64,000 bases of DNA from an uncultured archaeon (GTDB lineage Archaea; Asgardarchaeota; Heimdallarchaeia; Heimdallarchaeales; Kariarchaeaceae). The position numbers were made by a program, and so were the translations under genes. Within the stretch, counting starts at the first letter, position 1. Every line of letters starts with the position of its first letter. Location of the stretch: the NCBI GenBank assembly GCA_964645535.1, contig CAZYCQ010000009.1:1-64000 (forward strand). The letters are read 5' to 3'. Below are positions 1 through 64,000 of the stretch, in pieces. The notes under the pieces were generated by a model, which searched no databases, was not told the origin of the DNA, and was given only the letters and a program-made list of their open reading frames with translations.

Positions 1-11
1 TTTTCGGCTTT

Positions 12-1226
12 TCAATAACGAGTATCTCGCTTTCTTTCCTGTTTTCTTCTGATTAAAAATGCAGTTACTGGTGTATATATGAAGGGTGCATTGGTTTTTT
101 CATTGTTTGATCTGATTTCATTGCCAACGAGAAGAGTTATTGGTTCTGATTCTTGGATTCCTCCTTGGGCTTCCACTGTTATAACAATGGTGTAGTTGCC
201 AATTTGCTCTGCCAATAGATTTAAAGAAAATGTAATGTTCTGCAATGGACTCAACTCACTGATTTGGAATCTCGAACTGTTATTGACCATATTTAACCCC
301 GAAGGGAGAAAAACTAGAAGTGTGACATTTGTGGCTTTTGAATTTCCAAGATTTGTCAGGACAAATTTTAAGCTAAATGGTTGCTCCTGCTTCGCAATCT
401 CTGGTACCGAAATGTCTCGTATCTTCAAATTTGGTTTTTCGACACTTACGATCCATTCTGAAAAGCTTGTTGTGTTTGCAGTGATTGTATTGGCTGAGGG
501 ATCAATTATTCCATCCACCTGTTCGGTATTTCCATCATCTATTTTAAGCAATTTAATCCGATTTTCGTCAGCATTAACTCTGTCGATTTCGTTCTGACTA
601 TAGGTTATTTTGATGGTTCCTTTCTTGATGGGCTCTGTTGAATTCACTTCAATAATGAACTTGTCTGACACTGCAAGGAAATTTACTGGTGCGACTACCT
701 CTGCAAGTGGTTGTCTGGTGATCGTGATACTTATGGCTCCAGAAAGTGTTAAATTCAATCTAAAATTTCCTTCTTCAGAAATAAGTGAAAAATTTCCTGT
801 GGGTAGATCGATTGGCCGCCCATAACTGATATTGATTGGAACTGCTGATGGGTCTATGATCTGGATTTGCTCATAACCGCTTGTTGGTTTTCTATCTTCT
901 AGAGATCCTTGCACATAGAGTTCCAGCCAATATTTGATCACACTCCCGTTGTCTTGTCCTTGGAATACATATTGGAATTGTGTACCTCCTAAACTTTGCA
1001 TCATGGCTCTTGTTTCATTTTGGTCATTGATGGAAAATATGATTGTGATGTTATCAAACCCTTGGGGAAGAATATTCAACGTTGCCAAAACAATTATTTC
1101 CACGCCAGGGAATGGGTTGATTGGTGTATGGGAATAGTTTGCGATTATGGGGTCTAAACCCTGCGATTCCGCTGTTCCAAGCATCGATAAGATTAAAAGG
1201 ATGATAAGAATGTATTGGTGCCTCAC
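12..1226 (-). CDS. Secreted/surface protein: Ig-like N-domain, one PGF-pre-PGF/HFS-type domain (motif degenerate, TTSFS), CARDB/DUF11-like domain, C-terminal sorting-type tail
   Basis: Signal peptide MRHQYILIILLILSMLG; PINISYGRP...ITANTTSFSEW matches the repeat unit of the neighbouring gene; LTNLGNSKATNV is CARDB-like; ends NAPF-hydrophobic-RRK. Confidence 0.75.
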   Translation of the reverse strand: MRHQYILIILLILSMLGTAESQGLDPIIANYSHTPINPFPGVEIIVLATLNILPQGFDNITIIFSINDQNETRAMMQSLGGTQFQYVFQGQDNGSVIKYWLELYVQGSLEDRKPTSGYEQIQIIDPSAVPINISYGRPIDLPTGNFSLISEEGNFRLNLTLSGAISITITRQPLAEVVAPVNFLAVSDKFIIEVNSTEPIKKGTIKITYSQNEIDRVNADENRIKLLKIDDGNTEQVDGIIDPSANTITANTTSFSEWIVSVEKPNLKIRDISVPEIAKQEQPFSLKFVLTNLGNSKATNVTLLVFLPSGLNMVNNSSRFQISELSPLQNITFSLNLLAEQIGNYTIVITVEAQGGIQESEPITLLVGNEIRSNNEKTNAPFIYTPVTAFLIRRKQERKRDTRY

Positions 1227-1277
1227 TTGATCACCTACTAATTTAATTTGTCTTTTAATTTCTTTTGCATGATTGAA

Positions 1278-2846
1278 CTAATTCTTCCTTTTTCTAAATA
1301 AGGTTGCAACCATAATCCCTATTGCTCCAAACAGAAAGAGGACAGAAACCTCAGAGTTTGCAGAAGATTCTCCGTCAGTCTGACCTACTACTGTCCATAG
1401 ACTGAAATGAGTTGTGTTCGCATAAACTGCATTGTTTTCAACCCATGAAGGCACTCCTCTCCATTCCTTTGCACTCTCGTCAAAATATCGAAATTCTAAT
1501 GTATTGAGGTTTATTCCCTTTAGGTCAAGGTTTTCAAGAGGTAGGGTTAGGGTTGCATCGATCGAGGTCGATGAATCATTGACTGTAATGTCAATAAATA
1601 TCCCGGCAGATTGGAGGCCTTGAGGAAGTTCCCCTGCTGGATTTGATGTAAATTCTTCAATAGTGATTTCAACACCTTCTCCTGGAATCACCGCAACCAT
1701 AATTCCTGAGGGCGTTACCAACTCAACTCGTTCTCCTGGACGAACTGCAACTGGTTTTCCGGGTTGAATTTCCAAAGGTGCTCCTGGTTGAGCGATAGGA
1801 GTTGCTGGATTGGTTGGAATCTGCTGTATTTCTTCCTCGCCAGTCGCTGTCCAAACACTAAAATGTGTAGTGTTTCCATAAACCATTTTATTTTCCAAAT
1901 CTACCCATGACGGCACAGCTTCCCAAAGTCCAGTACTTTCATTATAGTATCTCATTTCAAGAGTTTCGGGATTGGTTCCATTGAGCATGGTTTCATTGTA
2001 TGGAACTGCAATAGTTGCGTTAAGTTCCACTGAAGTATCATTTGGCTCAATTGAAAGATAAATCCCCAGAGATACAATTCCTTGTTGCAATTCCCCTGCT
2101 GGATTGGATGTAAATTGATCAATTGTAATTTCTAGTCCTTCTGCTGGAGTGAGAGAGACTGAAATTCCAGATGGTGTTATCAGTTCTACTTCTTGACCCG
2201 GTTGAATGGATACCGGATTCCCAAGTGTTACATTGATTGGAATTCGGGTATCATTGACTGGTGGTTCTGTTGGTGGTTCTGGCGGTTGGGTTCCATTGGC
2301 TGTAAACGTCCAGATGCTGAAATGTGTGGTGTTTCCGTATACTACCTTATTTTCCAAATCCACCCAAGATGGAACTGCATCCCAGAGTCCGGTACTTTCA
2401 TTATAGTACCTCATTTCAAGGTCTTCTTCATTCGCTTCTCCAAGATTAGTTCCATTATATGGTACTGCAATAGTGGCTTCTACCTCAACATTGGTATCAT
2501 TAGGTTCTATTGAAAGGAAAAAGTCAAATGACACTAGACCTTCTTGGATAGGTCCAGCAGGATTAACGTCAAATTCCTCCATGGTAATTTCTAAATTGTC
2601 TCCTGGAATGAGACTGACTGAAATTCCTGTGGGTGTTACCAATTCTACGCTTTCATTTCCTGCAACGCTAACAGGGGTTCCATATGTTACATTGACAGGA
2701 ACACTAACGTTCCCGGGAAAGTTCGGGTTTTCTGGAGGTGTTTCCATAACGACTTTCTCGGCTTTGATATTGGATGGTGCTGCAAGCATCATTCCTAAAA
2801 AAATCATAACTCCAACAGTGGAGGTCACAAGTTTCATGAATTTCAT
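1278..2846 (-). CDS. Cell-surface glycoprotein with three tandem ~150-aa domains each ending in NTTHFSxW; C-terminal anchor
   Basis: Signal peptide; three copies of ELxTPxGI.V...NPAG...RY(Y/F)xES...W..VPSWV...NTTHFS; Pro-rich linkers; many N-x-S/T sequons; TM helix + RKRKN. Confidence 0.85.
   Translation of the reverse strand: MKFMKLVTSTVGVMIFLGMMLAAPSNIKAEKVVMETPPENPNFPGNVSVPVNVTYGTPVSVAGNESVELVTPTGISVSLIPGDNLEITMEEFDVNPAGPIQEGLVSFDFFLSIEPNDTNVEVEATIAVPYNGTNLGEANEEDLEMRYYNESTGLWDAVPSWVDLENKVVYGNTTHFSIWTFTANGTQPPEPPTEPPVNDTRIPINVTLGNPVSIQPGQEVELITPSGISVSLTPAEGLEITIDQFTSNPAGELQQGIVSLGIYLSIEPNDTSVELNATIAVPYNETMLNGTNPETLEMRYYNESTGLWEAVPSWVDLENKMVYGNTTHFSVWTATGEEEIQQIPTNPATPIAQPGAPLEIQPGKPVAVRPGERVELVTPSGIMVAVIPGEGVEITIEEFTSNPAGELPQGLQSAGIFIDITVNDSSTSIDATLTLPLENLDLKGINLNTLEFRYFDESAKEWRGVPSWVENNAVYANTTHFSLWTVVGQTDGESSANSEVSVLFLFGAIGIMVATLFRKRKN
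1395..2700 (-). repeat. Intragenic triplication of a ~456-459 nt domain-coding unit
   Basis: HFS codons at 2316-2324, 1857-1865 and 1401-1409; near-identical DNA blocks such as gtactttcattatagta(c/t)ctcatttcaag in copies 1 and 2. Confidence 0.85.
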
Positions 2847-2985
2847 GCTAACCTGAATATGGGTAATTGGTTATTAGTCGATTTGGAATTTTTGAGTTTA
2901 GAACAGTTTCGTACCTTTTCATTTTTAATGATGAATTTGTACCTTCTGGGCTTTAACATCTTGGTTTCAGTTTAATAAAACTGTT

Positions 2986-4551
2986 TTATATGGTATAACT
3001 GTCGGTAGTTTCCACATTTTTTGTGGCATCGTACGGACTTGAGCTTATGACGTCCCTCACGGAAACAACATGTGTCCCTTCGGTAGCTGGATCAACCTGA
3101 AAATTGGCAATTCCCGTTGAATCGGTGGTTGCAGTCATTATCTTACTAGTTCCATCTGGGAACTCCCAAAGAATTTCAACAGTAGCTCCAGCTACCACAT
3201 TTCCATCTTGATCCTGTATTAAAATAAATGCATCCAGTCTATAATGAGGATTCTTTCCTCGAATGTAATCCAAGTCCCATGTTATTGACTGAACGTAAAT
3301 ATATGATGAATTTGTAGTTTCTTCCATTGTAGTTGCAGAAACTGGATCTGATAGATCTCCTTCATTTCCACTTGTGTCCACCGCGCTGACTTGATACGTA
3401 TATGTGGTATTTGCATCAAGTCCGATATCTGAATATGACGTAGTTGAACTGGTGTCTATAAATATCCCGTCCCTGTAAATTTTGTAATATGCAAGATCGT
3501 TTTCAGTATTTCCATCCCATCCTAAGTCAATCTGACTCGATGAAGCTGTTGTTGCAGTTAACCCTGTGACTTTTGCTGGAGGTGTGGTGTCATCTGATGT
3601 AGATGTTATATCAATCACTGCATCAACAGAGTAATGATCCGATCCTGTGTCTGCTGTGGGAGTGTCTCCAACAGTCGAGGAAATGAAATTATCTAGAGTA
3701 AAATACTGATTGGCTATAAGGAAGTCAATTCTTCCGTCTCGATTATTTGCTTGGTGACCATATGTGTACCCAGGATCTGCGGGATTCAATTCTCTAAAAA
3801 TATCAATCCAACTATGTATATTAGATGATGAAGATCCATAGGTGGGATCATCTGGGCGAACCATCATGGTCATCGGACCCCATCCCAAGTCATCGCTGTC
3901 GGGCGCCAAATTTGGATCTTCCACATCTATTGGCGAAAATGAATTGAGATCTCCTGCATAAATGATCGGCACATCTCCCAAACTATCCATGTAGTTTATA
4001 ATGCCTTCCTGTTGCTTATTCCTTTTTTGTTCGTTTTCTGGATTCCCTGCACAACATTTTAGGTGAGAAGCAATGACATGCACATAAAACCCACCAATGT
4101 CAACAGTCACATCGAAAAAATCGTGGGAAACGTCGAAAACAGTTCCATCGTCAAGAATAACTTCCGGGATCTGGGTTACATTAATGATGGGAAACCTTGA
4201 AAACACCGCTTCTCCTGAAGTTTCATATTCAATATTTTGTGTTGTCACACATTGGTATGGATCTTCAGTCGAAAAAAACTGGTTTAATTCATCACAGTAC
4301 TGGTTAAGGAGTGCATTGTTGTTGTCGTCCCATGCTCCAGTCTCAATAAAGACTGCAATGTCCGGATTTTCTTCCTTGACTACCTGTATCCAATCTGGAT
4401 TTTTTCCAGATTCTTCAATATTATAGGTCATAACCTTGAAAGGTTCACTATTCGCTGCATGCGTTTCTCCAATAGGTGAAAATTGCACCATTCCTATAAC
4501 TAGAATGATTAGGATTATCCTTTTCAGGAAAAATGACTTCTGTCGCATCAT
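2986..4551 (-). CDS. Secreted endonuclease/exonuclease/phosphatase (EEP) family protein with fibronectin type III and C-terminal Ig-like domains
   Basis: Signal peptide; KVMTYNI, GDLNS, RIDF and SDHY EEP motifs; PPAKVTGL...W...Y.IYRDG...Y.YQVSAVD FN3 pattern. Confidence 0.85.
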   Translation of the reverse strand: MMRQKSFFLKRIILIILVIGMVQFSPIGETHAANSEPFKVMTYNIEESGKNPDWIQVVKEENPDIAVFIETGAWDDNNNALLNQYCDELNQFFSTEDPYQCVTTQNIEYETSGEAVFSRFPIINVTQIPEVILDDGTVFDVSHDFFDVTVDIGGFYVHVIASHLKCCAGNPENEQKRNKQQEGIINYMDSLGDVPIIYAGDLNSFSPIDVEDPNLAPDSDDLGWGPMTMMVRPDDPTYGSSSSNIHSWIDIFRELNPADPGYTYGHQANNRDGRIDFLIANQYFTLDNFISSTVGDTPTADTGSDHYSVDAVIDITSTSDDTTPPAKVTGLTATTASSSQIDLGWDGNTENDLAYYKIYRDGIFIDTSSTTSYSDIGLDANTTYTYQVSAVDTSGNEGDLSDPVSATTMEETTNSSYIYVQSITWDLDYIRGKNPHYRLDAFILIQDQDGNVVAGATVEILWEFPDGTSKIMTATTDSTGIANFQVDPATEGTHVVSVRDVISSSPYDATKNVETTDSYTI

Positions 4552-4661
4552 ATCGCATTTATTTTTGAAAATTATTTAAATTTTTTGTAAATATTTGCAT
4601 TTCTTTTCTACTATTGCGCCGCGGTCAAATAGTCTATTAATGAAGCTTCCCTCTACGATTA

Positions 4662-6026
4662 ATGAGTCCGATCAAGGCTATTTTATTCGATTTGGATGAT
4701 ACGCTTTACCCATATGAGGAGAACCATGAACTTGCTCTGAGAAATGCGTATAATTATTGGTATGAATTGACGGGCGATGATTTCCGGACGTTCAGGCAGA
4801 AGTACAGGGATGCACGGACCCGCGTCAAGCGGTTCCTTTCAGATACGGCCGCAAGCCACTCTCGACCATTGTATTTCCAGACCATGGTTGAACAGGAATT
4901 CAAAAGGTCTTTGGCCTACCATGCGGCTGAATTGACTGCCCGGTATTGGGATGAATTCATTCGGGTAATCAAGCCCTTCCCGCATGTGATGGAGTTCCTC
5001 AAGCGAAGATCTGAGGAAGGAATCATGCTTGGAATAATTACCAACATGTCTGCAGAAGTCCAGTTGAGAAAGCTTCACGCTCTCGAAATCGATGGCCATT
5101 TCGAGATTATGGTCACCAGTGAGGAGGTTGGGAAGGAAAAACCGCATCCCCATATCTTTCTGCATGCCCTCAACAAATTGAAAATTCCTCCACAAAAGGC
5201 AATCATGATCGGGGATTCCTATGAGGCTGACTACGAACCCGCAAAATTTCTGGAAATGCAGGCAATCCTTCTTGACCATCGCAACAAATATCGCAACAAG
5301 GAAGCCCTTCGTGCCTCTACATTTGGCGAAATCGAAAACATCCTGCGATCGCTGAAACCAAAGGATGGTGTCATCAAATATGGTCTAATTTATAGGCAAA
5401 AGACGATCTCACTTCCTGAACCACTGGTCCAACAAACCATTGCTGTTCGGGATAAATTATGGGAAATGGGTCTGATTGGTCGCTATCCAGATACTCATCC
5501 AGAATTCGCTGGCTTGGGTTATGGCAATGTAAGCCTCCGATTTTCCCAAGATAACCAATTTATTGTCACTGGATCTCAAACAGGTTATCTTCCTAAGCTT
5601 GATGCAGATCACGTGGCTCTTGTGACGGATTTTGACATTGATGCAAATGAAATGGTCTCGAAAGGACCAATAAAACCATCTTCAGAAAGCCTGACTCATG
5701 CCGCGATCTACGAGATTTCCCCTGAAACGCAATGTGTGATCCATATCCATAACAATGCTATGTGGCGGGCTTACAAGGAACTTAAAACACTAGTCACACC
5801 TAAGGGTGTTGAATACGGCACTCCACAAATGGCACGGGCAGTTCAGGATGCCTTTCGTAAAGCCGAGGGTAATCCTGTCGCTGTCATCATGCTTGGTCAT
5901 GAAGATGGCATAATTACTTGGGGAAGATCCTCTGAAGAAGCCCTGAAAGTTATTCTTGATTTGGTGGACAAGTACCAACAGATATCTCCCCTCAGAAGGC
6001 AATGGACTAATGATCAAAAGAAATAG
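4662..6026 (+). CDS. HAD-family hydrolase fused to a class II aldolase/adducin domain
   Basis: FDLDDTLY, GIITN, KPHP and IGDS HAD motifs; then GNVS, PSSE..TH, HIH and GH class II aldolase motifs. Confidence 0.85.
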   Translation: MSPIKAILFDLDDTLYPYEENHELALRNAYNYWYELTGDDFRTFRQKYRDARTRVKRFLSDTAASHSRPLYFQTMVEQEFKRSLAYHAAELTARYWDEFIRVIKPFPHVMEFLKRRSEEGIMLGIITNMSAEVQLRKLHALEIDGHFEIMVTSEEVGKEKPHPHIFLHALNKLKIPPQKAIMIGDSYEADYEPAKFLEMQAILLDHRNKYRNKEALRASTFGEIENILRSLKPKDGVIKYGLIYRQKTISLPEPLVQQTIAVRDKLWEMGLIGRYPDTHPEFAGLGYGNVSLRFSQDNQFIVTGSQTGYLPKLDADHVALVTDFDIDANEMVSKGPIKPSSESLTHAAIYEISPETQCVIHIHNNAMWRAYKELKTLVTPKGVEYGTPQMARAVQDAFRKAEGNPVAVIMLGHEDGIITWGRSSEEALKVILDLVDKYQQISPLRRQWTNDQKK

Positions 6027-6528
6027 TTTCTTTTTGTCCAAGTAAGTCGTTAATGACATCTATCATGGTCAAAAATTGGTTTCGATATCTTTTCAAATCA
6101 TCTGAACTCTTGTTTGAAAAATAACTCCTTATCCTCTTCTTGAAATTCTCCAATGATTTGGGATCTGAAAGATCTGGCATTTCTCCATGGAAAAGCGGAC
6201 TATTGGTTCTCAATCTGTCAAATACCTTTAGGCCAATTGATGTGATTTGATATACCTTCTCTTTTTTGTTGTCCGTCTCTACTTCCTCGATCATGCCCAG
6301 TTGTTGCATTTCCCTAAGAATTGGATAAACCGAACCTGGTGATGGAATCCATCTGTTATGGGAATATGATGCAATGAAATTGATGATGTCCATGCCTGTG
6401 AGCTTTGGGAAATTTCCTTCTTCCTTGTCACGAAACCTTTTCAGGATGATGAGTCTGAGGAAACCGCGCTTGACCTTTTTTTCCCAAGTTGCATATGCCT
6501 TCTCAACGGCATCTACCCCTGCTTGCAT
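6007..6528 (-). CDS. PadR family transcriptional regulator
   Basis: GFLRLIIL...G.DII...W.PSPGSVYPILREM...G.I...KVYQITSIG. Confidence 0.85.
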   Translation of the reverse strand: MQAGVDAVEKAYATWEKKVKRGFLRLIILKRFRDKEEGNFPKLTGMDIINFIASYSHNRWIPSPGSVYPILREMQQLGMIEEVETDNKKEKVYQITSIGLKVFDRLRTNSPLFHGEMPDLSDPKSLENFKKRIRSYFSNKSSDDLKRYRNQFLTMIDVINDLLGQKETISFDH

Positions 6529-6637
6529 TGTCTTTCAGAATAGGGATGGTTTGTGTGTAGTTAACCTTTTCGATGCAAAAAGGTTCTTCTTTTCTAAGGA
6601 GTTAGTGTTTAAATTAAGTCATCCTATTGAGGGAAGG

Positions 6638-7837
6638 ATGTGGAAAATTCTTTTTGTCGGAATTGAAATGACCCTGATTATTTCAGTGGTCTTGGTGGAA
6701 GGCCAACCTTCTCTTCACCAGCAACGGGGACGTGAAGGATCCGTCCTCGACTGTTCAGATCCAACAGGGACATATTACCGCGAAGCGATACCTTCAATAG
6801 ATGCTCCCACATATGAAACTGTTCCTGAAGCAGATAACTACCTTGACCGTGGTGATCGCATTGTCGGTTTTTTCATTGATGGAACCTGGTATGGTTTTCC
6901 CATACGGATACTGAATCGGCATGAAATAGTGAATGATCTTGAATTAGGCTTGTCCATTACATATTGTCCTCTGACAGGTTCTGCACTGGTCTATCCATTG
7001 AATCAGCTTGATGGTAGCACTCTTGGAGTTACTGGTTACCTTTTTGAATCGAATCTTGTTTTCTATGATAGGCATTCTGATAGCTGTTTTGTTCAAATGC
7101 TCAGCCTTAGTCTTTCCGGTGAAAGGTTAGGACAAAGATTGACCTATATTCCAACTGTGGATCTTTTTTGGGATGACTGGATGGCTCTATTCCCCGATAG
7201 TATGATACTAAGTAGAAACAGCGGTTTCGATCCAGCATACTATGCTGAAGATCAATACCGGAGTTATAGCAAAGACAATTCAATTCTATATCCTGCAAAT
7301 TTCTTGGATGATGAACCATACAATCTGTATCATCCTAAGACACGTACAATGGTTATCGAACTGGGCAATAAGACTTTTCTCTTTCCAAGCGAGGAATTCT
7401 CAACGGATATGGTTGTCCAATTTTCACAGGGCAACGAAGATTATGTAGTTTTCCATGATAATTCCTCTGGACTATTGCAGGCTTTCAAGGCCAATGGAAA
7501 ATTTACACCTTTTCGGAATGAGAAAGGGTTGTATTTCCTAGATGAGGAAGGTAAGGGATATGATGTCCTTGGGAAGGGAATCATCAACCATGAGGATAAA
7601 TTAGATGTAATTCCAACTTTTGTCTCATATTGGTATGCTGCAATTGTTTTCTTTCCTAATTCGAAAATCTTCACTGATACTGACTTTCTCAACTATGATG
7701 TAGCTGTTGGAAACCCCTATGTGGTAATTCCTGCCCAGAAAGCTAGTAACCGTTTCTTCATTTTTGGTATACTTGTCCTGACAATCTCATTCATGGTTAC
7801 ATTAAGATGGATGTGGAAGCGTCAAAAGGGTGAATAA
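6638..7837 (+). CDS. DUF3179 domain-containing secreted/membrane-anchored protein
   Basis: IPSIDAP, RHEIVND, ITYCPLTGS, GYLFESNLVFYDR; start moved to ATG 6638, which begins a signal-like segment; C-terminal TM + basic tail. Confidence 0.8.
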   Translation: MWKILFVGIEMTLIISVVLVEGQPSLHQQRGREGSVLDCSDPTGTYYREAIPSIDAPTYETVPEADNYLDRGDRIVGFFIDGTWYGFPIRILNRHEIVNDLELGLSITYCPLTGSALVYPLNQLDGSTLGVTGYLFESNLVFYDRHSDSCFVQMLSLSLSGERLGQRLTYIPTVDLFWDDWMALFPDSMILSRNSGFDPAYYAEDQYRSYSKDNSILYPANFLDDEPYNLYHPKTRTMVIELGNKTFLFPSEEFSTDMVVQFSQGNEDYVVFHDNSSGLLQAFKANGKFTPFRNEKGLYFLDEEGKGYDVLGKGIINHEDKLDVIPTFVSYWYAAIVFFPNSKIFTDTDFLNYDVAVGNPYVVIPAQKASNRFFIFGILVLTISFMVTLRWMWKRQKGE

Positions 7838-7927
7838 TTGCTCAAATAATATGATGTTTTCAACATTCAAGAAAATTTCAAGTAATTTTGAACCAAAAGT
7901 ACAATAATTGATATGTCGTAATTTAAT

Positions 7928-8356
7928 ATGTCGGGTGATGATATAATGATGTTCGACAACTACCACCCATTTTTCGGATTTTGGATGCTTGGCATCCTTG
8001 TACTATTGGTGATCGCTTTGCTTGTTGCAAGTGATGCCTCAAAATTTGGTGAAAACGGATTCCTTTGGGGATTTGTTGTTTTCATCATGCCCATGATGGG
8101 TCTCTTGATTTACGCTATTGTAAGATCTGGTTGGGTAATCAAGACTTCTTCCATTCCCTCAACAACGGTTCCAGTTCAAACAAAGGTTCCAACAACCTCT
8201 CAACCTGCTCCTACACAATACCCTTCTACAAGTATTGCCGTAGCTCCTAGCACTGCACCTACTGATGTAATTTATTGCACCATATGTGGAACCCCAAATC
8301 CAAATGATGCAGTCTTTTGCAAGAAATGTGGAAACAAAATTCCAGGCGGTGCATGA
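7928..8356 (+). CDS. Small membrane protein with Pro/Thr/Ser linker and C-terminal zinc ribbon
   Basis: Two hydrophobic segments (PLDc_N-like); CTICG..N...AVFCKKCG. Confidence 0.75.
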   Translation: MSGDDIMMFDNYHPFFGFWMLGILVLLVIALLVASDASKFGENGFLWGFVVFIMPMMGLLIYAIVRSGWVIKTSSIPSTTVPVQTKVPTTSQPAPTQYPSTSIAVAPSTAPTDVIYCTICGTPNPNDAVFCKKCGNKIPGGA

Positions 8357-8357
8357 A

Positions 8358-8750
8358 ATGTGCGGATCACGTCTTGCCCGAAGAGTGCATCGACATCATG
8401 AGGAAACAGTGCAGCAGAATCACATTCAAAAAGCTACCTCTCACATCTTCCGTTCTTCCGAGGTAATGTGCATTGAATGTGGGAAGATGAACCCTGAAGG
8501 CAGTAAATTCTGTATTGCTTGTGGATCTGCAATCCGAATCTGTCCGATAAGCATGCAACCCTTTCATCCAGGAGATAACTATGCGAGATGTATCCATTGT
8601 GACAGTTATTTCCATTTGGATCATCTAAAAGATTGGATGAATGGAAATTGTCCCATCTGCAAGAATCCCCTTGAGGTGGTGCTTGGAAAATTTGAGCATA
8701 TTGCTCCTCCCTCATCCAAAAATAGAGCATCTAAAATGGCCATGGACTGA
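8358..8750 (+). CDS. Zinc ribbon + RING-like finger protein
   Basis: CIECG..NPEGSKFCIACG then CPIS-x12-CIHC-x3-HxxH-xxxW-x4-CPIC; ATG 8358 follows the upstream stop. Confidence 0.7.
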   Translation: MCGSRLARRVHRHHEETVQQNHIQKATSHIFRSSEVMCIECGKMNPEGSKFCIACGSAIRICPISMQPFHPGDNYARCIHCDSYFHLDHLKDWMNGNCPICKNPLEVVLGKFEHIAPPSSKNRASKMAMD

Positions 8751-8901
8751 AGGAAGTGAATCATCCATAGTTTCCATCATATGAAATCAATTTTTTTCTT
8801 GTCCTTTCTCATTCTGGAAATTACACTTTTTGTGAAGTTGCCTGCATTGTTCAGTATCCAAATGAAAAACCTAAAAATGATGATGAACTTTCTGAAATCA
8901 A

Positions 8902-8972
8902 GCGCACGTGGTGTAATGGCAGCATTGGAGCCTCCCACGCTCTAGATCCGGGTTCGAATCCCGGCGTGCGCA
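8902..8972 (+). tRNA. tRNA-Gly (anticodon CCC), intronless, CCA not encoded
   Basis: Acceptor stem GCGCACG/CGTGCGC + discriminator A; anticodon arm GGAGC-CTCCCAC-GCTCT; T arm CCGGG-TTCGAAT-CCCGG. Confidence 0.95.
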
Positions 8973-8992
8973 TTTCTCCCGTTTGGCTTTTC

Positions 8993-18525: not shown

Positions 18526-21198
18526 ATGGCTAAAAAAAAGTATCTGACTGTGACTGAATTAAGGGATCAACTGAATGCCTATATGGAACGAGAGGATCGT
18601 CTTGTTCCTGTCGAAATTATTGAACAGCTTGAGGATAAAATCCTCCAAAGGGCCTCGGAAATTGCCAAGAAAAAGAAAGAGAATGCTGCCGGAAAAACAT
18701 ACATCACCCAAGAGCAGTTGGATCAGTTGATGATCGAAATCTTTCGTTCCTATACTTTTGCGGAGATGGAGCCTGGGACTTCTGCTGGGGTGGTTTCCGC
18801 ACAAAGTATTGGAGAACCGGGAACCCAAATGTCACTGAGTGGCGATGAACTTGTCTTGATTATGGATGAAAATGTTGTTCAAAGTGTTAGAATCGGTGAG
18901 TTCATTGATGAATTGCTTGAGAGTAAATCTGCAAAGGTGAATGGAGAGACTGCAATACTGGATTTCCCTCCTCATCATCCAATTTTTGTTCCTGCAATAT
19001 CGGATGATGAGACCATCGCTTGGAAACGATTGAGGCAGGTCTCACGACATGCTCCAAATGGTGATCTCATTCGAGTTAAAACTAAATCTGGTCGTCAAAT
19101 AATTGCTACTCCAAGCCATTCCTTCCTTGCAAGAAAAAACAACAAAATTGTCCCTATCAGAGGTTCCGAATTGAGACCAGGGGACTTTGTTCCAATTGCA
19201 CTTGGAATTCCATCAGTCAACCCAATTTCTATAATTTACTTTGAGGAAGATTCAATTCGTCTTGGTCATACCGTAGTGGAACAGGCTTTAGTGACTCCTC
19301 AAGGTGAGATCGTTGGAGCCTCATCCCCATCCAATTCATTTTCAATTTCTCTTGATGAGACCTTTGGGTATTTCCTTGGTACACTAATAACGGTAGGTTT
19401 CAATGAAGGCGAGGATTTGGTTATTTCTACCCCTCGTCCAAATTTCTATGATGATCTTCTTTCTTATTTTGAAACAAATGGAATTGAAGTGGATCTTGCA
19501 CAAGACATTCTTGAAGGGGAACTGTATGAAATTCGTGTCCACAACGAAGATCTTGCCTACGCAGTGGATCTTCTCATTGAGGCGTTTGATGATGGAACCT
19601 CAACCCCGGTTTGGATACTCAATACCCCTCATGATTTCATAAAGGCATTTCTCCATGGTGTATTTGACCATGGGGGCGAAATTTTGGAAGGGCATATCTC
19701 ATTCAAATTTGCAAACCATGATTTCATCATGCTTCTAACCCATTTAATTGGTAAGTTTGGAATTTTCACGGAAATAAGAAGAACCCCTGAATTTTCCGAA
19801 TTAATCATTCCATCCGAATTTCTCCTTTCCTTCAATGATCATATAGGGTTCCGATCTCCCAAAAAATCTAATAAATTACTCTCCCTTGTGGAACACGTCA
19901 AACGATTGGATTTGGTTCCAGGATTGGAAGAATTAATTAAGGAGTTCAATAAAAAACTTGGAACTTCATTTCCGATTGCCGATGCTCTTCCCCGCCATGA
20001 AATTGTTGGAATTATCCAAGAATCGCAGAAAATTTCCAATGAGAAAGGTGTTGACATCTCCAATGAAATCTCAATGCTTGTTCGTGCCTCTGAGAGCCCC
20101 GTCTTTTGGGATACTGTCTTAATGATTGAACATATAGAATCACCAACAAAATATGTATATGATTTTGCTGTGGATGGTTTTGAAACCTTCACCACATTTG
20201 ATGGTATTCTTACACACAATACTCTACGTACTTTCCACTTTGCGGGTGTCAGGGAGATGAATGTCACTCTCGGTCTGCCTCGTCTCATTGAATTGGTTGA
20301 TGCAAGACGTAATCCTAGCACCCCCTCAATGACCGTTGCCTTGAAGGGAGAATACGCCCATGATGAGGCAAAAGCAAAACAGGTTGCCCAAAACATTGAG
20401 CTTACTACAGTTCATAGCGTTGCCTCAGGTCTGGAAATTGACCAAATCCATCTCCGAGTGAATATTCTCTTGGATAGGGAGCTTCTTGAGGATAAGGGCA
20501 TCACTGCTGAAGATGTGCGTCAGAAAATCCTTGAAAAACGGGTTGCCAGTAAGGTCAAAGTTGAAGACAATCTGATCATTGTCACCCCTGATAAGGAAGA
20601 CCCCACACTTCAAGATCTTCAAAAACTTTCAGAGAAGCTAAGAATGATCCCGATCAAGGGGCTTCGAGGTGTGGCTCGTGTCATGATCCGCAAAAAGAAA
20701 ATTGAAGAGGGTGATGAAGAGAAGGTAGAATACCAGATCCTTACAGAAGGAAGCAACTTCAAGCAGTTGATGAGGGTACTGGGTGTTGATCCTCGTAATT
20801 CCTATACCAATCATATCCACGAAATTGCAGAAACCTTGGGCATTGAAGCAGCAAGAAATGCCATCATCAAAGAGGCAAAAGAAGTGATGGAAAAACAGGG
20901 TCTGGAGGTAGATCAGAGACATCTGATGCTTGTTGCGGATCTTATGACCTATTCTGGAGAAATCCGACAGATTGGGCGTCATGGTATCTCTGGTGAAAAT
21001 GCTTCAATTCTAGCAAGGGCTGGATTTGAAGTTACCGTCAAACACCTTTTGGATGCCTCAGTACGTGGTGAGGAAGACCATTTGGTTGGTATTATCGAAA
21101 ATGTCATCGTTGGTCAAGAAATCGCGATTGGTACTGGAATGGTGGATCTGACTATTTCACCTAACTACCGAGAATTCGCTCCTAAAAAAGAAAAATAA
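18526..21198 (+). CDS. rpoA2: DNA-directed RNA polymerase subunit A'' (Rpo1C), intein-containing
   Basis: AQSIGEPGTQM|intein|TLRTFHFAG, NVTLGLPRL.E, LGIEAAR, RH..L.AD.MT; GGAGG SD upstream. Confidence 0.97.
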   Translation: MAKKKYLTVTELRDQLNAYMEREDRLVPVEIIEQLEDKILQRASEIAKKKKENAAGKTYITQEQLDQLMIEIFRSYTFAEMEPGTSAGVVSAQSIGEPGTQMSLSGDELVLIMDENVVQSVRIGEFIDELLESKSAKVNGETAILDFPPHHPIFVPAISDDETIAWKRLRQVSRHAPNGDLIRVKTKSGRQIIATPSHSFLARKNNKIVPIRGSELRPGDFVPIALGIPSVNPISIIYFEEDSIRLGHTVVEQALVTPQGEIVGASSPSNSFSISLDETFGYFLGTLITVGFNEGEDLVISTPRPNFYDDLLSYFETNGIEVDLAQDILEGELYEIRVHNEDLAYAVDLLIEAFDDGTSTPVWILNTPHDFIKAFLHGVFDHGGEILEGHISFKFANHDFIMLLTHLIGKFGIFTEIRRTPEFSELIIPSEFLLSFNDHIGFRSPKKSNKLLSLVEHVKRLDLVPGLEELIKEFNKKLGTSFPIADALPRHEIVGIIQESQKISNEKGVDISNEISMLVRASESPVFWDTVLMIEHIESPTKYVYDFAVDGFETFTTFDGILTHNTLRTFHFAGVREMNVTLGLPRLIELVDARRNPSTPSMTVALKGEYAHDEAKAKQVAQNIELTTVHSVASGLEIDQIHLRVNILLDRELLEDKGITAEDVRQKILEKRVASKVKVEDNLIIVTPDKEDPTLQDLQKLSEKLRMIPIKGLRGVARVMIRKKKIEEGDEEKVEYQILTEGSNFKQLMRVLGVDPRNSYTNHIHEIAETLGIEAARNAIIKEAKEVMEKQGLEVDQRHLMLVADLMTYSGEIRQIGRHGISGENASILARAGFEVTVKHLLDASVRGEEDHLVGIIENVIVGQEIAIGTGMVDLTISPNYREFAPKKEK
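18832..20220 (+). mobile_element. Intein (463 aa) in RpoA'' with degenerate LAGLIDADG homing endonuclease
   Basis: Block A SLSGDE, block B IATPSH, block F YVYDF.V, block G THN followed by +1 Thr; central GYFLGTLITVG and FLHGVFDHGG helices. Confidence 0.92.
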
Positions 21199-21257
21199 CC
21201 CTCGTAATCTTAAGTAATATATAAAAACGCGAAATCCTTCAGGTAATAAGAAGCAAC

Positions 21258-21701
21258 ATGGCAAAATCAAAGAGTCCAAACGGAGAATTCGCTGCTAGGA
21301 AGCTCCTCAAAAAAAGACAAAAAATGAGATGGAAGGACATATACTATAAGAGGAGAATGCTTGGTCTGAACAAAAAAGCTGATCCCTTGGAAGGAGCACC
21401 TCAAGCAACAGGTGTTGTTCTTGACAAGTATGGTGTAGGGTCCAAACAACCCAACAGTGCTTTGAGAAAATGCGTCCGTGTTCAGTTGATTAAAAACGGC
21501 AAACAAATCGGTGCCTACGTTCCTCATGATGGTGGTCTTCTCTATATCAATGTTCATGATCAAGTTACTGTTGAAGGTATTGGTGGTGCACAAAAGGGTG
21601 CAAAAGGTGACATTCCAGGTATCAAGTGGCGTGTCATGAAAGTCAATGGTGTTGCTCTTTCGGAGCTTGTAACTGGTCGTAAGGAAAAAGCAAATCGTTA
21701 A
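21258..21701 (+). CDS. rps12: 30S ribosomal protein S12 (uS12, archaeal/S23e type)
   Basis: [33 protein letters not shown]. Confidence 0.97.
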
Positions 21702-21704
21702 AAC

Positions 21705-22334
21705 TCAACTAACTTCTTTTAGCAGATAGTATTTCTTTCTGAGTTTGAAAAATCTTTTAGCGAACTCAGTTTCACTTATTTCAACTGCATCAAACTTGTC
21801 CTCTAGCATATCCAGTTCTGTTTCAATCCCTAACAATGTATCTTCAACCAATTGCTGCTTATTTACTTCTGTAACTGGTTGATATGTTGTTTGAGCCAGT
21901 TCTGATTTCTTCTGGGCTATGATTGTTTCCAATTGCTGCTTTTGTTGTTCCAACGCGGCCTTTTGCATGTCCAAAGCAACATTGATCGGGGTTGCCGATC
22001 TTGATGGATTAAGTCTTCCCCCCTTGATCAAATTTTCCGCTTCCTTAATCACTTGAAAAACATGGTATTCTGATTTCCATCGTCTCATCTTTCGAGTATG
22101 GAGATAACCTTCTGGATCTGCTGCAGGATGTTCGCCATTCAATATACGGATTGATGGAGGACGAAACGGGAAATTGTCTGGAAGCTCAACCAAAACTTCG
22201 ACGGGTTGTCCGAAAGCGTCTGATACTCTTCCGATCCATTTGTAGAGGTTTCCATTTTTTGGGCTGAAGCCACTGTTATATCTATAGATCAGAAATGCTT
22301 CTTTGCTAAGAACTGCATCATCTGCCATTTTCAT
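21705..22334 (-). CDS. ESCRT-I Vps23/Vps37-like protein (UEV domain + coiled coil + Mod(r)/steadiness-box-like end)
   Basis: LPDNFPFRPP.I...HP..D.EG.L UBC fold without catalytic Cys; heptad coiled coil; E...L.D.F...EIS..EF.K.F..LRK.YY. Confidence 0.75.
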   Translation of the reverse strand: MKMADDAVLSKEAFLIYRYNSGFSPKNGNLYKWIGRVSDAFGQPVEVLVELPDNFPFRPPSIRILNGEHPAADPEGYLHTRKMRRWKSEYHVFQVIKEAENLIKGGRLNPSRSATPINVALDMQKAALEQQKQQLETIIAQKKSELAQTTYQPVTEVNKQQLVEDTLLGIETELDMLEDKFDAVEISETEFAKRFFKLRKKYYLLKEVS

Positions 22335-22409
22335 ACATTACTTGATTCTTACGTATTTATGTCTGTCCTTTCTCCTTTGAAATTGTACGTAAAAATTAAG
22401 TGTTAGTAT

Positions 22410-24350
22410 TCAAAAAGTTAATTTTTCTGCTTTATGTGGTGGTGTGATTGTCGAATCCAATTTTGCTTCCGTTCCTCTAGGGGAATGAACGATAACTTTG
22501 GTTCCTTCAAAGGCTTGTATCATTTGGTTCAGAGTTTCACCTGACGTGTGCCCACTCATTGATACTTTTGCAACCTTTTGCTTATATCGGGTACTTATTT
22601 TGGGATTTCCGGTAAGTAATTGATATCCTAATGTGTTTGGTGCTTGATATCCCGTCAATAGAACTCCAGTTTCTTCATCATCTGCCGTTGCATCAAGCAA
22701 TTTCCTAATGGTTCCTGCCTGCAACATTCCATTTCCTGAAATGACAATCGTGTTTTCGGTAAAATCTTCAGGGTCTATCGTTGGAACCATTTCAATCTCA
22801 TTCTTTGCTCCGTTTGGATTGTAATTGAATTGTAGCCTTCTAATTACTTTTACACCCATTCCCGCCACATAGATTTTCCATTTTGAATCAATTTTCTGGT
22901 TCAAGAGATGAAACAGGACTTCTTGTGTTCGTCCTACACTGAACGCAGGAATAAGCAATCTTTTATTCTCTTTCATCATTTGATTTACAATTCTTTGATT
23001 ATCAATTGGATCTCTTTTCCTTCCATAATAGGTTCCATCAAACATGAGAACCGTTTGATCCTCTATTGGAAATTTTGCACCCTGAAAATATGCGGTTCCA
23101 TCGGCATTGAAATCTCCGGTATAGAAGATTCTCTTTCCTGCAATATTGATGTCGAATCCTACAGATCCGAATAGATGGGATGCGTGATAGGGAGTCACCT
23201 CTACATTGGGCAAAATTGCAATGGGCTTGCCAATTTCAATTTCATTAATGTTTTGTAAGGTTCCTATGATATTCTTTTCACGAACCAATTCGCTTAAGAA
23301 ATAACTTGACTTAAGGAAATGTTTATTCCAATTTGATTTCAAAACATTGGCTGTATCTGTCCAAAGGATTTCCGAAAGAATCTTCGTTTCCTTAGTAGAA
23401 AATATTGGTGTTTCAGGTGAAATCGAATGGAAAATGGGAAGGGCACCTGAATGATCCAAATGTGCATGAGACAAAAAAATTGCGTCCACCTTATGAAATA
23501 TATGTTTCCAATGCGGGATTCTGTTGTTAAGCACACTCATTCCAAAGTCGAGAAGAATCATTCCATGCCTCGTTTTAAGCAAAATCGCAGAATGGCCAAT
23601 ATGTTCTCCCCCAGGAAAATGTATGGTTATTTGCTCCTCTATTTCTGGCCTGGAAAAGGTGAATTTCGGTAACCATTTCATCAACAGACTTTGAGGGATC
23701 TTTTCAGCCAAATTTGCATCAAAAGGTGTTTGTGGAATGTCACTAATATAATTTCCAAGGGTCTTGAAAGAAGGTGGGTATGACTTCAAAAATTCGTTTG
23801 TTGCAAAGTCCTCCTCAACTTCTTTCCAAGATTTATACTGCCTAAAGTTCCTCTTTAAAAGCTCCTCCGCAATCATGGAGGAATGATGTGGTTTTACCCA
23901 ATTCAATAATTCCCTAAGCGTTTCTGTTGGATATTCTCCAATATGAGTAAAGAATTCGCCCTCTCTTCTTTCAATTGTAGAAACCAATGCTGATATTGAT
24001 TTCAAGGAATCAGGGATTTCCCTCTCTGGAAAGATTTCCGAAAATGTTGAAACCAGAAACGAGAGATTAGGTATGCCGAAAGAAAGTTCATAATGCCATT
24101 TCTTCTGTTGATTGAACCAATCCTTATCTGTATCTTGAATTAATGAAATGAGATAGGGGATCTCTTCTGGTTTGAAAATTCCTTTTGATGCGAGGATTTT
24201 AACAAAACTTACAAACTCTTCATAGATCAGAGAACCATTTTTGAACAGAAGAAAAGATATGGGCACCAATTCTTGAATATGCTCTATCTGCTCGATAGTT
24301 TTCAGATTCCATAAAATTTCTCTGATTTCCTCAAGAACAGATTCAATCAA
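22410..24350 (-). CDS. Beta-CASP MBL-fold ribonuclease (aCPSF-like) with long N-terminal extension
   Basis: LDFG, SHAHLDHSG, SH..GS, YTGDF, PAFSVGRTQE, GYQA..TLG, SGH, VH. Confidence 0.85.
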   Translation of the reverse strand: MIESVLEEIREILWNLKTIEQIEHIQELVPISFLLFKNGSLIYEEFVSFVKILASKGIFKPEEIPYLISLIQDTDKDWFNQQKKWHYELSFGIPNLSFLVSTFSEIFPEREIPDSLKSISALVSTIERREGEFFTHIGEYPTETLRELLNWVKPHHSSMIAEELLKRNFRQYKSWKEVEEDFATNEFLKSYPPSFKTLGNYISDIPQTPFDANLAEKIPQSLLMKWLPKFTFSRPEIEEQITIHFPGGEHIGHSAILLKTRHGMILLDFGMSVLNNRIPHWKHIFHKVDAIFLSHAHLDHSGALPIFHSISPETPIFSTKETKILSEILWTDTANVLKSNWNKHFLKSSYFLSELVREKNIIGTLQNINEIEIGKPIAILPNVEVTPYHASHLFGSVGFDINIAGKRIFYTGDFNADGTAYFQGAKFPIEDQTVLMFDGTYYGRKRDPIDNQRIVNQMMKENKRLLIPAFSVGRTQEVLFHLLNQKIDSKWKIYVAGMGVKVIRRLQFNYNPNGAKNEIEMVPTIDPEDFTENTIVISGNGMLQAGTIRKLLDATADDEETGVLLTGYQAPNTLGYQLLTGNPKISTRYKQKVAKVSMSGHTSGETLNQMIQAFEGTKVIVHSPRGTEAKLDSTITPPHKAEKLTF

Positions 24351-24572
24351 ATAACCTCTTTCTTCAAAGAGTTTAATGGCACCTCCTTTATTTTTCAGTT
24401 CTATTTGGATTAGTTTGATTAAGTCTTCTTGATTTATCTTTTGTCACCAATCTGTTCTGATGACTTTATTATTTATGGATAGGCTTCCTTCAATGATCCA
24501 TATCCCGATCTATTTTCTGATGTTTGTTTATAGAGACCTTTAAGAATAAGTAATTTCCCTATTATTTAGAAA

Positions 24573-25298
24573 ATGAGCGAAGAGCAAGGCGCAGTAAAGC
24601 GAACCCTAAAATTCATAGTACAAAACATCGATAAGCTTCGGGAGCAAGTTGGTCTGAAATTTCAACAAATCGATGAGCAATTGGCTTCCTTTGGACAAGA
24701 GATAGAATCCATTAAAAGTGAAGTTCAACGGTTGCAGGCTTCCATTTCTCAACCAAAACCCACAACTGAAATTACTCAACTGGCACAACGGATCCAATCA
24801 CTTGAAACTGCTATTGCAGGATTGAAATCAAACATTTCTTCTACATCCTCCGTTTCATCATCCGTTACTCCATCACAAATTCCCACACCTCCAGTTTCAC
24901 CCCCTGTTCCTGTAAGGAAGTCCAGTCCAGCCATCCCCCCCACAACAACTCCTTCAACTCAACCATCTCCTATCCCACGGAGTCCTCCCGCAACATCATC
25001 TTCTGCTCCTGCTCCACCTCCTCCCCCACCTTCAAATCCTCCTTCTCCCCCACCTAGTGCTGGGCTTTCCGCTTCCCCACCTCCTCCTTCAACTCAACCA
25101 TCTCCTATCCCACGGAGTCCTCCCGCAACATCATCTTCTGCTCCTGCTCCACCTCCTCCCCCATCTTCAAATCCTCCTTCTCCTCCTCCCGCAACAAAGG
25201 AGAGACCTGCTTCCCCGTCATCAACTATGAAAGTTTCTGCTGATTCAGATGATAAAAAAGAACTTATGGAAGCTTTGAGAATACTTGATGACATATAG
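24573..25298 (+). CDS. Coiled-coil + polyproline-rich protein
   Basis: N-terminal heptad repeats, ~130-aa P/S/T region with PPPPPP runs, short C-terminal helix KKELMEALRILDDI. Confidence 0.75.
   Translation: MSEEQGAVKRTLKFIVQNIDKLREQVGLKFQQIDEQLASFGQEIESIKSEVQRLQASISQPKPTTEITQLAQRIQSLETAIAGLKSNISSTSSVSSSVTPSQIPTPPVSPPVPVRKSSPAIPPTTTPSTQPSPIPRSPPATSSSAPAPPPPPPSNPPSPPPSAGLSASPPPPSTQPSPIPRSPPATSSSAPAPPPPPSSNPPSPPPATKERPASPSSTMKVSADSDDKKELMEALRILDDI
24949..25183 (+). repeat. Direct repeat, two 100-nt copies (24949-25048 and 25084-25183), period 135 nt, one mismatch
   Basis: ctccttcaactcaaccatctcctatcccacggagtcctcccgcaacatcatcttctgctcctgctccacc... occurs twice in frame. Confidence 0.9.
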
Positions 25299-25347
25299 GT
25301 TCTTGTTCCATCGAAATTGTTTTTTCTCCTTTCCATTCTTCTGATTT

Positions 25348-25863
25348 GTGGACTTGACAAGTATCGATTACTCACTTACTGAAAAAATTGCCAATCTGAT
25401 CCACAAAAATTCAAAATGGAGAACTCCTATTCGAATATTTACCATGACTGGCACCTACATTTTCTGGTTCCCCCTTTTAGTGGTTTGGAATCTTCTTTTT
25501 CCGGATGACTGGCAGTTTCCTTTCTTGATAATGCAGACATGGAATATGCTGTTAGTTCAGGCAATTAAACGTATTGTCAAACGTGATAGGCCTGAATTCG
25601 GTGATTTTTCAATGGGTGTTGTTAAATTTGATGTGCACAGTTTTCCTTCGGGTCATAGTGCTCGTGCCGCAATTGTGATGATGATCATGCCCTCTCTCTT
25701 TCCGAATTTTGCTTGGTTTTGGATTCTGTGGGGTATGGCAATTATGCTTTCTCGACTGCTTTTAGGGGTTCATTATGTCAGCGACATTGTTGGTGGTTAT
25801 ATTGTGGGAATAGTCTCTCTCTTTCCTCTCTTTCTGTTCGACTATTTTGATCCCTTATTCTGA
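25348..25863 (+). CDS. PAP2 family phosphatase
   Basis: KRIVKRDRP, SFPSGH, SRLLLGVHYVSDI. Confidence 0.92.
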   Translation: MDLTSIDYSLTEKIANLIHKNSKWRTPIRIFTMTGTYIFWFPLLVVWNLLFPDDWQFPFLIMQTWNMLLVQAIKRIVKRDRPEFGDFSMGVVKFDVHSFPSGHSARAAIVMMIMPSLFPNFAWFWILWGMAIMLSRLLLGVHYVSDIVGGYIVGIVSLFPLFLFDYFDPLF

Positions 25864-26385
25864 ATTTTGATCTTCTTCATCTTTCAATTCTTCTTGGATG
25901 TCGGAAACCACTTTAGATGCTGCCATTAATAGCCATTCATGTATTTCCACATCTACGCCATCTGCCATTTCAAATATTTCCCATACACGGTCAGTTACAC
26001 GTTGAAGACTTAGTGCCTCTATTGCTTGGGATTTTGATAAACTCCCCAGCTTAGTGGTTGAAGGAATTACTATTGCAGTTGGCTTCGGATTGTATTTCCA
26101 TATAAAATCTTCCCAGAAATCTCGCCTGATTTCCCCTATATTTTCATCGGTAAGTTCCAATGCCAATACTACTGCATCTGCCTTGTTTAACTTTCCAGAG
26201 TTCCTTAAATCATGCAGTCGGCTGACTTCAATCAGATCCCAGTTAACCTTTCTTTCTTCCTTGATGATTGGGGAAAGATCAATCAGCTTTTGTAGTAATG
26301 GAGTCGTTTTACCAACCCTAATGAACAAAATATCTAGGTTATCATAACTCTTCCTTTCCAAAATGAAGTTCAATAACTGTTTCAT
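25855..26385 (-). CDS. Degenerate Arf/Arl-like small GTPase-fold protein
   Basis: GKTT remnant; ADAVVL..ELTD, P..IVI, S..Q..EALSL..V.DR.WEIF and EWL match the Arf C-terminal half; G3 and G4 motifs lost. Confidence 0.6.
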   Translation of the reverse strand: MKQLLNFILERKSYDNLDILFIRVGKTTPLLQKLIDLSPIIKEERKVNWDLIEVSRLHDLRNSGKLNKADAVVLALELTDENIGEIRRDFWEDFIWKYNPKPTAIVIPSTTKLGSLSKSQAIEALSLQRVTDRVWEIFEMADGVDVEIHEWLLMAASKVVSDIQEELKDEEDQNSE

Positions 26386-26508
26386 CTACTCATCTTTCTG
26401 ATGAACGGCTTAAATACGAATTGATTGGGTATCATTCCACTACCTACATTCTTGCATTGAATTGCAATAAAGGAAGAGATAAAAAGTGAGTAATAATCAT
26501 TAGAATAC

Positions 26509-27138
26509 GTGAAAAAAGTAATTATTGCTACATTGCTTCTTCTTATGTTCATGTCATCTCTCCCTACGCATGCCTACAGCGAAAAAAATGGTATTGAGAG
26601 AGGTGACGATGTCCGGCTTGCCTATAGGGGTGTCTTGGAAAATGGAACCGTGTTTGATCCCGGAAGTGATGACACCGTTTTCCGGAATCTCGATTACGGT
26701 AATTATATTGATGGCTTTGTGGATGAGCTTCTCGGCATGAAAATCGGTGAAAAAAAGACATTTGAGGTTCCACCTGAAAAAGGGTATACTTCTCCCAATC
26801 ATTATCTTCATGGATTGACATTGATTTTCACTGTCGAGATTCTCGGAATCGAAGGTTATGATCCGGCTTCAGACACCTCTGGCTCTGTTTCTCCCAACTT
26901 CCTCACCACTGTAGTTCGTGTGATCGGTTGGGCGTTTGGAATAGTCTTTGTTCCCATTATTCTTTTTGGTGTGTATAGATTCATTAACGAAAGTTTAGTT
27001 AACCGTTCAAGTCACATTTGCAGCATTGGAGGAGAAAAAGCTGACGGGGTTTGTGCCAACTGTGGCACTCCTTATTGCCGATCTCACTTCATAAAAGGAT
27101 GCTCACAATGTCATGGAGTAACTCTTCAACCCAAGTGA
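26509..27138 (+). CDS. FKBP-type peptidyl-prolyl isomerase with signal peptide, TM helix and C-terminal Cys/His zinc finger
   Basis: GD.V.L.Y.G.LENG.VFD, GF...LLGMK.GEK..F.VPPEKGY, TL.F.VEIL; CANC...YC..H...CSQC. Confidence 0.85.
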   Translation: MKKVIIATLLLLMFMSSLPTHAYSEKNGIERGDDVRLAYRGVLENGTVFDPGSDDTVFRNLDYGNYIDGFVDELLGMKIGEKKTFEVPPEKGYTSPNHYLHGLTLIFTVEILGIEGYDPASDTSGSVSPNFLTTVVRVIGWAFGIVFVPIILFGVYRFINESLVNRSSHICSIGGEKADGVCANCGTPYCRSHFIKGCSQCHGVTLQPK

Positions 27139-27144
27139 AGTCAA

Positions 27145-28062
27145 TTGCAAAGGGAACGAAAACTCAGTAGGCGGTACAAAACCGACCTCCATGTCGTGCG
27201 ATCGCTTGTCCAATCCATTGGATATGAAAGTGCAGAAGAAATCCTGCAAATGCATCCAAATGACCTAAGGCCAACTGCTAGAGTCAACCTTCACAAAACG
27301 AGCCGAAAAGACGCAATTGAATTCCTCCTGCAGGAAGGTATTCGGGCAATTCCTATAAAGGAAGTTCCCGAAGGTATTGAAATCATTCAGGGAAAACCAA
27401 AATTGGGTCATTCTCTTTCCTATCTTCAAGGGCTTGTGACTCCCCAAGGTCTTGGGTCAATGTTGGCTGTCCATATCTTGGATCCAAAACCTGGCGAAAA
27501 TATCCTTGATTTAGCTGCTGCACCGGGGGGAAAAACTACATTCATTGCTGAACGGATGCGCAACCAAGGTGTTGTGGTTGCAAATGACATTAACCGTGCT
27601 CGATTGAAGGCAGTCCAAGCTAATGTCAATCGCCATGGACTGTCCAACGTCATTATCACAAATCATGATGGAACTTCTATTGATCTAGGCATGCAATTTG
27701 ATAGGATACTCTTGGATGCCCCATGTACTGGCGAAGGATTATTGGTATCCCAACCCAAAAGACGCCGTTCCAAAGATATCTCGGATCCATACATTCTTCA
27801 AAGGCTTCAACGGCAGTTGCTGGCAAAAGCCCTATCCCATCTTAAAATAGGTGGACAGTTGGTGTATTCGACCTGTTCACTCAACTTAGTTGAAAATGAG
27901 GAGGTTATTGATCCATATCTTGACAAATTGCAAGTTGAAGAAATTCATCAGTCCATCCCTGCTCCCTTGAGTTCAGAAAAAATCCCAAATGCAATTCGCC
28001 TTCTTCCTTCAACTCATGGGTGCGATGGCTTTTTCATTGCATTGATGAGGAAGGTGGAATAA
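27145..28062 (+). CDS. RsmB/NOL1/NOP2 family RNA m5C methyltransferase
   Basis: LDLAAAPGGKT, FDRILLDAPCTGEG, LVYSTCS...ENE. Confidence 0.93.
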   Translation: MQRERKLSRRYKTDLHVVRSLVQSIGYESAEEILQMHPNDLRPTARVNLHKTSRKDAIEFLLQEGIRAIPIKEVPEGIEIIQGKPKLGHSLSYLQGLVTPQGLGSMLAVHILDPKPGENILDLAAAPGGKTTFIAERMRNQGVVVANDINRARLKAVQANVNRHGLSNVIITNHDGTSIDLGMQFDRILLDAPCTGEGLLVSQPKRRRSKDISDPYILQRLQRQLLAKALSHLKIGGQLVYSTCSLNLVENEEVIDPYLDKLQVEEIHQSIPAPLSSEKIPNAIRLLPSTHGCDGFFIALMRKVE

Positions 28063-28064
28063 TT

Positions 28065-28526
28065 ATGGAGATTGCTGAACTAACCGCACAACAGGTCAAT
28101 TCACTCATTCTTGAACAATTCGGCGTTTATTTGGAATTGAAAGAAGAGGGACATTATTTTTTGTTTAGAAGAGAGGATGTTGAATATATTTCCTGGAGTC
28201 TGACTTCCCTTCCAGCAATGGAAAATGCCATTTCATACGGGTTGCTGCTGTGTGCATATTCCCCAAAGAAAAAATTGGTGTATCCTTCAATTGTGGATAG
28301 AGTTTCTGGATATCCAACTGTTGAAATCCAATCCGTAAAAAAGGCAATAAAATTTTCAAGAGGAGAAAACGTTGCCTTACCTTCCCTTCAGGAATTCGAA
28401 CAAAAACAAATCATTGTTACGCATAATGGATATCCTCTTGCTTTCGGTCAAGTTTTGTTTGGTGAATTTCAACCATTGATTGATATCGGTTGGTATCTCC
28501 GAGAAGCCGAAAAAGTTAGTCTTTAG
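28065..28526 (+). CDS. Putative PUA-like RNA-binding partner of the methyltransferase (NIP7/RsmF C-terminal-like)
   Basis: Abuts the methyltransferase; AIKFSRGENV...IVTHNGYPLAFG...DIGWYLR. Confidence 0.55.
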   Translation: MEIAELTAQQVNSLILEQFGVYLELKEEGHYFLFRREDVEYISWSLTSLPAMENAISYGLLLCAYSPKKKLVYPSIVDRVSGYPTVEIQSVKKAIKFSRGENVALPSLQEFEQKQIIVTHNGYPLAFGQVLFGEFQPLIDIGWYLREAEKVSL

Positions 28527-29199
28527 TTTTTTCATCTTCAAGGACCTGAGAAACCTTTTCTATCTCAGTTGCCCAAGAATCATATTCCAAGGCAAACGCA
28601 ATTGCCATGATTCCAACCTTGTAAGAATAGATGAAAACTGCCATATTCCAGAAATTGAAATCTAACGGGACTATGTAGTAGTTTATGACAGCTGTTACAA
28701 ACATGAACAAGGACACCAAAAAATTGATGGTAGCAAGAAGACGTAATCTTCTTCCTCTAGAATATGCGATAGGTGTTTTTGAGAGCATGAATATAACAAT
28801 GGAAAAAAATATCGCTCCTAACGGTGCGGACCAATAAAGCCAAATGAAATCTATTTCTATTCGAACTGTATTGATAAGTAATGAAAAAACGGTTATGAAC
28901 CTCGATAACAAGGAGAAAAGGAGAAACAAGATAGTCATGACCATCGCCTCTCTCGGCTTTTCCATTTTTAGCACCAATGCAGGGATTACATATGCGTTGA
29001 TCCCCCAATCGCCTAAAAAAATCAAACCCAAGATGATTCCTATTCCTAGTGGTGGTGCCTGCCTAAAACGCAGTTCGATTCCACTCACATCCGCTATTGC
29101 TGCATAAAGAATCATTAGGGAAAAAAATTGAATCCCTGTAGACCACGATAGCCATCCCAATCGTTTTGCCAATTCCTTATCAGGCAAATTTTTAATCAT
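28516..29199 (-). CDS. Hypothetical multi-pass membrane protein
   Basis: About six hydrophobic segments; no family recognised. Confidence 0.65.
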   Translation of the reverse strand: MIKNLPDKELAKRLGWLSWSTGIQFFSLMILYAAIADVSGIELRFRQAPPLGIGIILGLIFLGDWGINAYVIPALVLKMEKPREAMVMTILFLLFSLLSRFITVFSLLINTVRIEIDFIWLYWSAPLGAIFFSIVIFMLSKTPIAYSRGRRLRLLATINFLVSLFMFVTAVINYYIVPLDFNFWNMAVFIYSYKVGIMAIAFALEYDSWATEIEKVSQVLEDEKTKD

Positions 29200-29508
29200 A
29201 TTGTTGATACTATTGCTTTCTTTATCTCAGTTAGCGTTCTTTCACTTATCAATATCTAAACTTCACAAAATGATTCATCATCCGTATTTTTCGCCACAAA
29301 TCGTGCTGAAAAAAATAACTAGGGTTCAACCATCTACGAAAAGTTAACGATCACCTTTTTTTGGGCATAAAATTCTATTTTCATAGAATATTGGCTAGAC
29401 GTACATTTCAGCCATTATTCCCCAAAAAATGGATAGATGAATTCATCAAAATCAAAATTCCTTGTTCAAACAATAAATTTTGAATATTGCTAAGTGGGTT
29501 TTTGACAA

Positions 29509-30672
29509 GTGAGAGATGTTGCAATTATAGGGACAGGGATGACGAAATTTGGCTCCCTCGGACGAGTTACGTCCCGGGAGTTGATAACGTCTGCTGCCCG
29601 TGAAGCAATGGAGGATGCAGGAGTTGCATCTTCTGACATTGATGCAATTTATGTGGGGCAATTATCGGGAGATATTTTTGAACATCAGATGCATGCTGCT
29701 CCTGGTGTTCCTGATTATTTGGGGCTCCAAAATGTTCCTTCCACACGTGTTGAAGCGGCTTGTGCTTCTGGTGGTTTGTCTGTGATGCATGCCATAATGG
29801 CAGTGGCTGGTGGATTTTATGACACCGTTCTGGCAACTGGTGCTGAGAAAATGACGAACTTGCCAACATCACATGTCACTGAAGCACTAAGCATGTGTGC
29901 CGATGATGTTTTCGAAGTTTCTTTGGGAGTAACATTCCCAGGAGCATTCGCAATGATGGCTCGTGCCCATGAAAAAGAGTTTGGAACAAATGCGGAGATG
30001 CGGGCCGCAGTTGCCGTAAAAAACCATGATCATGCTTTGCTAAATCCCAAAGCGCAATTTCATAAAAAAATAACAATTGAAAAGGTAATCAATTCAGTCA
30101 TGATTGCTGATCCATTGACTTTGTATGATTGCTCCCCTATTACGGATGGTGCTGCCGCGATCATTGTTGTTCCTTGGGAGGATCGGAAGAAATATGAGGG
30201 ACAGGCCGTCCGTGTGAGGGCATTTGCGCAAGCAAGTGATACCATGTCGCTCCATGACAGAAAAGATCTGACCGGCTTTACTACCACAAAAGTTGCTGCA
30301 AGAAAAGCGTTCAAGATGGCAGGTCTGGAACCAAAAGACATCGATATCCTTGAGGTTCATGATTGTTTCACCATCGCAGAGATCATGGCGTTGGAAGATA
30401 TGGGTTTCTATAAGAAGGGAGAAGGAGGGCGAGCCGCCCTTGATGGCGAGACTACAAGGGATGGTCCTCTTCCAGTGAATGTGTCTGGTGGATTAAAGGC
30501 AAAGGGTCACCCAATCGGTGCAACCGGTGTGGCTCAAATTGTTGAAATCACAAATCAACTTCGAGGAACTGCCGGAAGACGACAAGTTGCAGATGTTGAG
30601 ATTGGGATGACACAAAATCTAGGGGGTTCTGGATCAACCATTGTCACCCATATTTTGGAAAGAGGTGATTAA
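29509..30672 (+). CDS. Thiolase (archaeal acetyl-CoA acetyltransferase, SCP-x-like)
   Basis: EAACASGG, CSPITDGAAA, EVHDCFT, GGLKAKGHPIGATG. Confidence 0.93.
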   Translation: MRDVAIIGTGMTKFGSLGRVTSRELITSAAREAMEDAGVASSDIDAIYVGQLSGDIFEHQMHAAPGVPDYLGLQNVPSTRVEAACASGGLSVMHAIMAVAGGFYDTVLATGAEKMTNLPTSHVTEALSMCADDVFEVSLGVTFPGAFAMMARAHEKEFGTNAEMRAAVAVKNHDHALLNPKAQFHKKITIEKVINSVMIADPLTLYDCSPITDGAAAIIVVPWEDRKKYEGQAVRVRAFAQASDTMSLHDRKDLTGFTTTKVAARKAFKMAGLEPKDIDILEVHDCFTIAEIMALEDMGFYKKGEGGRAALDGETTRDGPLPVNVSGGLKAKGHPIGATGVAQIVEITNQLRGTAGRRQVADVEIGMTQNLGGSGSTIVTHILERGD

Positions 30673-31062
30673 ATGAGCGAAGATCAAGTCAATCGAGTAA
30701 TTGCAAAATATGAAGCGGCCATCAATGAAGGAAAACTTGTTGGTGTTCGATGCAAGGACTGCAATAATGTAATGGTGCCCCCTCGTCCAGTTTGCAGAGC
30801 TTGCCAATCCACTAACATAGAAATCCATCCGATTGAGGGAAGGGGAAAACTATTGACATGGACTACAATTCACGTAGGTCCCCCTTCATATGAGGATAAT
30901 GTCCCGTACACTGTAGGAATTGTAGAATTCGACAATGGTGAACGATTAACCGGAATCGTTGAAATTCCCGTCACTGAATTGGACTATGGGATTGAAGTTG
31001 TAGCAGGATTTGACCCTTCAAAAGAGGGAGCTGCAAGACTACGATGGAGAAAACCAGAATAA
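30673..31062 (+). CDS. DUF35 zinc-ribbon/OB-fold thiolase partner
   Basis: RCKDC...PPR.VC..C, G.L.TWT.I, PY.VG.VE; abuts the thiolase. Confidence 0.9.
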   Translation: MSEDQVNRVIAKYEAAINEGKLVGVRCKDCNNVMVPPRPVCRACQSTNIEIHPIEGRGKLLTWTTIHVGPPSYEDNVPYTVGIVEFDNGERLTGIVEIPVTELDYGIEVVAGFDPSKEGAARLRWRKPE

Positions 31063-31134
31063 TTTTCACCATAGAGTAGTCCAAAACTTTCTTGAGAAAA
31101 TTTTTTATTCTTTACTTCTCATTTTTTTTTAGGG

Positions 31135-31620
31135 ATGGCTACAACGGAAATTACTGCCGATATTGGTCAGGAAGATTTGGAATATAGAAGAAAAATGGTT
31201 AGGGAGACAAAAAATAAGGATGTGCTGGCAAAATATGCCTTAGACGATGAATTTTGGGAAATACGTAGGGAAGCAACATCTCGAATTCATGATGAGAAGG
31301 TATTGCAAAAGATTGCAACTAAAGATGACTATTGGCAGGTTAGATTTGAAGCTGTCGGCAAAATTAAGGATCAGGATTTCCTTCATAAAATCGTCAAAAA
31401 TGATGAACAGGTTTGGGTTTGCAAAGAAGCTCTCTCGAATCTTATTGATCCGGAATTGCTTTGCGATATCATATTAGATAAGGCTCTAGACCTTTCTGTA
31501 AGAATAAAGGCAATAGGTCAACTTAATCAACTAGATGTTCTTTCCTCTCTGAGACCAAAAGTCGATAATGAACTCCAATCAACCATCATGAAACGGATCA
31601 GGGAAATTCAGGGTTACTGA
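31135..31620 (+). CDS. HEAT-like helical repeat protein (~26-aa repeats)
   Basis: Repeated D.xW.VR..A...I.D...L..I. Confidence 0.7.
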   Translation: MATTEITADIGQEDLEYRRKMVRETKNKDVLAKYALDDEFWEIRREATSRIHDEKVLQKIATKDDYWQVRFEAVGKIKDQDFLHKIVKNDEQVWVCKEALSNLIDPELLCDIILDKALDLSVRIKAIGQLNQLDVLSSLRPKVDNELQSTIMKRIREIQGY

Positions 31621-32095
31621 ATTCCTCCTTGAACCCGAATTTGACCTGATTGTTAATAAAACGTATCCAAAATGGTGTCAATTCCCAGAATTCTATTTTA
31701 TTGATCATTGAGACCAATCGAGATGAATTCAATATGAATGGAAAACGATCGAGGTAGATCGCCTTATACTTCTCTGCCATTATTCCTTGGGGCTCCTTCA
31801 CAATTCCTCTACCTTGAATCCCTTGAATGTTTTCCCACTCTTGATTGTCTTCATTGATTGTAAATGCTACTGCAATCTCTCCTTTTGCCAATGCTGTTCC
31901 GTGTCGTGTTTTTCTGTCTGATACGAAAACAAATCTATTATCCCTCGTCAGGGCATAAAATACAGCACAGGCTTGTGGTCCTTCTTGATCCGAATAGGAA
32001 AGATTCAGAACTTGATGTTGGGCAATGTATTTCCTGACATGGTTTGGCAGGTCCATAGATGTCAATTGGTAAAATGACATATTAGTCTCTAGCAA
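31598..32095 (-). CDS. Pyridoxamine 5'-phosphate oxidase-like FMN-binding protein
   Basis: VL.L......P.A..VFY, F.S...TRH, VAFTI, I.GIQ.RG. Confidence 0.8.
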   Translation of the reverse strand: MLETNMSFYQLTSMDLPNHVRKYIAQHQVLNLSYSDQEGPQACAVFYALTRDNRFVFVSDRKTRHGTALAKGEIAVAFTINEDNQEWENIQGIQGRGIVKEPQGIMAEKYKAIYLDRFPFILNSSRLVSMINKIEFWELTPFWIRFINNQVKFGFKEEFSNPEFP

Positions 32096-32162
32096 AAAGT
32101 GTAGACGTCCTCAAAGCTTATTAGGTCAATTTCAAATTCAAGAATGGAAAGAGTCTGATAGC

Positions 32163-33149
32163 ATGTCGCGGACAAAAAGTTCTACGTATACCCATAGTGA
32201 ATTTGAACGAAATCCTGGGACTCCATTGCAGATGGATTGGGTCAATTCGATCCATGTGAACAAGAGTGCCGTTGAAAGAAGAGTCTCGACATTGGTGAAG
32301 AGAAGATCGGTCAAGAAGCAATGGCAAATTGCATGGCTACTGAAGGCGATTACTTTAATTGACCTGACCACATTGGCTGGTGACGATACACCTGGGCGAG
32401 TTCGTCGTCTCTGTGCAAAGGCTAGACGTCCCGTGCGTCCAGACATCCTGAGAGCTATAGGATTAGATGATTTTCCACTATCTGTTGCAGCTGTTTGTGT
32501 CTATCATAATCAAATCCGTCCTGCGGTGGAATCGCTTGAAGGAACGGGGATTCCGGTTGCCGCAGTTTCAACCGGATTTCCTGCTGCCCAAATTCCATTT
32601 GAACTGAAGGTTGCACAAATCAAGGAAAGTGTAAAGGCTGGTGCTAAGGAAATTGATATTGTCATCAGCAGGGAACTTGTTCTAACTGGACGTTGGGAAG
32701 AGTTGTACAGTGAAGTTGCTGCATATCGGGATGCCTGTGCAGACGCCCATATGAAAGCCATCCTTTCGGTAGGTGAACTTGGTACCTTAACCAATGTAGC
32801 AAAAGCCAGTTTGGTCTGTATGATGGCCGGTGCGGACTTCATTAAAACCTCTACTGGAAAGGAAAAGGTAAATGCAACCTTGGAGAATAGCTTGGTGATG
32901 GTTCGGATGATTAGGGACTACTATGAAAAAACAGGTCACAAGGTTGGCTTTAAACCTGCCGGAGGGATTCGGAGCGCAAAACAAGCCATTCAATGGTTGA
33001 TCCTGATAAAGGAGGAATTGGGCAATGAATGGCTTTCTCCCCAGTTATTCAGATTTGGCGCAAGTGGGTTGCTCGGAGATATTGAGCGACAACTCGAATA
33101 CCATGCCACCGGCATGTATTCAGCCACATATAGAAATCCGATGGCTTAA
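32163..33149 (+). CDS. deoC: Deoxyribose-phosphate aldolase (long DERA type)
   Basis: IDLTTLAGDDT, EIDIVI.R, GADFIKTSTGK, GFKPAGGIR, RFGAS.LL. Confidence 0.95.
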   Translation: MSRTKSSTYTHSEFERNPGTPLQMDWVNSIHVNKSAVERRVSTLVKRRSVKKQWQIAWLLKAITLIDLTTLAGDDTPGRVRRLCAKARRPVRPDILRAIGLDDFPLSVAAVCVYHNQIRPAVESLEGTGIPVAAVSTGFPAAQIPFELKVAQIKESVKAGAKEIDIVISRELVLTGRWEELYSEVAAYRDACADAHMKAILSVGELGTLTNVAKASLVCMMAGADFIKTSTGKEKVNATLENSLVMVRMIRDYYEKTGHKVGFKPAGGIRSAKQAIQWLILIKEELGNEWLSPQLFRFGASGLLGDIERQLEYHATGMYSATYRNPMA

Positions 33150-35536
33150 TGGTGTTGAACATGGAAATAAAGGAGATTTTTGATAAGATGAGTTATGGTC
33201 CTGCCCCTGAAAGTCCAAATGAAGCCTACTCATGGCTGGAACGATATAATCGATCCTTTGATCTTTTCATCAATGGCAAATGGGTTCCTTCAAAAGGTGG
33301 TGAGAAATTCGAGACCATTTCCCCTGGTTCTGGTGAAGTCTTAGCAACAATTACGCAGGGAACTGCCGATGATGTGGATATTGCGGTTAAGGCTGCCAAA
33401 AAAGCATTTTCCAAGTGGAGCGGTCTTTCAGGGCACGAGCGTGCAAAATTCCTCTATGCAATTGCAAGGAAGATACAGAAACATTCCAGACTGTTTGCAG
33501 TCCTTGAAACCTTGGATAATGGCAAACCAATCCGTGAAACACGGGACATTGATATCCCATTGGTGGCCCGTCATTTCTATTACCATGCAGGTTGGGCACA
33601 GATGATGGAAACCGAGCTCAAAGACTATGAGCCGATCGGTGTTGTTGGACAAATTATCCCTTGGAACTTTCCTCTCTTGATGCTGGCATGGAAAATTGCT
33701 CCTGCTTTGGCAATGGGGAACACTGTGGTCTTGAAGCCTGCGGAATTTACTTCCCTTACAGCTCTTCTTTTCGCACAGATTTGCCAAGAAATTGGATTGC
33801 CGGCTGGCGTGGTCAATATCGTGACTGGTGATGGAAGGACTGGTGCGGCCATAGTTGAGCATCCTGAGATCAAGAAAATTGCTTTCACCGGCTCTACTGA
33901 AGTTGGAAGAATCATCCGAAAAACAACAGCCGGCACCGGAAAGAAGATATCCCTTGAATTGGGTGGTAAATCTCCATTCATTGTTTTTGAAGATGCTGAT
34001 TTAGATAGTGCCATCGAAGGTCTGATAGATGGGATCTGGTTTAACCAAGGTCAGGTCTGCTGTGCAGGATCTCGTTTGCTTGTCCAAGAAAGCATTGCTG
34101 ACCAATTCATACGTAAACTGAAGGAACGTATGTCAAAACTACGTGTGGGTGATCCGCTTGACAAATCAACAGACATAGGTGCCATTGTGGCTCCTGTCCA
34201 ACTCCAACGGATCCAATATTATGTGGATTTGGGAAAGTCTGAAGGTAAATTCTGGCAACCTGCAATTGAACTTCCTGAAAACAACGGTTGCTATTTCCCA
34301 CCCACTCTGTTCACAGATGTTCCTACAAGTGCAGTGATCGCACAGGAAGAGATTTTTGGTCCAGTTCTTGTTTCTATGACCTTTAGAACTCCTCAAGAGG
34401 CAGTTGAATTGGCAAACAATACGGTTTATGGTCTAGCTGCTACTGTTTGGACTGAGGATGTGAACTTGGCATTGCATGTTGCACCGCAAATTAAGGCAGG
34501 TACCGTCTGGATCAACTCCACAAACCTTTTTGACGCTGCCTCTGGATTTGGTGGATACCGGGAATCTGGATATGGAAGAGAAGGGGGACTGGAAGGATTA
34601 TGGGAGTATGTTGTTCCAAAGTGGAAACGTTCCAAAAAGAGGCAAAAAACCACACAAAATATTGAACCAGTTGTTGAACCGATTACCTCATCAATAGATC
34701 GTACTCCAAAACTCTATATCGGAGGACGACATGTCCGTCCTGATGGAGGATATAGCCTTCCAGTTTATGCCTATAATGGAGATCTTGCCGGCGAAGTTGG
34801 AAAAGGCAATCGAAAGGACATACGGAATGCAGTTGAAGCTGCCGACAGGGCCAAAGGTTGGGCTACCAAGACTGCCCACAATCGGGCTCAGGTATTGTAC
34901 TATCTTGCTGAAAACCTAGAAAGCAGAAGGAATGAATTCGTCAATCGAATAATTCAGTTAACAGGAGTTTCCAAAGAGGTTGCCAGTGCTGAATTCAACA
35001 AATCAATTGAACGACTATTCTACTATGCCGCCTTTGCGGACAAGTACGATGGTTTGGTTCACCATACCCCCTACCGTAATGTCACAATGGCCATGCCTGA
35101 ACCAATAGGGATTATTGGGATTTCCTGTCCTGAAAAATATCCATTACTTGGTTTAGTTTCCTTGGTTGCTCCCGCAATTGCCATGGGAAACACGGTTGTC
35201 TGTATCCCCTCTGAAACGTATCCCTTGATAGCCACTGATTTTTACCAAGTCTTGGATACTTCAGATGTCCCTGGCGGTGTAGTCAACATTGTTACTGGTC
35301 ATGTGAAAGAGTTGATGGACGTTCTCTCGAAGCACTTGAATGTCGATGCGATCTGGCATTTTGCGAATCCCTCTCTCAATGGGATGGTTGAAGTAAATTC
35401 GATAGGCAACCTAAAAAGAACCTTTGTTGACCATGGTTTTATTCGTGACTGGATGTCTGATCAAGAAGGTCAGGGCAGGGAATTCCTGCGCGAAGCTACC
35501 CAAATCAAAAATATCTGGACACCCTATGGCGTTTGA
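33149..35536 (+). CDS. Aldehyde dehydrogenase, ALDH16-type (extra C-terminal Rossmann domain)
   Basis: PWNFP, FTGSTEVG, LELGGKSP, GQVCCAGSR, EEIFGP, then a second truncated ALDH-like domain (RTPKLYIGG...KNIW.PYG). Confidence 0.92.
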   Translation: MVLNMEIKEIFDKMSYGPAPESPNEAYSWLERYNRSFDLFINGKWVPSKGGEKFETISPGSGEVLATITQGTADDVDIAVKAAKKAFSKWSGLSGHERAKFLYAIARKIQKHSRLFAVLETLDNGKPIRETRDIDIPLVARHFYYHAGWAQMMETELKDYEPIGVVGQIIPWNFPLLMLAWKIAPALAMGNTVVLKPAEFTSLTALLFAQICQEIGLPAGVVNIVTGDGRTGAAIVEHPEIKKIAFTGSTEVGRIIRKTTAGTGKKISLELGGKSPFIVFEDADLDSAIEGLIDGIWFNQGQVCCAGSRLLVQESIADQFIRKLKERMSKLRVGDPLDKSTDIGAIVAPVQLQRIQYYVDLGKSEGKFWQPAIELPENNGCYFPPTLFTDVPTSAVIAQEEIFGPVLVSMTFRTPQEAVELANNTVYGLAATVWTEDVNLALHVAPQIKAGTVWINSTNLFDAASGFGGYRESGYGREGGLEGLWEYVVPKWKRSKKRQKTTQNIEPVVEPITSSIDRTPKLYIGGRHVRPDGGYSLPVYAYNGDLAGEVGKGNRKDIRNAVEAADRAKGWATKTAHNRAQVLYYLAENLESRRNEFVNRIIQLTGVSKEVASAEFNKSIERLFYYAAFADKYDGLVHHTPYRNVTMAMPEPIGIIGISCPEKYPLLGLVSLVAPAIAMGNTVVCIPSETYPLIATDFYQVLDTSDVPGGVVNIVTGHVKELMDVLSKHLNVDAIWHFANPSLNGMVEVNSIGNLKRTFVDHGFIRDWMSDQEGQGREFLREATQIKNIWTPYGV

Positions 35537-35587
35537 ATCAGGTTAGAAACAATAACTACATATTCTTGATATTCCCTAGTTTTATAG

Positions 35588-36301
35588 ATGGGTTCATTTG
35601 AATTTTCCTTAGGGGAGATTGTCATCTATTTCTTGATGGGTGTTTTTTCCTATTCCATCTTTGGATTGGCCGCTTTTCTGGCCAAAAAGGGTGCTCCCCA
35701 TTGGATTCCCCGGAAAACAGTTCACACTCTTGGAATGACAATCATTGCTATCTACTCAGTCATTGTCCAGGATACTGGTGCTATCCTCTTTATTGGAGGA
35801 GTTGTTGTGACAATTGCCTTGGGTCTAAATATGACCAGATTGAACTTTATTGAATGGATGGCTAAAGCGACGGCACGGGAAAATGAACATTGGACCGAAA
35901 CCGTTGGGAATCTGGTGATTACAACACTCACATTGTTTTCCCTCTATTTCTACAATAAGTTCAATAGTCCTTTGTTTCCCTCAATATATCTAACTGCTAT
36001 TCTCTCATTGGCATGGGGGGATGGATTGGCAGAACTGGTCGGTCGAAAATTTGGAAGGATTAAATACCGAATTCTTGGGGATAAAACATTGGAGGGGTCA
36101 CTTACTGTCTTTTTGGTGACTTTTATCTTAGGTTTCTTCTCCTTTTGGGCTTTCAATGAAATCACATCTCATGTCCTTTTGGCATTGCTTCTTGCCTCAA
36201 TGGTAGCTAGCTTAGTGGAAGCAGTAGCAATCCGTGTTTTCGACAATCTCCTAATTCCTTTGAGTGTTCAATTGACGCTTTGGTATTTGCTGATTTCATA
36301 A
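35588..36301 (+). CDS. Phytol/dolichol kinase-like (CTP_transf_1) membrane protein
   Basis: RK.VH, LAWGDGLA.LVG..FG, KTLEGS, DNL.IP. Confidence 0.88.
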   Translation: MGSFEFSLGEIVIYFLMGVFSYSIFGLAAFLAKKGAPHWIPRKTVHTLGMTIIAIYSVIVQDTGAILFIGGVVVTIALGLNMTRLNFIEWMAKATARENEHWTETVGNLVITTLTLFSLYFYNKFNSPLFPSIYLTAILSLAWGDGLAELVGRKFGRIKYRILGDKTLEGSLTVFLVTFILGFFSFWAFNEITSHVLLALLLASMVASLVEAVAIRVFDNLLIPLSVQLTLWYLLIS

Positions 36302-36345
36302 CCTATTCACAGAATCTTTAAATTCTGAAGTTAGATGTGGTATAA

Positions 36346-37083
36346 ATGGGAATTCATACCCTTGTTGTCGCACATAGGGGTTATGCTCCTGCATCAATTC
36401 ATCAAAATAGCCTAGAAGCCTTCAAATTGGCGGAAAGGTATGGGGCAAAAGCAATTGAATTCGACATTCGCATGACCAAGGATCATGAACTTGTGATTTT
36501 CCATGATCCATTCTATTGGAATGGAAATGGTTTTCGAAGGGTTCCTTCAGTAACATTGGATGAATTCCGTGAGACATTTGACAACAATCGTGCACCAACC
36601 TTCTCCTCCCTCTGCAAAGAAATTGACCGACGAATCAAATTTTTCATAGAGCTGAAACCCACACCCTTTCCAGATCGTTTGATCAAAATTTTAGAATCCC
36701 ATATTCCCACTGACCGCGAAATCCTTATCCTAACCTACAAACAACATATCTTGAAGAAGTTGAACCAAACCGGTTTGCCTTCTGGTCTTCACTATATTAA
36801 TCCATTCAAGGACAATATTGCACGCGCAAAAAAGTATGGGGCCATAGCCCTTTCTCCGATATATTGGGTGGTTAATTCAACAACTGTCAAAAAGATTCAA
36901 AATTCAGGACTTGAAATTTATCCATGGACCGTAAATAAACCTGTTTTCATCAAAACATTGATTGACTGGGGTGTCGATGGGATTTACACCAATAATTTCC
37001 CAGTTGCAAAAACTCTGCTAGAGACTAGTGATAGTTTGGGAAAACAAATGCTCCAAAATAGTGCGGTTTATAATACCCGTTGA
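36346..37083 (+). CDS. Glycerophosphodiester phosphodiesterase
   Basis: VAHRG, NS..AF, IEFDI..TKD..LV.FHD, IELK, WTVN, GVDGI.T. Confidence 0.9.
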   Translation: MGIHTLVVAHRGYAPASIHQNSLEAFKLAERYGAKAIEFDIRMTKDHELVIFHDPFYWNGNGFRRVPSVTLDEFRETFDNNRAPTFSSLCKEIDRRIKFFIELKPTPFPDRLIKILESHIPTDREILILTYKQHILKKLNQTGLPSGLHYINPFKDNIARAKKYGAIALSPIYWVVNSTTVKKIQNSGLEIYPWTVNKPVFIKTLIDWGVDGIYTNNFPVAKTLLETSDSLGKQMLQNSAVYNTR

Positions 37084-37098
37084 AAAAGCAAGAGAATA

Positions 37099-38928
37099 AT
37101 GAAAAAACAATTTTTTATCGTCCTAATTCTGTTGGTTGGTGTTTTACCGACATCTTCCATACAGTTTTCCTCTAAAGAAAGTATTCAAATCTTCAAAAAT
37201 CCTGAAACTGAATATCACTGGATCTGGGATGATCTTCTTGATCCAAATTTACCTGCAACTATTGCTGGTGATGATTCAGTCTATTGGGGATCGTCTCTAG
37301 GTCCATACTTCAATAGCACTGAAACAATTGCCAAATTACAACTTGCTGCTGAACAATTTCCTTCAGTAGCAAAATATGTCAAAATAGGTGAATCGTATCT
37401 TGGAAAAGAGATCGGTGCTGTCCGTCTTTCTCTCCCCATTGAAACCCCGATGGCAGTTAAATATGAGTTTGCTCTTGTAGGGGCACACCATGCCAGAGAG
37501 GCAATAACTGTTGTGGATTCATTGTTTTTCATGGATCGGCTTCTCTATAATTATCTAAATGGTGATCCATGGACTATCCAGTTGCTTTCACAAGCGGAGA
37601 TTTATATTGTGCCATTGCTAAATCCTGATGGCTTGGATCACACTGCCATATCTCCTTGGCAAAGGAAAAACATGCATCCTTTCGATGAGGATGGGGATGG
37701 TTTTTCTGAAGATGAGTTTGAAATTAAGGATGTCAATGGGGATAACTATGTTGAAGAATACTATGACCCTGATTTGGGAATGTGGATCTACGAATCAATT
37801 GACGGTATGGACAATGACACCTCTCATGGTGAAGATAACCCTGGAGGGGTTGACTTAAATAGAAACTATCCGTTCGAATTTATGGGTCCAGGGTCTTCTT
37901 CAGATCCCCGGGATGATACATATCGTGGTCCAGCCCCCCTCTCAGAACCTGAGACGCAATCTTGGGCTCGTTTTGCACAACAACACCATTTCTTTACATC
38001 CCTTTCATTGCATTCCGGGATTCAAGCAATTATTTATCCGTGGGGATATACTTCCTTACCGCCACCCGACGAAGATGTTTTCGTTGCCATAAGCAATGTT
38101 CTCAAGGGACTTTCAGGTTTTCCCACTTGGGATGAAGTCGGTGGCTATGGTGTTAATGGTGAATGGGGTGATTGGATGTATGGGGAACTTGATTCACTTG
38201 CATTTACGATCGAAACCTTTGGAAATTCCAGATCCTATAGGCAAATCCGAACAGTACGAGGAATTGATCGATATGGAGGGATATGGAATTATTTCAATCC
38301 GGAACCTGGAAATATCTATGAAACCACTGTTGGTGGTGTCCAACCCATGATCGATTTTTTGGCTTCTGTTCCTCTCCAGGGAATTGTTCCCACTGAGTTC
38401 ACTATTCCCCAAATAAGCATGCAATCAAATTCCACTCATATTTCGGTCACATTGCATATCAACACAACTCGGAATGATCTTATTGTCTCATTTGAAAGTG
38501 AAAACCAAACAGATCTGGGATGGTATCCATTGCAAGAGATCCAAGTCAATTCAAGTATTCCGCAATATGAGATCACGGCACAAAAAATTGATGTGCCAAC
38601 TAGGATCTATGTTGGAACACTTTCTCAAGGATTTTCTTTCTATTTTGATACATCTTTGGCTGAAACAAATGGAACCTTTTCCCTTTCTCCAATCAATGGA
38701 ACAAATGGTCCAGTTGACGTAGGGGTTCCTCCCGAACCAGTATCTGAAACCACAAGTACGGTTGTATCTTCACAAAATTATTCAACTTCTACAGTTTCCT
38801 CATTTACAAATATTACGTCAGAATCTTTAGTTTCATCTGAAGTTTCCATCCAACTTTTAGTGCTTCCTATTTCTCTATCTTCCGTGATGATCGTCCGTCG
38901 AAGACAACGGGTTCAAAAGAACGCATAA
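37099..38928 (+). CDS. Secreted M14 zinc carboxypeptidase with S/T-rich stalk and C-terminal sorting-type tail
   Basis: HHARE, NPDG, RKN, GVDLNRNY, SEPET, LHS, YPWG; DxDGDG Ca-binding-like insert; tail SEVSIQLLVLPISLSSVMIVRRR. Confidence 0.9.
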   Translation: MKKQFFIVLILLVGVLPTSSIQFSSKESIQIFKNPETEYHWIWDDLLDPNLPATIAGDDSVYWGSSLGPYFNSTETIAKLQLAAEQFPSVAKYVKIGESYLGKEIGAVRLSLPIETPMAVKYEFALVGAHHAREAITVVDSLFFMDRLLYNYLNGDPWTIQLLSQAEIYIVPLLNPDGLDHTAISPWQRKNMHPFDEDGDGFSEDEFEIKDVNGDNYVEEYYDPDLGMWIYESIDGMDNDTSHGEDNPGGVDLNRNYPFEFMGPGSSSDPRDDTYRGPAPLSEPETQSWARFAQQHHFFTSLSLHSGIQAIIYPWGYTSLPPPDEDVFVAISNVLKGLSGFPTWDEVGGYGVNGEWGDWMYGELDSLAFTIETFGNSRSYRQIRTVRGIDRYGGIWNYFNPEPGNIYETTVGGVQPMIDFLASVPLQGIVPTEFTIPQISMQSNSTHISVTLHINTTRNDLIVSFESENQTDLGWYPLQEIQVNSSIPQYEITAQKIDVPTRIYVGTLSQGFSFYFDTSLAETNGTFSLSPINGTNGPVDVGVPPEPVSETTSTVVSSQNYSTSTVSSFTNITSESLVSSEVSIQLLVLPISLSSVMIVRRRQRVQKNA

Positions 38929-38995
38929 ACTCGTTTTATCGTCCACATCATAACAAAGTTTATATATTTGAAATCAAATTTCCAAGAAGGAGAGT

Positions 38996-39592
38996 TTGCA
39001 GATGAGGTTTGGGACTAGGGTGAATCATATCGATGCTGACAAAGACCTTTTTGAAATTGCCCTTAATGAGAAAAATGAGATCATCAGGGAAGCTGCTGTC
39101 TACAAAATCAAAAAACAATACTATCTTTACAGACTGGTCAAGGAATCAACAGATGAATTGGTTCGATTGATTGCAGTGGATCGACTAAAGAATGAAGAGT
39201 ACCTGAAGAAATTGGCGAAAACGGTTACTGACAAGACCCTTTTAGTTCTTATTCTTGAAAAAATTGACGATACCGAATTTCTTGAAAGATTTGCGGGAAA
39301 TGATGATTTAAATATTCAAAGAGCTGTTGTGAAAAAGATCTCAAACCAAAATATTCTCAAGCATTTGGCACTGACCTCTTCAGATGATCTTGTCCGCAAA
39401 CGGGCTGTTGAACGAATAACTGATGAGTATTTTCTTAAAGACGTTTTTCTTTCAGATCCTTCTTTCTTGGTGCAAAGTACTGCCTTGAAACATATCACTT
39501 CCGAAGATATTCTTTCAGAATTACGACTTACCGTTCCTGATGAATTAATACCCACTCTTGCAGAGCATATTTCTGAAACTATTGACCATTAA
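38996..39592 (+). CDS. HEAT-like helical repeat protein, similar repeat unit to 31135-31620
   Basis: Repeated D.LVR..AV..I.D...L..LA. Confidence 0.7.
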   Translation: MQMRFGTRVNHIDADKDLFEIALNEKNEIIREAAVYKIKKQYYLYRLVKESTDELVRLIAVDRLKNEEYLKKLAKTVTDKTLLVLILEKIDDTEFLERFAGNDDLNIQRAVVKKISNQNILKHLALTSSDDLVRKRAVERITDEYFLKDVFLSDPSFLVQSTALKHITSEDILSELRLTVPDELIPTLAEHISETIDH

Positions 39593-39639
39593 TTGTCTGA
39601 TCCCATCATTGAAATTTTAAAATTATCTCAAAACTTTCC

Positions 39640-40797
39640 ATGATGACAAAATATGTCGTGTTTGGTTTAGGCATGATGGGAGAGGCAATATGCTATGATC
39701 TTCTGTCATTCGACAACAAGGATGTTTTGGGTTTGGAAAAAGACAATGGGCGGATTGACACTGTCAAAAAACGTCTGTCTCAATTTGGAGATCGTTTTTC
39801 TGCAATTCCATTTGATGTCACTTCATATACTGTTGAAAACCTTGCAGAATTTTTAAGGGAACAAAATGCAATTTTGGCCTTCGGAGCAATTGATTACAGC
39901 TTCAATCTTTTCCTTACTGAGGCTTGCATTAAGGCAGGCACTCATTTTCTTGATCTCGGTGGTAATCCAACAATAGTCAGCCAACAGCATTCATTGGACA
40001 AATTGGCGAAAAACAAAGGTGTTACGATCATTCCTGATTGTGGTTTGGCTCCTGGAATGGTAAATATTATTGCAGCAGGAATGATAAACGAATTTGAAGC
40101 AGTTGATTCCTGTAAGATAAGAGTTGGTGGTCTCCCTCAAGAACCTAGGACTATGCTGAAATATCAACAGGTCTTCTCGATCAGGGGTTTGACAAATGAA
40201 TATTTGGAGGACGCAAAAGTCATACGCAATGGGAAGATCATGACTGTTCCCTCATTAACTGAAGTCGAAACGTTGGAATTTCCTGAACCATGGGGTGAAC
40301 TTGAGGCATTCCAAACCGCGGGCGGTACTTCTTCACTTCCTTCAATCTATGAAGGGAAGATCAAAGAATTGGATTACAAGACCATTCGATATAGGGGTCA
40401 CGTGCAATTTTTCCAATTTCTAAAAGAATTTGGATTCCTTTCTGAACATGAAATCGGTGGAGTAATCCCAAGAGCATTTACGGAACAATTGCTTCAAACG
40501 TATCTTCCCAAAGATGAACCTGATGCTGTCCTTGCCCGCATCGTTGTAAAAGGAAACAAGGGAGGTAGAAAACATACTGATAAACTCCAATTGATTGATC
40601 TCATGGATCCGAAAACTGGTTTTTCCGCAATGGCTAGAACAACAGCCTTCCCCATCAGCATCATCGGTCAAATGGTGGTTGAAGGAAGAATAAAGATGAA
40701 AGGAGTAATTCCTGGAGAAATTGCAGTTCCATACTCTCAATTTTTACAGGAGCTCGAAAAAAGGGATATCTGCTTTGAGAAAACCAGTGAATTTTAA
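39640..40797 (+). CDS. Saccharopine dehydrogenase-like oxidoreductase
   Basis: FGLGMMG, DLGG, DCGLAPG, VGGLPQ.P, YKTIRY.GH, SAMARTT. Confidence 0.9.
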   Translation: MMTKYVVFGLGMMGEAICYDLLSFDNKDVLGLEKDNGRIDTVKKRLSQFGDRFSAIPFDVTSYTVENLAEFLREQNAILAFGAIDYSFNLFLTEACIKAGTHFLDLGGNPTIVSQQHSLDKLAKNKGVTIIPDCGLAPGMVNIIAAGMINEFEAVDSCKIRVGGLPQEPRTMLKYQQVFSIRGLTNEYLEDAKVIRNGKIMTVPSLTEVETLEFPEPWGELEAFQTAGGTSSLPSIYEGKIKELDYKTIRYRGHVQFFQFLKEFGFLSEHEIGGVIPRAFTEQLLQTYLPKDEPDAVLARIVVKGNKGGRKHTDKLQLIDLMDPKTGFSAMARTTAFPISIIGQMVVEGRIKMKGVIPGEIAVPYSQFLQELEKRDICFEKTSEF

Positions 40798-40860
40798 AGC
40801 GGAGAGACTAGCCAAGGGAACATCATAATGTTTTAAACAATATCTAACTAATATCGAACA

Positions 40861-42366
40861 ATGAAAAGGATAGGATTAATCTCATTTACCCTGTTCGCAC
40901 TCATGTTGCTTTCTACAAGCAACATTTCTGTTGTTGCGGATACCATTCCAGTTAAGGTGGTTACTCCACAACAGTCGAATGTACTGACGATTGCCACACG
41001 GCATGACAGCATAATCTATACTGCATTTGCAGAAGAATTTGCAAAGTCCTCTTATGGCCAATCTGTCGGTATTACCGATCCGTCTCAAGTTCATTTCTTG
41101 ACACCCACCACATTTGAGGCTTTCTACAAGGCAATGACTGATCCAACTTTTGCCGTAAGCCTTGGTTGGGGTGGAGGCCCTACTCTTTTCAATAACCTTA
41201 TTGCTGAAGGTGCGGTTTCACCCATTACTGACCCTACTACTGTAGCTGCTATCAATGATGCCGTTCCTGACACTCTTGCAGGTGCTGAAATGAAAAAGTT
41301 CGATGACAATGGCGACATGCTTTGGGCGGCAAATGCCATTTCCTCATTCGGTTTTACAGTCAACCATGATGTCCTTGAAGCAAGGAACCTTACCGTTCCA
41401 AAAACTTGGGAGGATCTTGCAAGCCCTGACTTCTTTACGAATTTGGCGCAACCGAATGTTGGTATGGGAAATGCCCCTGACACTACCAGCAATACCCGAA
41501 TTTACCAAATCATCCTTCAACGTTATGGTTGGGATCGTGGATGGGAAATTATTTATCAAATGGCTGCCAATGGAAAAATCTATGGTGGTTCTGTTGAAAC
41601 AAGATCTTCCGTGATTGAAGGCGAAGTGGCTGCTGCAATGACCATTGACTTCTACGGAGTCATTGCAATGCAGGAAAACCCTCGAACCGAATACATTGTT
41701 CCAGAAAATGCCTCAATCGTCAATGGTGATCCGATTGCCATGGCAAAGAACCCTGCAAATCCTGATGCTGCAAATGCCTTTCTCCAATTTCTCTTCTCTA
41801 AAGAAGGTCAATCAATTTGGTTGAGGGACAATATCAACAGGCTACCTATAAGGGAAGATGCCTTTGACACTCCTATTGGTCAAACACGTCCCGACATTCA
41901 TGATCTTTACAATAGGACACTTTCCAACCAAGGGATTGAATTTAATGAGAGTTTGGCACTTTCCTTGGAGGAACCCATGCGATCTCACTTCGAAGCAACG
42001 ATAACGGATGTACACACCAAACATCGAAACACGTGGAACCTGATGATTCAAGGACTACGAAGTGGAAACTTGACTGAGGAAAAATTTGAAGAACTCCGCA
42101 AAGAATTCACCAAGCCCGCTATGACCATGGAGGAGGCAATTGCTATGAATGATCAGTTCCTCTCCGATCAATCATTCCAAAGAGATAAGAAGAAAGAATG
42201 GAGGGACTTCGCAAATTCAAAACTGGATTCCATCAGTAATGAACTGGGTGGACAAGGTATTTCTGATACACAGGTCACCAATGTTCCCTATCCCTCCGTT
42301 GGTTTCATATTTGCCTTCCTCAATCTGGTCATGGCTATCTTCATCACACGAAAACGAAAGAATTAA
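40861..42366 (+). CDS. ABC transporter substrate-binding protein (Fe3+/thiamine-like cluster) with C-terminal anchor
   Basis: TRHD, WGGGPTLF, ISSFGF.VN, P.TWEDL, IDFYG; tail NVPY-TM-RKRKN. Confidence 0.88.
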   Translation: MKRIGLISFTLFALMLLSTSNISVVADTIPVKVVTPQQSNVLTIATRHDSIIYTAFAEEFAKSSYGQSVGITDPSQVHFLTPTTFEAFYKAMTDPTFAVSLGWGGGPTLFNNLIAEGAVSPITDPTTVAAINDAVPDTLAGAEMKKFDDNGDMLWAANAISSFGFTVNHDVLEARNLTVPKTWEDLASPDFFTNLAQPNVGMGNAPDTTSNTRIYQIILQRYGWDRGWEIIYQMAANGKIYGGSVETRSSVIEGEVAAAMTIDFYGVIAMQENPRTEYIVPENASIVNGDPIAMAKNPANPDAANAFLQFLFSKEGQSIWLRDNINRLPIREDAFDTPIGQTRPDIHDLYNRTLSNQGIEFNESLALSLEEPMRSHFEATITDVHTKHRNTWNLMIQGLRSGNLTEEKFEELRKEFTKPAMTMEEAIAMNDQFLSDQSFQRDKKKEWRDFANSKLDSISNELGGQGISDTQVTNVPYPSVGFIFAFLNLVMAIFITRKRKN

Positions 42367-42428
42367 TTGACATTACCTTAATTTCATTCATTTTCTAGAG
42401 CTTGAAAAGAAGAATTATAAAATAGTGA

Positions 42429-44324
42429 TTGACAGACCAATTAGCCGATTTGGTGCCCGCAATGATGACAAGAGAAAAAATGTCAACAGTTTTTGAGAGA
42501 GTATTTGGAAAAATCAAAACCCAATTCCGAAATGATCCCCTTTCATGGTCCGTTATCTTTGGCATTTCTGGATTTTTCTTCATATTTTTGGTTTTGCCCT
42601 TGATTTACGTGACAATAAATGCGGTCTATTTCCATGGGAGAGTTAGCCTTGAAGTTTTTGGAGATGTATTTTCAGATCCAAAATTTTTTGATCCTTCCCC
42701 TTCCCCTGATGAATATTTTATTCAAATATTCAATCCAGAAGGTGGTGGTCCAACCGTAATAACTACTTCTGGATTTGATTTCGGTATTATTCTTAACACT
42801 CTGATCATTGGATTTGCAACAACTTTACTTTCATTGTTTTTGGGCATCTTGACTGCATTTCTGATGGCTCGTGTGGACTTTCCCGGCAAACGAATCATCA
42901 GCGGGCTTCTACTCATTCCCCTTGTTCTCCCTCCATTTGTAAGTGGAATTGGATTTCGGGCATTGTTTGGTCCAGAAATCGGTCTAATCAATAATAAATT
43001 TCTGATTCCCTTGTTCGGTTTTGAACTTCGGCTAGAAGGACTTGTTGCCATTATTTTGGTTCAATCACTCCACTATTTCACATTGATTTATCTCAACGTC
43101 TTTTCCGCCCTAATGAATGCTGATCCTTCAATGGAAGAAAGTGCCGAAAATTTGGGTGCAGATCGGCTGACCGTCACCCGCAAGGTGACCATCCCTCTTG
43201 CTATGCCCGGCATCATTTCCGGAAGTATTCTGGTCTTCATTTTGGCAATGGAGGATCTTGGTACTCCAATTATTTTTGCGGGTTTCGGTGATTCTGTTGC
43301 CAAGTCAACTGTCACATATTACATCAGTACAAATATCTTTGCAAGCCCCGAATCAAGCGAGATTGTACAAGATAGTGCTGCCCTCGGTGTTATCCTTCTA
43401 ATCTCTGCAATCATTGGTTTCGTTTTCCTAAGAAAATATGTATCTTTAAGAGAGTATTCAATGGTCAGTAAGGGTCGTGCTGGTGAATTCAGAACCTTCA
43501 AAACTGGTGTTCTTTCTAGGGTGGTTATCTATCTATATTTCATGTTTCTTCTCTTTATTTCAACATTGCCTCATATCGGAATCATTTACAAATCCTTTAC
43601 AACAGCAGGGGAAGGAAAATTCACCTTGGAATTTTACCAAGTGATTTTTTCATCAAGTGAATCCAGCGGTCTAGCCATGAACCTTCGCAATACCCTTGTT
43701 TATAGTGGTGTTGCCACTGTTCTCATCGTAATTTTAGCGACCCTTGCGGGTTATGTTGCCAACAGGAAGAAATTCTATGGGCAAGGGATCTTTGACACCC
43801 TAGTCACCATACCTATTGCTATTCCTGGAATTGTGTTGGGTATCGGTTTCATAAGGATGTTCGGGAGTTTCCCCACCAATTGGGGAATTTTCACGTTAAA
43901 TCCCCTTGCATTCCCGCCAACACTTCTTATTATAAGCTATACCGTTAGGAAATTCCCGTTCACGGTACGGGCCGTCTTTGCGGGACTTCAACAGACAAAT
44001 GTGGTTCTGGAGGAAGCTGCGGAAAATCTTGGAGCTTCTAAGCCTCGCGTGCTTTCCCGGGTCATCATTCCCTTGATTGCCATGAACATTGTTGGAGGTG
44101 CCTTGGTTTCAATGGTATATACCATGAGTGAGGTGAGTACGACCTTGATACTCATCACTCAACCAAATTATGGGAACATAGTTTACAAACTGGCCGATAT
44201 CTCCACAGGAAAGATTGGTGTTTTTGCGGCTCTCGGTGTTTTATTGATGATACTTCAGTCGATTAGCCTGATTGCAACCAACTTCCTTCTAAGGAATAGG
44301 GCAGAGGCTCTCACAGGAATTTAA
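42429..44324 (+). CDS. ABC transporter permease (two fused TM modules, FbpB-like)
   Basis: Two EAA motifs: MEESAENLGA and LEEAAENLGA. Confidence 0.92.
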   Translation: MTDQLADLVPAMMTREKMSTVFERVFGKIKTQFRNDPLSWSVIFGISGFFFIFLVLPLIYVTINAVYFHGRVSLEVFGDVFSDPKFFDPSPSPDEYFIQIFNPEGGGPTVITTSGFDFGIILNTLIIGFATTLLSLFLGILTAFLMARVDFPGKRIISGLLLIPLVLPPFVSGIGFRALFGPEIGLINNKFLIPLFGFELRLEGLVAIILVQSLHYFTLIYLNVFSALMNADPSMEESAENLGADRLTVTRKVTIPLAMPGIISGSILVFILAMEDLGTPIIFAGFGDSVAKSTVTYYISTNIFASPESSEIVQDSAALGVILLISAIIGFVFLRKYVSLREYSMVSKGRAGEFRTFKTGVLSRVVIYLYFMFLLFISTLPHIGIIYKSFTTAGEGKFTLEFYQVIFSSSESSGLAMNLRNTLVYSGVATVLIVILATLAGYVANRKKFYGQGIFDTLVTIPIAIPGIVLGIGFIRMFGSFPTNWGIFTLNPLAFPPTLLIISYTVRKFPFTVRAVFAGLQQTNVVLEEAAENLGASKPRVLSRVIIPLIAMNIVGGALVSMVYTMSEVSTTLILITQPNYGNIVYKLADISTGKIGVFAALGVLLMILQSISLIATNFLLRNRAEALTGI

Positions 44325-44325
44325 G

Positions 44326-45411
44326 GTGGTACGAATGGTCGAGCTCACACTCAAAAATGTCAATATTTTTTATGATGATTTTCATGCCGTGAAGGATGTC
44401 AACCTCACGGTCAACGATTCTGAAATAGTAACTCTTTTAGGGCCAAGTGGTTGTGGAAAAACAACCCTGCTCCGTTCAATCGCAGGTTTCATCATTCCTA
44501 AATCTGGAAAGATTTTGGTCAATGGTGAGGACATCACGGAAGTGCCCCCCCGAAAACGAGAAATGGGCATGATTTTCCAAAACTATGCTCTCTGGCCCCA
44601 CATGACCATTGAGGAAAATGTAGGCTTCGGTCTTAAAATAAGAGGTGTTCCCACAGAAGAAATCAGGAAAAAGGTTGCACAATTACTGAAACAGGTACAA
44701 CTTGAAGGACAGGAGAAAAAATACCCAACACAGCTCAGTGGCGGTCAACAGCAACGTGTTGCACTTATTCGTGCTCTAGCCATCGAACCTGTTGTCCTTC
44801 TGTGTGATGAACCTCTTTCCAACTTAGACTATAAATTAAGAGTCGAACTTCGAACTGAAATCCGAGATGTTGCAAAACGAGTTGGCGTTACTGTCGTTTA
44901 TGTAACTCATGACCAGACTGAGGCTTTGGCAATTTCAGACCGAATTGCAGTTATCAATAAAGGTCAGATAGAACAGGTTGGCACTCCTCTAGAGATTTTT
45001 CACGATCCTGAAAATCTCTTTGTTGCCACGTTCATTGGCGAATCAAATGTCCTCCAAGGAACTGTGGAAGAGCAATCCGATGAGGGTGTGAAGATCAGGC
45101 TTGATGCTGGCGGGATTGTTACTGTCCCCATAACCGCTGTATCCAAAGGTGAAAAAGTTACTGTAATGACCAGATATGATGGCTTTTCCCTCGGCGAAGG
45201 AACAAATACTTTTTCCGGAATAGTTAAGCATAAGTCTTTTATGGGTACCTACATGCAGTTTGAAATTGAATTGCAACCAAATGTCACCATCTTCTACAAC
45301 GAACCAGATGCTATAGCGGTGAAGGATATAAATGAAGGTGACAATATTTCTGTCTCAATGCCAAGTGACCAAATCCTAGTCTTCGATTCTGAAGGGAAAC
45401 GAATACGGTGA
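44326..45411 (+). CDS. ABC transporter ATP-binding protein (PotA/FbpC-like, TOBE domain)
   Basis: GPSGCGKTT, LSGGQQQRV, LLCDEP, VTHDQ.EA. Confidence 0.95.
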   Translation: MVRMVELTLKNVNIFYDDFHAVKDVNLTVNDSEIVTLLGPSGCGKTTLLRSIAGFIIPKSGKILVNGEDITEVPPRKREMGMIFQNYALWPHMTIEENVGFGLKIRGVPTEEIRKKVAQLLKQVQLEGQEKKYPTQLSGGQQQRVALIRALAIEPVVLLCDEPLSNLDYKLRVELRTEIRDVAKRVGVTVVYVTHDQTEALAISDRIAVINKGQIEQVGTPLEIFHDPENLFVATFIGESNVLQGTVEEQSDEGVKIRLDAGGIVTVPITAVSKGEKVTVMTRYDGFSLGEGTNTFSGIVKHKSFMGTYMQFEIELQPNVTIFYNEPDAIAVKDINEGDNISVSMPSDQILVFDSEGKRIR

Positions 45412-45884
45412 AAAATATGAAGACAGTTTTTGTCAAAGAGTTAAGCATGTGGCTTTATGACCAACTCATTACTCTTTGGACGGAAGCCAATCTTCCATTC
45501 AAACCTAAAGGAAGGGACAGTTATCGATCTCTAAGCAATCGGCTGGAACAAACCAGTACATGGTTGATGGTGGCCATTGATGATACCGATAATATACATG
45601 AGCTTGAACTTAAGGATGGGTTAATTGGAGCAGTCATTGTCACTCATGACGGGCAAAGGGGATGGATCAACCGATTGGCAATCCATCCAAAACACAGAAA
45701 GAAAGGTTATGCAAAACACCTTCTCGAAAAATGTGAACAATTCCTCAGAACCCAGGGCATTTACCTTTTTGCAGCATTGGTGGAAAAAACCAATGTCCCT
45801 TCATTGAACCTGTTTCAATCCTCCGGATACAGGGTGCATGATGAACTTTTGTACCTCTCCAAACGCGATTCAATGGATTACTGA
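45408..45884 (+). CDS. GNAT family N-acetyltransferase
   Basis: GWINRLAIHP.HR.KGYA..LL, N..S..LF...GY. Confidence 0.88.
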   Translation: MKNMKTVFVKELSMWLYDQLITLWTEANLPFKPKGRDSYRSLSNRLEQTSTWLMVAIDDTDNIHELELKDGLIGAVIVTHDGQRGWINRLAIHPKHRKKGYAKHLLEKCEQFLRTQGIYLFAALVEKTNVPSLNLFQSSGYRVHDELLYLSKRDSMDY

Positions 45885-46227
45885 AAAAGGAAAAATATTC
45901 CTACGAATAGTCAAAGAATAGAATGCTTAGTTTGTCTCTACGTTTTCCGTAAAAAAATAAGTCTTTGAGATGTCGTCTAAAAGGGCAGATATTGATGATT
46001 TCCGCCATTTTGTCCATTTTTGTCCATCGGTTACACATTTGTCCACTAGACTTAATGTAATTCGGAAAGAATCTAAGAATGTCGAACGAAACCCTTGAAA
46101 ATCGTTCGCCGTCTCCATTGTTTGTTCAGGGTCGAGTTCTCTCGGCCTACTTAAAATGAATGAGCTACTGCAATGTATTTTTTGTTCTTAAAACAATAAT
46201 TATCTACTCGAATCCTTTCTCAAACAT

Positions 46228-46632
46228 ATGGAAAGAACGCTCCAACGCTTTGACTTTTCTGGTATCCCAACCAAAGATGGTTATAGTTTGAATTTAAGTG
46301 GAATCGTAAGTCGCTTGGAAGGGTTAAATGGCTCATTCGAAAGGTTGCAGAACATTTTCTCTAATTTTTTTTCGAGATATGATCTCATGGATCTTCTTCC
46401 AATAATCGAAGAAAGAAATGAAACTGGATTGGTCTTAACAAATGAGATTAAAACAAAATGCCAAGAAGAAGGTCTTCCTGTAAAAGAGCTCAAAATAATT
46501 ATTTTATCGACCTCACGTAATGGATTGGTTTCATCTTCTGGTGGCTCATCCCAAAAGTTTGATACAAAACAACTCGAAAATATGACTGTCAAGAAGAAAA
46601 AGTCTATCTTCTCCAAACTGTTCAGAAGGTGA
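46228..46632 (+). CDS. Minimal SPFH/band-7-like domain protein with C-terminal amphipathic basic helix
   Basis: PTKDG..L.L...V, L.DLL...R......I......GL.V..L.I pattern; ends KKKKSIFSKLFRR. Confidence 0.5.
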   Translation: MERTLQRFDFSGIPTKDGYSLNLSGIVSRLEGLNGSFERLQNIFSNFFSRYDLMDLLPIIEERNETGLVLTNEIKTKCQEEGLPVKELKIIILSTSRNGLVSSSGGSSQKFDTKQLENMTVKKKKSIFSKLFRR

Positions 46633-46633
46633 T

Positions 46634-47233
46634 TTGATGCCAGAAAAATTTTCGGGATATATTGAACGCACTCCTGCATTAACAATTTTAGGGGGTTTTC
46701 TATCAAATTATTACAATGGATTAATCTTGATTCTTTTTGTAACCTTCTTGACTTTCTCTTTGTTGATCAATTCTGGATTGAATCTTGTGACTGGAGTATT
46801 CACCGTTTTCTTTTCAATTCCTGTCTTTCTTTTTGCCCATTTCCGACTTGTCATGCGGGGGAGAAAGGTAATGAAAAAAACATGGCAACTCCAGGTAGAC
46901 ATGGATGAGCATATCTTGAAATATGAAACCGGTTATCCCAATATCATGAAACCAAAACATGTTGAATTGGAATTGGATGACATCACGCAACTGGAAGTCA
47001 GAGGAAATGAAACCTTTGGATACTTCTTAGAGTTCCAGACTAAAGAAAACCAAGAAAAAATGAAGAAAGCTCAATCCCTCAAGGAGAAAATGGCAATTGA
47101 ACGGTACCAACTTGGACTGTGGCGAGACGTTGAAGATGCTAAGGAGTTTGGGAATCGTCTTTCAACCCTCATATCCAAGCCAATTGAGCAATATTACGAT
47201 AAAGGGCAACCCCATGAAATTCCTTCTTCATAG
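46634..47233 (+). CDS. Hypothetical membrane protein (2 TM + possible PH-like beta domain)
   Basis: Two hydrophobic helices followed by a soluble region with L..DI..LEV. Confidence 0.6.
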   Translation: MMPEKFSGYIERTPALTILGGFLSNYYNGLILILFVTFLTFSLLINSGLNLVTGVFTVFFSIPVFLFAHFRLVMRGRKVMKKTWQLQVDMDEHILKYETGYPNIMKPKHVELELDDITQLEVRGNETFGYFLEFQTKENQEKMKKAQSLKEKMAIERYQLGLWRDVEDAKEFGNRLSTLISKPIEQYYDKGQPHEIPSS

Positions 47234-47292
47234 TTTCCTTTACTCAAAAGAAACAAATATTAGCATGAATGCCTACTTGACAATTAGGAAAT

Positions 47293-48501
47293 ATGCCGAT
47301 CGAAGATGAAGAGGACCTAGGGATCAACAACCAAGATACCTCTTATTTATTAAGTTATACTCGTCATCTAGAACGTCAAACAAGACGTCTGGAAAAGGAG
47401 AAGCAGGTTGTTGAGGGAGAACGCCTTCGCCTCCAAAGGGAGGTAAACAACATCCGAAGTGAATTGGAGAGGTTAAGATCCCCCCCTCTTTTTGCGGGTA
47501 CCTTGATCAAGTATCTAGGTGACAACAAGGCTCTTGTGAAATCAAGTACTGGCCCTCAATTGGTTGTAAATGTTAGTGCCAAAATTGACCCCGAAGAACT
47601 CCAACCCAATGTGACAGTCGCCATGAACCAACGTTCATTCGCAATTGTGGACGTTCTTCCCAAAAATCATGATCCAGTTATTCAAGCAATGGAGGTTGAA
47701 ACAAAGCCAAAGGAGACTTATGCTGATATTGGCGGTCTGACAGATCAAATCCAACAAATCCGTGAAGTAGTTGAACTTCCATTGAAAAAGCCTGAGCTTT
47801 TCGAAAAGGTTGGTGTTGTCCCTCCCAAAGGCATTCTTCTCTATGGCCCTCCTGGCACCGGAAAAACACTTCTTGCCAAGGCTGTAGCCCATGAAACGAA
47901 CGCCACCTTTATCCGGATTATTGCCTCGGAATTAGTTCAAAAATTCATTGGTGAAGGTGCTCGATTAGTTCGAGAAGTCTTTGAATTTGCCATTGAACAT
48001 TCTCCCAGTATCATTTTCATAGATGAATTGGACGCAATAGGTTCCAAGAGACTTGAAATTGCTACAAGTGGAGACCGAGAAGTTCAAAGAACGTTGATGC
48101 AGTTGCTCTCCAGCATGGATGGTTTCGAACCCCGTGGCAATGTTCGTGTCATTGCAGCTACAAATAGGCCAGATATCTTAGATTCTGCACTGTTGCGTCC
48201 CGGGCGTTTTGATAGACTTATTGAAGTTCCTCCTGCCGACAAGAAAGGAAGAAGAGAAATATTCCAAGTGCACCTTCGTGGATTGAATATTCCCGAAGAT
48301 CTTAATCTTGATTATCTGGTAAATGAATCTGAAGGCTTTTCAGGTGCAGAAATCCGTAATGTCTGCATAGAGGCTGGAATGTTTGCAATCAGAAACGACC
48401 GTGACTATATTACTATACACGATTTTCAGAAAGCGTTTGAGAAGATCAAATTTGAGCGTAGCAAAAATAGCACCCCTCAATTCGTTGAAAACTTTGCCTA
48501 A
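47293..48501 (+). CDS. pan: Proteasome-activating nucleotidase (AAA ATPase)
   Basis: N-terminal coiled coil + OB fold; GPPGTGKT, FIDELDAI, DREVQRTL, ATNR.D.LD.ALLRPGRFDR. Confidence 0.96.
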   Translation: MPIEDEEDLGINNQDTSYLLSYTRHLERQTRRLEKEKQVVEGERLRLQREVNNIRSELERLRSPPLFAGTLIKYLGDNKALVKSSTGPQLVVNVSAKIDPEELQPNVTVAMNQRSFAIVDVLPKNHDPVIQAMEVETKPKETYADIGGLTDQIQQIREVVELPLKKPELFEKVGVVPPKGILLYGPPGTGKTLLAKAVAHETNATFIRIIASELVQKFIGEGARLVREVFEFAIEHSPSIIFIDELDAIGSKRLEIATSGDREVQRTLMQLLSSMDGFEPRGNVRVIAATNRPDILDSALLRPGRFDRLIEVPPADKKGRREIFQVHLRGLNIPEDLNLDYLVNESEGFSGAEIRNVCIEAGMFAIRNDRDYITIHDFQKAFEKIKFERSKNSTPQFVENFA

Positions 48502-48592
48502 GACTAGCTGGCTATAACAATTAGAGGACAATTTAAGCACTCATTTTCGTTAAGAGGATTAAACTTAAACACAAACAAGAATACCATAAATC

Positions 48593-49483
48593 GTGAAAGA
48601 TTTTGTGGTTGATCATCTTCCGGGGTCTATTGTCCGCTTTTTCTCTAGACCGTATGTGGGGGGATATGGAATCGATGCTGCATTGAAGAAAGCAGAAGAG
48701 TTGTGGACAAATGAAAGAATCTCGACAACTCTTGATCTATTGGGTGAATTCGTCAAAACCAAAGAAGAAGTAGAGAACACTGTATCAATCTACAAAGATG
48801 TTTTTGACAGAATCAAGGACAAAAACGATCATATCTCTGTTTCCATTAAACTTTCTGCATTGGGAATTTTATTTGACCGAGAATACTGTGAATCAAAACT
48901 TGAAGAATTGCTGAAGGTTGCCGATGAACGTGGTATCAAGGTTACTATGGATATGGAGGATTCTTCCCTGACAGAAACCACGTTGGAAATCTATCGGAAA
49001 TTTGTCCAAACATATCCGTCTTTCGGTACTGTTCTTCAAAGCAGATTGTTTAGGACAAGGGAAGACATTGAACGATTTAAGGACATCAAGGGCCGTTTCC
49101 GTATCTGCATTGGAATTTACAATGAACCTCCTGATATCTCTCTGACAGATAAGAAAGAAATGAAGGAGAAGTTGCTCGAATATGCTAAGATGCTTTTGGA
49201 ATCTGGTCATTACACCGAAATTGCCACTCATGACAAAACAACAATTGAACGGGCAAAAGAGATCGTCAAAGATTATCCTCCCTCTCAGTTCGAGTTTCAG
49301 CAGCTCTTGGGTGTTCCCTTGCTTTCTGTGCAAAGGGAGCTTGTACGGTTGGGATACACTGTCAGACTTTATCTCCCGTTTGTGATCAACAAAAAAGATG
49401 CAACAGCCTATTTGAAAAGAAGAATGAAGGAAAATCCACACATGACCATTTATGTATTGAAAAACCTTCTAAGATTGAATTGA
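48593..49483 (+). CDS. Proline dehydrogenase (monofunctional)
   Basis: DLLGE, SIKLSALG, DMED, VLQ..L.R, ATHD, EFQ.L.G, R.Y.PF, Y..RR..ENP. Confidence 0.9.
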   Translation: MKDFVVDHLPGSIVRFFSRPYVGGYGIDAALKKAEELWTNERISTTLDLLGEFVKTKEEVENTVSIYKDVFDRIKDKNDHISVSIKLSALGILFDREYCESKLEELLKVADERGIKVTMDMEDSSLTETTLEIYRKFVQTYPSFGTVLQSRLFRTREDIERFKDIKGRFRICIGIYNEPPDISLTDKKEMKEKLLEYAKMLLESGHYTEIATHDKTTIERAKEIVKDYPPSQFEFQQLLGVPLLSVQRELVRLGYTVRLYLPFVINKKDATAYLKRRMKENPHMTIYVLKNLLRLN

Positions 49484-49487
49484 TTTT

Positions 49488-50879
49488 TTACTTTACAACA
49501 ACATTGATGTTCTCGAAGTCAATCTTTTCTCCTATCTTGAGAATGCCATACTTTCCATCATGTCCTGGAGGATCAAAAGAGAAATTTCCTCTCTTCACTT
49601 CAATAATTAACTCAATAAGCCTTTCTGGAATGTCCATGGCTCTAATTTGCTTTTCATCCAATATCCACAGAGCCACTTCGGTTCCAACATGGGAAATTAT
49701 CTGATAGTACAATGATTTTGATTTTTTGGATGTTATGGATTTTATGCCCAAGAAAAAAGCAATAATTTCTATCAGGGGAACCATGGTCACGAATTTTCTT
49801 TTGGTTGCAATTTCTGCCAGTTCACGAGTCTCTCCTTGCTGACGTGCGATTTCATATGACCTGTTCAGAACTCCCTTTGTCAGTTGTTTTCCACAGATTG
49901 GACAGATATTCCCCCTTGGGGTAAATTTTGGTGAAAAGTAACAATACTGACCTTTCAGATGTAGATATGGATGTTTCCGATTGTCCCGATGACCAGAAAG
50001 GAAATACCTCCCCTCTGTCGGATCAAACTCTCCAGTAAACTCAATGGAATTTTTTCTGATAGCTTCAGTCAAAGCACCAAAACTTAATCTTGAAGTTCTA
50101 ATGGTGGTGAATTCCCTTCCGATTTTGTTCAATCCTGAAGAGTGTGCATCTGCATTGGAGATAAAGGTCTTGGATCTTAATTCAGGAATAAAATCCAGGA
50201 TCAATGGGTCTGCACTCAATCCCGTTTCGATTGCATGGATCCGTTCTGTAGATTCCCCAAAAAATTCTGAAAGGAAATTGACACCGTTATTCCCTCCATA
50301 AACGCCTTCAGGTGTCATTACATGTGCCGGTATCAGTTCCACCATTTCATCAATGTCCAAAATCGCATTTACCCTTTCTCCAACCTGCTCACTGTTTTCA
50401 CATACCACAAAAGGTCTTGCCATGTTCTGATGTTTTGTTTCCCATTTCTCAAGAAGCAGGACGAACTGATCTACCGTTTCGAATGTCGGAAAGAGAATCA
50501 ATGCATGAGCTTTTTTTCTCCCTTTCCCATTTTTTGGAGGTGCAGTCAAAATGATTTCCGTCTGAAGAACATATTTTGGTCTTTCATAATCTTTCCAGTT
50601 CCAATCGACCTTCATTTCATTGATATGTTTCACTATTTCACTTTCAGAAATGGCGAATTCAAACAATCCATCATCTGTTTCATCTAGGTGTTTTTTCAAA
50701 AATGCATTCCATGGATCGAATTGACAATCTCCTGTACCCAGGATATTAATCCCCTTCAAAGGGGAAAAAACAGCAGCATCGAGGAACCTTTTGAATATCC
50801 TTTTCTCTTTTTCCTTTTCTCCTACTCCTGCCCCTCCTGCATAACCGGAATGTGTATGTAAATCGAATGTGAGGTTCAC
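49488..50879 (-). CDS. Endonuclease Q family protein (PHP domain + zinc finger)
   Basis: DLHTHS, KG..LGTGD, PAH..TP, ETGLSAD, NADAHS...IGRE, G.Y...GHR, CPICG..L.KGV, PG.DG.YG. Confidence 0.9.
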   Translation of the reverse strand: MNLTFDLHTHSGYAGGAGVGEKEKEKRIFKRFLDAAVFSPLKGINILGTGDCQFDPWNAFLKKHLDETDDGLFEFAISESEIVKHINEMKVDWNWKDYERPKYVLQTEIILTAPPKNGKGRKKAHALILFPTFETVDQFVLLLEKWETKHQNMARPFVVCENSEQVGERVNAILDIDEMVELIPAHVMTPEGVYGGNNGVNFLSEFFGESTERIHAIETGLSADPLILDFIPELRSKTFISNADAHSSGLNKIGREFTTIRTSRLSFGALTEAIRKNSIEFTGEFDPTEGRYFLSGHRDNRKHPYLHLKGQYCYFSPKFTPRGNICPICGKQLTKGVLNRSYEIARQQGETRELAEIATKRKFVTMVPLIEIIAFFLGIKSITSKKSKSLYYQIISHVGTEVALWILDEKQIRAMDIPERLIELIIEVKRGNFSFDPPGHDGKYGILKIGEKIDFENINVVVK

Positions 50880-50928
50880 AAGCAGTCAATTCTTGGTTAG
50901 GTTAAGAAGTTGATTTTGCCAACCTATT

Positions 50929-51309
50929 TTATCCACAGCATCCTGCATCCCCACTGCAACTTCCACATGCTGCACCAGCCGCGGCAGCAAGTAAATCTGC
51001 ATTGGGACTGCTGATTGAAAATCCGGATTTTTCGCCTTCTGTGTAGGACACTGAAGCGCCCTTCAAGTATGGGAATGATATGTGGTCAATCACCACTTCA
51101 ATCCCTGATTCATGGATTTCATGATGGTCATCCGAATTTTTGCGGGTATCAAGTGCCATTCCAAAAGAAAGACCTGCTCCACTTGGTTGGACAAATAACC
51201 TCAAATATAGGTTTTTGTTTTCCTGTTGGGCGATTACCTGTTTTATCATTTCAACAGCCTTATCGCTTATTGTAACACCTGGTTTTTCAAGTACTTCCAA
51301 ATCAGACAT
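50929..51309 (-). CDS. HesB/IscA-like iron-sulfur cluster carrier with atypical Cys pattern
   Basis: ISDKA...I, LRL.V, GL.F.M.LD, V.ID..S..YL.G..V.Y, GF.I..PNA; C-terminal CGSC...CCG. Confidence 0.8.
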   Translation of the reverse strand: MSDLEVLEKPGVTISDKAVEMIKQVIAQQENKNLYLRLFVQPSGAGLSFGMALDTRKNSDDHHEIHESGIEVVIDHISFPYLKGASVSYTEGEKSGFSISSPNADLLAAAAGAACGSCSGDAGCCG

Positions 51310-51438
51310 CTAATTACCTTTGCATTATTAAAGTTAAAAAACACATCGATAGCCGAAATTATTGTATCCCTTTCTCTCTTCTATTCATTACAATTGGGAT
51401 GGCAACAGTTAAATTAAAAATAAGGCTAATAAAGTTAG

Positions 51439-52557
51439 ATGAGTGAAAAAGACCTTTTTGCGGATCTGAAACATTCACTTGAGCATGCAAAAGATACTAT
51501 TCTTGATGTTGAGCATCAACGACAAATTAGATTGAGCATGGTCATTACCGATGGAAGAGATGACTTCTTGGTACGATATGAGGAAATGGATCGATTGGCG
51601 GAAAAACTGAAATCTGAAGTTGTGCGGGTTTATCTATACGAACTCGAATCAACTTTATTGAAAGACATCATATCCCACACAAATGAAATTGAAGAATCCC
51701 CAGAATCTTTAGAAAAAAAGGAACAACAAATCATTCAGGCACTACAGGATCATTCTGCAAAAATCAAGGAACTAAAGCAACAAAACTCATTAATTCTTTT
51801 GGAAGATGGATTCAAGAACCTACTGTTTAGAATCAAGGATGTTCGAAAGAAGGATGTTGATGTGGAAACTTTAGAAAAAGAAGATATTTTTGCGCTCACC
51901 GATTTCTTCCTTGAAGATTACAGCAACCGGGAAGATAAGCTCTCAACTGCCCTAAAAACATTGATCAAAGAAAAGGATCCCCAATTGATATACTGCAAAC
52001 CCCCATTACTTCGAAACAGAGATGGCAATGAAACGGATCCATTTGGAAAATTGGAAAAATCAATTCTCTCATCAAAATCGGATGGATCTTGGGTATATTT
52101 TGAAGGAAACAAACCATTAAAAGAAATCCAAAAAGTTGCTTGCCTGATTTTTGGGGGACAGGATGAGGTTGCCCTTTTAAGGAATGCACAAGCCCTTCTT
52201 AGTGTATTCAATAACCCATCCTCCACTCTTGAAATCCATTTCATCGGCCTAGTACCCCAAAAACAATTGAAGATGGCCATGATGGTTTCAGAAGCGGATG
52301 AGAATGAAGTTAGAAAGAAAATCGAGATCAAAATGAAAGACCAATTCAGAAGATTACGTATACAAGGAAAGGTTCCTGAAATCTCAATCAAATTTGGAGA
52401 AATAGAAGAAGACCTCCTCAAAATCATGCGTGAAAAAGAGGTCGAGATGGTTTTTGTCTACCCCAAAGTCACATCTGAGGACAGTTATGACGAGAATGCA
52501 GCAGATGCAACCAAAATTTTGCTATCTGAAGGAATCTCGCTCTTCCTCACTTACTAG
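51439..52557 (+). CDS. Hypothetical protein with probable universal-stress-protein-like domains
   Basis: C-terminal G.I...L..I..E..V.MV...A..IL....I.L.L USP-like pattern; coupled to the downstream transporter. Confidence 0.45.
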   Translation: MSEKDLFADLKHSLEHAKDTILDVEHQRQIRLSMVITDGRDDFLVRYEEMDRLAEKLKSEVVRVYLYELESTLLKDIISHTNEIEESPESLEKKEQQIIQALQDHSAKIKELKQQNSLILLEDGFKNLLFRIKDVRKKDVDVETLEKEDIFALTDFFLEDYSNREDKLSTALKTLIKEKDPQLIYCKPPLLRNRDGNETDPFGKLEKSILSSKSDGSWVYFEGNKPLKEIQKVACLIFGGQDEVALLRNAQALLSVFNNPSSTLEIHFIGLVPQKQLKMAMMVSEADENEVRKKIEIKMKDQFRRLRIQGKVPEISIKFGEIEEDLLKIMREKEVEMVFVYPKVTSEDSYDENAADATKILLSEGISLFLTY

Positions 52558-52559
52558 GG

Positions 52560-53915
52560 GTGATGACCATGAGTACAGAGGAGCTCAATTATTTCAACAT
52601 AGTCGTCATGCTTGTCATCTTTGTCATCACATATTACCTGATAATCAAAAAGTCCTTTGACAAAAATATAGCTGCTGCTTTAGGTGCTCTTACCGCTCTT
52701 GTTGCAGGAGAGATTCTGTCTGCTTTTGATCAAGAGGAATTTCTTGCGGTGGATCTTGGTCATGATTATCTGATATTGGCAATCCTTTTGGGAAACCTGT
52801 TGATGGTTGTTGTAGCTTCCGAAGTGGGTCTTTTCCAATTCATTTCCATTAAATTGCTGAAAGCAACCAAAGGAGACCCTCGATATCTTTATTTTTCTTT
52901 GGGTACACTTACTCTTCTTTTGTCATCGCTTGTCAATACCATCCCTGCAATTCTTGTTGTAGGGGCGTTGACCATCGTGGCATGTTCTGAACTTAATTAC
53001 AACCCTCGTCCTTTTATCCTGATGGAGATCGTCGTTACAAATACCGGTGGATTGACCACTTTGATCTCTGCAATAACCAACCTGATAATTGCAATTCCCT
53101 TTGGAATTGCCTTTATTAGGTTCACAGTAATTGCAGGACCTCTTGCAATGATATTGTTTGTTATCAGCATGGTGTTCATGTATTATGCCGTCCCCATAGA
53201 GAAAGGAATGGATCCGAAAAAACGTATGGAGAAAATCAATTCATTCAACGAATGGAGTGTAATCGATGATAAGGTAAAATTCTATAAAACCTCTGCCGTG
53301 TTTGCTCTTTCCATGTTGATGTTACTCCTTTCGGATACCATTGGCTTTAGCATCGCTGTGATTTCTGTCGGTGGTGGCTTGCTTATGATGTATGCCTCTG
53401 GGAAAAAATTCGAGCAGGTGCTTCCAAAGGTAGATTGGACATTACTGACATTCTTTGCGTCTCTTTTTGTGCTGATCAAAGTATTGGAAATTGTCGGTGT
53501 TCTTCGGATCTTGGCGGAAGTTCTTGTTTTTTTCCTTGGATCCAACAATTTGATTGCAAGTTTGATTCTCCTCTTATTCAGTACCATAATTAGTGGGGTT
53601 CTAGATAATGTGGTTTTGGCAGTGACTCTAACTCCAATTATCCAAGACATTGCCGCTACTACTTCGCTTGATGCAGGTCCATTGGTTTGGGCCTTGATTA
53701 TAGGCACGAACCTTGGCGGTGGGTTGACACCAATTGGAGCTCCTCCCTGTGTTTTAGGTTTGGGAATACTGCAACGTGAAACAGGACAAAAGGTCGGTTG
53801 GGGTGAATTTTTCAAGACTGTGGGAATGGCCACCATTATCAGATTGGTTGTTGCAGCAATTTATCTTGCCATCCTAGTCTTTTTGGTTGACCCTCATTTT
53901 CTTTCTCCTGTTTAA
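52560..53915 (+). CDS. ArsB/NhaD/SLC13-family (CitMHS-like) permease
   Basis: GLF..I...LL, TNTGG..T.I....N, VDW..L.FF..LF, S...DN, GTNLGG..TPIG. Confidence 0.88.
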   Translation: MMTMSTEELNYFNIVVMLVIFVITYYLIIKKSFDKNIAAALGALTALVAGEILSAFDQEEFLAVDLGHDYLILAILLGNLLMVVVASEVGLFQFISIKLLKATKGDPRYLYFSLGTLTLLLSSLVNTIPAILVVGALTIVACSELNYNPRPFILMEIVVTNTGGLTTLISAITNLIIAIPFGIAFIRFTVIAGPLAMILFVISMVFMYYAVPIEKGMDPKKRMEKINSFNEWSVIDDKVKFYKTSAVFALSMLMLLLSDTIGFSIAVISVGGGLLMMYASGKKFEQVLPKVDWTLLTFFASLFVLIKVLEIVGVLRILAEVLVFFLGSNNLIASLILLLFSTIISGVLDNVVLAVTLTPIIQDIAATTSLDAGPLVWALIIGTNLGGGLTPIGAPPCVLGLGILQRETGQKVGWGEFFKTVGMATIIRLVVAAIYLAILVFLVDPHFLSPV

Positions 53916-53959
53916 GTATTCGTCTAATCATTTTTGAACTCAAAAAAAATCCCTGATTC

Positions 53960-54550
53960 ATGGCTTGGTATGATGATTGGTTTTTTGAAATTGTCCATGC
54001 TCTGAATCTTCATAAACCCCCTCTCTCCTCAATCTTTCTCATTTTTGTTTCCATATTCATCAGCTTTTTCTCTGCTGGGGTCACAAGACTCCTCATCAAC
54101 ACAAAGGAATTGAATCGCCTTCAAACATTACTGAAGGAATTCAATGAACGAAAATCAAAGGCAATTCGAGAAAAAGACCCCAAACTCTGGATATCTGTCA
54201 AATACCATGAGGCAGATATGACAGAGGTACAGCAATCAATGATGATGAAACAGATCATTCCTCAGATCATCATTTCAGTGACATTTATCGTATTCTTCGG
54301 TATACTTCGTCGATCAATGGGTGATCCCTCTCTCAATCTAACTCCTGATAGAGGAGGAATTGTAGCGATTTTGCCATTTAGAATCCCCTCCTCAATCCCT
54401 TTAATCGGTGGATGGTTCAGTCAATATGCAAATGATCCAAATCTAAGTGCGGCTGGATTTGGTTTTTGGTATTTCCTCAGTGCTATTTTTACATCTTTTC
54501 TTCTCACAAGAATCTTCGGCATCAATCCAAGACGACAAATGGGAATGTAA
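53960..54550 (+). CDS. EMC3/TMCO1 (DUF106, Oxa1 superfamily) membrane insertase
   Basis: TM1, cytoplasmic coiled coil ending Q..MM.Q, TM2, LPF.IP, G...WYFL.....R.FG. Confidence 0.85.
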   Translation: MAWYDDWFFEIVHALNLHKPPLSSIFLIFVSIFISFFSAGVTRLLINTKELNRLQTLLKEFNERKSKAIREKDPKLWISVKYHEADMTEVQQSMMMKQIIPQIIISVTFIVFFGILRRSMGDPSLNLTPDRGGIVAILPFRIPSSIPLIGGWFSQYANDPNLSAAGFGFWYFLSAIFTSFLLTRIFGINPRRQMGM

Positions 54551-54682
54551 TCCTGGTTTCCAAAATGTTTAAACACGTTAATTTTTATCAATACCGCTTT
54601 AACTGATCTCAAAAAACTTCTTTTCCATTTCTATTCTGACTTTTTATTTAATGTGTAATCTTTTTTTCCTAATTTTCAAAAC

Positions 54683-55969
54683 ATGATCGAAATATTTTTA
54701 TTTTTTTTTTCGTACTCCTTTATGCAACTTCGAGTTGTAAATCTATCATTGTTGATCATAATGCTTTTCGCACCCCAATTCTTTCTGAATATATCGACCA
54801 TCCTTTCTGTTCCTTCAGGAAGTGAAGTCCTAGGTTACGTTGGAACTGCCGCAAATTCACAAACAGTGCTGTCTTGCAATGACGAAGCTCTTGTGTTTGT
54901 TGAATGTCAAGGTTGGCAACTGCACATTCCTTCTGATTATGATTATAGAGGAACAGTTGTAGTTATAGATGATGGTCTTTCGATTGATCAATGGAAAAAA
55001 TTGGAAAATGGATATTTTGGTTTCCAAGTCGACATTGTTAGGTATGTGACCCCTGATGTAAATGGATTTCCAATTTCCTTTGGGGATTATGGGGATGATT
55101 CTTTGACTGGATTGGACAACAGCGATCTTGGTTATTTCTCACCTAACGGAGTTGGTCAGGATCACGGATTTGCAGTTATTAGTGCATTAGCTACAATTGT
55201 TCCAAATGTAAAGATAATTTTTGTTAATGCACAAATCCGTTATGGTGAAATTGTTGGAGAAGGATTTCAAATAGATCGGGATGTAGGAATCTGGACTTGG
55301 TTAAGAGACAATGCCAATGTTTTTGACATTGATGTTATTACTATATCTTTGAATTCTGGGACTTCAAATGCCGTGGTTTCCTCAAGAATTGAGGATCTTT
55401 ATGCTAAGGGTATTTTCATGATTTCATCTATTGGCAACGAAGGCATATATCAAGGGAATGTTTTTCCTCAATCCCATTCCAAAATCTATGCTGTAGGTTC
55501 AGTAGATCACGAAGATAGAGGAACTACTTCGGATCCGGACAAATATTCAAAAGAAGGTTTCTATTCCGGTTTTGCGGTTTCTTCTGATCTTTATTCGTCC
55601 TATGGAGGACCATATGCCTCCCGTGCTGATTCACTTGATTTTACAATGCCCGGCAACGGAGTTCCTATTGTCAGTTACAATCAAAATCAATGGGTATATG
55701 GTGTAGGAACAAGTTTTAGTGCTCCCTACCTTGCAGCAGCTGCCCTGATTGCTGTGTATGCATATAATCAAGGGTATCTGTCTGCTGGAGGTGTATTTTC
55801 AGATCCTTCAGCCGCTACTATTTATTCAATTCTTAAATCGGTTTCATCCCAAAATCGATATGATTCAAACAACGGTTGGGGGTATGTTACGTTTTTATCT
55901 GTCTATAACCAAGCTTATTCTGAAGGATACGGCAGCATCACCTGTGGTTCTTCATTTTGCTTATTTTAG
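54683..55969 (+). CDS. Secreted S8 (subtilisin-like) serine peptidase
   Basis: VVVIDDG (Asp), DHG (His), SIGNEG (oxyanion Asn), GTSFSAP (Ser); start may lie at 54722 or later. Confidence 0.85.
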   Translation: MIEIFLFFFSYSFMQLRVVNLSLLIIMLFAPQFFLNISTILSVPSGSEVLGYVGTAANSQTVLSCNDEALVFVECQGWQLHIPSDYDYRGTVVVIDDGLSIDQWKKLENGYFGFQVDIVRYVTPDVNGFPISFGDYGDDSLTGLDNSDLGYFSPNGVGQDHGFAVISALATIVPNVKIIFVNAQIRYGEIVGEGFQIDRDVGIWTWLRDNANVFDIDVITISLNSGTSNAVVSSRIEDLYAKGIFMISSIGNEGIYQGNVFPQSHSKIYAVGSVDHEDRGTTSDPDKYSKEGFYSGFAVSSDLYSSYGGPYASRADSLDFTMPGNGVPIVSYNQNQWVYGVGTSFSAPYLAAAALIAVYAYNQGYLSAGGVFSDPSAATIYSILKSVSSQNRYDSNNGWGYVTFLSVYNQAYSEGYGSITCGSSFCLF

Positions 55970-55980
55970 GAGGAAAGCGC

Positions 55981-56790
55981 ATGAGGTCAAAACTATATTT
56001 TTCAATCATTTTGCTAATATCCCTTCTTACAGGGTCTGCTTTTGCATCAAATCATTATATCAACACCTATGAATTTACTTTGGCAGATCAAGGATATGCT
56101 GAATTAATATACCGTGCAGAGATACTTTTCCCTGAATCATCATTTTGCGAATATTTGTCAATAAATTTAAAAAATACAACCAATTTCCCTGTTGATGTTT
56201 CATATAATGATTTTGTCATGGTTATTCTTTATGACGAAAATAGCATTCCCTATGAAAATGCTGACTATTATGAAAATAGAACCGACGCATTGGTATTTCG
56301 TCATCGATCATATTTCAATATAACTTACGAAGGTGTTGAACCTGATCAAAAAGAAACTATCTTTATTTCACCAAATATTGAAGGGGGTATTCCTTTTCCT
56401 TATTCCCTACTTCCAAACGGATCAATTCCCTATTATGGTCTCTGGAGATACAGATCTGGACTGCTAAATAATGCTGCAAATAGGGATTATGTCAATTCCA
56501 ATGTCTCACTGTATCCTACATGTATCGAAAATATCGAAGAAAATCCTTATGGACAATTCAACTCTGTAAATGATGATCCATTTACCTTTAAAATTGTATT
56601 GTATTACTTAAATTCTCCTTCCGTCAATGTCAATCTAGAAATCCATCATACTGCATATGGTGTTACAGCAGAGACATCCACTCCTACCTCTACGATTGAT
56701 GGACTTCCAATTCTTTTTGACACAGTCTTCCTTCTCTATTTCCCAGCACTTGTCTTGACAAAAAGAAAATTTGCCAATGAAAAGAGATAG
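55981..56790 (+). CDS. Secreted protein with C-terminal sorting-type tail
   Basis: AGGAGG SD; MRSKLYFSIILLISLLTGSAFA; tail STPTST-GLPI-hydrophobic-KRK. Confidence 0.75.
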   Translation: MRSKLYFSIILLISLLTGSAFASNHYINTYEFTLADQGYAELIYRAEILFPESSFCEYLSINLKNTTNFPVDVSYNDFVMVILYDENSIPYENADYYENRTDALVFRHRSYFNITYEGVEPDQKETIFISPNIEGGIPFPYSLLPNGSIPYYGLWRYRSGLLNNAANRDYVNSNVSLYPTCIENIEENPYGQFNSVNDDPFTFKIVLYYLNSPSVNVNLEIHHTAYGVTAETSTPTSTIDGLPILFDTVFLLYFPALVLTKRKFANEKR

Positions 56791-56846
56791 ATAGATTCTT
56801 CTGAAAAAATATCTTATTTGCCTAAAAGATTATAAACAATAAAATC

Positions 56847-57584
56847 ATGATTGAATACCTAATGGAAATTGTCCTTCAGTCACATTTCGTGAAGACGTCG
56901 AGTGGTGAATTCCATTTCAAAACTTTTGAAGACCTTGATGAGACAAAACCCTATGCCATTTTTATACATGGTGCACACAGGCAACTTCAAAATGCACTTT
57001 ATTGGCAACCTCTTGCAGGCCGGATCAAGGAATCATTTAACCCCTTTTTTGTGGATCTGCTAGGACATGGTGAATCAGAATTTCATGATTCTCCCAATCG
57101 CATTTCTCCCGAGCAGCAAATTATCGGTCTTTTGGAACTTATCATGCATCTTCAAACAACATATACTGTCGGCGCATTGACTTTGGTGGGTCGATCATAT
57201 GGTGGTTACATTGCCATGAAAATTGCAGATGAGCTTCCCCATCGTATTAATGGACTTTTTCTGATCGCCCCGGCCGTCAATAGTGAAATCATTGCACTTT
57301 TGAATGGATGGAAAAATCCAGTTTCAGTATTTTGGGATTCCAAGGATCCTGTGGTGAATATCAGCAATTTCAGCTATATCCTGTCAGCACTTCCCCAAGC
57401 AAAATTATATGCTATTGGTTCCCCAGCTTCTTTCAATACCTTCTCAAAGTATAAGGTCTATGAGCGTCCTGATGTTGCCGGTACGCATATTCCTGAACGT
57501 GAATTTCCAGATTATTTCTTTGATGCGTTAGAAGAGTTCAAAGATGATGTTCTTGAAAATTTGCTTGCAAGCAAACCTCAATGA
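56847..57584 (+). CDS. Alpha/beta hydrolase
   Basis: FIHG, DLLGHGES, GRSYGG nucleophile elbow, D.V and terminal H. Confidence 0.85.
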   Translation: MIEYLMEIVLQSHFVKTSSGEFHFKTFEDLDETKPYAIFIHGAHRQLQNALYWQPLAGRIKESFNPFFVDLLGHGESEFHDSPNRISPEQQIIGLLELIMHLQTTYTVGALTLVGRSYGGYIAMKIADELPHRINGLFLIAPAVNSEIIALLNGWKNPVSVFWDSKDPVVNISNFSYILSALPQAKLYAIGSPASFNTFSKYKVYERPDVAGTHIPEREFPDYFFDALEEFKDDVLENLLASKPQ

Positions 57585-57616
57585 TCTTTTTTGCGTATAA
57601 CGCAGGTTAAGTGCAA

Positions 57617-58546
57617 TTATTTGGCATAAAGTGTTGATTTTTCAAAAGAGAAGTCTTGGGGTACGATGACCTGGAGGACATCCTTTTCGAGCTCCAATGT
57701 GACTGGCGTGATTCCTTTTAATTCCCCTTCAGATTCCACCAAGGTTGGTATTTCTGCATCAATTGTGACCTTGTTGCCCCATCCCATCCAAATATAATCT
57801 AATCCTATGTGTTTGGCTTTTGGAACCAAAGTCAAGGCCTTCAGGGCTTGCAGTTTGCTTGCTCCATGGAGGACTGCTATATTGATCCGATCTGAATTGA
57901 ACCTAACCTCTGGAAGTATACGCATTCCTGAACCAAAGGTTTGGCCTAGCCCTGCCGCCAGAATCCTTGACTTGAATCGGTATTCTTTTTCATCAATGGT
58001 TACAATCAGTTCCCTTGGTTTGTACTTCATGAATTCCGATATGGCAAGAAGATAATATTTCATTAGGCCTGGAAGCCATTTCAACTTGGTTTGGCTGGCT
58101 TTGACAACTTTTGCCCCCCATCCCACGTCCGTCACGTTAATTGAATAATAGGACTTGCTTTCAAGATCCACTCTGACGGCATTAATTGAAACTGTTTTTC
58201 CTTCGATGAAAATATCAATGGCTTTATCGACATTCGTAGGGATGTTCAGGGCACTGGCAAAGTCATTTCCACTTCCTGAGGGGATTAATCCCATTCGCAT
58301 CCCGTATTTGATGGCAAAATTCGCAATGTGGTGCATTGTTCCATCTCCTCCCACTGCCAACACTTCTGTGACTCCGTTCCCTTTTTCAGCAGCAATGGCT
58401 TCTTCAGCTTCATGGATTGATCTTGTTTCCCGAAAGACAAATGGTATCCTTTCACTTTCCAGTTTGGTAATTGCCTTCATTGCATTTTTTTTGCTTCTTC
58501 CTGCTCTTGCATTTGGATTATAGAGAACCAGAACTTTACGATCCAC
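57617..58546 (-). CDS. Diacylglycerol/lipid kinase family (YegS/DAGK)
   Basis: NPNA, VGGDGT, IPSGSGNDFA, FGSGM.I.P, EGE. Confidence 0.92.
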   Translation of the reverse strand: MDRKVLVLYNPNARAGRSKKNAMKAITKLESERIPFVFRETRSIHEAEEAIAAEKGNGVTEVLAVGGDGTMHHIANFAIKYGMRMGLIPSGSGNDFASALNIPTNVDKAIDIFIEGKTVSINAVRVDLESKSYYSINVTDVGWGAKVVKASQTKLKWLPGLMKYYLLAISEFMKYKPRELIVTIDEKEYRFKSRILAAGLGQTFGSGMRILPEVRFNSDRINIAVLHGASKLQALKALTLVPKAKHIGLDYIWMGWGNKVTIDAEIPTLVESEGELKGITPVTLELEKDVLQVIVPQDFSFEKSTLYAK

Positions 58547-58586
58547 TTGTCCTCATTCTTTCGCTGTTTGATGAATATTATGGAAG

Positions 58587-59039
58587 TTAAGCCAAAGCAT
58601 TCCACCTATTGGTTGATTTAGTTATCAACTGAATGGCTTCATTAAGATCATTTATGGTGATCTGGGCTTTGAATTCTGGAGTAAGGAAAAACGTTCTCCG
58701 AAGACAAATTTTTCCAGATATTCCTTTTTTTAGAACTCTGAAGACTTCCGCTAATCTTTCATTTTTGTCCTTGATTACGCGAAAAGGTAGTTCAAGCTCT
58801 TTTATTGCTTGTGGGATGTCTTCAAGTGTTACTGCGACAAGATCATAATTGTTTTGCACGATGGATGCATAGGAATTTCTCATATCTTCCAATTGGAATT
58901 TGGATACAGGTGTGTCAATATGTGGAAAGAAAGTTACAAAAACTCCCTGACGCCCCTGCATTATCTCGTCAATGGGTTTCAAATCCACACCCTTCAGATC
59001 AATCTGGATTTGATTGCCCATCTCAACTTGTCCTTCCAC
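58587..59039 (-). CDS. BCP/peroxiredoxin-fold protein lacking the peroxidatic Cys
   Basis: FFPHIDTPVS (canonical FYPxxxTPxC), LPF.VI.D...LA..F.V, RRTF. Confidence 0.65.
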   Translation of the reverse strand: MEGQVEMGNQIQIDLKGVDLKPIDEIMQGRQGVFVTFFPHIDTPVSKFQLEDMRNSYASIVQNNYDLVAVTLEDIPQAIKELELPFRVIKDKNERLAEVFRVLKKGISGKICLRRTFFLTPEFKAQITINDLNEAIQLITKSTNRWNALA

Positions 59040-59133
59040 AATATTTATTCCTTAACCTTGCTTTTAAGGAATCAGATTTGTTCTAGCGTATTTTCCCTCC
59101 CATTGTCAACATTTGGTGCATGTTCCTCTTTTT

Positions 59134-59829
59134 TCAGGTGAGGGGAAGCGTTTTTGGTGCCTTGAATGATCTCAGGATTACTCTGAATGCTTCGGCATAT
59201 TCCACATTTGCAATTCTTCCATAGGTTTTCATCATGGTTTCCTTGAATTCCTTGACTGGCCATGTTCCATAGGCTTCCTGATAGATTTCAATAAATTTGT
59301 AGATTGTTTTTACCTTGTCTGTCACATCCACGTAAACCATATGAGTCCATGGATCATTTGCCGGATCATGATACTGGAACAACGACATCTGTTCTCGCCA
59401 TGGTTCATATGGAGAATCTTCTTTTCGGTATCTTGCATAATGCATCGCGTCATAGACCAATTTTGAACAGGCTCGATGGTCGGGATGTCCCGAACCATAT
59501 CGTTCTGGAAGATTCCAAGTGATGATACCATGGGGACGAATTTCCTTGATTTTTTCCGCGATTTCATATGCTCCATTGACACTTACTTCAACCCTTGAAT
59601 CTGGGAAATCCATAAAATGTACCTTTACCCCCAAAAGGTCTTCTATCTTTTTCGTATGTTCAATTCTCTTCCGTGCACGATCTTCTGCGGTTCCTCCAAG
59701 AAATGAAGAGTTCTCTCCTTTTGTGAGGAACATGAGATGCACTTGGTCTCCACTTTCAACATGGTTTAGTAGAGTTCCTGCACATCCCAATTCATCATCT
59801 GGATGTGCAAAAATGGCTAAGAGGTTCAT
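59134..59829 (-). CDS. PIG-L/LmbE family deacetylase (BshB-like)
   Basis: AHPDDE, LTKGE, HPDH, YAEAF. Confidence 0.92.
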   Translation of the reverse strand: MNLLAIFAHPDDELGCAGTLLNHVESGDQVHLMFLTKGENSSFLGGTAEDRARKRIEHTKKIEDLLGVKVHFMDFPDSRVEVSVNGAYEIAEKIKEIRPHGIITWNLPERYGSGHPDHRACSKLVYDAMHYARYRKEDSPYEPWREQMSLFQYHDPANDPWTHMVYVDVTDKVKTIYKFIEIYQEAYGTWPVKEFKETMMKTYGRIANVEYAEAFRVILRSFKAPKTLPLT

Positions 59830-59892
59830 AGGGTATCTTTCATATTCCCATTAATTGTGTTGCGATGTTCCTAAGGTTGGGATGGTGTTTGT

Positions 59893-60039
59893 TTACTTGG
59901 GTGCAGTACCCAATCTGGAACAACGCTGACAGATTCCTTGTATGAACCGCGCACAGACGTTGCAATAGGACGCACCACAAACTCTGCATCTTTTGACCGC
60001 TTGCCTAATTCTACACTCTGAACAAGTATTGTAATGCAT
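59893..60039 (-). CDS. 48-aa zinc-finger microprotein with four CxxC motifs (not in ORF track)
   Basis: Read by hand: MHYNTCSECRIRQAVKRCRVCGASYCNVCARFIQGICQRCSRLGTAPK; lies between two same-strand genes. Confidence 0.75.
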   Translation of the reverse strand: MHYNTCSECRIRQAVKRCRVCGASYCNVCARFIQGICQRCSRLGTAPK

Positions 60040-60083
60040 GATTACTAGTATTGTGTTTTATTGCTTATCAATATTGGCTATGA

Positions 60084-60749
60084 TCAAAGATTACTGGCAA
60101 GGAAATTGGCAATGTCATTTGAAATCCATTTTGAGACGATATGGGGTTCTCTTCCCTGTACATTGAAATTGTGGTCTGCTCCTTTGATCAACTTCAGTTC
60201 CGCAAAGCTTGCCATCATAGCTAGCTGATTTGCAAGTCTGTCATATGTTCCCTGATTTCCTTTATCCCCTTGGCAAAACAGGACTGGACCTATGATCGCC
60301 TGTAATTCATCCATTTGTAACTTTTCTGGACGATTTGGTGGATAAAGAGGAAAACTGAGGGCAACTACTGGAGGAATCTCTTCCTGCATTGCAATCATTG
60401 AAGCACTTCGAATGGCTGCCTTTGCTCCTATATCATGACCTCCTATTGCCCATTTTTTGTCTGCTAGTTCGCTCTGGGAATGTACCCACTGCCATACTTT
60501 AAGAAAAACTTCCTCCTGTACGCTTGGTTTGTCTGGTATCCGTTTCTTTTTCACTTTGAAGGGCATTCGAAAAAGGAGTGTCGTTACCTTTTTTTTCTGG
60601 AGATCTTTTGCAATGTTATGAAAAATCGGCTCATCAATATCTGTACGTTCTCCATGAGTAAGGATAAGCCCCAATCTTCCATCAGCAAGGTACAACCTTC
60701 CGTTGATTTGCGGATCCTTTTCTATCTGGACTTCTGTGTATCTTTTCAC
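60084..60749 (-). CDS. Alpha/beta hydrolase-fold protein (KANSL3/Abhydrolase_11-like)
   Basis: LTHG, F.MPF, GGHDIGA elbow, LSFPLYPP, LF.QG, GADH.F. Confidence 0.75.
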   Translation of the reverse strand: MKRYTEVQIEKDPQINGRLYLADGRLGLILTHGERTDIDEPIFHNIAKDLQKKKVTTLLFRMPFKVKKKRIPDKPSVQEEVFLKVWQWVHSQSELADKKWAIGGHDIGAKAAIRSASMIAMQEEIPPVVALSFPLYPPNRPEKLQMDELQAIIGPVLFCQGDKGNQGTYDRLANQLAMMASFAELKLIKGADHNFNVQGREPHIVSKWISNDIANFLASNL

Positions 60750-60847
60750 TGATCAGGGGATGAAATAACTATATATTTCTGTTCCGAAAGGCACTTTTCA
60801 ATGAGTGGAATCTATGGATATTTGAATAGCCATATCTGTTGTTATTT

Positions 60848-61540
60848 ATGTCATTTGATTCAATTATTGCACGGTTGGAAACTTCAATTGATGCAACCGA
60901 TCGGGTAAAGGCAGCTGCTGAATTGGGTGAAGTCGGAACTCCTGAAGTTGCTCCAATACTTCTCAAGGCTGTTTGGGAGGATTCACAAAGTGGTGTCAGA
61001 CAAGCCGCAATCACTAGTTATGTGGAGGTGTTGGGTGAGGATGCCTATCCTGAACTTGAAAAGGTGATTACTTCACATTTCGATGCTTACGTACGTCTGA
61101 ATGCTATCTCGATGCTTTCAAAGCTTCCGAAAGACATGTCTCTGCAACTGCTCCAAAAAGGACTGGATTCTGATGATGATAAGGTTCGTACCCTTTCAAT
61201 CCGAGAATTGTATTTGATTGGTGCAAAAGAATTGGCGCCACGGTTTGTGGAATTACTGCGCACCGAAAGCTATCATTTGGCCAAGAGAAACTTGATAGAG
61301 GCCTTGGCAATTTGGAAGGTTAATGAAGCTAAAGACATAATCAAGCAGGTGATAAGTCAAGATTCTGACCCCGAAATTCAGGGGATAGGAGTTTTTGGAC
61401 TTGCAGCGCTTGGTGAACCAGGTGCAAAAGAAAAGCTAGAAAATATGGATATTGATCCTTTTATTAGGATAAAGTTCGACAATGAATGGTTTCGAGGGAA
61501 GGAAGGGCTACTTTCTCTCTTAAAACGCATTAATGATTGA
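60848..61540 (+). CDS. HEAT repeat protein (PBS lyase-like)
   Basis: Repeated D....VR..A...L motifs. Confidence 0.8.
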   Translation: MSFDSIIARLETSIDATDRVKAAAELGEVGTPEVAPILLKAVWEDSQSGVRQAAITSYVEVLGEDAYPELEKVITSHFDAYVRLNAISMLSKLPKDMSLQLLQKGLDSDDDKVRTLSIRELYLIGAKELAPRFVELLRTESYHLAKRNLIEALAIWKVNEAKDIIKQVISQDSDPEIQGIGVFGLAALGEPGAKEKLENMDIDPFIRIKFDNEWFRGKEGLLSLLKRIND

Positions 61541-62377
61541 TAATAGCTGGATTGCCTTACCTATAATGGAGAAACCTGCATAACCGACAATGACGATCTT
61601 GTACAACACTCCTTCTAATTTCATGCCATCTTTCATTACTCGATAGAGAAGATAATAGGAATAGGCAAAGGTAATGATAGATACAAATTGAACTGTAAAC
61701 TGGTATGCAAGGGAAGGTTGCTGTAAGACAATGACTTGTGGTGACACTAAGGTCTCAAAACTTTGTGTGCTTTGTCTGACTTCAACTAAGGTGTTGGGTT
61801 CAAATGGTAGCCATACCAATACAATAACATAGTATACAAGGTCAACCACACTTCTAAATCCATTTACGGAGGCTGCCAAAGTGAACGGATTTTTCTGTGA
61901 GATTGGGGATTGTTTTGGACGACTGATGGCTATCAGACCTGCTACAATCAATGTTCCGAGTAACCAATTCGTGACCATGGAGGAGATCATCCCCTGAATG
62001 ATGTTCCCTGTGGTCTCCACAACAAATTCTCCATCAAGGTACACTCGTGACGTTATTCTAGAAGCCACATACCCCTGAGTGAATGAAGCAATCACCATTG
62101 TTATGACAAACAGAATAACCCCATTTGGCGCATTAGGATCTTCCATAAGGGCCGTTGTCTTTTTGGGTTCGCGAACGAACAATCGTAGTGCATCAACAAG
62201 TGTCCCCCCATCCCAAACCTCTGGTTGCCGTACCATCATTGGCGTAATCGGTTGTTGGGGTGCAAATGTTGTCCAACTTGCTTGTGCCCCTTTTTCTCGC
62301 AGAATTTTTGCCCCACATTGAATACAAAAATTTACGTCGTCTTGATTTTCAGAACCACAATGTTGACAAATAGTCAT
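61520..62377 (-). CDS. Zinc-ribbon + Yip1-like multi-pass membrane protein
   Basis: CQHCGSEN....FC..CG; L...P......L start followed by about five TM helices; start moved to MTIC at 62377. Confidence 0.65.
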   Translation of the reverse strand: MTICQHCGSENQDDVNFCIQCGAKILREKGAQASWTTFAPQQPITPMMVRQPEVWDGGTLVDALRLFVREPKKTTALMEDPNAPNGVILFVITMVIASFTQGYVASRITSRVYLDGEFVVETTGNIIQGMISSMVTNWLLGTLIVAGLIAISRPKQSPISQKNPFTLAASVNGFRSVVDLVYYVIVLVWLPFEPNTLVEVRQSTQSFETLVSPQVIVLQQPSLAYQFTVQFVSIITFAYSYYLLYRVMKDGMKLEGVLYKIVIVGYAGFSIIGKAIQLLSIINAF

Positions 62378-62545
62378 TATATTGACGATGAATGTGAGAA
62401 AAATAAAGTCTTTCCATTGTATTATCTCAAAATTCAAAATCGCGTCTTTTTGTTAAAAAAGCCTTTCAGATATGAGTCGATTAGTTTAAGAATACCTTTC
62501 TTCGACAATATGATGGGCAGATTAAATCTGCTAGGAGAGAATAAC

Positions 62546-63532
62546 ATGAAAGGAAAATTCATCTTTTCAGCACTGTTCCTTGTAGCAATCATGGCAGTCA
62601 TGAGCTTCAGTGGACCAGTTTCTGCTGATGAATTGGTATCAGGCAAGACATTCGTTGTTTACAACGGCGGAGGTGTCTTTGCTCCTGAAATCAACGGATT
62701 TTACACAAACTATACGGAGGCAGGCAATACCATCATCAACGGTACCGACATGACCCTTGAAAATCTTAAGGGCAATCTGACCGCTGATGTGGATGCCCTG
62801 TTCCTTCCTGCAAACGACCTTTCTGGTGCTGATTTGAGCTTCATCAAGGAATGGTTCGACCTTGGCGGCAAGATGCTGTGGGTAGGTGGTGACAGTGACT
62901 TTGGTGGTTTCTTTATTGCTGACAACCTGAACCCTGTCCTTGAAGAGGTGGGCTCTGTCCTCAGACTGGATTCCGGTGCAGTGGACGACCCTGTCAGCAA
63001 TGACGGTGCTTCCTACCGTGTCGTCGCCAACCAATTGGGTGACGGCCCCATTGCAAGCGCCATTAAGGAACATGTTGACGGCGATTTCAAGATGCCGTTC
63101 CACGGTCCCACCTCTGTCTATTACATGAAGGATGGTGCTCCTGCCGATCTGAGGAATGCTACCCTTGACAATGTCGAAGTTGTTGTCATGGCTTCTCCTG
63201 ATTCAAAAGGAATTGATCAGGATCTGAGTGCTGGCACTGGTGACTTCTATGCAAGCATCAACGCAACTGGCGATCTTCCCTTGCTTGCAGTCGAGACAAT
63301 CGACAACAACGTGGTAGTTGTCTCTGGTGAGAGCGTCTTCAAAGACTACAAGAACATGTACGGTAACAGCTTGGAGAAATCTGGCGAGTTCCATTACGGT
63401 TCAATCGTTGTTGACACTATCATCAGCTATGTTTTCGAAAACATTGCCACTCAGAGCAAAGCTCCCATAAACTTCTTCGTTCCTGTTATTGGTTTGATTG
63501 CAGTTGCTGCCATCATCCGCAGAAGGAAATAA
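62546..63532 (+). CDS. Secreted surface protein (DUF4350/GIFT-like fold possible) with C-terminal sorting-type tail
   Basis: AGGAG SD; signal peptide; WF..GGK.LWV.GDSD.GG...N..LE.VGS.LR.D; tail KAPINFFVPVIGLIAVAAIIRRRK. Confidence 0.75.
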   Translation: MKGKFIFSALFLVAIMAVMSFSGPVSADELVSGKTFVVYNGGGVFAPEINGFYTNYTEAGNTIINGTDMTLENLKGNLTADVDALFLPANDLSGADLSFIKEWFDLGGKMLWVGGDSDFGGFFIADNLNPVLEEVGSVLRLDSGAVDDPVSNDGASYRVVANQLGDGPIASAIKEHVDGDFKMPFHGPTSVYYMKDGAPADLRNATLDNVEVVVMASPDSKGIDQDLSAGTGDFYASINATGDLPLLAVETIDNNVVVVSGESVFKDYKNMYGNSLEKSGEFHYGSIVVDTIISYVFENIATQSKAPINFFVPVIGLIAVAAIIRRRK

Positions 63533-63616
63533 ACCTAACAAATAATTAAATTTCAAACAATCATTCTTCATTCAACAATTGGAAAAACTTAGTAAAGATT
63601 ACGGAAGAAAAAAATT

Positions 63617-64000
63617 GTGGACACGGATTTTTCTTTTGAGAACCCACATGCATTGTCAATTGATGAGGTGGTTGCACAAGCCAAAGTAAATCTTCAGACG
63701 GGACTTTCCAATGAAGATGTCAACGAACGCCTTCAATTGGTTGGGAAAAATATTATTGAGGTAAAAAAGCCGGGAATCTGGACAGTTTATCTTGCCCCAT
63801 TGTTTGATACTTTGATCACTATCTATTTGGTAATGGCTGCGATCATGCTCTCATTATCCTTTGTTGTACCTGAGGTCAGAGGCCAAGTAACTTTTTGGCT
63901 TGTGGTCATTGCGCTGAACATGCTTCTTGCAATATTTCAGCAATATCGTGCACAAAAGAAAATTGAATCACTTAAAAATCTAAGTCCTCCCACCGCAAAA
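63617..64000 (+). CDS. Cation-transporting P-type ATPase, N-terminal part (runs off the window; not in ORF track)
   Basis: Read by hand: H.LS.DEV...GLS..V.ERL...G.N, two TM helices, FQQYRAQKKIESLKNLSPPTAK. Confidence 0.9.
   Translation, partial: MDTDFSFENPHALSIDEVVAQAKVNLQTGLSNEDVNERLQLVGKNIIEVKKPGIWTVYLAPLFDTLITIYLVMAAIMLSLSFVVPEVRGQVTFWLVVIALNMLLAIFQQYRAQKKIESLKNLSPPTAK

Follow-up and report, generated by a model that had tools for sequence, protein, structure and literature searches.

Tandem MAIN domains with predicted H-F-S self-cleavage sites in a membrane-anchored surface protein of a Heimdallarchaeial Asgard archaeon

In animals, self-cleaving domains of the GAIN type serve adhesion GPCRs and polycystins as their mechanical switch, and Asgard archaea are the group closest to eukaryotes. 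Microbial joints of the GAIN type were recognised only in 2026, and then as one releasable link by which a large cargo is attached to the cell wall. The locus described here, at one end of a 64,000-nt stretch of Heimdallarchaeial DNA (the window), raises the question of what such joints might do when nothing is attached to them, as it encodes a protein in which the same joint appears to be used otherwise, three times in series and on an archaeal membrane. While this kind of domain had thus already been described in microbes, its cargo-free tandem layout in an Asgard host had not. As set out below, we favour, with a probability of about 0.68, the explanation that the protein is a membrane-anchored chain of three MAIN domains that would cut itself between the F and the S of each H-F-S motif, the resulting pieces staying joined. 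Cleavage itself is predicted by analogy with characterized domains of the same fold.

Layout of the protein and its locus

The gene is an intact ORF of a Heimdall-group (Asgard), Hodarchaeales-like archaeon and encodes a protein of 522 aa and ~57 kDa (Table 1). Secretion and membrane anchoring are indicated by an N-terminal signal peptide and by a TM helix that starts 17 aa past the third HFS and leaves a cytoplasmic tail of 5 residues; the initial annotation, made from the sequence alone, had likewise placed the last motif just ahead of the membrane tail. Repeat 1 starts only ~11 residues past the signal peptide, so that there is no cargo domain, and Pfam identified no other domain in the protein, a large N-terminal adhesion or enzyme cargo being absent, which is in agreement with the earlier remark that no cargo was obvious.

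Table 1. Position of the gene, its domains and predicted cleavage sites, and of neighbouring genes in the window
Feature	Position	Strand	Remarks
Whole gene	1278..2846	-	Signal peptide, three MAIN/GAIN_B-like domains, TM helix and basic tail; Cys-free
Signal peptide MKFMKLVTSTVGVMIFLGMMLAAPSNIKA, aa 1-29	2760..2846	-	Cut after IKA read directly from the sequence
MAIN-like domain 1, aa 41-183	2298..2726	-	272.6 bits against the repeat profile
H175-F176-S177, predicted self-cleavage site 1 (F|S)	2316..2324	-	Within domain 1
Pro-rich linker 1 NGTQPPEPPTEP	2262..2297	-	Between domains 1 and 2
MAIN-like domain 2, aa 196-345	1812..2261	-	Copy used for modelling; 12-strand beta-sandwich
H328-F329-S330, predicted self-cleavage site 2	1857..1865	-	In the model, turn between domain strands 126-131 and 136-143
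MAIN-like domain 3, aa 353-497	1356..1790	-	Membrane-proximal copy
H480-F481-S482, predicted self-cleavage site 3	1401..1409	-	17 residues N-terminal to the TM helix
C-terminal anchor: TM helix VSVLFLFGAIGIMVATLF (aa 500-517), then RKRKN	1281..1349	-	18-residue hydrophobic helix; without PGF
Conserved downstream neighbour, 404 aa	12..1226	-	Signal peptide, N-terminal beta domain, paralogous MAIN-like domain, CARDB domain, TM anchor
MAIN-like domain of the neighbour	438-848	-	S-F-S replaces H-F-S at 459-467
Heimdallarchaeosortase gene, 6.7 kb away	9510..10244	+	NF045528, 220 bits (cut-off 130)

The body of the protein consists of three tandem repeats of 145-150 aa, which have 55 invariant columns in common; repeat 2 shares 64% and 51% identity with the other two. 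Each repeat closes on Y(G/A)NTTHFSxWT and carries the upstream W...VPSW element (VPSW at aa 158, 311 and 465), and in each an NTT sequon stands immediately N-terminal to the His, the whole protein holding 18 N-x-S/T sequons; all three features had been noted before and were recovered in 3/3 repeats of the ORF. As the three motifs within the gene are copies of one duplication, they do not constitute independent evidence. The comparison with other proteins is more informative on this point: among 50 diverse homologues (22-45% identity) only four columns, L101, W113, H133 and S135, are near-invariant (>=90%), H-x-[ST] is found at 265 of the 302 domain ends of the 184 best relatives, HFS is kept in nearly every domain of homologues with two or three domains, and the motif is maintained across ~1,100 cluster representatives.

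The adjacent downstream gene forms a pair with the three-repeat gene that is conserved in four genomes. Its product contains a paralogous MAIN-like copy in which the His is replaced (H-to-S/E, giving SFS or EFS), whereas the copy in G043 has HFS, and its N-terminal domain could only be modelled poorly (pLDDT 55-70, four sequences). The number of modules encoded at the locus varies from 1 to 3 in close relatives, G045 having the one-module form. An EEP-fn3 enzyme encoded upstream was considered as a cargo in trans and dropped, as it is absent beside the orthologue in G043 (the contig of G044 ends too early to tell).

A gene for a heimdallarchaeosortase is present in the window. C-terminal tails like that of the 522-aa protein are possible substrates of this enzyme, and a link between the two is putative. 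With the Pfam model for exosortases (PF09721, Exosortase_EpsH) no sortase was found in the genome, a false negative in view of the NF045528 match. The tail of the protein scores 16.9 bits against Loki-CTERM (NF033507), under the cut-off of 19.9, and gives no match to Heimdall-CTERM (NF045529); relatives of the protein have PGF/Heimdall-CTERM-like tails. The tail may be no more than an anchor, or else an archaeosortase signal that has diverged.

Fold and family of the repeats

AlphaFold2 predicts repeat 2 as a beta-sandwich only (pLDDT 95.1, pTM 0.87), in which T-H-F-S forms a turn (132-135) between the last two strands, so that the motif lies just before the last beta-strand, where the initial annotation had expected it. 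When this model was compared all-against-all with 48,161 representative chains using VIA-align, the top match was subdomain B of the BAI3 GAIN domain (Z 10.2, rmsd 2.9, 121 aa), level with ankyrin ZU5 domains (Z 10.2/9.7/9.1). Further GAIN domains followed, with CD97 at Z 9.7 and CELSR1 at Z 8.8, and also those of GPR110/126/56/97 and latrophilin-3, as did the FIIND/ZU5 domains of CARD8 (Z 8.4), NLRP1 (7.2) and UNC5b (6.4), while Nup98 scored lower (Z 4.6). The best 17 of the 48,161 chains include 10 GAIN and 6 ZU5/FIIND structures. Foldseek gave consistent GAIN/ZU5 matches, among them the BAI2 structure 8oek, which is in the uncleaved state. A fold comparison with GAIN subdomain B and ZU5 had been proposed as a check of the initial annotation, and exactly these folds are the best matches; the model therefore supports a fold of the GAIN_B/ZU5 type for the repeats.

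Links are also apparent at the sequence level. A profile of the three repeats matches a catfish adhesion GPCR (XP_060742127.1) with an E value of 2.5e-15, which is summed over six stretches, the best of them reaching only 18.8 bits; this protein contains five Pfam GPS domains (8.6e-38) plus 7tm_2, and its HMT is aligned on HFS. The top three hits of a family profile among PDB sequences are adhesion GPCRs in the same HFS register. In GPS motifs, HLT, HLS or HMT is aligned on HFS, and a GPS Trp on the conserved Trp. Also within reach of the profile are surface proteins of bacterial type that have SLH or T9SS tails and HFSxYA motifs, for example P0088 (E 9.5e-11), which passes the Pfam ZU5 cut-off (30.2 versus 21 bits) and is one of two relatives that exceed the Pfam GPS or ZU5 cut-offs. 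The 522-aa protein itself has no match to Pfam GPS (PF01825) at E 1, the Cys pairs being absent and subdomain A being absent from the model, and none to Pfam ZU5 (PF00791), and the NCBIfam models gave nothing significant on it. A Pfam scan of the 50 members of the family alignment revealed no shared family and a single ZU5 match (E 0.0058). In the Protein Atlas only unnamed clusters were found, together with one ZU5 cluster at 0.85 that is a lead at most.

A special affinity between the Asgard domains and eukaryotic GAIN was considered but is not supported, since prokaryotic MAIN domains score far above animal GPS: single fish GPS domains reach 17-27 bits, whereas many prokaryotic ones attain 40-60 bits or more. 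For the same reason there is no support for a descent of eukaryotic GAIN from such Asgard domains, and inheritance of GAIN from Asgard archaea is not implied by this protein on its own.

The family to which we assign the repeats has recently been described. Microbial Autoproteolysis INducing (MAIN) domains were reported in bacteria and archaea, with Bacillus subtilis YfkN and the Streptococcus agalactiae IgA Fc receptor among the examples (Brogan and Rudner, bioRxiv 10.64898/2026.05.12.724683, May 2026). According to this preprint, bacterial MAIN domains are cut between the F and the S of HFS, as determined by Edman degradation, an S-to-A exchange stops cutting, the products co-purify, and self-cutting was seen in nearly all bacterial MAIN domains assayed. 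The published proteins have a mean size of 158 kDa, and their one MAIN domain is preceded on the N-terminal side by adhesion or enzyme cargo (bioRxiv 10.64898/2026.05.12.724683). Based on their fold, the HFS turn, secretion and the anchor, we assign the three repeats to the MAIN family; an N-terminal cargo is the typical architecture of this family rather than a trait of the domain as such. DPAM labels the fold as ZU5, and the preprint's supplement contains a 'ZU5 ZU5 SLH' architecture; the preprint's survey is of RefSeq Select, and the names Asgard, Heimdall and Loki are absent from its text and supplement text (bioRxiv 10.64898/2026.05.12.724683).

Predicted self-cleavage and competing explanations

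In the mechanism we propose for this cell-surface protein, predicted to be N-glycosylated and built of three tandem MAIN domains, the His of each domain would activate the Ser, which would then attack the carbonyl of the Phe in an N-to-O acyl shift, the resulting ester being hydrolysed. We infer this step by analogy with GAIN and with the assayed bacterial MAIN domains. The chain would be cut at F176|S177, F329|S330 and F481|S482, giving predicted pieces of ~16.0, 16.6 and 16.4 kDa and a 4.4-kDa membrane stub. As the last strand of each sandwich lies beyond the cut, the pieces would remain joined non-covalently, and since the N-terminal strand of each piece would complete the preceding domain, a chain of non-covalently linked pieces would hang from the stub. 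More speculatively, pulling or shear would break this chain at one of its three joints, and the protein might serve as a breakable, length-adjustable tether or as a sheddable glycoprotein coat, rather than as a device for the release of an enzyme.

Self-cleavage must be weighed against the idea that the repeats are uncleaved structural modules, forming a glycosylated stalk or spacer of GAIN_B/ZU5 fold whose length is set by copy number and in which the HFS turn is kept for folding. Two observations that count against cleavage speak for such a stalk: in the absence of a cargo it is not obvious what would be released, and a consensus site does not lead to cutting in every GAIN domain, as the BAI2 structure illustrates. 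Within the family at large, as among close relatives at this locus, copy numbers of 1, 2 or 3 occur, and a module number of 1-3 fits a simple spacer as well as a serial fuse; the H-to-S/E replacement in the neighbour indicates moreover that a MAIN-like copy can tolerate loss of the His. However, only four columns are near-invariant in this very diverse set of proteins, and His and Ser occupy two of them, a conservation that would be hard to explain by folding alone, and nearly all assayed bacterial MAIN domains cut themselves (bioRxiv 10.64898/2026.05.12.724683). We consider an uncleaved stalk the most serious competitor of the self-cleaving chain, though an unlikely one.

The repeats might also be binding modules comparable to the ankyrin ZU5 domain that binds spectrin, in which case the protein would be an adhesin or a receptor, for instance for the product of the neighbouring gene, and cleavage would be irrelevant. 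The tie of ankyrin ZU5 domains for the best fold match and the conserved pairing with a gene that encodes a paralogous domain would be consistent with this idea. Ankyrin-type ZU5 domains, however, do not have the conserved HFS catalytic turn that is the hallmark of the repeat family, and cleavage and binding can coexist, so that we regard binding in place of cleavage as improbable.

The initial annotation had pointed to a similar terminal strand in the archaeal PGF-pre-PGF domain (TIGR04213), and this resemblance holds loosely, as that domain ends in TPG(F/Y)SxFAV (for example TPGFSPFAV), is similar in length with 153 positions, and gives weak overlapping matches in two relatives; its end has no His, however, the model (cut-off 28 bits) does not match the protein at E 1, a search of the genome at E 0.1 was negative as well, and in P0130 and P0173, from other archaea, it is a separate, second domain downstream of the MAIN-like one, so that membership of this family was rejected, and with the motif conserved across the cluster representatives a chance or low-complexity origin is likewise very improbable.

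If the self-cleaving chain is correct and all three sites are cut, the mature chain would be held by strand insertion alone and would provide a simple model of a multi-step mechanical fuse, for which the locus supplies natural one-, two- and three-module versions and a natural His-less variant for comparison. One may go further and regard cargo-free tandem MAIN proteins as a distinct Asgard device, a chain of ~16-kDa glycosylated links in which each receives a strand from the next. Such a chain would work as a mechanical fuse that can be tuned, or as a coat that can be shed, with the number of links varied by duplication and loss and with the His-less neighbour as an uncleavable partner or receptor. 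We put this forward as a doubtful extension, to which we would give somewhat less credence than to the uncleaved stalk.

Comparison with known self-cleaving systems

The best fold match is provided by GAIN_B with its GPS motif, as known from adhesion GPCRs and polycystin-1 (PDB 4DLO, 4DLQ, 9MQR; PF01825), which shares with the repeats an H-hydrophobic-S/T triad ahead of the last strand and, in one animal protein, tandem GPS copies. The Asgard protein differs in that it is without the helical subdomain A, the GPS disulfides and a 7TM or other signalling part. The ZU5/FIIND domains of PIDD1, NLRP1, CARD8 and UNC5 (PF00791) belong to the same fold class. PIDD1, with its tandem ZU5-ZU5-UPA arrangement, cuts itself at two HF|S sites; among precedents for HFS cleavage in series within one chain, it comes closest. 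These are cytoplasmic signalling proteins, whereas the Asgard protein is predicted to be extracellular and glycosylated and is without a UPA or death domain. Earlier studies in comparative genomics had pointed to 'ZU5 autopeptidases' in prokaryotes.

The SEA/SEAL domains of mucins and of clostridial RsgI anti-sigma factors offer a functional parallel, as they also cleave themselves in an inter-strand loop and their products are held together and can be separated by force, but their fold and motif (G|SVVV type) are different and they are absent from the fold-search matches. The closest counterparts are the published MAIN proteins, with which the Asgard protein has in common the GAIN_B-like beta-sandwich, the HFS in the last beta-turn, secretion and a domain adjoining a C-terminal cell-surface anchor. 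It departs from them in its small size and lack of N-terminal cargo, in having three predicted cleavable modules in series rather than one, and in being held by a TM helix or archaeosortase-type tail instead of a sortase, SLH or cell-wall anchor.

Layout of the protein and conservation of its motif

The three tandem repeats of the protein encoded by the main gene (see table) are MAIN-type domains (Microbial Autoproteolysis INducing, microbial relatives of GAIN subdomain B and ZU5) that are predicted to self-cleave. A typical signal peptide (aa 1-29) and about 11 further residues are followed by the repeats, which are 145-150 aa each and are joined by short proline-rich linkers; identity to repeat 2 is 64% for repeat 1 and 51% for repeat 3, and 55 columns are invariant. 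As proposed in the initial annotation, all three repeats end in Y(G/A)NTTHFSxWT and carry W...VPSW some 17 residues ahead of the His, and an NTT sequon directly adjoins each motif His, the whole protein having 18 sequons. The last motif does lie just before the membrane tail, since 17 residues after the third HFS an 18-residue hydrophobic helix begins, which is followed by the C-terminal RKRKN. The protein contains no cysteine.

Features of the window, with the positions of the H-F-S sites in the encoded protein
Feature	Window position	Strand	Details
Main gene, open ORF	1278..2846	(-)	522 residues encoded
H-F-S site 1	2316-2324	(-)	aa 175-177
H-F-S site 2	1857-1865	(-)	aa 328-330
H-F-S site 3	1401-1409	(-)	aa 480-482
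Neighbour gene	12..1226	(-)	404 aa; 51 nt downstream of main gene, same strand
Upstream enzyme gene	2986-4551	(-)	
Heimdallarchaeosortase gene	9510-10244	(+)	NCBIfam NF045528, 220 bits; 6.7 kb from main gene

As the three motifs in the main gene arose from one duplication, conservation elsewhere is the proper test of the motif. A word-indexed search gave 39 relatives, annotated only as 'hypothetical' and assigned to Heimdallarchaeota, Hodarchaeales or Promethearchaeota, with two or three repeats each, nearly all of which end in (T/D)HFSxWT even at 26-30% identity. When a three-repeat profile was run against 1.84 billion cluster representatives, 1,143 proteins were found at E <= 0.001. H-x-[ST] is present at 265 of 302 full domain ends in the 184 best relatives, most often as HFS (200), then as HLS, HFT, HLT and HMT; the same 184 include cargo-free proteins with one, two or three modules (35, 49 and 12, respectively). 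When 50 diverse members with 22-62% identity to repeat 2 are aligned, conservation reaches 90% or more in only four columns, L101, W113, H133 and S135.

In many PGF-tailed relatives with two or three modules (P0018-P0036), a Cys precedes the His by four residues (YCNTTHFS), which is the position of one GPS cysteine (CxCxHLT). Two cryptophyte transcriptome proteins (P0039 and P0075; EukProt, Rhodomonas salina) contain the Asgard-type T(T/N)HFSxWT with domain scores of about 40 bits; one of them falls into the same 90% cluster as a metagenome protein, and they are either real eukaryotic genes or contamination.

Fold and sequence relationships of the repeat

An AlphaFold2 model of repeat 2, based on the 50-member alignment (pLDDT 95.1, pTM 0.87), shows a beta-sandwich of 12 strands plus one short helix; T-H-F-S is located in the turn that connects the final two strands (126-131 and 136-143). 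A GAIN/ZU5 structure had been predicted beforehand, and both the fold and the motif position match it. Among 48,161 representative PDB chains searched with VIA-align, the model matched GAIN subdomain B of BAI3 (Z 10.2; rmsd 2.9, 121 aa), ankyrin ZU5 (Z 10.2, 9.7 and 9.1), the GAIN domains of CD97 (Z 9.7 and 9.2) and CELSR1 (Z 8.8), CARD8 FIIND (Z 8.4), the GAIN domains of GPR110, GPR126, GPR56 and GPR97 (Z 8.1-7.2), NLRP1 FIIND (Z 7.2), latrophilin-3 GAIN (Z 6.6), UNC5b (Z 6.4) and the autoproteolytic domains of Nup98 and Nup145 (Z 4.6 and 4.2); unrelated glycosidase accessory domains start only at Z of about 6. Foldseek against the whole PDB is in agreement, its best matches being ankyrin ZU5 (E 5e-4, TM 0.62), CD97 and BAI3 GAIN, UNC5b and NLRP1.

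On the sequence level, the three-repeat profile matches XP_060742127.1 (P0064) from the catfish Tachysurus vachellii with an E value of 2.5e-15; the underlying score adds up six weak stretches, of which the best has 18.8 bits. In every one of them, H-M-T of the GPS motif falls on H-F-S and the preceding Trp is aligned as well. Pfam assigns five GPS motifs (8.6e-38) to this protein, together with a 7tm_2 domain. A broader family profile gives 22-27 bits per fish domain over nearly the whole domain, and its three best matches among all PDB sequences are adhesion GPCRs (ADGRF1, E 0.009; ADGRB2), with their HLT/HLS aligned on HFS. Two prokaryotic relatives score above the Pfam cut-offs (GPS, 27.8 versus 22.5; ZU5, 30.2 versus 21), and neither Pfam model matches the main protein itself. 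No evidence was found for a special closeness of the Asgard domains to eukaryotic GAIN domains.

In the adhesion GPCR-like P0064 the GPS motifs belong to tandemly repeated units of about 300 aa that precede 7tm_2, and the protein is an animal case of serial GPS/GAIN-like modules.

The possibility that the repeats are PGF-pre-PGF domains was rejected, as the NCBIfam model TIGR04213 has no match in the main protein or the genome. In two methanogen-type surface proteins (P0130, aa 203-355; P0173, aa 1165-1317), a MAIN-like domain is directly followed by PGF-pre-PGF as a second domain. The PGF-pre-PGF domain has a terminal TPG(F/Y)SxFAV that lacks the His, and it matches the C-terminal half of the MAIN profile weakly (11 bits). 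Judged by sequence, it may be a decayed MAIN relative that has lost its His.

Gene neighbourhood and module number

In the neighbour protein, a signal peptide is followed by a beta domain that modelled poorly and by a paralogue of the MAIN-like domains (26% identity; E 6e-7 by protein and 1.6e-7 by profile); CARDB and a TM anchor complete the protein, which has no regulator domain. The gene pair is kept in four genomes from two genera. In the genus of the window, Ser or Glu takes the place of the neighbour's predicted catalytic His (TSFSEW in the window, KSFSEW and TEFSEW in congeners); the His is kept (SHFSEW) in a more distant genome, G043.

A secreted enzyme of the endonuclease/exonuclease/phosphatase family (Pfam, 2.7e-12) is encoded upstream on the same strand. 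It has fn3 and Ig-like domains, lacks an anchor and recalls the nucleotidase cargo of YfkN; its gene is not conserved beside the main-protein orthologue in G043. A Pfam Exosortase_EpsH search of the genome missed the heimdallarchaeosortase. The tail of the main protein has no PGF and is below the threshold for catalogued sorting signals.

In a congener (G045), the locus syntenic with 1278-2846 of the window (L010:1444-2085) encodes a one-module version of 213 aa (P0043) that is most like repeat 3, whereas three modules are present at the syntenic locus of G044; module number therefore changes among close relatives. Many of the genomes are incomplete. With the full main protein as query, the orthologue has a patchy distribution and turns up in 7 of the order's 47 genomes; the domain occurs in 38 of the 201 genomes sampled, and in 21 of 59 genera of the phylum.

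Predicted cleavage and comparison with the MAIN family

All three predicted catalytic turns are intact in the main protein and kept in orthologues from other genera. By analogy with the GAIN/MAIN mechanism, each HFS turn would be cut, and the mature protein would consist of four pieces: three of 16.0, 16.6 and 16.4 kDa and a 4.4-kDa stub that contains the TM helix. The first strand of each piece would serve as the last strand of the preceding domain and so keep the two pieces attached. More speculatively, force might disrupt one of the three joints in the chain and so shed one to three glycosylated modules. Inward signalling is not obvious, as the cytoplasmic tail has only 5 residues.

GAIN_B-like domains have been reported to be widespread in bacteria and archaea and were named MAIN in a survey of RefSeq Select (Brogan and Rudner, preprint May 2026, 10.64898/2026.05.12.724683); the earlier structural reading of these repeats anticipated a family published only months before. 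Self-cutting between F and S of HFS was demonstrated by Edman degradation for the B. subtilis YfkN domain and several others; it is abolished by S-to-A and restored by S-to-T, and the products remain together (10.64898/2026.05.12.724683). MAIN proteins average 158 kDa, and in their typical layout a signal peptide and an adhesive or enzymatic cargo precede a single MAIN domain, which is followed by a cell-surface anchor (10.64898/2026.05.12.724683). Structure-based annotation labels the domain ZU5, and the tables include a 'ZU5 ZU5 SLH' protein; Asgard, Heimdall and Loki are not mentioned in the text or in the supplement text examined, which is not proof of absence (10.64898/2026.05.12.724683).

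Prokaryotic ZU5 autopeptidases had already been spoken of in earlier comparative-genomics work. The main protein shares the fold, motif position, secretion and anchoring of the MAIN family, and its sequence link to the bacterial set is only indirect, via SLH- and T9SS-type surface proteins with HFSxYA motifs. Typical members of the family carry cargo N-terminal to the domain; the main protein has none. The kind of domain is known; what is new is the cargo-free serial layout, the variable module number, the partner with a His-less copy and the Heimdall-group host.
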